Source: an uncultured archaeon (GTDB lineage: Archaea > Aenigmatarchaeota > Aenigmatarchaeia > CG10238-14 > SCSR01). From it: a DNA stretch of 58,729 bases. Shown here in pieces: positions 1-58,729 of this stretch (positions within the stretch are counted from its first letter, which is position 1; each line of letters opens with the position of its first letter). The stretch covers positions 1 through 58,729 of the forward strand of contig CAYJVM010000003.1 of assembly GCA_964373665.1 (NCBI GenBank), read 5' to 3'. Made by a program: the position numbers and the translations under genes. The notes under the pieces were generated by a model, which saw nothing but the letters and a program-made list of their open reading frames with translations, was not told where the DNA came from and searched no databases.

Positions 1-240
1 ATACGAGATTTCTATTGAATCCTTATAGGGGTGACACATGTCATGGGATAGTACATGCGTTTTTCTGTAGGATTTAGCAATTAAGCTCGTGGCGAAAAGG
101 AAACCTATCGGAGAGATTATGGAAAAAATGACCAGTATTGTAGCATTGGACTTCTTTTTCGAAGTTTTTTCCAGCCATTGACCTAGTCTGTTAGAAGGTT
201 AACGAAAGTATTAACGATTTTCTTTACTATCCTCATGAAA

Positions 241-549
241 TCACTTGTAAGGGTACCTATAAATTTTTCGACAATTTATGCATGTTATGTTGATTGTTTT
301 CGTTTTCCTGTCCAGCCTAACTTGACTTGTTATCCCCGGCTTCAGCAAGGTGTTGCATTTCTTGCAGAACTTTCTTTTCTCTTCTGACAATCTTACATTA
401 TATCTTAAACCAATTTTTCTCGCAAGTTCTATATACCTTTTAGATCTTTCAGGATGCTTTTCGAATTCTTTCTCAGCTAGAGAGAACAGGATTTGAATTC
501 TCTCCTTTGCAATTTTTGTCTGCCAGTCCGGCTTTTGCGAGCGCCTCAT
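241..549 (-). CDS. rnp4: Ribonuclease P protein component 4 (Rpp21)
   Basis: IAKERIQILF, RYIELARKI, Zn ribbon FCKKC...CINC. Confidence 0.93.
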   Translation of the reverse strand: MRRSQKPDWQTKIAKERIQILFSLAEKEFEKHPERSKRYIELARKIGLRYNVRLSEEKRKFCKKCNTLLKPGITSQVRLDRKTKTINITCINCRKIYRYPYK

Positions 550-1310
550 TTCAAATCACCCACAAATTCTTCATAATATGATACTACTGCCGCAGCTCCA
601 AAAGATATCCACAGAACTATCTCCTCCAATGGTAATGGATTACCAAAAAAGTTAAAAACAATTATATACTTGCCAGGAAACCACCACCACCCTAATTTTA
701 AACCCACAAACTCATAAACTATGCTCAAAGAAAAAAATACCATAGTCACTTTAACAATCTTTGGTATCAATTTCGGGTGAGCCATAATAACATGGACCAG
801 TGGGGGTACAATAACTAGGCCAGCAACTATGCCATATATAAAATTAATTTTGTGGCTCACTGGTAAAAAAGCGACAAATGCCAGAAAGCTGATTGCAACT
901 AAAGCAAGGAGAAATTTATATTTCCTGCCGATTTTAGGTTGACCACTTCTAACATCTACAAACACCTGATAAACACTTACAACAAGAAAAATCCAGAATA
1001 GAAACCAGCCGAACATTTGAAAAAATATGTTAAGCGGATCGCTAACTGGAAAAGTTGGCGGTATATACCACCCAAAATTAGTCTGGATTACTACAGCCAT
1101 TAAGAGAAAGATCACAAATAAAGTCAAACTAAACAATACCGTCGTTTGCCTTATAGCAGGATATCTTATTAAGAGGTAAACTGTTGGAAAAACGAAATAA
1201 AGCAAATGTGATAAAATGACATGAGGCTTAAATACCAATATAACAATAGTCGAGAAAACAAAAAATGAAATTAGTATAGAAGCATCTAATATCTTCTTCC
1301 CAATTCTCAT
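546..1310 (-). CDS. Polytopic membrane protein with lycopene-cyclase-like domain
   Basis: Multiple TM helices; C-terminal GWWWFPG...PLPLEE resembles the lycopene cyclase domain signature; degenerate in N-terminal half. Confidence 0.45.
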   Translation of the reverse strand: MRIGKKILDASILISFFVFSTIVILVFKPHVILSHLLYFVFPTVYLLIRYPAIRQTTVLFSLTLFVIFLLMAVVIQTNFGWYIPPTFPVSDPLNIFFQMFGWFLFWIFLVVSVYQVFVDVRSGQPKIGRKYKFLLALVAISFLAFVAFLPVSHKINFIYGIVAGLVIVPPLVHVIMAHPKLIPKIVKVTMVFFSLSIVYEFVGLKLGWWWFPGKYIIVFNFFGNPLPLEEIVLWISFGAAAVVSYYEEFVGDLK

Positions 1311-1338
1311 AATTCTAATTAACTTTCAAAATTAAAAG

Positions 1339-1444
1339 TGGGGTCGCTGGGATTTGAATTCCTGAATGCCGGCCATTAAACCATACATTTCCCAGGTCGC
1401 AAGCTCCCAAAGCTCGAATCCTAACCAAGCTAGACTACGACCCC
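1339..1444 (-). tRNA. tRNA-Pro(TGG) with 32-nt intron at 53/54
   Basis: Minus strand GGGGTCG acceptor, CGAGC-TTTGGGA-GCTTG anticodon arm, CTGGG[intron]TTCAAATCCCAG-CGACCCCA. Confidence 0.93.
1359..1390 (-). other. tRNA intron, non-canonical T-arm position
   Basis: BHB: central helix CCTG/CAGG, bulges GG^A and AA^T. Confidence 0.9.
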
Positions 1445-1490
1445 AATAGACTATATAGTTGTAAAACAAATATTAAAATAAGGCAATTTT

Positions 1491-1712
1491 ATGGACAAGA
1501 ACATCGAATCTTTTCGAAAAATGGAGAAGGCGCTTATAAGGAGACATCATGGAAAAACAGCCATCTTTAGCGAGGGCAGACTAATAGTTATAGAAAAAGA
1601 CTTGAAAAAGGCTTTAAAGAGGGCGAGGCAGAAATCTAAATCTAAGGAGATTTTCATAGCTGAACTCTATACACCAGAAGAGCAGACTGCAGCTATATTG
1701 CTTGTGGCCTAA
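1491..1712 (+). CDS. Small DUF5678-like protein
   Basis: 73 aa, HHGKTAIFSEGRLIV; abuts the downstream protease gene (TAATG). Confidence 0.55.
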   Translation: MDKNIESFRKMEKALIRRHHGKTAIFSEGRLIVIEKDLKKALKRARQKSKSKEIFIAELYTPEEQTAAILLVA

Positions 1713-2089
1713 TGAAAGCATGGGACTATAAAGACGATACACCTTTTATTCCTATCAAATTAATCGGTTTTGGAAGAGAAAGTTCAAAAGAGGCTCTAGT
1801 AGATACAGGTGCCAGATATTGTGTTTTGCACGAAGCTATCGCAGAGGATTTGAAATTAGACAAGATGGACACCGTTCCGATGATAGGGTTCGGAAGCAAA
1901 AAGAAATTCTATGTAGATTTATGTATAGGATCAATTGAGATTATTGGTAGGATAGAAAACATACAGTTCGCTGTTATTAAAGAGAAAGATTATCCTGGAG
2001 AAGCACCAAAAGTAGTTATCGGCAGAAATCTACTTAACAAATTCAAGATAACATTAGACGGTAGAAATAAGAAAATCTATTTGGAATGA
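1712..2089 (+). CDS. Retropepsin-like (clan AA) aspartyl protease
   Basis: ALVDTGA catalytic motif; C-terminal IGRNLL. Confidence 0.85.
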   Translation: MKAWDYKDDTPFIPIKLIGFGRESSKEALVDTGARYCVLHEAIAEDLKLDKMDTVPMIGFGSKKKFYVDLCIGSIEIIGRIENIQFAVIKEKDYPGEAPKVVIGRNLLNKFKITLDGRNKKIYLE

Positions 2090-2237
2090 TGGGGATGCCG
2101 AGATTTGAACTCGGGCTGCAGCCACCCCTTAGCCACCAACCAGTCTGAAATTGCAGAGCAAATCAGAGCTGGGACAGAATGCAAGCATTCTGTAATCACG
2201 GTTAAGGCTGAGTACTGCCAAGCTATACTACATCCCC
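2090..2237 (-). tRNA. tRNA-Pro(GGG) with 75-nt intron at 33/34
   Basis: GGGGATG acceptor, CAGCC-TT[intron]GGGGT-GGCTG, CCGAG-TTCAAAT-CTCGG-CATCCCCA. Confidence 0.9.
2129..2203 (-). other. tRNA intron, non-canonical 33/34 position
   Basis: BHB: central helix AGCC/GGCT, bulges TT^A and AA^G. Confidence 0.88.
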
Positions 2238-2270
2238 AACAATATTTGATATAAAAACAATTCTTTATAT

Positions 2271-3536
2271 ATGGCTTACGAGACTATAGTCGGCAGGACT
2301 AAAGAAGACTTGGAAAAGTCAGGCGTTGAAGCTGCTGGATACATAGGGAAACATATCGTAGGCACAGGCGAAGACGCTCATTTGACGACCAAAGTCATGC
2401 TTGATTTGTTGAAGCCCCATGTAATTCTTGTTTCTGGCAAGCGCGGGAGCGGTAAAAGCTACTCAGCAGCAACCATCTTGGAGGAATTCTGCATGTTGCC
2501 TGAAAAGTACCGCCAAAAGATGGCGTTCGTGGTCTTTGATCCTGTCGGCATCTATTGGAGCATGAAGATCCCCAACGAAGAACAAATAAAATTGCTGATG
2601 GAATGGGGGCTTGAGCCGAAAGAATTCAAAAATGTCAAAGTCTATGTGCCGGAGAGCCAAGTCGAGCAGTATGAAAATGCTGAAATTCCTGTTGACGGCA
2701 CGATATCTATTGCACTAGGTGAGTTGACTGCAGAGGATTTGGTTCTGGCGTTTGAGCTTGAAAGAACCAGCGAGCTTGCCGTCACATTGGAGAAGAATTT
2801 CAACCAGCTAGCAAAATCCGACAAACTTTTCGGCATAGATGATCTGATTGATTTAATCTCAAGCGACAAAAGATCTAGGAAAGAAGTGAAGGATGCTCTA
2901 ATAAATTTCTTGGAACTGCTGTCCCAATGGGAGGTGATTAAGAAGGAAGGCGTAAAAATTAAGGATTTGGTCAAGCCCGGGGAAGTGGTAGTTTTAGATT
3001 TCTCAAGGCTGAAATCGCAACAAGTAAGGACGTTGGTCGCAGGAATAATATCACGGGAAATACTGCATCAGAGAATTCTGGCAAGAAAGTCGGAAGAGGT
3101 GGCAAAAATCAGCGGCGAGTCAAGCAAATCAAAGTTTCCGCTTACATGGCTGATCTATGAGGAGGCGCACAATTTTTGTCCGTCAGAAGGTGAAGTCAGT
3201 TCAAGTGCAGACATCAAAAGAATAGCGAAAGAAGGAAGAGAGCCAGGCGTAGGCTTGATCGCCATAACGCAAATGCCCAACAGGATCCATCAGGACATCA
3301 TATCGCAGGTGGACATTGTCATTTCTTTCAGGCTGACGAGTAAAGACGACCTGCAAGCATTGCATAGTGTTTACCAGACATACATGCCAGAACAGCTGGA
3401 GAAGCTTGTCAACAACTTGCCTAGAAATTTGATTGGAAGCGCAATTATCCTGGACGATACACTTGAAAAAATATTCTCGGTTAATATAAGGCCTAGATTA
3501 AGCCGTCACTCAGGCGGAACTGCACAATTATTCTAA
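2271..3536 (+). CDS. HerA/FtsK-like ATPase (DUF87 type)
   Basis: Walker A GKRGSGKS, FDPVG, Walker B IYEEAHNF, EGREPG, TQMP. Confidence 0.85.
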   Translation: MAYETIVGRTKEDLEKSGVEAAGYIGKHIVGTGEDAHLTTKVMLDLLKPHVILVSGKRGSGKSYSAATILEEFCMLPEKYRQKMAFVVFDPVGIYWSMKIPNEEQIKLLMEWGLEPKEFKNVKVYVPESQVEQYENAEIPVDGTISIALGELTAEDLVLAFELERTSELAVTLEKNFNQLAKSDKLFGIDDLIDLISSDKRSRKEVKDALINFLELLSQWEVIKKEGVKIKDLVKPGEVVVLDFSRLKSQQVRTLVAGIISREILHQRILARKSEEVAKISGESSKSKFPLTWLIYEEAHNFCPSEGEVSSSADIKRIAKEGREPGVGLIAITQMPNRIHQDIISQVDIVISFRLTSKDDLQALHSVYQTYMPEQLEKLVNNLPRNLIGSAIILDDTLEKIFSVNIRPRLSRHSGGTAQLF

Positions 3537-3925
3537 GCTTGAGCTTTTAGGAAATCCGGTTTGATGTTTTCCTCCAATATAGCTCTAAATGATTCTTGGC
3601 TAGCATCATCTAGAACAACTTCGTACCCGTTTGCACTGTGAATTATGGAGACTTTGCCGTCAAGACCATACAAGTGCAATAACATTCTAACATTTAAAGC
3701 AATTGAATTTGCCAAGTCACCGCCCCTTGCGCCTCTGTGGTTACCATGGTGTTGATTGCGGAGCACTTTGTACCGGCCAGATTGGTAAAGCTGCTGAGAT
3801 GCTGTCTCATCGTCTCCCAACCTAGTTTTTTCTATGTAAACATAAAATCTACGGGCTTGACCGTAATTAGGATCAGCTAATCCATCTTTGGTTAGTGTAG
3901 ACTGCATAGTACTTGGCATACCCAC
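3533..3925 (-). CDS. Hypothetical protein
   Basis: 130-aa ORF filling the gap between two genes; no motif recognised. Confidence 0.6.
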   Translation of the reverse strand: MGMPSTMQSTLTKDGLADPNYGQARRFYVYIEKTRLGDDETASQQLYQSGRYKVLRNQHHGNHRGARGGDLANSIALNVRMLLHLYGLDGKVSIIHSANGYEVVLDDASQESFRAILEENIKPDFLKAQA

Positions 3926-3951
3926 TATTTACAATTAAACAGCAAACTTAA

Positions 3952-5517
3952 TTAACCTAAAATCTTGCTGACAGTCCCTATACCTTTCGTCTTTCCTTCC
4001 CTGAAAACAAATCTGTCACCCTCTTCCATGTAATGCGGCGAATATTTGAACGTGAACTTGACTTTCCCTGTCTCGCCCGCTTTCAAATATTCCTTGTCCA
4101 TGAAATCAATTTTTGCAGATTCGGCAACTGTGAAAAGATGAACGACAGGCTCATAACCGTTTGTTATTCTTGTAGGATGCGTCAATACAAGTATATCAGC
4201 TTCAAAACTCTTGACAGGTTTCGGGTTCAGCTCAGCATCACACATTATCATCCCCCTTTCAATATCATCATGGTTAATTCCTCTTATTGCAATCCCGACA
4301 ACAAATCCGGTATCAGCTTCCGATATCCTGTGGTAATGGGTCTCGATGCTGGTTGCCTTCACCCTCTTGAATTTACCTGTCGACTCAGGACCTAACATCA
4401 ACTCTTTACCAGCTTGCAACTTCCCTTGCTTAATAGTCCCAGAAACTACCGTGCCAACACCTGAAATATTATAGATTTTATCAACGAACATTAAAAATGG
4501 TTTGTCAGTATTCTGCCTCCTTTCAGGCAAAGTCGTCAGCAATTTGTTGAGAAATTCATAGCCTTCCAATGTTACTGACGAAGTTTTTATCATAGGGACA
4601 ATCGTACCCATCTTGTCTATGACAACATTCAAGTCATTCTCATCCTTTATCAGATAAGGAATTCTCCCCACGTTTTTCAACATACCCTCTATCTGCAATT
4701 CAGCTTCCTCCACCCTTTTTCTGCCAACTCTGTCGACTTTTGTCATGCAAACTATAACCGGTATGTTCATCGCAAGCAGGAGCCCCAAATGTTCTTTAGT
4801 TATGTGCGTAACACCATCATCGACCGCCACTACAAGCAAGCCGTAATCGATGTCTTGACCTACAACACCGCGAATAGTTGTTTTCAAAAATCCTTCATGG
4901 CCAGGCGCGTCCACAAAGCTGACAAGTCTGTCAGCCTGCTCCACAACCCTGCTTCTTTCACGCTTATCCAACGGATTTTTCAGGTGGATAGGCTTGTTGT
5001 CCTTAAAGCCTAGCAGTGCATAATGCAAGTCTGCAGATAAATTCCTTTCAATTTCATGGGGTAAACGATCCAAAAACAACCAATTAGTATGTTCTCCATC
5101 CCGTTTCCCAGTCATTAACGTACCAATTAATGTTGACTTACCATGGTTTACGTGACCTGCGGATGAAATTACGATATGTGATTTGAAGCCATTTGTAGAA
5201 GCCTTGTTGATAACAATTTTACCGAGTAAGTTTCCGTTATCAGTAAATTTTTCGACTTTGGTGATATTCGCATTGTTTTCAGAAGCTATGACCTTCAACA
5301 CGTTCAATGTCTCTTCAAACTCTAAATCACTCAGCCCCTTAGTTTTTCCATCATCGTCAACACCAATGACATAAACAGCAGTGCCTTTGCCTAGCTCCAG
5401 CAAATACTTCATCTGCGACGCCAGATGCTGCCTCTTCGAGTCCTTCAGATGGATGCTGGGAATGAGCTTCTCCTTAAATTCGATATTCTTGTTTTCCTTA
5501 CTCGGCACTATACCCAT
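3952..5517 (-). CDS. GTPBP1-like translational GTPase (EF-Tu superfamily)
   Basis: N-terminal NIEFKE...IGVDDDG domain; G1 GHVNHGKST, G3 DAPGH, G4 TKVD; FREGKTKGIG tail. Confidence 0.88.
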   Translation of the reverse strand: MGIVPSKENKNIEFKEKLIPSIHLKDSKRQHLASQMKYLLELGKGTAVYVIGVDDDGKTKGLSDLEFEETLNVLKVIASENNANITKVEKFTDNGNLLGKIVINKASTNGFKSHIVISSAGHVNHGKSTLIGTLMTGKRDGEHTNWLFLDRLPHEIERNLSADLHYALLGFKDNKPIHLKNPLDKRERSRVVEQADRLVSFVDAPGHEGFLKTTIRGVVGQDIDYGLLVVAVDDGVTHITKEHLGLLLAMNIPVIVCMTKVDRVGRKRVEEAELQIEGMLKNVGRIPYLIKDENDLNVVIDKMGTIVPMIKTSSVTLEGYEFLNKLLTTLPERRQNTDKPFLMFVDKIYNISGVGTVVSGTIKQGKLQAGKELMLGPESTGKFKRVKATSIETHYHRISEADTGFVVGIAIRGINHDDIERGMIMCDAELNPKPVKSFEADILVLTHPTRITNGYEPVVHLFTVAESAKIDFMDKEYLKAGETGKVKFTFKYSPHYMEEGDRFVFREGKTKGIGTVSKILG

Positions 5518-5556
5518 AATACTCAGATACTGATTTACAAAATATCCTTATAAAGT

Positions 5557-6327
5557 TCATTCAGGCAGCACATTTCCGACAAAGAAGATCACCAAAACAC
5601 CTAAAATTATCAGGAGTACTTGAAGCAGGGATGCGTGAAGCTTCTTTTCCCTGTGCGTCTCTGGCAGAAGGTCAGTGCTAGCTATGTAGATGAACCCTCC
5701 AGAAGCAAAAGCAAGCACAGCCGGTATGAACCCTTCAAACAAAGGAAAGTAGTGAAAGCCAAGCAGGAATCCTGCAACTGCAGTCATTTGGGCAAACAGG
5801 CTGTAAAGGATAATTTTAGCTCTAGTAAACTTTGCATGTAGCAGGATTGCGAACTCGCCCATCTCCTGGGGCAACTCGTGGAACAATACTGCAAGGGAAG
5901 TCGTAATGCCTATCCTAAAGTCGATCAAGAATCCCGCTGCTATAACAAGACCATCTATAAAGTTGTGAAGAGAATCACCCAGTGTGATGAGATAGCCCGC
6001 AGGATGTATAGTTTCATCAGGATGATGTCTTTTCTTGTGGGATGTAATATGCTCCACGGAATGGTGGTGGTACCAGAGCAACGTTTTTTCCAGAAGATAA
6101 AACACAAGCATACCTACAAGGGAATATGTCAAGATGCTAGTTCCAGCTCTCAGGGCTTCCGGAAGCAAGTCCAAAAATACAACTCCGAGCAAAGCGCCGA
6201 TGGCAAAATTTATGAAGTACATTGAAAATAATTTGGCCAATTTTTCACGCCATATGAGAAGCAAGCCACCGGCTATACCCAGAACACTGATCGCAAAAAC
6301 TATAACAAGTGCTTCGAAGAACACCAT
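5557..6327 (-). CDS. ZIP family metal transporter
   Basis: His-rich loop HHHSVEH; HNFIDG; HELPQEMGE; start trimmed to ATG at 6327. Confidence 0.92.
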   Translation of the reverse strand: MVFFEALVIVFAISVLGIAGGLLLIWREKLAKLFSMYFINFAIGALLGVVFLDLLPEALRAGTSILTYSLVGMLVFYLLEKTLLWYHHHSVEHITSHKKRHHPDETIHPAGYLITLGDSLHNFIDGLVIAAGFLIDFRIGITTSLAVLFHELPQEMGEFAILLHAKFTRAKIILYSLFAQMTAVAGFLLGFHYFPLFEGFIPAVLAFASGGFIYIASTDLLPETHREKKLHASLLQVLLIILGVLVIFFVGNVLPE

Positions 6328-6384
6328 AAAATACTTTAAAAATTTCCTTTTAAATAACAACTATCTAAACATAAAGGTGAGTTT

Positions 6385-7155
6385 ATGGCGCTAAAGCAGG
6401 GAATGCCAAGGCATGGAGAGTTGGTCATCTGTACGGCGAAAAAGATCAGCCAGTTCGCCGCTTGGTGCAATGTCGAAGAATATGGCATAGAAGGGATGAT
6501 CCATATCTCCGAAGTCGCTGGAAAATGGGTGCACGATATTAAAAAATTTGTCAAAGCAGAAAAGCAGTATATAGCCAAAGTTGTCAAAATAGATCCAAAC
6601 GCAAAAACAGTCGACCTTAGTCTGAAAAGGGTATCCAAGAGCGAGGAAAAGAGCAAATGGAATCAGTTCAGGAGAGAACAGCGCGCGGACAGCATCTTGA
6701 AGATTATGGCGCACGAGATAAAACTGCCTATAGAGCAGGTCTATGAAGAAATCAAGTTTCCACTTTTGGAAAATTTTGGCAGCCTTTACAGCGCGTTCGT
6801 AGAGATAAAGAAATCACCTGAGATTCTAGAAAAGATTGGCATTCCAAAGAAATGGCATGACGGCATCGTCAAGGTCGTCCAGAAGAGCCTTGTTGACAAA
6901 GAGTATGTGATAAAAGCAGAGCTGCAGATGCAGAGCTATGCCAGCGATGGCATCAGAAAAATCAAGTCTGTGCTTGAAACCCTGGAAAAGAAGGGTATAA
7001 ATGTGACATACATCTCAGCGCCGAAGTATTTGCTCGAAATCAAAACAAAATCACCAAAAGCGGACGGGAGAAAGTTCGAGCAGGACATAGAAAAGGCGAT
7101 TGAAGACGCAGGAAAGCTCAGCTTGGAATCCAAATACAGCTTGATAGAAAGTTAG
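6385..7155 (+). CDS. eif2a: Translation initiation factor a/eIF2 alpha
   Basis: S1 domain EGMIHISEV, VDLSLKRV, YISAPKY; synteny with nop10. Confidence 0.95.
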   Translation: MALKQGMPRHGELVICTAKKISQFAAWCNVEEYGIEGMIHISEVAGKWVHDIKKFVKAEKQYIAKVVKIDPNAKTVDLSLKRVSKSEEKSKWNQFRREQRADSILKIMAHEIKLPIEQVYEEIKFPLLENFGSLYSAFVEIKKSPEILEKIGIPKKWHDGIVKVVQKSLVDKEYVIKAELQMQSYASDGIRKIKSVLETLEKKGINVTYISAPKYLLEIKTKSPKADGRKFEQDIEKAIEDAGKLSLESKYSLIES

Positions 7156-7160
7156 ATTCG

Positions 7161-7331
7161 ATGAAACTCAGGAAATGTCCCAGCTGCAAAACATACACTT
7201 TTAAACAGACTTGCACAAAGTGTAATAAAGAAGCTATAAATCCTCACCCGCCCAAATATTCCCCTGAGGACATTTACGGCGAATTTAGGAGGAAAATGAA
7301 GGCAGAGTTGCATGTCAACAGAGATATTTGA
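7161..7331 (+). CDS. nop10: Nop10 H/ACA RNP protein (56 aa, not in ORF track)
   Basis: My translation MKLRKCPSCKTYTFKQTCTKC...PHPPKYSPEDIYGEFRR; conserved eif2a-nop10-PAC2 order. Confidence 0.93.
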   Translation: MKLRKCPSCKTYTFKQTCTKCNKEAINPHPPKYSPEDIYGEFRRKMKAELHVNRDI

Positions 7332-8112
7332 ATTGGACAAGCCTAATCTGAAGAACCCTATATTCATAGAAGGTTTGCCGGGGATAGGCCATGTGGGAAG
7401 GATTTCCGCAAGCTATCTGGTGGAGGAGCTAAAGGCAAAGAAATTCGCGGAACTGGTTTCGTCGCATTTTATGCACTATGTGCTTTTGAAGCAGTCATCA
7501 GCTGTCCATTTGCTGAAGAACGAGTTTTATTATTACAAAGCAAAAGGAAGCAGCCAAAGAGATTTGATAATACTTGTCGGCGATTCGCAGAGCGTGGACC
7601 CCGAGGGGCACTATGAGATTGCGTACAAGATCCTGGAGTTTGTGAAGAAATATGGAGTTAAAGAAATGATTACGCTTGGCGGGTTGGGGATAGGCGAGGC
7701 GAAGGAAAAGCCCAAAGTTGTCGGAGCGGTCAGCCACGAAGGAATGGACAAAAAATACAAGAGCTACGGCATAGACTTTAACACGGCAAGCAAAGTGGGG
7801 ACAATTATTGGAGCATCTGGGCTTTTGTTGGGGCTGGGAAAACTTTATGACATGAAAGGATTGTGTTTGTTGGGCGAGACGACCGGCTACCCAATTTTGC
7901 CGGATCCAAAGGCCGCGGAAGAAGTTCTGAGGGTTCTATCTAAAATCCTAAATCTGAAAATAGAGACTGCAAAGCTGGACAAGAAGATAAAAGAAATGGA
8001 AGAATTCATCAGGAAGATGGAGGATATGCAGAGGAAGGTCGTCGGCCAAATGATGCAGCAGCAGATGCCGCAGAAGAAAGATGGCAATGAAGAGCTGAGC
8101 TATATAGGCTAG
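7312..8112 (+). CDS. PAC2 family proteasome assembly chaperone
   Basis: IEGLPGIGHVG, GDSQS, ITLGG, PDPKAA, C-terminal YIG. Confidence 0.9.
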   Translation: MSTEIFELDKPNLKNPIFIEGLPGIGHVGRISASYLVEELKAKKFAELVSSHFMHYVLLKQSSAVHLLKNEFYYYKAKGSSQRDLIILVGDSQSVDPEGHYEIAYKILEFVKKYGVKEMITLGGLGIGEAKEKPKVVGAVSHEGMDKKYKSYGIDFNTASKVGTIIGASGLLLGLGKLYDMKGLCLLGETTGYPILPDPKAAEEVLRVLSKILNLKIETAKLDKKIKEMEEFIRKMEDMQRKVVGQMMQQQMPQKKDGNEELSYIG

Positions 8113-8150
8113 TCTAATCTTTAAAAGCGTTTTCCGACAATAAGATATTC

Positions 8151-8774
8151 ATGACCACGAAGCTTTTGATGTCTCAGGAGGATTATCTGGCCTCAGGCGT
8201 ACATATAGGCATGAAACAGAAGGTAGCGCAGATGAAGCCGTTCATATATAAGGTAAGAGAGGACGGCCTGGCGGTTATGAATTTAAGCAAGATTGACGAA
8301 AGGATAAAGACGGCAGCCAAGTTCTTGGCGGGCATGGAGAATATACTGGTCGTCACGAGAAAATCGATAGCCTTTACGTCGATAAGAAAATTTGCGGAAG
8401 CAGTCAACGCAAGAGTTATAACAGGCAGGTTTATGCCTGGAACATTGACGAACCCGACCTACAAAAATTTTTATGAGGCACAAGCAATAGTGGTTGTAGA
8501 TCCGTTGACAGATCATCAGGCTCTGCAGGAAGCTGTCAAAGCGCGCGTGCCCGTAGTGGCTATATGCGACACCTTCAATGAAACAAAGGACATAGACCTG
8601 ATAATTCCGGCCAACAACAAGGGCAGAAGGTCAGTCGCCACAATTTTCTGGCTTTTAGCGCGCGAAATTCTGAGCGAGAGAGGGAACAAGTCAGACGGCG
8701 AATTCAAGTATGAGATTAAAGACTTTGAAGGGGCAGAAACAAGTTCCGATCAAGATTTTAGAAAAAGCGAATAA
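8151..8774 (+). CDS. rps2: 30S ribosomal protein S2
   Basis: YLASGVHIG, GRFMPGTLTNP, IPANNKG. Confidence 0.96.
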   Translation: MTTKLLMSQEDYLASGVHIGMKQKVAQMKPFIYKVREDGLAVMNLSKIDERIKTAAKFLAGMENILVVTRKSIAFTSIRKFAEAVNARVITGRFMPGTLTNPTYKNFYEAQAIVVVDPLTDHQALQEAVKARVPVVAICDTFNETKDIDLIIPANNKGRRSVATIFWLLAREILSERGNKSDGEFKYEIKDFEGAETSSDQDFRKSE

Positions 8775-8869
8775 CTACATTAGAGTAATCTCACATCTTT
8801 GGAATATATTTTCACAAATAGAAAAGGGTATTTATACTCAAACAAAATTTCATCTGTTGGAGGCTAAAA

Positions 8870-8885
8870 CCACAAGATGTTGTGG
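8870..8885. promoter_or_regulatory. NrdR box (operator of nrdR-nrdJ)
   Basis: CCACAAGATGTTGTGG fits the acaCwAtATaTwGtgt consensus; lies within palindrome AAAACCACAA-GATG-TTGTGGTTTT (8866-8889). Confidence 0.8.
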
Positions 8886-8916
8886 TTTTTTAAGCACCGG
8901 ACCACAATTGTTAACC

Positions 8917-9366
8917 ATGAAATGCCCATATTGCGATAGCGAAGACACAAAAGTTATCGACAAGAGAGCAAGCGACGACAAGGCCTTCAGAAGAAGAAGG
9001 GTATGTGAAAAGTGCGAGAAAAGGTTCACGACCTACGAAAGGATCGAAGTCGTGCCTTTGACAGTGATAAAGAGGGACGGCGACAGAGAAGACTTTGATA
9101 GGAACAAGATAAGACTGGGCATAATGCATGCGTGTGAGAAGAGGCCGATACCTCAGGAAAAGATCGAGAAAATTGTGGATGAAATAGAAAATGAGCTGTT
9201 AAGCATGGACACGACGGAAATAAAAAGCAGGACAGTGGGCAATCTTGTTGTCGACAAGCTGAAGGACTTGGACGAGGTCGCATATATAAGATTCGCTTCT
9301 GTCTACAAGAAATTCAGGGACATTGAATCTTTTGAGAAGGAATTGAAGGAACTGAAAAAAGGTTGA
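8917..9366 (+). CDS. nrdR: Transcriptional repressor NrdR
   Basis: MKCPYC...RRRRVCEKC..RFTTYE; ATP-cone; DEVAYIRFASVY; start trimmed to 8917. Confidence 0.96.
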   Translation: MKCPYCDSEDTKVIDKRASDDKAFRRRRVCEKCEKRFTTYERIEVVPLTVIKRDGDREDFDRNKIRLGIMHACEKRPIPQEKIEKIVDEIENELLSMDTTEIKSRTVGNLVVDKLKDLDEVAYIRFASVYKKFRDIESFEKELKELKKG

Positions 9367-9369
9367 TTT

Positions 9370-12300
9370 ATGGAGTCCGACATTAACCAAAGAGTTGTTC
9401 TTTCTGGGGAGCAAAAAGGGCTGAAGATACCTCGGATGTTCACGAAGGATGGTGAGGACGCATATCAAGCTGTAGAGTGGGAAAAGAGAACGTCGTTAAT
9501 CAAAAATCCTGACGGCACTATAGTTTTTAAGATGGACAATGTTGAAATCCCGAAATTCTGGTCGCAGACGGCCGCGGACATTCTCGCTCAAAAATACCTG
9601 AGAAAAAGAGGCGTGCCTCAAGTTGATGCGAGTGGCAATCCGATTTTAGATGCTCATGGAAGGCAACTTACTGGAAGCGAAACTTCATTAAAGCAGGTTG
9701 TTCACAGACTTGCAGGTTGTTGGACTTGGTGGGGAAACAAGTTCAATTATTTTGCGACGCAGGAAGACGCGAAAGCTTTCTACGATGAGATTGCATTTAT
9801 GCTCTTGCGGCAGTTTTGTGCTCCAAATTCTCCACAATGGTTCAACACAGGATTGCATTGGGCATATGGGATTACAGGACCTGCGCAAGGGCATTGGTAT
9901 GTCGATCCTGATACAAAACAGTTAGTGCAGTCACAAGACGCATATTCACATTCACAATGCCACGCGTGCTTTATTCAACCGGTAAGAGACGAGTTAGTTA
10001 ATGAAGGTGGTATTTTAGATCTTGCAGTTAGAGAAGCAAGAATTTTTAAATATGGAAGTGGCTGTACTTCAGGCGAATCCTATATTTACACAGACAAATT
10101 CGGCCTAATGAAAATAAACGAACTATTTGAAAAGTTCAAACATATAGGAATCAAAGATTTTGACAGGAAAGGTAAGTTTGTTAATGTGTCCAAATTAGGA
10201 ATTCATACCATTTCTATGACGAATGATGGTATTTTCGAAAAGGATCTAATAGAAAAGGTGTGGCAATATGATGTTTCAAAAGAGGATAAACTAAAAGTCT
10301 CTTTATCTAACGGTACTAGAGTCGTTGTTTCGGCATGGCATCCGTTTCTTGTTTGGAACGGAAGAAAAATCGAAGAAAGAAGAGCAGATCAATTAAATAG
10401 AGGTGACGCAGTTTTATCTAGCAATTCCACCATTAAGAGGATCTTACCTGAAGAGAATGTATCAATCGAATGGACTTCCAAATATTTCAAAGAAGAAGAA
10501 AAAAACACCGTCAAGGTCGACAAAGACTTATCATGGTTAATTGGATATTTCATAGGAGACGGTTCATTAGGAAAAAGAAAACAAAAGGTAAAAGGAAAAC
10601 TCTATGAAGGATTAAGATTACGATTTTTCGACGAAACTTTATTAAGTTTAGAAAAAGCCAAGGTAATAATAAAAGAGAAATTCGGAGATTACAGCAAAAT
10701 ATCATACGATAAAAGAAGCAAATGTCTTGTTCTCTACTGCTTAGGAAGGAGAACTACAAGTTTTTTCTCAAATATAACGAAACCAAATAAAACATATTCG
10801 ATCGAATTCCCGGAATTCATCTTAAAATCACAACTAACTAATATTTACTCTTTCTTAGCAGGCTTGATAGACTCCGATGGTCATGTTACAGCAGAAGGTA
10901 AGACCGCGTATTCAACTGCTTCCAGATTATTAGCAGAAAAGCTCTCAGTTTTAAGTTCTCTATTGGGATTCGGCGGAGGAATGGTCAAAGATGATAAAAC
11001 CTACATAGTGACTCTAATAGCAAAATCGACCAACTCATCGAAGTTAATGAAAGTTTTAGAAAATATGAGTAATCCAGGAAGAAAGGAAAGACTATCCGAG
11101 TCTTTACTAAGAGAAAACCATCGAAAGCGTTTTACTATACCATTATCAGAAGAAATATTTGGCCAGGCATTTGATATTCCATCTAAAACATCTAACTGGT
11201 TATCTTATTCGGTAGGGACATCTACTTTTCATTTAGGTAGATTAAAATATGAAGGTGTTATAAACCCTGTAAAGTTGAAGAGGCTGTTATTTGAAGTCGA
11301 TACTACAGATGCAACAGAATTTTTAAAAAGAATTAGCGAATCTGCAACTTTTGTTGAATCCATCGAAACAACAGACGAAAATCCAGAGTTTTTCGATCTA
11401 ACTGTCAATAAAAATAATAATTATCTTGCAGGACAGCATGGGTTAGTTGTAATTCACAATACAGGAACTAACTTTTCGAATCTAAGGGCGAAAGGCGAAC
11501 CGTTATCTGGTGGTGGAACGTCTTCTGGGGTTATGTCATTTTTGAAAATCAATGATGTTGTTGCAGGATCTATAAAATGTGTGCACGAAGATACAGAGCT
11601 TGTTACAAAAAACGGTATTAAAAAGATTAAAAATGTTAAAAAGGGGGAGTATGTCTTAACAAAGAATGGATTTAAAAAAGTGTCGAATGTTTTTGACAAT
11701 GGCGTTAAAAATCTAGTAAAGATTAGGACGTCATTAGGATTCGAAGTTCTATGTACGCCTGAACATAGATTTTTAGTTAGAACATCTGATGGCGAAGAAG
11801 TTTGGAAGGAGGTAAAAGATATTACTCAGGATGATTTCATAAACATTGATTTTTCCGGTTATGAATACAACGACTTCAAAAAATTGAAGCCTGTCGGTTT
11901 AAATCATCACAATGAAAGGAAAATAAAATTACCTGAAATTTTAGATGAGAAATTTGCCGAATGGCTAGGATTGATATATGGTGACGGAAGTGTAACAGAA
12001 ACACGACATGCTTCTTATGTTGGTATACAAATTGGCTTGGACGACAAAGATATGAGCGAGAAATATAAAAAACTTTCAAAGGAACTTTTTGGTATACATG
12101 TTTATGAAAATAAAAGAAAAGACAAGCACGATAATTCGATAAGCTTGAGGATTGCATCAAAACCTTTAATAAGATTTCTTAGAGAAAACGATTGTTTAAA
12201 GACGTCTTCTACCAAATTATCCATACCGTTATTGATAAAAGAATCGCCTAGTTCGGTTCGAGCGGCCTTCTTGCGTGGACTCTTCGAGTCTGACGGCACA

Positions 12301-15267
12301 ATTGAGAGGCGGATGTACCCTTCGTGCTCATCTGTGAGCGAAAGGATGGTTAAAGACATTCAATCACTTCTTCAAAGTATAGGCATTCTTTCCAAATCAT
12401 CCCATTCTGATAATAGATCCGGTGCATACGGGATCTTACCTATTCATAGAGTGCTAGTTACATCGTTTTTTGGCATAAAAGAATTTGCCGCAAAAGTATC
12501 ATTCCTTTCTGATAGAAAAAGACAAACAATGCTGGAAGGGCTAAAATGCTTAGAGAATAGGGATTTTGAACAGCAGTGGATCTTACCTTATTTTGAAAAT
12601 GATTTCGAAGAAATGTATGCAGGGTTACCTGGTGGAAAATATGACGTTCGAAGAGCTGCCAGCCAGCATTTCCGAGAAAGTACAGGCAAAACCAACTTTA
12701 ACAGATTCAGAGCCAACAAACTTCTAAATAAGTTTGTACAGCTGAAAGGAAGTTTTATAGAACCATTATCGAGATCCAATGTTTATTATGATAAAATCAC
12801 AGTTGAGCCGTTCGGAGACGGACACGTTTTCGATCTAGAAATACCTGACGGAAATCAATATCTTATCACTGGAATAGTCTCTCATAATTCTGGCGGCACT
12901 ACACGTCGTGCAGCTAAGATGGTGCTTTTGAATATCGACCATCCGGAGATTGAAGCATTCATAAAATGGAAGGCGAATGAAGAGAAAAAGTTTGCAGCGC
13001 TGGTTGGCGCCGGATTGGTAAAGGCTGATAGCATCGAATCGGCGGGCGAGCATGTATTTGGCCAGAATTCAAACAACTCTGTTCGTGTGACAGACGATTT
13101 CATGAAGGCTGTTATTGAGGACAAAGATTGGAACCTGACATGGAGAACCGACGGGGGAATCGCAAAGACAGTAAAGGCCAAGTATTTATGGGATGCAATC
13201 GCGCAGTCTGCGTGGGAGTGTGCAGATCCAGGGCTACAGTTCGATACGACTTATAATGATTGGCACACATGCCCAGCATCTGGAAGAATAAATGCAACTA
13301 ATCCATGTAGTGAGTACGCTTTCCTTGACAATACAGCATGCAATCTTGCATCGCTGAATTTGGGAAAATTCATGGAAAACGGCACATTCGATGTAGAAGG
13401 GTTCAAGCATGCTGCAAGATTATGGACGATAGTTCTCGAAATCTCAGTTTTAATGGCGCAATATCCATCTAAAGAAATTGCACAATTGAGCTATGAGTAC
13501 AGAACGTTGGGGTTAGGCTACACGAACCTAGGATCAATCCTCATGAAATTGGGAATTCCTTATGATTCTGAGAAAGCAAGAGCTATCGCTGCGGCACTGA
13601 CGGCGATAATGACAGGCGAAAGTTATGCTGCTTCGGCAGAGATGGCCAGTGTGCTCGAACCGTTCCCAGGATTTGAAAAAAATAAAGAGCACATGTTGCG
13701 CGTCGTCAGAAATCACAGGAGAGCCGCATACAATGCGCCAAAGGAAGAATATGAGGGATTGCATGTTATTCCACCTGGAATTGATCACACTGAATGTCCT
13801 GACTATATGCTCAAGGCAGCAATTGCATCTTGGGACAAGGCTTTGATGCTTGGTGAAAGGTATGGATACAGGAATGCGCAAGCGACTTTGATTGCACCTA
13901 CAGGAACAATAAGCTTTGTGATGGATGCTGATACAACAGGAATAGAGCCGGACTTTGCTTTGGTCAAGTTCAAGAAACTTGTCGGCGGTGGATACTTTAA
14001 GATAGTGAACCAGACAGTGGAACCGGCGTTGAAGAATCTCGGTTATACTAAAGAGGAGATCAGAGAGATTTTGAGGTACATGGTTGGCAGCAACACTTTC
14101 GAAGGGTCACCTTACATCAATGCCTTTACGCTGAAAAGGAAAGGGTTCTCTGATGCCGACCTTGAAAAGACGGAAAAATTATTGCACGGCGTTTTGGACT
14201 TGTCATTTGTTTTCAACATAAGCACTCTTGGGAAAGAGTGCATTGAAAGATTAGGGTTCAAGCAAGCCCAGTATAATGAGCCTGATTTTGATTTGTTAAG
14301 GGCCTTGGGATTCAGGGATGATGAGATTGAAGCGGCTAATGAATTCATCTGCGGGACGCAGACTATAGAAGGCGCTCCGCACTTGAAGGCAGAACATTAT
14401 CCGATTTTCGACTGTGCGAACAAATGCGGAAAGAAAGGAGAACGATATATTAATTACATGGCGCATGTTTACATGATGGCGGCAACGCAGCCTTTCTTGT
14501 CTGGAAGCATAAGCAAGACTATCAACATGCCCAATCATGCGACTGTTGAGGAGATAGAGAAGGTTTATTTTGAATCGTGGAAACTTGGATTAAAGTCTCT
14601 GGCGCTTTACCGCGACGGAAGCAAGATGCTGCAACCTTTGTCGGTTTTCAAGCAGCAGAAGCAGGAGACGGCAGCGCCTGTTAGGAAGAAATTGCAGCAG
14701 GAGAGAAAGGCGCTGGCTCACAAGTTCAGGATAGGAAATCAGGAAGGGTACATACATGTTGGATTGTTCGAGGACGGACATCCTGGTGAGCTGTTTGTGA
14801 CAATGGCCAAGCAAGGAAGCACGTTGTCAGGACTGATGGATGCTTTTGCGCTGACTGTTTCCATCGGGTTGCAGTATGGAGTTCCGCTGAAAGTTCTAGT
14901 GAGCAAGTTCATCAACAGCAGGTTCGAGCCGATGGGCTGGACTGATAATGAAGAGATACCTGTGGCCAAGTCGATTATGGACTATATCTTCAGATGGATG
15001 GCTTTCAAGTTTTTGGCTAGAGACGATTTGAAGGAATTGGGATTATTGAACGGCGAGAAGATTATTGTTTCCGGCGAGGAGGTTGAGGGTGTGGAGAGCC
15101 AGAACCAGAATGTTGCAAGACTGACGCAGTTTGTGCATGAAAGGGAAGAGCACAAATATGACATGTCTGGAGATGCGTCGACTTGCTCAGAGTGCGGATC
15201 TCTGATGGTTAGGAGCGGTTCTTGCTATGTCTGCACCAGTTGCGGGAGCACGAGCGGCTGTTCTTAA
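9370..15267 (+). CDS. nrdJ: Class II (adenosylcobalamin-dependent) ribonucleotide reductase with two inteins
   Basis: PNSPQWFNTG, HACFI, NPCSE, CNLASLNL, APTGTIS, ISKTINMP, C-terminal CxxC Zn ribbon; 1062 aa after removing inteins. Confidence 0.95.
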   Translation: MESDINQRVVLSGEQKGLKIPRMFTKDGEDAYQAVEWEKRTSLIKNPDGTIVFKMDNVEIPKFWSQTAADILAQKYLRKRGVPQVDASGNPILDAHGRQLTGSETSLKQVVHRLAGCWTWWGNKFNYFATQEDAKAFYDEIAFMLLRQFCAPNSPQWFNTGLHWAYGITGPAQGHWYVDPDTKQLVQSQDAYSHSQCHACFIQPVRDELVNEGGILDLAVREARIFKYGSGCTSGESYIYTDKFGLMKINELFEKFKHIGIKDFDRKGKFVNVSKLGIHTISMTNDGIFEKDLIEKVWQYDVSKEDKLKVSLSNGTRVVVSAWHPFLVWNGRKIEERRADQLNRGDAVLSSNSTIKRILPEENVSIEWTSKYFKEEEKNTVKVDKDLSWLIGYFIGDGSLGKRKQKVKGKLYEGLRLRFFDETLLSLEKAKVIIKEKFGDYSKISYDKRSKCLVLYCLGRRTTSFFSNITKPNKTYSIEFPEFILKSQLTNIYSFLAGLIDSDGHVTAEGKTAYSTASRLLAEKLSVLSSLLGFGGGMVKDDKTYIVTLIAKSTNSSKLMKVLENMSNPGRKERLSESLLRENHRKRFTIPLSEEIFGQAFDIPSKTSNWLSYSVGTSTFHLGRLKYEGVINPVKLKRLLFEVDTTDATEFLKRISESATFVESIETTDENPEFFDLTVNKNNNYLAGQHGLVVIHNTGTNFSNLRAKGEPLSGGGTSSGVMSFLKINDVVAGSIKCVHEDTELVTKNGIKKIKNVKKGEYVLTKNGFKKVSNVFDNGVKNLVKIRTSLGFEVLCTPEHRFLVRTSDGEEVWKEVKDITQDDFINIDFSGYEYNDFKKLKPVGLNHHNERKIKLPEILDEKFAEWLGLIYGDGSVTETRHASYVGIQIGLDDKDMSEKYKKLSKELFGIHVYENKRKDKHDNSISLRIASKPLIRFLRENDCLKTSSTKLSIPLLIKESPSSVRAAFLRGLFESDGTIERRMYPSCSSVSERMVKDIQSLLQSIGILSKSSHSDNRSGAYGILPIHRVLVTSFFGIKEFAAKVSFLSDRKRQTMLEGLKCLENRDFEQQWILPYFENDFEEMYAGLPGGKYDVRRAASQHFRESTGKTNFNRFRANKLLNKFVQLKGSFIEPLSRSNVYYDKITVEPFGDGHVFDLEIPDGNQYLITGIVSHNSGGTTRRAAKMVLLNIDHPEIEAFIKWKANEEKKFAALVGAGLVKADSIESAGEHVFGQNSNNSVRVTDDFMKAVIEDKDWNLTWRTDGGIAKTVKAKYLWDAIAQSAWECADPGLQFDTTYNDWHTCPASGRINATNPCSEYAFLDNTACNLASLNLGKFMENGTFDVEGFKHAARLWTIVLEISVLMAQYPSKEIAQLSYEYRTLGLGYTNLGSILMKLGIPYDSEKARAIAAALTAIMTGESYAASAEMASVLEPFPGFEKNKEHMLRVVRNHRRAAYNAPKEEYEGLHVIPPGIDHTECPDYMLKAAIASWDKALMLGERYGYRNAQATLIAPTGTISFVMDADTTGIEPDFALVKFKKLVGGGYFKIVNQTVEPALKNLGYTKEEIREILRYMVGSNTFEGSPYINAFTLKRKGFSDADLEKTEKLLHGVLDLSFVFNISTLGKECIERLGFKQAQYNEPDFDLLRALGFRDDEIEAANEFICGTQTIEGAPHLKAEHYPIFDCANKCGKKGERYINYMAHVYMMAATQPFLSGSISKTINMPNHATVEEIEKVYFESWKLGLKSLALYRDGSKMLQPLSVFKQQKQETAAPVRKKLQQERKALAHKFRIGNQEGYIHVGLFEDGHPGELFVTMAKQGSTLSGLMDAFALTVSIGLQYGVPLKVLVSKFINSRFEPMGWTDNEEIPVAKSIMDYIFRWMAFKFLARDDLKELGLLNGEKIIVSGEEVEGVESQNQNVARLTQFVHEREEHKYDMSGDASTCSECGSLMVRSGSCYVCTSCGSTSGCS
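10063..11460 (+). mobile_element. Intein 1 of NrdJ (466 aa) with LAGLIDADG endonuclease
   Basis: YGSG|CTSGE...VIHN|TG; motifs IGYFIGDG and LAGLIDSDG. Confidence 0.93.
11578..12888 (+). mobile_element. Intein 2 of NrdJ (437 aa) with LAGLIDADG endonuclease
   Basis: GSIK|CVHED...VSHN|SGG; motifs LGLIYGDG and LRGLFESDG. Confidence 0.93.
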
Positions 15268-15779
15268 GCTATTTTTATAGCCTTAAATTCCAAAATCCAG
15301 TCGCCGTCAGGATCAGGCACCATACCGCCGTCTTGTGCAGTGCAATCCAAACTCTTCAGCATTCTCCTTTGATGAACTTCCAAAGGAACTCCAGCTATAA
15401 ATGCGCCCATTTCCCACCACTTGCTGTTTCTGGCGCTAGTAACTTTCAACCGACTAAACCCTTCGTCATACGCTCTATCCATCGGTATCTGCAAAAGCAT
15501 TTGCCTGTAAAACAGAGGCCGCAAATAATCTTGCATTCCTTCCACACCTTGAAGCTGGTTGATCACGAATGTCCTGTCATCATAGCCATAACCCATAACT
15601 GCAGCAGGATGATTATGCGCTAGCAACAAAATTCCATATGTCCCATCAAGGTTCCAAGTCCTCTGATTTACGGGACAGAAAGAATAATCACCAGGGTTTA
15701 ATTCTTTCCCCTCTTTCAAATGAGTCGACAAATACCACGCAGAATCAAGGCTGGATAACGACAGGCCTCGCGGTGTCAT
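15264..15779 (-). CDS. Hypothetical protein
   Basis: ORF with TTTAAA box upstream of ATG 15779; INQLQG weakly VirK/GNAT-like. Confidence 0.55.
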   Translation of the reverse strand: MTPRGLSLSSLDSAWYLSTHLKEGKELNPGDYSFCPVNQRTWNLDGTYGILLLAHNHPAAVMGYGYDDRTFVINQLQGVEGMQDYLRPLFYRQMLLQIPMDRAYDEGFSRLKVTSARNSKWWEMGAFIAGVPLEVHQRRMLKSLDCTAQDGGMVPDPDGDWILEFKAIKIA

Positions 15780-15822
15780 ACTAGCTATTTTGACAAGCAA
15801 ATTTTAAATAACCAAGAAAATA

Positions 15823-16584
15823 CTATCCTATTCCAGCAACATTAGTTCCAAACAATGCACCCAATCCTAATCCAACAAAGTAACCACTCACTGCAGCCAA
15901 AGTTCCTATCAATGCAAGTTCCAAACCGCTAACAAACCAATTACCCACGGTCAATCTTGCTTTAACAACACCCACAGTAAACAACACTGCAACCGCAAGC
16001 ACGACAGATGAAATCATCGCCGGTACTATTCCCAAAAAGACAAACGGAACCAGCGGTATCAATGAGCCGATTAATGTCGCAAAAAATACAATCACAGCCT
16101 TTTTCATCGGCGACTCGTCAAATTTAGGAGAAAGATTGAGCTCCTCGGTCATCATCGTATCAACCCAGACCTTCTTGTTAGAAGTTATAACCTTCACTAT
16201 ATCGTCCAGCATCTTTCCCTTAAAGCCCTTCTTTTTGTAAATTTCGAATATCTCCTTAGTTTCATGTTCTGGTATTTCTTCGATTTCCTTTTCTTCTAAA
16301 GCGCGCTCGCTTTCATAATAGTCCTTCTTTGATTTAGTAGACGTATATGCGACAGCTGCCATTGAGATTGTTTCCGCGAAAGTAGCAGCCAGTCCTGCAA
16401 CTAGTATAACAAGAATGCTGTTAGTAGCGCTTGCTACCCCCAGAACAACACCAAGAACGTTGACCAATCCATCCTGCCCGCCAAGAATTATGTCGCTTAT
16501 CTCCCTTCCCTTAAAGTGCTTCTCGTGCTTGGTCATCATTTTTCCATGATCGTCTTTCACAGCCTCACTATTCAAGTATGTCAA
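15823..16584 (-). CDS. VIT1/CCC1 family Fe/Mn transporter
   Basis: DIILGGQDGL, AETISMA, EEL linker, PLVPF. Confidence 0.92.
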   Translation of the reverse strand: MTYLNSEAVKDDHGKMMTKHEKHFKGREISDIILGGQDGLVNVLGVVLGVASATNSILVILVAGLAATFAETISMAAVAYTSTKSKKDYYESERALEEKEIEEIPEHETKEIFEIYKKKGFKGKMLDDIVKVITSNKKVWVDTMMTEELNLSPKFDESPMKKAVIVFFATLIGSLIPLVPFVFLGIVPAMISSVVLAVAVLFTVGVVKARLTVGNWFVSGLELALIGTLAAVSGYFVGLGLGALFGTNVAGIG

Positions 16585-16790
16585 TGACGCTTTTTAAACT
16601 CGATAAAATAATCGACTAGGCATGCCGCAATATAGCTGAATAAAATCAAAATTGAAACTTTGACAATTGTGTTAATTTGAAAGTAGGAAAATATGCCGAA
16701 TGTAATGTCGGCTATTAACAGCGGTATCCCGAAAATCTTGGCTATGATTATCTTATTCAGTGTTACGCCGAAGAATTCCTTTAACCCCAT
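16581..16790 (-). CDS. Small membrane protein
   Basis: 69 aa, two hydrophobic helices, overlaps VIT1 start. Confidence 0.55.
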   Translation of the reverse strand: MGLKEFFGVTLNKIIIAKIFGIPLLIADITFGIFSYFQINTIVKVSILILFSYIAACLVDYFIEFKKRH

Positions 16791-17099
16791 CTAACCACGG
16801 GTGAATTTCGAAACGAAATCGAAGATTATGAATATTATCTTTTGTGCTAGCCATATAGCAACAATAGTTGTAATTAATGTGTTAGAGAAAATATTGAAAG
16901 ACATCGATACCATGTAGAACCCTGCTAGTATGTCTATCCTGCTCGCCCAGTCGTTCTTAGCAAAGATTACACCCTTCAGCACAAGATAGAATGCGTTGTA
17001 GAGTATGGTCTCCACAGAAAACCAACCCAATGTCGCGTTAGACATCAGCACAAGTGCCGTAACAAGATCCAATATCGTAAGGAGTATGTGAATGACCAT
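16791..17099 (-). CDS. Small multi-pass membrane protein (paralog of 17416..17727)
   Basis: Motifs LDLVTA...LKG, IDILAG...QKI. Confidence 0.65.
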   Translation of the reverse strand: MVIHILLTILDLVTALVLMSNATLGWFSVETILYNAFYLVLKGVIFAKNDWASRIDILAGFYMVSMSFNIFSNTLITTIVAIWLAQKIIFIIFDFVSKFTRG

Positions 17100-17180
17100 T
17101 TGATAAATTTGCCAAAGTAAAGTTTTAATGCTTTTGTCAGAAGACTATATATATATACATTCCAAATAATAATAGATAAA

Positions 17181-17363
17181 ATGGCAAAGCCGAGTATTCT
17201 ATGGTGGTTACTTCCTATAGTTTTTTTAGGATTAGGTGGCATTATAGCTTATTTCCTTTTGAAGGATCGAGATAAAAAATTTGCTAAGAAACTTTTAATT
17301 GCAGGCCTAGTACTTACCGGTTTAGTTATAGGTTTGACAATCCTATCATTTATGTGGTTGTAA
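17181..17363 (+). CDS. Small 2-TM membrane protein
   Basis: WWLLPIVFLGLGGIIAYF..KDRD...AKKLL. Confidence 0.65.
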   Translation: MAKPSILWWLLPIVFLGLGGIIAYFLLKDRDKKFAKKLLIAGLVLTGLVIGLTILSFMWL

Positions 17364-17415
17364 GGAAGTTTAGAAAGCGCTATATCTCAAGTCAAATAGT
17401 AACTAGTATATGTTT

Positions 17416-17727
17416 TTAAAATACGAACAATAGTGACCAGATGCCCTTTGCCAGCAAAAGCACGCCGAAAATCCACACAAAGCTTACCGGCAATCCGATA
17501 AACATCAAAAGCAAAAGCATTCCGGACAGGATGTCAACCCAGCCTAGGAAATCGAAGTAAAAGCTCTTCTGGATGCTGTAAAGCAGGGACATGATGCCCT
17601 TGAATAGGACTATAATACCCAGATAGAGAAGCAAAGAGTGCAGGAAGGATGAAACGCTGAGGACTATGAACAGGCCTCCTATCATGTCGATTAGTGCAGC
17701 CAATAGAAGCAATGTTGCAAATGTCAT
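17416..17727 (-). CDS. Small multi-pass membrane protein (paralog of 16791..17099)
   Basis: Motifs IDMIGG...FKG, VDILSG...AKG. Confidence 0.65.
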   Translation of the reverse strand: MTFATLLLLAALIDMIGGLFIVLSVSSFLHSLLLYLGIIVLFKGIMSLLYSIQKSFYFDFLGWVDILSGMLLLLMFIGLPVSFVWIFGVLLLAKGIWSLLFVF

Positions 17728-17781
17728 AACTACCGTCTAATAATGAAGACAGTAATAAGGCTTATAAAGCTTCTTCCTGCG

Positions 17782-19029
17782 TTATCTAGAAAGCTTTTCT
17801 GGCTCTTGCAACTGTGCAATCAGAACATTCAAGAATCTTGCCGCATAAGCACCATCAATAATTCTGTGGTCAAACACCAGCGACAGTGGCAGTACTTTCC
17901 TAATTTCAACTTTCCCATCGACAGCTATAGGCTTGTCGTGCATCCTGCCTAATCCAAGAATGGCAGCTTCAGGATAATTGATTATAGGTGTGGCGAATGT
18001 TCCTCCTATGCTCCCGTAGTTTGTTATTGAGAACGTCCCTCCCCTCATGTCCTGCAAGTCCAGCTTTCTCTGCCTGGCTTTTTCTGCAAGCTCTTGCATT
18101 TCTTTCGCTATTTCCAAAACACTCTTCATGTCAACGCCTTTAACTACAGGAACCATCAAACCTTCCCCGTCGACATCAACTGCAAAGCCAAAATTATAGT
18201 ACTTTTTCATGATTATTTCTTCACTATCCTCCTCAAGAGTTGAATTAACCATTGGAAACTCCTTCATTGCGACCAGACAAGCTTTCATGACAAAGGGCAA
18301 AAAGGTCAGATGAATACCCTGTTCTTTCGCCTTGAGTTTTTCGCTTTCCCTCAACGCAACCAGCTTTTGCACGTCAGCTTCGTCCATCGTGGTCACATGC
18401 GGTATATGCTTGACAGACTCGACCATGTGCTTCGCTATAACCTTTCTTATACCTTTCATCGGAATCCTGTCTATGTATCCCCACATGTCATACTTTCTCT
18501 TGATCTTCAGCTCGGGCGCCTGAGTTTTTGCTTCAGATCCCGCAGCTCTTCTGACATCTTCTTCAGTTATCCTCCCTTCGGGACCGGTGCCAGACGCCTG
18601 GGTCAAATCAACATTCAGTTCCTTCGCCATGCTTCTTACGGCTGGCGTTGCCAAGACTTGAATCCCCGCAGGTTTGGCAGGTGAAACAATTCGGGGAGTG
18701 GCTCCCTCTTCGTCCGATGCTTCTTCAAGATAACCGACTGCACCAGCAGGCTTTATCACAGGACCTCTAACTTCAGACTTTGTGTATTTTTCTCCTTCCT
18801 CGCCAATGACAAAAAGAACCTGACCGACTTTGACAGTCTCGCCTTCCTTGAAGTTGATCTTCAGCACAATGCCAGAATAAGGAGACGGAATTTCTGCAAC
18901 CGCCTTGTCAGTCTCCACCTCGCCAATAACTTGGTGCTCTTCCACTCGGTCGCCTTCTTTAATGCGCCACTTGACGATTTCCCCTTCTTCTATCCCCTCG
19001 CCGATGTCCGGAAACTTGAATTCTTTCAT
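17782..19029 (-). CDS. pdhC: 2-oxoacid dehydrogenase E2, dihydrolipoamide acyltransferase
   Basis: Lipoyl domain VETDKA, E3-binding GTGPEGRI, catalytic FDHRIIDG. Confidence 0.95.
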   Translation of the reverse strand: MKEFKFPDIGEGIEEGEIVKWRIKEGDRVEEHQVIGEVETDKAVAEIPSPYSGIVLKINFKEGETVKVGQVLFVIGEEGEKYTKSEVRGPVIKPAGAVGYLEEASDEEGATPRIVSPAKPAGIQVLATPAVRSMAKELNVDLTQASGTGPEGRITEEDVRRAAGSEAKTQAPELKIKRKYDMWGYIDRIPMKGIRKVIAKHMVESVKHIPHVTTMDEADVQKLVALRESEKLKAKEQGIHLTFLPFVMKACLVAMKEFPMVNSTLEEDSEEIIMKKYYNFGFAVDVDGEGLMVPVVKGVDMKSVLEIAKEMQELAEKARQRKLDLQDMRGGTFSITNYGSIGGTFATPIINYPEAAILGLGRMHDKPIAVDGKVEIRKVLPLSLVFDHRIIDGAYAARFLNVLIAQLQEPEKLSR

Positions 19030-19031
19030 CT
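18985..19031 (-). repeat. 47-bp direct repeat, copy 1 (pdhC 5' end)
   Basis: 46/47 identical to 19549..19595. Confidence 0.95.
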
Positions 19032-19039
19032 AACAACCT

Positions 19040-19291
19040 CTAATAATGTATTCTACCCCTGACATCTAATTTAACAACTTCGATAATTTTCCTATCGAAA
19101 TAGATATCCATAATGATTCTGAAATCACCTGTTCTTACTCTGTAAGTTATTTTGCCTATTTTCTTTATATCTAAATCCTTTGGGAAATATACTAATCCAT
19201 CCAATTTCTTAATTAATTTATTCTGAATATCAGCAGGATACTTTATTATTTTTTTCCTTACTCTCTTAGGAATCACAACCGAAAAGGTCAT
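19040..19291 (-). CDS. RelE/ParE family toxin
   Basis: 83 aa basic protein, YRVRTGDFRII, RGRIHY; overlaps the upstream antitoxin. Confidence 0.88.
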   Translation of the reverse strand: MTFSVVIPKRVRKKIIKYPADIQNKLIKKLDGLVYFPKDLDIKKIGKITYRVRTGDFRIIMDIYFDRKIIEVVKLDVRGRIHY

Positions 19292-19515
19292 TTGCCCCGC
19301 AACTCTTTTTTCAACTGTTCCAATGTTACATACTCCCCCCTTTTAATCTCTTCTCTCGATTTTTTAATTTCCTTCCGATCTTCTGTTGTCAAGTGATCTT
19401 CTGCAAGAATAGACTCGACCCTTCTCAAACTTTTTTTAACATCTTTCAGTTCATTCAGAAATTGTCTCATTATACCAAATTCCTTTCCAGGCTTGTGGTA
19501 AAGTCCCCGTTTCAT
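19288..19515 (-). CDS. Antitoxin (putative RelB-like partner)
   Basis: LTTEDRKEIKKSREEIKRGEYVTLEQL motif; directly upstream of the toxin. Confidence 0.75.
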   Translation of the reverse strand: MKRGLYHKPGKEFGIMRQFLNELKDVKKSLRRVESILAEDHLTTEDRKEIKKSREEIKRGEYVTLEQLKKELRGK

Positions 19516-19533
19516 AATTTAATTATCGAGTAT

Positions 19534-19593
19534 CTAATTTATAACAGTTTCTTCTATCCCTTCGCCGATGTCCGGAAACTTGAATTCTTTCAT
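19534..19593 (-). pseudogene. Truncated pdhC 5' fragment MKEFKFPDIGEGIEETVIN*
   Basis: First 15 codons match pdhC in amino acids, then diverge to TAG. Confidence 0.85.
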
Positions 19594-19595
19594 CT
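19549..19595 (-). repeat. 47-bp direct repeat, copy 2
   Basis: 46/47 identical to 18985..19031. Confidence 0.95.
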
Positions 19596-19648
19596 GAATC
19601 TAATTGTGATTGTTAAAAGAAGAATTAATATTTTGGCATTTAGCAACT

Positions 19649-20326
19649 TTACCAGGTATTCCGCCATCCATATTCTTTATTGCGCCCTCTACCACCGATA
19701 TCTTCCACCATCGCCCCTACCCATTCCCCGTCGATTATTGAACGGACAATTGCGTAATTTGCATCAGGATAAGCGTCGAGTACATCTTCGATTTTAAAGC
19801 TGACCGGAAATTGTCTCCTTAGTTGTCTATACAACATGTGTCTGTCAACTTGGTCCCTACCCCTCAATTTTACGAATGGGAATTTATAAGGCGGTTCTCC
19901 TGCATCGTCTTTAGGTGCAGGCGCTACACTTTCCTGCACTTTTACAGCAGCAGTTTGATCGCCAGTATAAACACCATTTTCATTAGTTTGAGTTGGAACG
20001 TAGCCATCGGCTTCCACAAGAGAAAGCAATTTTTGCAATGCATGATACAAGTCAAGCACTATCCCATCGCCCCGAACTTCAACACCATATTCATCTGCTA
20101 GACGGCGCATACTGTCAATATCATGTCCCAGAGGACATTCTCGAACAACAATTCTATCAAAAAGGTTTCTTACATCCTTAGGCACATCGGAATAGGCTGT
20201 ACGGTTCCCTATCATATAAGTTTAAACATCAGACCTTTGGCCGATATTAACCCTATTTATTCTTTCAAAGTCTGCATAAAGAGCACGGATGACATCAACA
20301 CCCTCAGGTATTAATGAAGCCATCAT
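19649..20326 (-). pseudogene. Hypothetical gene with in-frame TAA at 20222-20224
   Basis: ATG 20326 (TTTAAAT upstream) gives 34 codons, TAA, then the same frame continues into the 188-aa track ORF. Confidence 0.65.
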
Positions 20327-20384
20327 ATAATTATTGCGAAGAAGAATTTAAATAGTGACTTGTCAGATCTAAAAGATTCGGCAA

Positions 20385-21083
20385 TCAATCGTATAGTTTT
20401 ATCCCACCTGCGGGTGAAGGAAAAGTAGTGTCTGCGGCAAAAGCCCATAAAGGAGCCTTGCTCATTATTCTGCCATTAATTTCTCCTCGGAAATTATGGT
20501 CACAGTTCGGAATTACTTCTAGCTTTCTAACTTTTACTCGAGTCGCTCGGTCATAAAAATACTGCCCTGCTTCAGGTTTCACAACATCGTCGTCCTGACC
20601 AATCATGATGTACACTTCCCCGTTAAACTTCCCTAGACTGGTCGCGATTCTTTTTGGGCCAGCATTTGTACTAGGAGCCATTAAAAGTATCCTTTCAACG
20701 TCTTCATAATCGCCAACAACAGCAGCTATGGTTCCAGCACCTGCTGAAGCACCCATCAGATATAGAACAGGATTTCTTCTACCACTTAATTCATCCCCAT
20801 TCGAAATGCAGTAACCAAGAACATATCTGAAATTGTCGATCATTGTTTGTGGATATGGCAATTCCGAGTAATGCTTGTTTCCCATTCTTACAACAGTTCC
20901 AATTCCTTTTTCCACGAGAAAATCTGCCAATTGACCATACTTGTTGTTGTAACCGTCGATATGACCATCAAATCCAGGAAAATTCAATACTATTGTCCCA
21001 TTAGAATATGGATGTATAGCTACTTCCAGATCCAAGTGCCCACGCCTTAACGGCCTTTGAAGTATAGTTCTTCTTTCCGGCAT
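20385..21083 (-). CDS. Alpha/beta hydrolase
   Basis: Nucleophile elbow GASAG, GQDDDVV, NCDHNF; likely start ATG 21083 with TTTATAA upstream. Confidence 0.85.
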   Translation of the reverse strand: MPERRTILQRPLRRGHLDLEVAIHPYSNGTIVLNFPGFDGHIDGYNNKYGQLADFLVEKGIGTVVRMGNKHYSELPYPQTMIDNFRYVLGYCISNGDELSGRRNPVLYLMGASAGAGTIAAVVGDYEDVERILLMAPSTNAGPKRIATSLGKFNGEVYIMIGQDDDVVKPEAGQYFYDRATRVKVRKLEVIPNCDHNFRGEINGRIMSKAPLWAFAADTTFPSPAGGIKLYD

Positions 21084-21178
21084 TTCAAATATGATAAACA
21101 TCTCAGGCTTATAAATTTCATTTTTGCGACACAATCCCTTGCTGTGGATTTATATATTTAACGCAACATAAAATTAAC

Positions 21179-21391
21179 ATGCACATTCTTCTGACAAAGC
21201 CTGCTGTTCCAAAAAAAGTTCCAGTTAGAAGAGAGGAACCTTTAATACTTCCTTTGCCAACTACACCAAACCCTGAAAGGAAAGAGCCTCTTGTCCCAAC
21301 ATATCCTAGAGTGCCTGTCCCAGTAGGTACGGGATACGCACCGTCTTCAAGTCTTTATTCTCGAAGAAGAACAGACGGATACACAAGATAA
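21179..21391 (+). CDS. Proline-rich small protein (14 Pro in 70 aa)
   Basis: TATA-like TTTATATA about 22 nt upstream; stop 2 nt before the next ATG. Confidence 0.65.
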   Translation: MHILLTKPAVPKKVPVRREEPLILPLPTTPNPERKEPLVPTYPRVPVPVGTGYAPSSSLYSRRRTDGYTR

Positions 21392-21393
21392 AA

Positions 21394-22695
21394 ATGTCAA
21401 ATTTACCTGAAGAACTGCTTTTTGCGACTGAAGCAATCAATGGAGACTGGGGAACAAATAAGAATCGTTCATATGCACATCTCGGGACTCTGAGGGGAAA
21501 GACTAGTGACCGAGATTTAGTATTTCTTGACCAAGAACCAGTCTTAGAAGCAATCAGGCGGTATAGATAATTATACGAACGGGACGCTAGAGAAATAAGC
21601 ATAGCACTAGGAGATATAGCTTCATTGCAATTTGATTCTCCCTTTAAATCCAACTTTTTAAGGTCTGCTGCGCAAATGACAAAACTGGGGAATGTGAGAA
21701 GCGGAGAAGCGATCGCAAAATCTATGGTGCCCTATATAGCATGCGGAGGTACGTTTGAAGATGAAGAGCAGCTAAAGAGGGATGTTTATTTCATGGGTGA
21801 GACAATTGAAGAGGACAGAGTTGCGCCAAGGCACATAAATGACTTGGGTATTTCACAGACGGCGAGATTGTGGCAATTTCTGAATAAAAGTTCAGGAAGT
21901 CATAGCTACGGTTTCCCTGATTTTGCAGAGTATTTCGGTTCAGAATATTTCAGTGTTTTTGATGGATTTCCCACAATAGGCGCTGAATTCCACAGCATAC
22001 CACCCAATTCGCCTAGTGGCTCCTTGAGAATATTGAGACGGCTAGTTCCACTCAACATGTCGCAATATCAAAGAGGATCTTTCATACCATTCTCCAGAAT
22101 AGATAAAGGTGTTTTGGAAATAAGGATGAATCCGTCGTTATATCCTTTTACTGTGGCGAACTGGAATCTTATGCGGCAGACCGTTCCAGATGTAAACAAT
22201 CAATATTTTACAGTGTGCATAGGCAAAGAAGAAGATTTCGAAAGAGCTTCCCATGTAAACACGATAATACCACCATTGATAAGCCTGGGCAATATTATCT
22301 ACAGCTTGTTTTTCACAACTGCTCCTGAAGACGCCTTTGAAGGGGAATATAAATTCGGCGAGCATTACATAGGTCAAACGGTAAGATTGAAGAAAGGAAG
22401 TTATTCATTGGACGGCACAGCCCCTGACAATGGACAGTTGAATTTGTATGTAGGATTCGGCGAGTCCTTCCCATATCATGTATATTACCTTTCCATGGCT
22501 GTTGCTGAACCCGAGTTGCTTACTGTCGTGCAGTCAGAGGTTGGGGGTGGATTGTCACCTGTCGCAGCAGTTCGTCTGAACGATAAAACACGACGTCATA
22601 TAGTTCGAACTATGAATGATTATATCATGCGCAGTCCAAGGCTCGCGAAAGCTGCAGAGTATGACCTAAAAATAATCGACAGTTTGGCAAGATAA
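21394..22695 (+). pseudogene. Hypothetical, possibly GS/GCS-like amidoligase, split by in-frame TAA at 21568-21570
   Basis: ATG 21394 reads 58 codons, TAA, then continues in frame through the 356-aa track ORF; motifs TIGAEFH and LEIRMNP. Confidence 0.6.
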
Positions 22696-22718
22696 TAAAG
22701 AATATTGGCAAGCTGATA

Positions 22719-23702
22719 TTAAAAATTCATGACACTTTCAATAGTTTTATTGATTCTAGCCGCATCAGGGATATAATAATTCTCCAATTTCGGCAACGGC
22801 ATAGGTACATCATATCCAGTCACTCTCTGCACAGGCGCTTCCATGCTTAGAAATGCATTCTCATTAATCGTCGCAACCAATTCAGCGCCATACCCACATG
22901 TTCTTGGAGCCTCATGCACAACGACACATCTCCCAGTCTTCTTCACAGAATCAATGACAGTCTTTCTGTCAATAGGATACAACGTCAGCAAGTCGATAAT
23001 TTCGATAGAATATTTGCCTCCTAGTTGCTGGATGGCATCGCGGACAACCTTCTGCATCGCGCCCCACGCTATAACAGTAACATCGCTGCCTTCCTGCACC
23101 ACTTCAGCCTTGCTCAACGGTATCGTATACTCTTCATCAGGAACTTCTTCCTTTATTGCGCGATAAACTCTTTTAGGCTCAAGAAATACAACAGGATCTG
23201 GGTCGCGTATGGAAGAAATAAGCAAGCCTTTGGCATTGTACGGTCCTGACGGCGCAACGACTTTGATTCCCGGCATGTGCGTGAAGAAAGCCTCCAAAGA
23301 TTCCGAATGATTCTCCAATGCTCTTATCCCGCCTCCATGCGGAATTCTAAGAACTAGAGGCACATTCCACTTACCTTGAGATCTTTTTCTCATCCTTCCT
23401 GCATGGTTGTAGAGCTGGTCGAGCATTGACATGGAAAAACCGTCGAACTGGACCTCAGGTATAGGCTTCATCCCGGCAATCGCAAGACCTATGGACGTAC
23501 CGATTATTCCGACTTCGGCTAGAGGGGTATCAATAACTCTGTCATCTCCAAACTGCTGCCACAAGCCCTCCGTAACTCTGAACACACCGCCATCTTTCCC
23601 GATGTCCTCGCCCAAAAGAATTACAGAAGAATCTCTTTCCATCTCCTGCTTTAAGGCGAGATTAATTGCTTGAACGAGATTAAGTTTTGCCATATCAATC
23701 AA
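22719..23702 (-). CDS. pdhB: 2-oxoacid dehydrogenase E1 beta
   Basis: GEDIGKDGGVFR, DTPLAE, PEVQF, VVHEA. Confidence 0.95.
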   Translation of the reverse strand: MIDMAKLNLVQAINLALKQEMERDSSVILLGEDIGKDGGVFRVTEGLWQQFGDDRVIDTPLAEVGIIGTSIGLAIAGMKPIPEVQFDGFSMSMLDQLYNHAGRMRKRSQGKWNVPLVLRIPHGGGIRALENHSESLEAFFTHMPGIKVVAPSGPYNAKGLLISSIRDPDPVVFLEPKRVYRAIKEEVPDEEYTIPLSKAEVVQEGSDVTVIAWGAMQKVVRDAIQQLGGKYSIEIIDLLTLYPIDRKTVIDSVKKTGRCVVVHEAPRTCGYGAELVATINENAFLSMEAPVQRVTGYDVPMPLPKLENYYIPDAARINKTIESVMNF

Positions 23703-24732
23703 AGCCCTTTCTTTGTTCTTCTAATTCTGGCGGCATTTCGCCATAAACATTCTCAAAAATGTCCTGCGGCTTGGGTGGCTCAACAGCTTCAAATTTCCTC
23801 ACAGCTTCATTAACCCGCGCTTTGGCATTCTCCGAGACTTGCTTCTCATAATCTTCATTCCATATGCCCTCGCTTTCCATGTACTTCCTAAGGCGGTCGA
23901 CCGGGTCTTTTCTCTTCCACTCCTCTACTTCGGCAGGGTCGCGGTATTTCTTCCAATCATCCGCCGTAGTATGGCTCTCCAATCTGTACGTATAGCATTC
24001 GATGAATGTCGGCCCTTTACCTGCACGCGCCTTGTCAATAGCATCCTTGGTTACTTTATAGACCGCGAAAACATCGTTGCCGTCAACAAGGATACCATCA
24101 AATCCGTATGTGAACGCTTTCTCGGCCAAAGTCTCGCTCGCGGTTTGCCTGGATCTCGGGACTGAAATAGCCCATTGGTTGTTCTGGCAAATGAAAATGC
24201 ATGGAATGTTGAACACACCCGCAAAATTCATGCCTTCGTGAAAGTCGCCTTTGCTTGTCGCGCCATCGCCAAAGTAAGCGACTGCGATCGAGTTCTTCCC
24301 CTGTAGCTTCATTCCCCACGCAATACCAACGGCGTGCGGCACCTGGGTTCCGACCGGAATAGCGACAGGCAGCGCATTAATTCCTTCAGGAATCTTCATT
24401 CCCCTTTCGTCACCTGCCCAATACTGGTAAAGCATGTCCATAGGATAGCCGAATGTTATGAAAACTCCATGCTCCCTGAATGCCGGTACAAACCAGTCAT
24501 CCTTCTGCATGGCAAGAGCCGAACCTATCTGCGCAGCTTCCTGCCCAAGAAGCGATGCAAAAGTAAGCATCCTTCCTTCCCTCTGGAGTTTCAGTGCAAC
24601 ATCATCAAACACCCGAGCCAGAACCATATACTCGTACATCGCCTTTATTTCGTCATTGGCCAGCTTTGGCATGTTCCGTGTGTTCACAATCTTTCCGTCT
24701 TCGTTCAGGATTTGAAACATTTCCAGCTTCAT
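23695..24732 (-). CDS. pdhA: 2-oxoacid dehydrogenase E1 alpha
   Basis: TPP motif GDGATSKG...QNN; YRLESHTTADD. Confidence 0.95.
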   Translation of the reverse strand: MKLEMFQILNEDGKIVNTRNMPKLANDEIKAMYEYMVLARVFDDVALKLQREGRMLTFASLLGQEAAQIGSALAMQKDDWFVPAFREHGVFITFGYPMDMLYQYWAGDERGMKIPEGINALPVAIPVGTQVPHAVGIAWGMKLQGKNSIAVAYFGDGATSKGDFHEGMNFAGVFNIPCIFICQNNQWAISVPRSRQTASETLAEKAFTYGFDGILVDGNDVFAVYKVTKDAIDKARAGKGPTFIECYTYRLESHTTADDWKKYRDPAEVEEWKRKDPVDRLRKYMESEGIWNEDYEKQVSENAKARVNEAVRKFEAVEPPKPQDIFENVYGEMPPELEEQRKGFD

Positions 24733-24749
24733 ATACCCCTATTTCCAAG

Positions 24750-25361
24750 TCACGGCTTATAAATCCGTACGCCTAGATTTCCTAATTCGTGTTCGAGCTG
24801 GGGCAATGATTTGAAGTGTATTGTTTTCATCCCAAGCTTCGTGGCCGGCGCCAGAAAATCTTTCCTGTCGTCTGCGAACACACATTCCTCAGGCTTTACA
24901 CCAACTTTTTGAAGGGTTATTTTGTAAATCTCAGGGTCAGGCTTTCTAAAGCCGACGTCGCACGAGAGGACGACAATCTGGAATTCATCGTACACACCCA
25001 GCTTTCTGTTGTATTTGGCAACTCCAGCCTCCGTATTTGAAAGAGCAGTTACAATGTAGCCAGACTTTTTCAACCCCTTGACAAGGCGTTCCATCTCACT
25101 GTTTCTCTTGATGTACTTTTTTTGGTTGTCTTCCCAAAAGGTTCGTAGGCTCGACGCATCAATCCCAAGCCTTTCACCGAATCTCACCCAGAATTCAGCT
25201 TCTGTTATCTTCCCCCTTTGATAATCTGGTATGGCGTCTTCGACTGCGTTCCTGACAGCATCGACATCCTTCTTGCACATTTTCGCAAGTTTCTCGAATA
25301 TAGGTACGTCTGTTTCGTTATGCAGAGTTCCTCCAATGTCGAAAATAACGCATTTAATCAT
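24750..25361 (-). CDS. HAD family phosphatase
   Basis: FDIGGTL, LSNT, RKPDPEIY, FADD. Confidence 0.92.
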   Translation of the reverse strand: MIKCVIFDIGGTLHNETDVPIFEKLAKMCKKDVDAVRNAVEDAIPDYQRGKITEAEFWVRFGERLGIDASSLRTFWEDNQKKYIKRNSEMERLVKGLKKSGYIVTALSNTEAGVAKYNRKLGVYDEFQIVVLSCDVGFRKPDPEIYKITLQKVGVKPEECVFADDRKDFLAPATKLGMKTIHFKSLPQLEHELGNLGVRIYKP

Positions 25362-25377
25362 ACGATCGTTCTATTTA

Positions 25378-26232
25378 TTGGTTTTGCCAGTTGAAATCAT
25401 TGAGCGACCATTTCTTTTAAACCTTCGCCGCGATAAATTTAATAGTGATTTTTTGTACTTGCCTAGACCTACAAGATTAGTGCTTCACCAAACAGATGAC
25501 ATTTACGTTTCCCTAGCATACAAAGAAGCGTGCAGGAGGATTGCAACTGAAAATGGAGAGCCCATTTTAACACTTCAGACTTATGACGGCCCTCATGTTG
25601 TGAGCATAGGGTTGCGCGAAATGGCAGATAAGGTAAATGTGCCGGAAGCTGAATATTTGGGCATCCCTATCGTAAGAAGGTTCGACAAAGCCTATGGGAT
25701 GATTAAAGGGAGTGAGGATGTGCACATAGGAATGTCCCTGCCGAGGTATGGTCGTAAGGATTTAGATGCGATGGATGCAGAAGCTGCAACCCCGCTGATG
25801 GAGGCGATGCATAATATGACAGGATGTGACCTGGAGTTGGTCAACAGAGACTTCCTAATCAGACAGGATGGCGTTCCATACAAGGTGGGCAGTCTTTCTT
25901 TGGATTTGACCGGCGGTTCACTTTATCTGTGCTCTATGGTTTACTGTGAAGGCTTTCCATATCATTTAGCCGAACGTGTTTTCAAACTCACTGACGAAGA
26001 AAGAGAAAATATAGGGAGGAACGCACCGCTAAACCGCTTCGATCCTAGCGCAACCAGAATGGGCCTCATAGAATCCGTCCGATCGACACTAGGCTTGGAT
26101 TATTCTGAACCGACGCAGGAGGAGATGCGCTTAACTGGAAATTTATATGAAGAACTTAGGGGCCGGGAATTCCTGGCACAAGGCAAAATACCGGGCAAAG
26201 TTTGCTATGCTTACATTGGCACTCGGGCGTGA
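25378..26232 (+). CDS. Divergent lipoate-protein-ligase-like protein (start uncertain)
   Basis: VVSIG...VN..EAE.LGIPIVRR and RDFLI...KVGS align loosely to LplA; candidate TTG starts at 25378, 25453, 25459. Confidence 0.55.
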   Translation: MVLPVEIIERPFLLNLRRDKFNSDFLYLPRPTRLVLHQTDDIYVSLAYKEACRRIATENGEPILTLQTYDGPHVVSIGLREMADKVNVPEAEYLGIPIVRRFDKAYGMIKGSEDVHIGMSLPRYGRKDLDAMDAEAATPLMEAMHNMTGCDLELVNRDFLIRQDGVPYKVGSLSLDLTGGSLYLCSMVYCEGFPYHLAERVFKLTDEERENIGRNAPLNRFDPSATRMGLIESVRSTLGLDYSEPTQEEMRLTGNLYEELRGREFLAQGKIPGKVCYAYIGTRA

Positions 26233-26236
26233 AAAA

Positions 26237-26959
26237 ATGAAAGTCAAAGTGGCAGCTGTCCAGATGCGAGTCGTGAAAGAGACTGGGAATAACTTGGAAA
26301 GAATGCTCCATTTCATCGACAAGGCAGGCAGAAGAAAATGCGATTTTGTTTGTTTCCCGGAGAATTCTTTGGTATCAACGCTTGATGGAATCATATCATT
26401 AGAAAATCACTTAATAGCGATACGCGAGAGATGCAGGAAGAATTCCATCTGGTGTATTTTCAGTACCTATGAAAAGGAGAAGGGAAAGATTTGGAATATC
26501 GCTTATGTCATTGACAAGAAGGGCAAAATACGGTACAGATACAAGAAGGTCAACCTGTGGAAAAGCGAAGCAGAATATGTGTCCAGAGGATTGAAAAACA
26601 AGGTTGTCGACACGGAATTCGGGAAAATAGGGGTTATAATATGCTATGATTATCTTTTTCCAGAATTTGTGAACAAGCTGGGAAAATCCGGCGCGAAAAT
26701 CATCTTCTGCCCTTCGTACATGGTCGACTATAAAAGAGGCATCAACATAGTCAGGAATACGCCGCTGATACGCGCGTTCGAGAACAAGTCTTACTTTGTG
26801 CATTGCGATGCATTTACCAGGAAAACGGCAAGCATAAGCATGATATGCGATCCTTACAGGGTTCTTAGGAAAATAGAGAGAAAGGAAGGCCTTATAGTCG
26901 CTACTCTGGATTTAGGCAAGATCGACAGGATAAGGGACTATTTCAAGTTCAACGCATAA
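26237..26959 (+). CDS. Carbon-nitrogen hydrolase (nitrilase family)
   Basis: Triad FPE / YKK / ICYD; start trimmed to MKVKVAAVQ. Confidence 0.92.
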   Translation: MKVKVAAVQMRVVKETGNNLERMLHFIDKAGRRKCDFVCFPENSLVSTLDGIISLENHLIAIRERCRKNSIWCIFSTYEKEKGKIWNIAYVIDKKGKIRYRYKKVNLWKSEAEYVSRGLKNKVVDTEFGKIGVIICYDYLFPEFVNKLGKSGAKIIFCPSYMVDYKRGINIVRNTPLIRAFENKSYFVHCDAFTRKTASISMICDPYRVLRKIERKEGLIVATLDLGKIDRIRDYFKFNA

Positions 26960-27692
26960 AGTTCCATTCGTCTTTAGAGTACCTTTTTTCAATCAGTTCT
27001 CCCGCTCTTTCCAATTCTTCTTCGGTCCATTTATCAAAAAAGAATTCTTTGTCTTTTGTAAATGCCTTGACCAGAATATCATGAAACTCATTTAATGCAA
27101 TATTCTTATGGTGCAGCAATGATGTTACTCTCTCTTCAACGTTCTTAATCGCCTTGTCTGAAATCTTTTGTTTGTCAACTTTCAGGACAGAGAACATTTT
27201 TTCCAAGTCCAATGAATAAAGCAATGTGCCATGATGCAATACAATTCCGCCCCTTCTCGTCTGGGCATTCCCGGAAATTTTCTTGCCGTTTAATAGCACA
27301 TCATTTATAGGCTTGAACTCGCCTTTCAACCCAATCATTTCCAAAGCGTCTAATATAGGCTGGCATAAAACTCTGTAGGATTCGTGGATGCCTTTCGGAT
27401 ACATGTTCCCTGGAGCTATCACACTGTACGTTAGACATTTCCCGTCATTGTAAACTGCTCCACCGCCACTCAGTCTTCTGACACAATCAATGCCGTTCTC
27501 CTTGGAGAATTGTATATCGACTTCGTCGTTCATGCTCTGGAAATAGCCGATGACCACGCCGGAAGGCTCCCATAAGTAGAACCTTATGATAGGAGAGCCG
27601 GTTTTTCTAACGCTCTCCATGGCAACTTCATCCAACGCTACATTCATAGCAGGACTTTTGGTCTCAACTGGTATCAGTCGCCATTTTACCAT
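26949..27692 (-). CDS. lplA: Lipoate-protein ligase A, catalytic subunit
   Basis: RRLSGGGAVY, NDVLLNGKKISGNAQ, HHGTLL. Confidence 0.93.
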   Translation of the reverse strand: MVKWRLIPVETKSPAMNVALDEVAMESVRKTGSPIIRFYLWEPSGVVIGYFQSMNDEVDIQFSKENGIDCVRRLSGGGAVYNDGKCLTYSVIAPGNMYPKGIHESYRVLCQPILDALEMIGLKGEFKPINDVLLNGKKISGNAQTRRGGIVLHHGTLLYSLDLEKMFSVLKVDKQKISDKAIKNVEERVTSLLHHKNIALNEFHDILVKAFTKDKEFFFDKWTEEELERAGELIEKRYSKDEWNFMR

Positions 27693-27972
27693 TTTCAATC
27701 GCCAACTTTAAAGTTCTGGACAAAGTCTTCGAATCTATACCGATCAACTCTGCACCTTCCTTTTCCAGGATTTCGTTAATTTTATCAGTTATCACGTCGT
27801 CTTGGAAGTCAACCGGAGTATTCCTAAGCGAGTTCTCAATTTCGTCAATGCATTGTTCTGGGTGTAGGAAGAAATCCCCGGTTATACGAACGTCCTCTAT
27901 GAAATCGTCAAACTTTACCTTGATTCTAACAAGTTTTCCACCAGGAACTTTTTCTACAGCTTCGCCATACAT
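27664..27972 (-). CDS. lplB: Lipoate-protein ligase accessory subunit
   Basis: KVPGGKLVRI, ITGDFFLHPE; adjacent to lplA. Confidence 0.85.
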   Translation of the reverse strand: MYGEAVEKVPGGKLVRIKVKFDDFIEDVRITGDFFLHPEQCIDEIENSLRNTPVDFQDDVITDKINEILEKEGAELIGIDSKTLSRTLKLAIENGKMATDTS

Positions 27973-28009
27973 TTAATCGAAAGTGAATTGGAAGTCAAGA
28001 TTTAAGTCG

Positions 28010-28273
28010 TTACTTACCAGTCGCCCACTTTTTCAAAGCCTCATAGTCTACTGCGCCGCAAATCTTCTTTCCCGTCTTTGTATTGACGAAGAAAGGAACA
28101 CCGCCGCAGAAGCCCTTGTCTATACTTTCCATGAATCTGGCATTGGCGGCATTATGCCACACCTCTATTTCTTTAAGGTTTATACTTTCTTCCCTCTTTA
28201 GCTTTTCTACTAAAGGTTTCATCTCATTACAATGAACGCATTCACTTCCAGTGAAGAATAACAATTCATCCAT
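28010..28273 (-). CDS. Thioredoxin-fold protein
   Basis: CVHC motif, CGGVPFF. Confidence 0.82.
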   Translation of the reverse strand: MDELLFFTGSECVHCNEMKPLVEKLKREESINLKEIEVWHNAANARFMESIDKGFCGGVPFFVNTKTGKKICGAVDYEALKKWATGK

Positions 28274-28348
28274 TTTATTAACTTGGATCAGAATTTATTT
28301 ATATAATTATGCAAAAGTATTTAAGTAATAAAGTAATACTATATTACT

Positions 28349-28480
28349 ATGAAGGATGCTATAACTCTTAAAGGAGATCGAAATGTGTGGATAGATTTTG
28401 TTGCAAAAGTAAAGAAGGAAAGAAAGGAAGTCTGGGAAGTATTAGAAGGCCTGATAAAAGATTACATTAAACAGAAATGA
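28349..28480 (+). CDS. 43-aa microprotein, possibly ribbon-helix-helix
   Basis: My translation MKDAITLKGDRNVWIDFVAKVKKERKEVWEVLEGLIKDYIKQK. Confidence 0.6.
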   Translation: MKDAITLKGDRNVWIDFVAKVKKERKEVWEVLEGLIKDYIKQK

Positions 28481-28485
28481 GTTGC

Positions 28486-29300
28486 ATGAATATGTTTTCT
28501 AAAGAACAGTATGAAAAGCATTCGAACTAAGGAAACAAGGCCTTAATTATTTGGAGATATCGAAGAAACTTAATATGGCTTATCCGGCAACAGTTCGGGG
28601 CTGGATTAAAATGGGAAAGCTTCCCAGGGGGCGTTTTCTTAAGCACAATTTCGATAAGCTGTCTCCTGAACTTGGTTATATTCTAGGTGTAGTAAAGGGT
28701 GATGGTTGTATAGTTGTCAAGAAGACAAAAGGGTGGGTGTCATTGGAAGTGAAAGACAGAGATTTTGCCGAGATGTTTCATAACCAATTGGAAGAGTGGA
28801 GCGGATTGAACTTTTCATTATATTTCAACAAGAAAAAGAAATTGTATACAACTATGTTGTATTCTTTACGGGCCGCCAGATTTATGAAAGCTTTCGACAT
28901 AGAAAAATTAATTGGAGCCAATGGTATAGTGAAAGCTAATTTCCTACGGGGCATGTTTGATTCAGAGGGAAATGTCTCAGGATCAAATCTGAAAACACCA
29001 AGAACAGCAACTAGATTTATCGCGGTTTTTAATAACGATAAGAAATTAATACTTCTTGTAAAAACTTTGTTGGAGTCACTAGGAATAAGAGTTCAAAACA
29101 TTGATAAAAGAATTGGGACAGGTTTTAAAGACACTACCATTAATTTCAGGCTTCGAATAGGGGGATTTGAGAATCTGAAATTGTTTAAAGAAAAAATAGG
29201 CTTCTCCATAGAGAGAAAGAATAAGAAATTAGAAGAGATATTAGGTAGCTATGGAGCTAATCCAAAATCTATTTATTATAATACTTCACCAATTGTTTAA
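28486..29300 (+). pseudogene. Free-standing HTH + LAGLIDADG protein with apparent 1-nt frameshift near 28514
   Basis: LGVVKGDG and LRGMFDSEG motifs; one extra A in GAAAAG would join MFSKEQYE to KAFELRKQGLNYLEISKKL. Confidence 0.7.
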
Positions 29301-30627
29301 CAGCTCTCACTGCATCCTCAGGATAAGTGTATGTAGGAACTCCGTTGTCCTCCAAATGTTTTCTCATAACTTCAGTATACTCACCGCCGGCCGAAACTAC
29401 AATCAAAGGCTTTTTCTTCAGGTTATTTGCTTCGACTAGTATGTCAACAATGTCCGCCGCAATCAACGGCGTTTGTACCAGAACAATAACTAGAAGAACA
29501 TCAATTCCATTGTCTTTCATGCATGCGTCAATGCAAACCTTGTATCTTGCAGAAGTGGCGTCGCCAACCAAATCCAAAGGATTGCCCACGTTTATTATAG
29601 GCGGCAGTTTACTCTTCAATCCTTTCAAGGTTCCTTTACTAAGATGTCCTAGTTCAACCCCGACCTTTTCGGCAGCGTCAACAGCAAGAATTCCATAGCC
29701 TCCGCCATTTGTTATTACCTGTATTCTACCACCTTCCGGCTCGATACACTTTTCAAGGATCTTTGCATAGTCAAACATATCCTCCAGTGTCTCCGCCCTG
29801 ATTATCCCCGCCTGTTTAAAGGCGCCGAAATAAATCTCCGCACTACCTGCAAGCGAGCCTGTGTGCGACAATGCGGCCTTGGCACCCGCGTCTGTCACAC
29901 CACCTTTAATGGCTATAATAGGCTTTTTCTTTGAAACTTTTTTACAAACCTCCAAAAACCTCTTGCCGTCCTTGACTGCTTCTATATACAGGCAAATGAC
30001 TTTTGTCTTCTCGTCATCTCCAAGGTACTCGATCAAATCAGATTCATTGACATCCACGGCATTCCCATAGCTGATGAATTTTGCAAATCCATGCCCTTCG
30101 CTAGTTGCCAAGTCAACTATCGATGAGCCGATGGCGCCAGACTGGCAGACGAAGGATATCACACCTTCATTAGGTCTTGTGAGTCTGTATCTAGGCAGAA
30201 ACAAAGAGTCTATTTTAGAATAAGCATCAAACACTCCCAATGCATTCGGACCTATGACCCTTAACTTGTATTTTTTGATTACGGATTCTAACTTTCTTTC
30301 AAGCTTCATGTTTCCAACTTCCTTAAAGCCTGCGCTGTCTATTATTACATGCTGTATCTTCTTTCTCCCGCATTCGTCCAAAACTTTGGGAACCAGCTTT
30401 GCTGGAACAGCAATAATCGCCAAATCTATCTTCTCATCTATCTGCAGCACGGACGGGTAAGATCGGTAGTTCAGCACGCTGTCGACATTGGGGTTCACTA
30501 CAAATATCTTGCCCTTGTATCCGCTGTCTACAAAGTTTCTGAAAATCACATGGCCGACTTTGTTCGGGTCGCGCGATACGCCGATTATTGCTATGCTCTG
30601 AGCGTTGAAGAACTTGTCCAATGTCAT
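29269..30627 (-). CDS. acdA: Acetate/acyl-CoA ligase (ADP-forming) alpha subunit
   Basis: CoA-binding IIGVSRDPNKVG, QSGAIG, phospho-His SHTGSLAG, NPLDLVGDA. Confidence 0.93.
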   Translation of the reverse strand: MTLDKFFNAQSIAIIGVSRDPNKVGHVIFRNFVDSGYKGKIFVVNPNVDSVLNYRSYPSVLQIDEKIDLAIIAVPAKLVPKVLDECGRKKIQHVIIDSAGFKEVGNMKLERKLESVIKKYKLRVIGPNALGVFDAYSKIDSLFLPRYRLTRPNEGVISFVCQSGAIGSSIVDLATSEGHGFAKFISYGNAVDVNESDLIEYLGDDEKTKVICLYIEAVKDGKRFLEVCKKVSKKKPIIAIKGGVTDAGAKAALSHTGSLAGSAEIYFGAFKQAGIIRAETLEDMFDYAKILEKCIEPEGGRIQVITNGGGYGILAVDAAEKVGVELGHLSKGTLKGLKSKLPPIINVGNPLDLVGDATSARYKVCIDACMKDNGIDVLLVIVLVQTPLIAADIVDILVEANNLKKKPLIVVSAGGEYTEVMRKHLEDNGVPTYTYPEDAVRAVKQLVKYYNK

Positions 30628-30634
30628 TATACCA

Positions 30635-31108
30635 CTAGAATAATTTGAATTTACTCCTTATTTTATCTATTTCGCCATGGGTTAGACTTTCGATTATGAG
30701 CTTCACTTTTGTGATAAACTCCCGTGATTTTTCTATCATACCTTTTGTTTCGTCCTTAGTAATTTCAAAATCAACATAATACTGCTTATCTATCCGCTCT
30801 TCTTTGGCGGCTGAAATCATTTCATGAAGTTCATTTTCATTAAATAATCTTTTAAGCAGCAATATATTGTCCGTATGGTTCTCGCATTTTATGCCACATT
30901 TAAACAAAAGTGCGAGAAGGCAGTGATACATAGCATAATAAGACATAGATACAGACTCTTCCAAAAGGTTCGAGTCCAATAATATCTGAGAAGCTTTCAA
31001 TGAAGTTGCAGATTTTTCTAAACAAGATTTCATTATATCTTCAGAAGGTTCTACCAATTCAAGCTTGTTTTCGCTTTTAAGACTATTCAAAAAATCCTGC
31101 TTTTTCAT
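30635..31108 (-). CDS. HEPN domain protein (toxin)
   Basis: SYYAMYH, CENH, ERIDKQY; start trimmed to ATG 31108. Confidence 0.85.
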   Translation of the reverse strand: MKKQDFLNSLKSENKLELVEPSEDIMKSCLEKSATSLKASQILLDSNLLEESVSMSYYAMYHCLLALLFKCGIKCENHTDNILLLKRLFNENELHEMISAAKEERIDKQYYVDFEITKDETKGMIEKSREFITKVKLIIESLTHGEIDKIRSKFKLF

Positions 31109-31643
31109 AAAATGTTTCAACACCCTTGATAATAACATGATTTTTCACAATTTCCCTTATTAGAGAGTTATTGAGGTCAAATTTCCCAATTTTGAGGTTT
31201 ATTTTTCCACTTACCAGTTTGATATCCTCTTTAAGGGTATTGTCTTTAGTTTCGACGAACAAGTCAATGTCGCTGTCTTGCTTGGCGATAAATTTTGCAT
31301 AACTTCCAAACAGAATGATTAAATTTGACGGGGCTTTCGATATGACTTCTTTCAGAATTACACCAAGTTCAGGATATCTTTCTAACAGTTTGTTTAGTTT
31401 ATAGTTCTCCGACATGTAAACATAGTTTTTTGTTTTGAGAGTCTTCTTTAAAGAAAATACTTTATTTTTGCCCGCCATTTTGTAGTCCAGCACATTTTCC
31501 TTTGTCAGTTCTTCTACTTTCCGCAAGACTGTAGTATGCGAAGTGCCCAAGTTTTTGGCAATCCCCCTTATGTGGTTTTCGTTGTTTTTCAGCAAATCTA
31601 TGACGATTTCAAGCTTTGTATTATCGTAATATTTCTGTGCCAT
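31083..31643 (-). CDS. HTH + minimal nucleotidyltransferase (MNT antitoxin)
   Basis: HIRGIAKNL HTH; LFGSYAK...SDIDL. Confidence 0.88.
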   Translation of the reverse strand: MAQKYYDNTKLEIVIDLLKNNENHIRGIAKNLGTSHTTVLRKVEELTKENVLDYKMAGKNKVFSLKKTLKTKNYVYMSENYKLNKLLERYPELGVILKEVISKAPSNLIILFGSYAKFIAKQDSDIDLFVETKDNTLKEDIKLVSGKINLKIGKFDLNNSLIREIVKNHVIIKGVETFYEKAGFFE

Positions 31644-31772
31644 ATGGAATATTTATGAACCAATATATTTAAAGCATTCTAAATCGCACACGTACAAAAA
31701 TAAAATGTTGCTCTAGTCCTGGAAACAAGTTTTTTTGTAACATTTAAATCTCTTACTCTACTCTATTAAACT

Positions 31773-32549
31773 ATGGTAGCCCAGAATCAACTGCAATACA
31801 GAGAAGTTCCTGGTTTAGGACTCTACATAGCTCAAACCAAGGCATTAGATGCACAAGGCAGGCCTCTAGTCAACATAACATGGTACGATGCAAAGCTATG
31901 GACACAAGAAAGGAACTTGCTTCTCCCAACAAGCAGGCAATGGTCTGAATCAAGAGCTTATTTGGAGCAAGAACATCCGGACACAGAAAGAGACATGATA
32001 ACAGGTCCGGCAGAATGGACAGACAGCCTGATAGCATGGCCCAATGCAAATGGGAATTATGCAAGCAATCTTAATCCTATGCCAAATCCGGGAAAACACC
32101 CGCTGCTTATACAAGGCTCAACTGTATACAGAAAAGATGGAGGTTATGTAATAAATGGCGGAAAAAGAGTGGAATTGCCAAACTTGCCAAAAATATTTGG
32201 CAGACTAGATAAAAACATCCCAGAATTGGGGCTTGTAAATCAGGCTTACTTGTGGAGCAGTTCGAATACAGATTATGAAGAAGGACTTAGGGCTGTCTTT
32301 CGTGGCTACGGGTGGTTCCCTCGCGAGAGGCGGTTCGACGCGGGTGCGAACTGGTGGCCTTCGCTTTCGGGCTCGGTCTTGGGCTTTCGCCCCGCACGCA
32401 GAGGACTGGTCGAAGCTGAAGCTGAAAGAAAATTAGTTCAAATCGAGGAGCACGATTACTTGACTTTGATTGGTGCTATAAACTCGACAGAAGGCACACT
32501 AGAAGAGAGGCCTGCTACTGCAAGAGAAGTTCTATCCAAATATCAATAA
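31773..32549 (+). CDS. Putative DGR target protein 1 (CLec/FGE-like fold)
   Basis: AEWTDS and RAVFRGYGW...LGFRPAR FGE-type motifs; A-depleted segment. Confidence 0.72.
   Translation: MVAQNQLQYREVPGLGLYIAQTKALDAQGRPLVNITWYDAKLWTQERNLLLPTSRQWSESRAYLEQEHPDTERDMITGPAEWTDSLIAWPNANGNYASNLNPMPNPGKHPLLIQGSTVYRKDGGYVINGGKRVELPNLPKIFGRLDKNIPELGLVNQAYLWSSSNTDYEEGLRAVFRGYGWFPRERRFDAGANWWPSLSGSVLGFRPARRGLVEAEAERKLVQIEEHDYLTLIGAINSTEGTLEERPATAREVLSKYQ
32291..32395 (+). repeat. Putative DGR variable repeat VR1
   Basis: 6 A in 105 nt within an A-rich gene; core TTCGACGCGGGTGCGAACTGG resembles VR2/VR3. Confidence 0.72.
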
Positions 32550-32603
32550 CTTATTTCCTATTTACCAATTCTAATCTACGGTAGTCTGCTTACCAGTCCC
32601 AGG

Positions 32604-32659
32604 CTACACGCCTGTCCATAGCGCATTAGGGCTTTTTCCGTTTAGCCATGAAATACAGA
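32604..32659. repeat. Dispersed repeat copy 1 downstream of target 1
   Basis: 52/56 identical to 49193..49248; 43 nt exact (32617..32659). Confidence 0.95.
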
Positions 32660-32689
32660 ATAATAAACAAGGAAACACAATTTAATTTC

Positions 32690-33313
32690 ATGAAAGTCCT
32701 TCTTGGTAAAGATGCTGAAAGAATGCTTACGGGCATGCCTGTTGCCAAAAGCTTTCTAATTAAAAAGGAAAATGAGTTGGTAAAAATCAAAAAATTCCCT
32801 GTAGTTATGAAAATAATTTCATCTAAAGCCGTTCACAAGACTGATATAAGTGGGGTAAATGTTGTAAATAATCAAAAAGAAGCACAAGATACATTTACTA
32901 AATTCACGAAATTGGCAAAATTGAAAAAAATAAAACTAACTGGAATTCTTGTTCAGGAATACGTCAAAGGTAGGGAGTTCATAATTGGCATTAAGAATGA
33001 TTCTACGTTTGGCCATGTGATCATGTTCGGTGCAGGTGGTATTTTTGTCGAATCATTGAAAGATGTCGCTTTTAGAGTATGTCCTATAAATGAAAAGGAT
33101 GCGGAAAGCATGTTGTCCGATTTGAAAAATCAGTGGCTGATTTCAGGCGTGCGTGGACAGAAACCGATTAACTCAAACATAATTAAGCAGTTGCTGGTCA
33201 GAATCTCTAAAATCCCGCAGAGGCGTAGAAACATTGAGGAACTGGATATCAACCCATTGATAGCTGACGAGAAAGGCGCGAAAATAGTCGATGTTCGGAT
33301 AGTAGTAAGATAA
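32690..33313 (+). CDS. acdB: Acetate/acyl-CoA ligase (ADP-forming) beta subunit
   Basis: HKTDISGV, VQEYV, FGHVIMFGAGG, ELDINPL; likely start ATG 32690. Confidence 0.9.
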   Translation: MKVLLGKDAERMLTGMPVAKSFLIKKENELVKIKKFPVVMKIISSKAVHKTDISGVNVVNNQKEAQDTFTKFTKLAKLKKIKLTGILVQEYVKGREFIIGIKNDSTFGHVIMFGAGGIFVESLKDVAFRVCPINEKDAESMLSDLKNQWLISGVRGQKPINSNIIKQLLVRISKIPQRRRNIEELDINPLIADEKGAKIVDVRIVVR

Positions 33314-33321
33314 ACTAATGC

Positions 33322-34046
33322 TTAATGAGATCGGCGTAAAGTAGAGAAGAAAACAGGTTCATTAACAGTCGTTGTAAAAGATCTCAAAGGCTGGTTAACA
33401 GGGATATCTGAAATAAGGTAATTATCGATTCGGTTTGCCATACCTTCAGCAAATACCATGTCTGCATACCCGGCTACAAAATTTACGTTGTCTCTTCTTA
33501 TCATCTTCGGAGCCAAGCCTTCTTTATAAGACCGGTTCAATTCACAACCACTGGCCCCTATTATTATTTGCGACCCATCGAATATGTCAGTAACAGCCTC
33601 CCCGAGATATATATGCTCACTTTGAGGCAGGACTGCTCTCAAAACACGGATATTTCTGTCTGAATTCAATCCGTCATTATAGTCATTTGTTCCCAGATAA
33701 AGTCTATAGGCAGCTTTCTTTAGCGCATAAGGAAACAGGTTTTCTCCGTAGTCTTTGTAAACCCTTCCATTCGTCCTGGAGCATACGCCTCTTATTCTTC
33801 CTTTAGTATCTATAGCAACGAGCGTGTATCCTCCTTCCCATGGGGCAACCAATTCACCATCGTCTCTCCTAAACTGGGATTTGGCAACAGCATCAGCGGA
33901 GGATTCAAAATACGCTTGAAATCTTTCGTCAGCTACACCGCGAAGAGCATCGTCATTTATTGTGAGTCTATGTCATTTAGAAACAAACGCAGAGATCCAC
34001 CGGCTGCAATCCGAGCTAGAGTTTGTTGAACGTCTGTAACCGTCAT
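33322..34046 (-). pseudogene. Hypothetical gene with apparent 1-nt frameshift near 33970
   Basis: ATG 34046 (TTAAATAA upstream) stops at 33957; the second frame is open from 33972 to 33322 but has no ATG near its 5' end. Confidence 0.6.
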
Positions 34047-34076
34047 AATCCCAACTCGCATACCAATTATTTAAGG

Positions 34077-35210
34077 TTAACGTTTTCTGATCCTATCCTG
34101 CGCAATCTTCAATGCTGCATCCCTAGGCTTGATATTCTCTTTCTTCGCCCTATCCAAAACCAACTTTACGTTCTTCTTAATCTTCTGCTCTACAAGCTCA
34201 AACATTTTCTTCGGGTTGTAGCCCTTGTATTCTGCATACGAAGAAATTACACCGCCAGCATTGGCAACAAAGTCCGGCACAACTAAAACATTCCTCTTGT
34301 GAAGAATATCCTCCATTTCTGGTGTTGTCGGTATGTTGGCAGCTTCGACAACTATCTTTGCCTTGATTCTGTTTACGTTCTCTTTTGTTATTACGTCTGG
34401 CAACGCACTTGGAATTACGACGTCAACAGGCAGTTCAAAAATCTCCTTGTTAGGTAAAACTTTCCCTGTCTTGAAATTAGTCACACTTCCCGTCCTTTCC
34501 TTGACTTTCAACAGCTCTTTAATGTTCAATCCATTTTCATTATAAATCACGCCTTTGCTGTCGCTGACGGCCACTATCTTAGCGCCGAACTCAGATAGAT
34601 ACTGCGACGCAAATGTGCCCACATTGCCGAAGCCTTCTATTGCAACCGTTGAACCTCTAATATCCATCTCTCTATACTTGACGGCAACTGCAGTAGCATG
34701 AGCCACTCCAAATCCAGTCGATCCGAATTCATGCGGTATTCCACATTTCTCACCCGGCTTGCCGAACAGATTCATGCAGACTTTGGCTGGCTTGCCCGTA
34801 CACGACCTCCAGTCACCATTAGCCTCAAAGAACCACTGCATCTCCTGCTCTCCGGTGTTGACATCAGGTCCTGCTATATACTTCTTCGGAACCAAGGGCT
34901 TCAATGCTTTGGAAAAAGACTGTATCAATTCTTTCTTCCTGTCTTTATTCCTGATGTCTGCAGCTGACGCGTTGATGCCAGCCTTTGCGCCGCCAAACAG
35001 AAGCTCTGCAAGCGCATTCTTCCACGTCATTGTCCTCGCCAGCCGGAAAACCTCAGTCACATCAACAGTGGGTGTCATCCGAATGCCGCCCTTACCCGGA
35101 CCTAGCGAAGTGGAGTCAATCACAAGCACTCCCTTCAACCCAATTTTCTTGTCATAAACTTCTACAACATACTCTGGGCCGAAATCGTCTGCAAAATTTT
35201 CAAGCTCCAT
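34077..35210 (-). CDS. gdhA: Glu/Leu/Phe/Val dehydrogenase, probably glutamate dehydrogenase
   Basis: GKGGIR, FGGAKAG, GPDVNT, EGFGNVG, EAAN, NAGGVISS. Confidence 0.88.
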   Translation of the reverse strand: MELENFADDFGPEYVVEVYDKKIGLKGVLVIDSTSLGPGKGGIRMTPTVDVTEVFRLARTMTWKNALAELLFGGAKAGINASAADIRNKDRKKELIQSFSKALKPLVPKKYIAGPDVNTGEQEMQWFFEANGDWRSCTGKPAKVCMNLFGKPGEKCGIPHEFGSTGFGVAHATAVAVKYREMDIRGSTVAIEGFGNVGTFASQYLSEFGAKIVAVSDSKGVIYNENGLNIKELLKVKERTGSVTNFKTGKVLPNKEIFELPVDVVIPSALPDVITKENVNRIKAKIVVEAANIPTTPEMEDILHKRNVLVVPDFVANAGGVISSYAEYKGYNPKKMFELVEQKIKKNVKLVLDRAKKENIKPRDAALKIAQDRIRKR

Positions 35211-35264
35211 GACATAACTATATATTACCTGAATAAAAACTTTGTATTTAGGCCACAGGATTGC

Positions 35265-36404
35265 ATGAAAAAGATAAAGTATCCTTATGAATTCGACCCG
35301 AAGAAAAGGAAGATGGCAAAAGATTACAGAAGGGGCAGAATTCTCATATATGTGTTCGGTTCGTTGCTGTCATTAAGCATGTTTCTTTTCATATTGTCCA
35401 CAGGCTACCACATTGTCCTTAGAGATATAGCAATGCAGCATCCTTTCCCTGTACTGCTTTACGGTTTGGCGATATTGTTGATTCTCACATTCTTCAAACT
35501 TCCGCTGACTTTCTATTCAACATACGTCTACGAACACAAATTCAAGCTATCCCGTTACAACATCTCGTCTTGGCTCAATGACGTTGTGAAAATGACCCTG
35601 ATAGGCTATGTGTTTTCATTGATTACAATATATTTCCTCTACTTGACAATACAAAATTTCTTCCCATGGTGGATTTACGCCGGGATCCTTTACATAATTT
35701 TCATGGCGGCAATAAACTACATATATCCCATCATGATACTTCCGATTCTCTGGAAGGTCCATCCGTACAAGGACTTTAGGATGAAAAGGAAGATTCTGAA
35801 CCTATGCAGGAAGCTTGGCGTCACAGGCATAAGGAACATAGTAGTGATCAAGGAGAGCGAAAAGTCAGTCAAACCCAATGCTGTCTTCATGGGATTCGGA
35901 AATTCGAAAAAGATAGGCCTTTTCGACAATCTTCTGTCTAATTTCACCAAGGCGGAGATAGAAACTGTAATTGGACATGAGCTCGGGCATTATGTCAACA
36001 AAGACATCCTCAAAGGCATTTTGGTCGATGCCATATTGATATTCCCTGTTTTATTTGCCGTGGACTATGTTGTCAGAAATGCCGGCCCAGTTTTCGGAGT
36101 AGCAACAATAGGCGACATCGCATCCCTGCCGCTGATAATTCTGGCTTTCGGCATTTTAGAGTTCCTGCTTATGCCATTCATCAACGCATATTCGAGGCAT
36201 AGGGAGTCAGAAGCAGATGGGTTCGCACTAGATCATTTAAGTATGCCGTTGGCTCAGATATCGACGGAGAAAAAACTTGCTGACTTGAGCCTGTCTGATT
36301 TAAAGCCGCCGTGGATTGTGGAAATGTGGCTGTTCACGCATCCGGCGACATTCAGAAGGATAAGGATGGCCCAAGAGTGGAATAGGAAACACAGTAAATC
36401 TTAA
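35265..36404 (+). CDS. M48 family membrane metallopeptidase (Ste24-like)
   Basis: HELGH, ESEAD, THP. Confidence 0.9.
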   Translation: MKKIKYPYEFDPKKRKMAKDYRRGRILIYVFGSLLSLSMFLFILSTGYHIVLRDIAMQHPFPVLLYGLAILLILTFFKLPLTFYSTYVYEHKFKLSRYNISSWLNDVVKMTLIGYVFSLITIYFLYLTIQNFFPWWIYAGILYIIFMAAINYIYPIMILPILWKVHPYKDFRMKRKILNLCRKLGVTGIRNIVVIKESEKSVKPNAVFMGFGNSKKIGLFDNLLSNFTKAEIETVIGHELGHYVNKDILKGILVDAILIFPVLFAVDYVVRNAGPVFGVATIGDIASLPLIILAFGILEFLLMPFINAYSRHRESEADGFALDHLSMPLAQISTEKKLADLSLSDLKPPWIVEMWLFTHPATFRRIRMAQEWNRKHSKS

Positions 36405-36408
36405 ATTC

Positions 36409-36696
36409 TTGCACTACGAATACCAAAATATGGATTCGCCCCATCGAATAAAACCAATCCGATTATATAGGTTTTCAAGGTCTGATCCAAAAGAGCGTTT
36501 GTTGGAACTTAGAGCTTATAAAAGTGGTTTTCTAGATGTTTGCAATGCAACTGATTCTGAATTCTGGACTGATTACGAAACTGACGCTTATAGAGTAGGA
36601 TATACAGTCGCTATAGGAATAGTTCAAGAAGAAGGGCGAAATTCGCTTCAACACTATCTCAGGACTTTCGAAAAAGATATGGCTGAAGCTATTTAG
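36409..36696 (+). CDS. Hypothetical protein
   Basis: ORF filling the gap after the M48 gene. Confidence 0.5.
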   Translation: MHYEYQNMDSPHRIKPIRLYRFSRSDPKERLLELRAYKSGFLDVCNATDSEFWTDYETDAYRVGYTVAIGIVQEEGRNSLQHYLRTFEKDMAEAI

Positions 36697-36702
36697 GAAA
36701 TA

Positions 36703-36963
36703 TTAGGAGCACACAGTCGCATTTCCTCTTATGTCAAAACATTGGCAACTATGCGGAATGCCGGCACAATAGTATGCTGTTCCGCAGTCGAAACAGCCTT
36801 CCGGATAGTAGCTGAACTTGATTCCCACACATCCGCATTCTTTATTTTTTGGGAGGCCTGCGAGCCCGCCACTAGATGCATACTCTTTCGGAAACAGAAT
36901 GACTATTAAAGCTAGTGCGGCAAAACCGATTAACAAAAGGTTCTTGTCTTCCAATTTCATCAC
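36703..36963 (-). CDS. Membrane-anchored Cys-rich small protein
   Basis: N-terminal TM helix, then 8 Cys. Confidence 0.7.
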   Translation of the reverse strand: MMKLEDKNLLLIGFAALALIVILFPKEYASSGGLAGLPKNKECGCVGIKFSYYPEGCFDCGTAYYCAGIPHSCQCFDIRGNATVCS

Positions 36964-39149
36964 TTCTTTTTCTTTGCCACCCAGTCAGCGACAAATGTCG
37001 GATGTTGGCCGACGAGATAGTTGTATGCCTGTAGTGCAGCCTTGCATCCTTCACCTGCAGAAACCACTATTTGCTTGAAGGGCGTCTGTGTCAAATCACC
37101 CGCGGCAAATACGCCGGGTCTTATGTCTTCGGTATCCGGATAAAAAGTCTCTCCGTTGTTGCTGACAATAACCTGTCCCAGCTGGTCCAGCTTCACCAAG
37201 TGCTTGATGAACTCAGTCTTGGTCACTGAGCCTATTTCAACGAAAACTCCCGATATAGTGAGTTCCTTTTCCACTTTTGTGGAAACGTTCTGTACGATAA
37301 TTGAATGTACTGTATTCTTTCCTTTGATCTCCTTCACGACTGAATTGTAAAGTATCTCAATATTCTTCCTCTTCTTCACTTCTTCAATCAGATACTCGAA
37401 GCCACGGAACTGGTCGCGACGGTGAATCAGATAAACTTTAGGGCAGATTTTGCTCAGATATTCAGCACCTTCCAAAGCAGAATTACCACCCCCAACCACA
37501 GCCACACTCTTACCTTTGAATAGAGGTCCGTCACAATTGTGGACTATGGAATTAGTAGTTACATAAGTATTGTTTTCGGCTACAACCAAGTTATAAACTT
37601 CACCATTGTATCTTTCCTTTTTTATTTGGCGTATTGGAAGATATACATAACCACCCCTTATCCAAGCATGATGAGCCATTCTTTTCCTAGATTCTATCTT
37701 CCTGTGCTTTACTCCGAGTATTTTAGACATGCTTTCTAAGAATGGTCCACCTACTAAGAGTTGATATTTGTCATGTTTGAATTCTATCCTCCTTCCGTTT
37801 ATGTAGGTGGGCTTTAACTTTTCTAGCGGTATTTTTTCAACCGAAGGTATTATGTCTAGCCTTAGAAACAGTGATTTAATTTGTGCGCATAGTTTTTTAG
37901 AGTTTGTCGTTATTGAAAAATGTTTCTCGGCATTATAGCCGTCGCCTCTCCATATACCTTTAATCAATTCCTTTTGTTTTGCATTAGGTAAGAAAATCAT
38001 CCAATGTGGAATGCTCTTATTATAAGAGTATTTCCCAAACAACTTTCCGAACAACTTACCGACAAGTACAGAATAAACGCCTATTCTCAAGACGTTTTCA
38101 GCTACTTTCACCGAAGCTTTGATGCCGAATAAATTCTCAACGATTTTTACAATATCGTCTGCGTAATTTTCCTGCCCTTTTTGCAAGTATATGTTAATTC
38201 CTCTAGATGTTGTGCAACCGTCTGAGAGAAAATACCCAGCAAGCCTCATGAATTCTCTGTTTACGGGTATTTTGGAAGGGATGCTGTGGGAAGCATAAGT
38301 CGGTTTTTTATACGATACAACTTCGGTTCCAATCGGGAACCCCAGTCTTGTTATATTCAGAAATCTTTTGTCAATTATGTCAGTAATTATAGGATACAAT
38401 AGTATGTGTTTTTCAGTCAAGTTCCCAGCAGAAACCCATTCCGGTTGCTCCCATATAAAATTCCAATAGTTATTAGACGGGCCTTTATGTAGTTTTGTTG
38501 CAAGCACAGGATGATTCGGAGTTAGCTTCACATCACTTTCTCTAAAGAACCGTGTCTTAATTCTCACCAAGTCTCCGGCATATCTTCTTTTGACCGTCTT
38601 TATTACAGGTTTGAATGAACCATCGTGTGTTAGGATCAAATCAGATTGCTTTATTTCTGATATGGGTCTCAAAGAATTGTTAACAATTACGTCTGAATCG
38701 GATGGTAAACAAGTGACGCAATAAGAAACGCCTTTGGCGCCGAATTCCCCTTCTCCGGACACGTCCAAAGTCCTCGGCGTCTTGCCGTAGGATAGTATGA
38801 CACTCTTTGTCTTGTATGTGTTGGGCGCTGTTGTCTTCACTGAAAACATAGGCTTGCCGTCATTCGCATTCGGTGCCTCTTCCACGGCATTAACCTCTTC
38901 ATAAATAACCTCCGCTCCAGCCTTGATAGCCTGCTTCAACATCTTGTTCATCAGGGGAACTCCTCCTACACTGAGGAAGCCAGGATAGTTCTCGATCACA
39001 TCGGTCATCACAGCCTGCCCCCCGATGCTCTTGGCAATGATTAATGTCTTCATCGCCCTTCGTGCTGCGTAAATGCCGGCCGTCAAAGATGCGGCGGCGC
39101 CCCCGATGACGACTGTATCGTAGACGGTCTCGCCAGAAATTTTACCCAC
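36960..39149 (-). CDS. trxB: Thioredoxin reductase with intein in the CxxC
   Basis: VIGGAAA, GVSYCVT|..|CDG, VVGGGNSA, HRRDQFR, GVFAAGD; 337 aa after removing the intein. Confidence 0.94.
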   Translation of the reverse strand: MGKISGETVYDTVVIGGAAASLTAGIYAARRAMKTLIIAKSIGGQAVMTDVIENYPGFLSVGGVPLMNKMLKQAIKAGAEVIYEEVNAVEEAPNANDGKPMFSVKTTAPNTYKTKSVILSYGKTPRTLDVSGEGEFGAKGVSYCVTCLPSDSDVIVNNSLRPISEIKQSDLILTHDGSFKPVIKTVKRRYAGDLVRIKTRFFRESDVKLTPNHPVLATKLHKGPSNNYWNFIWEQPEWVSAGNLTEKHILLYPIITDIIDKRFLNITRLGFPIGTEVVSYKKPTYASHSIPSKIPVNREFMRLAGYFLSDGCTTSRGINIYLQKGQENYADDIVKIVENLFGIKASVKVAENVLRIGVYSVLVGKLFGKLFGKYSYNKSIPHWMIFLPNAKQKELIKGIWRGDGYNAEKHFSITTNSKKLCAQIKSLFLRLDIIPSVEKIPLEKLKPTYINGRRIEFKHDKYQLLVGGPFLESMSKILGVKHRKIESRKRMAHHAWIRGGYVYLPIRQIKKERYNGEVYNLVVAENNTYVTTNSIVHNCDGPLFKGKSVAVVGGGNSALEGAEYLSKICPKVYLIHRRDQFRGFEYLIEEVKKRKNIEILYNSVVKEIKGKNTVHSIIVQNVSTKVEKELTISGVFVEIGSVTKTEFIKHLVKLDQLGQVIVSNNGETFYPDTEDIRPGVFAAGDLTQTPFKQIVVSAGEGCKAALQAYNYLVGQHPTFVADWVAKKKK
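37536..38711 (-). mobile_element. Intein of TrxB (392 aa) with LAGLIDADG endonuclease
   Basis: C1 (CLPSD), LTPNHP, AGYFLSDG, IKGIWRGDG, VHN|C. Confidence 0.93.
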
Positions 39150-39285
39150 CCTTAAGCTTTAGGACAGCATCACACTGCCCGCACATGCCAGATTTCTTGT
39201 AAAACTTTTTGCACACCACGCATTCGAAAACAAGCTGAGTATAAGCGCCTACAATCTCGTTCTCATGTTGTCCTTTTTCAGGCAT
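39142..39285 (-). CDS. 47-aa CxxC-CxxC microprotein (not in ORF track)
   Basis: My translation MPEKGQHENEIVGAYTQLVFECVVCKKFYKKSGMCGQCDAVLKLKGG; overlaps trxB start. Confidence 0.7.
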   Translation of the reverse strand: MPEKGQHENEIVGAYTQLVFECVVCKKFYKKSGMCGQCDAVLKLKGG

Positions 39286-39286
39286 T

Positions 39287-58729: not shown

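What the first reader, a model, noticed from the sequence alone, without database searches (positions are those of the whole stretch)
37536..38711. Intein inserted inside the redox-active CxxC of thioredoxin reductase
Seen: YCVT|intein|CDG, so the second catalytic Cys is the +1 splicing nucleophile and the intein C1 lies three residues from the first catalytic Cys. Established: inteins mostly occupy replication and recombination proteins, and C1 disulfide traps can make splicing redox-dependent. Inference: a rare host with possible redox-gated splicing.
Basis: partly seen in the sequence, partly recalled or inferred. Interest (0 to 1): 0.78.

Follow-up and report, generated by a model that had tools for sequence, protein, structure and literature searches.

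The report
Mobile intein splitting thioredoxin reductase's CxxC
A self-splicing, mobile protein insert (an intein with a homing endonuclease) sits exactly between the two catalytic cysteines of a DPANN archaeon's thioredoxin reductase; I found no paper on this insertion site, it recurs in many uncultured microbes, and it has the cysteine layout known to make splicing redox-dependent, though that is untested.

Summary
Window 37536..38711 (- strand) encodes a 392-aa intein inside a 729-aa trxB ORF (36960..39149). The junctions are GVSYCVT|CLPSD... and ...IVHN|CDGPLF. Removing it restores a 337-aa low-Mr thioredoxin reductase with a contiguous CVTC motif, colinear with nine intein-free Aenigmatarchaeota orthologs (78-87% identity).

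The insert is a standard class-1 intein. Cys1, block-B TxxH, terminal HN and Cys+1 are invariant in 39/39 relatives. It carries a two-motif LAGLIDADG endonuclease. The AF2 model (pLDDT 92.7) matches TliVMA, PI-SceI and PI-PkoII.

The allele is not unique. It occurs in 43 metagenomic protein clusters and at least 26 GTDB species, across DPANN archaea, Thermoplasmata, Patescibacteria and Pyrinomonadaceae. The intein tree disagrees with host taxonomy, presence is sporadic, and endonuclease motifs are mostly intact. This is the pattern of a selfish homing element.

No paper I could search names a TrxR intein.

The Cys-3/Cys1/Cys+1 triad matches known redox traps (Pab MoaA, engineered Ssp DnaE, Pab PolII). 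Reduction-dependent splicing is therefore plausible, but it is an automatic result of the insertion site and is untested. Verdict: a real new member of a known kind and a good candidate for conditional-splicing experiments. Interest is moderate.

The parts
36960..39149 (-). trxB precursor ORF, 729 aa, GTG start: N-extein + intein + C-extein
38712..39149 (-). N-extein (aa 1-146): first FAD-binding segment and start of the NADPH domain, ending ...GVSYC144-V-T146
38718..38720 (-). Cys144 = first catalytic Cys of the TrxR CxxC = position -3 relative to the intein
   Evidence: aligned to the CxxC of solved TrxR 3f8p
37536..38711 (-). Intein, 392 aa (precursor aa 147-538), class 1, with a nested LAGLIDADG homing endonuclease. 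GC 0.37 / GC3 0.36 versus extein 0.485 / 0.547.
38709..38711 (-). Cys1 (C147), N-terminal splicing nucleophile; invariant 39/39
38505..38525 (-). Block B LTPNHPV. Thr (B:7, intein T64) and His (B:10, intein H67) are invariant 39/39.
37677..38294 (-). Approximate homing-endonuclease domain (intein aa ~140-345), alpha/beta LAGLIDADG fold
   Evidence: Secondary structure of the AF2 model; Foldseek hits to I-DmoI and the endonuclease parts of PI-SceI and TliVMA
38217..38246 (-). LAGLIDADG motif 1, RLAGYFLSDG (acidic residue D164; D or E in 36/39 relatives)
37938..37970 (-). LAGLIDADG motif 2, ELIKGIWRGDG (D257; D in 36/39 relatives)
37536..37610 (-). Blocks F and G, YNGEVYNLVVAENNTYVTTNSIVHN. F:4 is Asn, which is atypical and clade-wide. 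Penultimate His and terminal Asn are invariant.
37533..37535 (-). Cys+1 (C539) = second catalytic Cys of TrxR and nucleophile for transesterification
36960..37535 (-). C-extein (aa 539-729 plus stop): CDGPLF..., GGGNSALEGAE and HRRDQFRG NADPH-type motifs, FAAGD
39287..39535 (-). 82-aa thioredoxin-like protein (CVYC) about 140 nt upstream on the same strand: the likely substrate. This trx-trxB pairing is conserved in all 10 related loci.

Best explanation
This is a functional class-1 intein with an embedded LAGLIDADG homing endonuclease. It is a selfish mobile element that has homed into the most conserved stretch of trxB, immediately before the second Cys of the redox-active CxxC. The precursor cannot act as a TrxR because 392 residues separate the two catalytic cysteines.

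Inferred from established intein chemistry, maturation runs as follows:
1. An N-S acyl shift occurs at Cys1 (C147), assisted by block-B Thr and His.
2. Cys+1 (C539) attacks to form the branched intermediate.
3. Asn538 cyclises, assisted by His537, and releases the intein.
4. An S-N shift creates the T146-C peptide bond and the mature C-V-T-C active site.

The free intein's endonuclease would cut intein-less trxB alleles at the CxxC-coding site and spread the element. This explains its patchy, cross-lineage distribution.

The precursor carries Cys-3, Cys1 and Cys+1 together, and Cys-3-x-x-Cys1 recreates a pseudo-CxxC. Oxidising conditions should therefore reversibly lock the nucleophiles in a disulfide and make splicing reduction-dependent. 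I regard this as a likely chemical by-product of the insertion site, not a demonstrated or selected regulatory function.
For: Shown here:
- Exact in-frame boundaries, and restoration of a full-length TrxR on excision.
- C1, T(B:7), H(B:10), H(G:6), N(G:7) and C+1 are invariant in 39/39 full-length relatives. LAGLIDADG acidic residues are intact in 36/39 at each motif.
- The AF2 model has pLDDT 92.7 and pTM 0.91. Its best structural matches are endonuclease-bearing inteins: TliVMA 7qsu at E=3e-21, then PI-SceI, PI-PkoII and PI-PfuI. I-DmoI matches the nuclease domain.
- Purifying selection acts on the intein, including its endonuclease. Against L090, pN is 0.18-0.27 while pS is 0.73-0.82.
- Distribution is sporadic. 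Nine close Aenigmatarchaeota orthologs lack the intein; the window and P0002 carry it.
- Intein and extein identities are discordant, for example P0004 at 60% intein / 42% extein and P0024 at 50% / 33%.
- In the NJ tree, host taxonomy is scrambled. Pyrinomonadaceae nest inside a Thermoplasmata group, Patescibacteria group with archaea, and two Aenigmatarchaeota lineages fall apart.
- Composition breaks at the boundaries: GC3 0.36 in the intein versus 0.55 in the extein.
- The same window holds three more inteins in two other genes, so this genome is intein-rich.

From the literature: Cys-3/Cys1 and Cys1/Cys+1 disulfides block splicing until reduced (PMC3922620; PMC10663303).
Against: There is no experimental evidence of splicing, of endonuclease activity, or of any disulfide. 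Block-F position 4 is Asn rather than the usual Asp, so catalysis may differ in detail. However, Asn is shared by the whole clade, including its RadA and SufB alleles. Monophyly of all TrxR-site inteins has only 58% NJ bootstrap support. Contig-level read data showed no intein-less allele in the same samples, so ongoing homing is not documented. Only 58 kb of the genome is visible, so I cannot tell whether a second, intein-free trxB exists.
Confidence: 0.8

Rival explanations
1. Domesticated redox or NADPH switch. On this reading the intein is retained by selection because the Cys144-Cys147 (or Cys147-Cys539) disulfide holds TrxR as an inactive precursor under oxidising conditions. Maturation is then triggered by reduction. 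The reductant could be the existing Trx/TrxR pool, giving autocatalytic feed-forward, or the precursor's own FAD/NADPH acting on the pseudo-CxxC.
For: The Cys-3-x-x-Cys1 spacing is identical to the engineered and native redox traps. All three cysteines are invariant across the family. The host enzyme and the adjacent thioredoxin gene are themselves the disulfide-reducing system. Sister inteins sit at other redox or Fe-S cysteines, including inside the CPGC of 2-oxoacid:ferredoxin oxidoreductase beta. The intein is under purifying selection.
Against: Conservation of Cys-3 and Cys+1 is forced by TrxR catalysis, so it says nothing about selection for a trap. Nine of eleven close relatives do without the intein. 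Endonuclease motifs are intact in about 92% of members and no mini-intein derivative was seen, which is the signature of an active homing cycle rather than domestication. Other alleles of the same clade (IscU, RadA, SufB) have no Cys at -3. Blocking maturation of the main disulfide reductase during oxidative stress looks maladaptive.
Confidence: 0.12
2. Dead insertion. On this reading the intein no longer splices, trxB is effectively inactivated, and function is supplied by a paralog elsewhere in the genome.
For: Asn occupies block-F position 4, where Asp is most common. Pfam Intein_splicing scores just below its gathering threshold. Only 58 kb of the genome is visible, so a paralog cannot be excluded.
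Against: The ORF is uninterrupted. All essential splicing residues are invariant in 39/39 relatives. Both exteins and intein show strong purifying selection. The same F:4 Asn is found throughout a large clade that includes RadA and SufB alleles. The trx-trxB operon context is preserved.
Confidence: 0.04
3. Assembly or annotation artefact: a chimeric contig joining a TrxR gene and an unrelated homing-endonuclease gene.
For: None beyond the compositional step at the boundaries.
Against: The sequence is identical in contigs from four independent runs at 30-85x depth. The same architecture at the same codon occurs in 43 independent protein clusters and at least 26 genomes. The junction is in frame with canonical intein termini.
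Confidence: 0.01

Closest known systems
Pyrococcus abyssi MoaA intein and the engineered Ssp DnaE 'redox trap' (Callahan et al. 2011, as summarised in PMC3922620 and PMC10663303)
   Same: A Cys at extein position -3 and the catalytic Cys1 form a CxxC-spaced pair. Their disulfide blocks the first splicing step until reduction. The host (MoaA) is also a redox-sensitive enzyme.
   Different: Here the -3 Cys is itself a catalytic residue of the host's redox-active disulfide. The +1 nucleophile is the other catalytic Cys, so three reactive thiols converge. No disulfide or redox dependence has been measured. I could not read the primary paper, only the reviews.
Pab PolII intein (Cys1-Cys+1 disulfide) and Mma PolII intein (internal disulfide switch)
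   Same: Cys1 and Cys+1 are both present, so a nucleophile-nucleophile disulfide is possible. [quoted passage not shown]
   Different: The host protein and the intein lineage are different. The window's intein has no conserved internal Cys pair: C166 and C275 are not conserved.
Mycobacterium tuberculosis SufB intein (reported oxidative/nitrosative stress sensor; Topilina 2015, cited in PMC4760082)
   Same: It is an intein in a non-replicative, Cys-dependent redox/Fe-S protein. SufB-site inteins (EG|C...HN|CTAP) are sisters of the TrxR intein in my search.
   Different: The insertion context is different and SufB has no CxxC at the junction. Whether the archaeal SufB alleles found here are orthologous to the Mtu intein was not tested.
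Endonuclease-bearing archaeal and yeast inteins with solved structures: TliVMA (7qsu/7qss), PI-SceI (1vde), PI-PkoII (2cw7), PI-PfuI (1dq3)
   Same: They share the overall HINT splicing domain with an inserted two-motif LAGLIDADG nuclease (Foldseek E=3e-21 to 8e-13, TM up to 0.74).
   Different: Sequence identity is only 12-16%. By sequence alone only PI-PkoII is detectable, at E=9e-5. Block F:4 is Asn here but Asp in PI-PkoII (alignment).
Sister alleles of the same intein clade: IscU (GNPV|C..HN|CGD), 2-oxoacid:ferredoxin oxidoreductase beta (WCPG|C..HN|CGDFG), a PAH|C..|CWTPWF protein, RadA
   Same: 28-36% identity, the same block signature (CLPP/CV.P, LTPxHPV, VYNL, HN|C), and all use Cys1 and Cys+1.
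   Different: The host genes differ and each host forms its own clade in the NJ tree. Only the TrxR and oxidoreductase-beta alleles lie inside a CxxC.

Membership tests
Class 1 intein | N-terminal nucleophile (Cys or Ser at position 1) | tested here: met
   Cys1 = C147; Cys in 39/39 family members
Class 1 intein | Block B TxxH (Thr B:7, His B:10) | tested here: met
   LTPNHPV; T64 and H67 invariant 39/39
Class 1 intein | C-terminal His-Asn (G:6, G:7) followed by a Cys/Ser/Thr +1 extein residue | tested here: met
   ...SIVHN|C; H391, N392 and C+1 invariant
Class 1 intein | HINT fold of the splicing domain | tested here: met
   AF2 pLDDT 92.7; Foldseek top hits are inteins, E down to 3e-21
Class 1 intein | In-frame insertion whose removal restores a contiguous conserved host protein | tested here: met
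   Nine intein-free orthologs colinear across the junction; TIGR01292 matched 1-300/300; 3f8p alignment
Class 1 intein | Demonstrated protein splicing (precursor converted to ligated exteins plus free intein) | not testable with these tools
   Needs expression and SDS-PAGE/MS
LAGLIDADG homing endonuclease (two-motif, intein-nested) | Two LAGLIDADG motifs, each ending in a catalytic acidic residue | tested here: met
   RLAGYFLSD164G and KGIWRGD257G; Pfam LAGLIDADG_3 at 1e-11 with two stretches
LAGLIDADG homing endonuclease (two-motif, intein-nested) | alpha-beta-beta-alpha-beta-beta-alpha pseudo-dimeric fold | tested here: met
   Foldseek matches to I-DmoI (E~2e-6, TMt ~0.7) and the nuclease domains of PI-SceI and TliVMA
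LAGLIDADG homing endonuclease (two-motif, intein-nested) | Site-specific cleavage of the intein-less allele | not testable with these tools
   Needs an in vitro cleavage assay on the empty site (sequence)
Low-Mr thioredoxin-disulfide reductase (TIGR01292) | Redox-active CxxC in the NADPH domain | tested here: met
   Present only after conceptual splicing: SYCVTCDG, aligned to the SYCSVCDA of 3f8p
Low-Mr thioredoxin-disulfide reductase (TIGR01292) | Score above the curated equivalog cut-off | tested here: inconclusive
   327.7 bits versus a cut-off of 343.45, with full-length match 1-300/300. AhpF models score much lower relative to their cut-offs.
Low-Mr thioredoxin-disulfide reductase (TIGR01292) | Partner thioredoxin | tested here: met
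   An 82-aa Thioredoxin_3 / MJ0307-like CxxC protein lies directly upstream, and the pairing is conserved in 10/10 related loci
Redox-trap inteins (Cys-3/Cys1 type) | Cys at extein position -3, giving Cys-x-x-Cys1 | tested here: met
   C144-V-T-C147; C-x-x|C in every N-junction seen
Redox-trap inteins (Cys-3/Cys1 type) | A Cys-3/Cys1 disulfide forms in the precursor | not testable with these tools
   Needs differential-alkylation MS or a crystal structure.
Redox-trap inteins (Cys-3/Cys1 type) | Splicing or N-cleavage blocked when oxidised and released by reductant | not testable with these tools
   Needs a splicing assay with and without DTT/TCEP/oxidant, and the C144S control

The most novel reading that the evidence does not exclude
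The TrxR precursor is a self-resetting redox or NADPH sensor. Its exteins fold and bind FAD around the intein. The pseudo-active-site disulfide Cys144-Cys147 is reduced by the precursor's own flavin, or by already-mature Trx/TrxR, which frees Cys1. Maturation of the cell's disulfide reductase would then be autocatalytically coupled to NADPH and thiol status. That would be a native, physiologically meaningful case of conditional protein splicing, in an enzyme that sets the very signal it senses.
Probability: 0.08. Interest if true: 0.85.

Novelty: new member of a known kind. Interest (0 to 1): 0.55.

Why it matters
Whether any native intein regulates its host, rather than merely parasitising it, is a standing question in the field. 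The reviews I read say physiological relevance remains to be shown (PMC4031507, PMC3922620).

This allele places the three reactive thiols of a proven trap geometry (Cys-3, Cys1, Cys+1) inside the enzyme that controls cytoplasmic thiol redox. Its thioredoxin partner is encoded next door. That gives a clean, cheap experimental system: one precursor, one C144S control, and a built-in physiological reductant.

It also extends the host range of inteins into core redox metabolism. It shows a whole clade that targets catalytic cysteines in TrxR, IscU, SufB and 2-oxoacid:ferredoxin oxidoreductase. It documents apparent archaea-to-bacteria spread of a single intein allele.

For genome annotation, it explains 700-aa 'FAD-dependent oxidoreductases' in DPANN, CPR and Acidobacteriota MAGs.

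Tried and rejected
- **Literature.** Four searches for a TrxR or TrxB intein found nothing relevant. The main text of Novikova 2016 does not mention thioredoxin, and its supplements are not held. The primary redox-trap paper (PMC3087850) is not held, so that precedent rests on two reviews.
- **Intein-less allele in the same samples.** Logan contigs from four runs show only the intein-bearing form and no skipping joint. Contigs cannot exclude rare variants.
- **Viral vector.** In IMG/VR the best relatives are 31% identical or less and sit in other genes. None is a TrxR allele.
- **dN/dS versus the closest intein-bearing relative.** Synonymous sites are saturated (pS 0.73-0.83), so only the qualitative result pN << pS is usable.
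- **Cys-Cys distances in the precursor.** The structure tool returns no coordinates, so I did not spend a job folding the whole precursor.
- **Promoter/terminator scan.** It uses bacterial sigma-70 consensus and found no more than chance; it is not relevant to an archaeon.
- **Opposite-strand ORFs inside the intein.** These are 64-66 aa with no support, so I rejected them as features.
- **Second trxB or second copy of this intein in the window.** None was found.
- **First bootstrap script.** It timed out and was redone with a faster script.
Full report
**1. The observation**

The region lies in one uninterrupted ORF on the minus strand, 36960..39149, 729 aa, GTG start. It begins CLPSDSD and ends SIVHN. 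It is preceded by ...GAKGVSYCVT and followed by CDGPLFKGKS.

Pfam sees a pyridine-nucleotide disulfide oxidoreductase (Pyr_redox_2, 1e-31) split by a LAGLIDADG_3 domain (1e-11). An intein splicing domain scores 3e-8, just under Pfam's own threshold.

The coordinates and junctions are therefore right. The only slip is numbering. The first catalytic Cys is residue 144, not 143. Cys1 is 147 and Cys+1 is 539.

**2. A precise insertion into a real TrxR**

Conceptual excision gives a 337-aa protein:
- It matches the thioredoxin-disulfide reductase equivalog TIGR01292 over its full length (1-300/300). The score is 327.7 bits, slightly below the 343.45 cut-off.
- It aligns end to end with solved low-Mr TrxRs. 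The best is Sulfolobus TrxB-3 (3f8p, E=2e-63), and E. coli TrxR is also matched. The CxxC motifs align.

Nine Aenigmatarchaeota MAGs in GTDB carry orthologs that are 78-87% identical. None has the insert, and all read SYC(VT/TV/AT)CD(G/A/M)PLF without a gap at the junction. This places the window in a DPANN (Aenigmatarchaeota) genome and defines the empty site.

An 82-aa thioredoxin-like protein (CVYC; Thioredoxin_3, MJ0307-like) lies about 140 nt upstream on the same strand. That pairing is conserved in all ten related loci.

The sequence is identical in contigs from four independent metagenome runs at about 30-85x depth. It is not a chimera.

**3. Anatomy of the insert**

I aligned 39 full-length relatives.
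- *Splicing residues.* Cys1, block-B Thr and His (LTPNHPV), the penultimate His, the terminal Asn and the +1 Cys are invariant.
- *Endonuclease motifs.* The two LAGLIDADG motifs (RLAGYFLSDG, KGIWRGDG) keep their acidic residues in 36/39 members each.
- *Block F.* Position 4 is Asn in 38/39. A review lists Asp, then Cys, then Trp as the usual residues there (PMC4031507). Asn is nevertheless shared by the whole wider clade, including RadA and SufB alleles. I read it as a clade trait, not as decay.

An AlphaFold2 model built on 22 family members is confident (pLDDT 92.7, pTM 0.91). Its best PDB matches are endonuclease-bearing inteins: TliVMA (E=3e-21, TM 0.69/0.74), PI-SceI, PI-PkoII and PI-PfuI. 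I-DmoI matches the nuclease domain. By sequence alone only PI-PkoII is detectable (E=9e-5), so this is a divergent lineage.

Against the closest intein-bearing relative (P0002, locus L090), synonymous sites are saturated (pS 0.73-0.83). Non-synonymous differences are few: 0.11-0.12 in the exteins, 0.215 in the intein and 0.175 in the endonuclease. The whole insert is under purifying selection.

Its composition differs sharply from its host gene: GC3 0.36 versus 0.55. The same is true in L090.

**4. Distribution**

The word-indexed protein search returned 43 clusters (38-73% identical overall). Wherever a junction is present, they carry the intein at the same codon: C-x-x|C[L/M]P...HN|CD. Some are already auto-labelled by JGI as 'thioredoxin reductase/intein/homing endonuclease'. 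NCBI labels others 'FAD-dependent oxidoreductase [Pyrinomonadaceae]'.

A profile search of 1.84 billion 50%-identity representatives found 20,274 relatives of the intein. About 16 of the top clusters are TrxR-site alleles. Four of these carry a more divergent intein (CVTPET...ACVHN) at the same site.

In GTDB species representatives at least 26 genomes carry it. They span:
- Woese-, Pace-, Nano-, Micr- and Aenigmat-archaeota;
- Methanomassiliicoccales and other Thermoplasmata;
- a Patescibacteria genome;
- several Pyrinomonadaceae (Acidobacteriota).

Intein and extein similarities are discordant. P0004 is 60% identical in the intein but 42% in the extein. P0024 is 50% versus 33%.

In an NJ tree the bacterial inteins nest among archaeal ones. 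A second Aenigmatarchaeota allele (L028) groups with Woesearchaeota rather than with the window.

All TrxR-site inteins form one clade in 58% of NJ bootstraps. A single founding invasion is plausible but not secure.

No viral contig carries the allele.

Sporadic presence, discordant trees, intact nucleases and a compositional step are together the classic picture of a homing element that moves horizontally.

**5. Why this site**

Relatives at 28-36% identity occupy other catalytic-cysteine motifs:
- IscU (GNPV|C...HN|CGD);
- the beta subunit of 2-oxoacid:ferredoxin oxidoreductase (WCPG|C...HN|CGDFG), confirmed as TPP_enzyme_C + PFO_beta_C after excision;
- SufB;
- RadA;
- a PAH|C...|CWTPWF protein.

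All use Cys1 and Cys+1. The lineage therefore targets codons just upstream of an invariant Cys in highly conserved motifs. Such sites give it a stable DNA target and a guaranteed +1 nucleophile.

A Cys1 intein inserted before the second Cys of a CxxC automatically regenerates a CxxC (Cys-3-x-x-Cys1) in the precursor. Its conservation cannot be taken as evidence of selection for a trap. Alleles of the same clade in IscU, RadA and SufB have no Cys at -3.

**6. Mechanism**

What follows from established intein chemistry (PMC4031507, PMC10663303):
1. An N-S acyl shift occurs at C147.
2. C539 attacks to give the branched intermediate.
3. Asn538 cyclises and releases the intein.
4. An S-N shift gives mature C144-V-T-C-D-G.

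The precursor cannot be an active TrxR, because the dithiol pair is separated by the insert.

What is inferred: oxidation can lock C147 with C144, as in the engineered Ssp DnaE trap and the native Pab MoaA intein. It could also lock C147 with C539, as in Pab PolII. Either would make splicing reduction-dependent (reviews).

I rate in vitro redox sensitivity as about even odds or better. I rate an evolved regulatory role as unlikely (about 0.1). Close relatives thrive without the intein, the nuclease is maintained, no mini-intein derivatives were seen, and stalling the main disulfide reductase under oxidative stress seems counter-productive.

The most interesting reading still open is that mature Trx/TrxR, or the precursor's own flavin, reduces the pseudo-CxxC. 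That would make maturation autocatalytic and NADPH-coupled.

**7. Comparison with what is known, and novelty**

It works like, and passes every sequence and structure test for, a class-1 LAGLIDADG-bearing intein. It has the defining sequence feature of a Cys-3/Cys1 redox-trap intein, but the defining behaviour is untested.

I found no publication describing an intein in thioredoxin reductase. The searchable library omits most subscription journals and InBase. The sequences themselves are public, and a few carry automatic labels.

I therefore class it as a new member of a known kind: an undescribed intein allele with a known mechanism. Its value is as a natural test case for conditional protein splicing.

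**8. Limits**

- There are no experimental data.
- Only 58 kb of the genome is visible.
- Phylogenies are distance-based.
- The read evidence is contig-level.
- The primary redox-trap paper could not be read.

Noticed in passing
window 40908..43340 (-); intein about 41295..42416: A class-III aminotransferase (Aminotran_3, 2e-109), 810 aa, carries its own 374-aa intein (Intein_splicing 1e-13, LAGLIDADG_2 7e-27). It is inserted at ...EGSHA|CFHRR...TALVSN|STFGGN, inside the conserved STFGGN motif, with Ser rather than His as the penultimate residue. This is another unusual metabolic host, only about 1.7 kb from trxB.
   Followed up: partly
window 9370..15267 (+); inteins about 10063..11460 and 11578..12888: A 1965-aa class II (B12) ribonucleotide reductase has two LAGLIDADG inteins (KYGSG|CTSGE...VVIHN|TGTNF and GSIK|CVHED...IVSHN|SGGTTRR). 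With trxB and the aminotransferase, that makes four inteins in three genes within 58 kb.
   Followed up: partly
L069 2444..4504 (Ca. Nitrosotenuis chungbukensis MY2 chromosome); also L054, L058, L062, L067, L075, L079-L081, L085, L086, L088, and L041, L057, L059, L070: A sister intein (about 30% identical) sits inside the CPGC motif of the 2-oxoacid:ferredoxin oxidoreductase beta subunit (WCPG|C...HN|CGDFG). This is widespread in ammonia-oxidising Nitrososphaeria, including a cultured strain. It gives the same Cys-3-x-x-Cys1 geometry, literally C-P-G-C, in an experimentally accessible organism.
   Followed up: partly
L035, L037, L043, L046-L048, L050, L055, L056, L060, L063-L065, L071, L072, L077; P0046, P0128, P0137: Related inteins interrupt IscU/NifU-type Fe-S scaffold proteins at the conserved cluster-ligand Cys (GNPV|C...HN|CGD). 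They occur in many DPANN archaea, Bathyarchaeia, Thermoplasmatota, WOR-1 and Planctomycetia.
   Followed up: no
P0079, P0080, P0083, P0084: Four TrxR clusters carry a clearly more divergent intein (CVTPET.../...ACVHN; 33-39% identical to the window's) at the same CxxC codon. This is either an old split within the allele or a second invasion of the site. NJ support for one clade is only 58%.
   Followed up: partly
window 36703..36963 (-): An 86-aa ORF overlaps the trxB stop codon by 4 nt. It encodes an N-terminal hydrophobic segment followed by a 10-Cys region. It has no Pfam hit and no counterpart in the ten related loci. It may be a spurious ORF or a lineage-specific small Cys-rich protein.
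   Followed up: partly
window 37536..38711 versus the flanks; L090 intein: The intein is markedly more AT-rich than its host gene in both intein-bearing Aenigmatarchaeota loci (GC 0.37 vs 0.485 in the window; 0.346 vs 0.42 in L090). This is consistent with acquisition from an AT-richer donor, or with a persistent compositional bias of the element.
   Followed up: partly
window 37536..37610 (block F); tree alignment of 68 inteins: Block-F position 4 is Asn (VYNL) across this whole intein clade (TrxR, IscU, oxidoreductase-beta, RadA and SufB alleles) instead of the usual Asp. The mechanistic consequence is unknown.
   Followed up: partly
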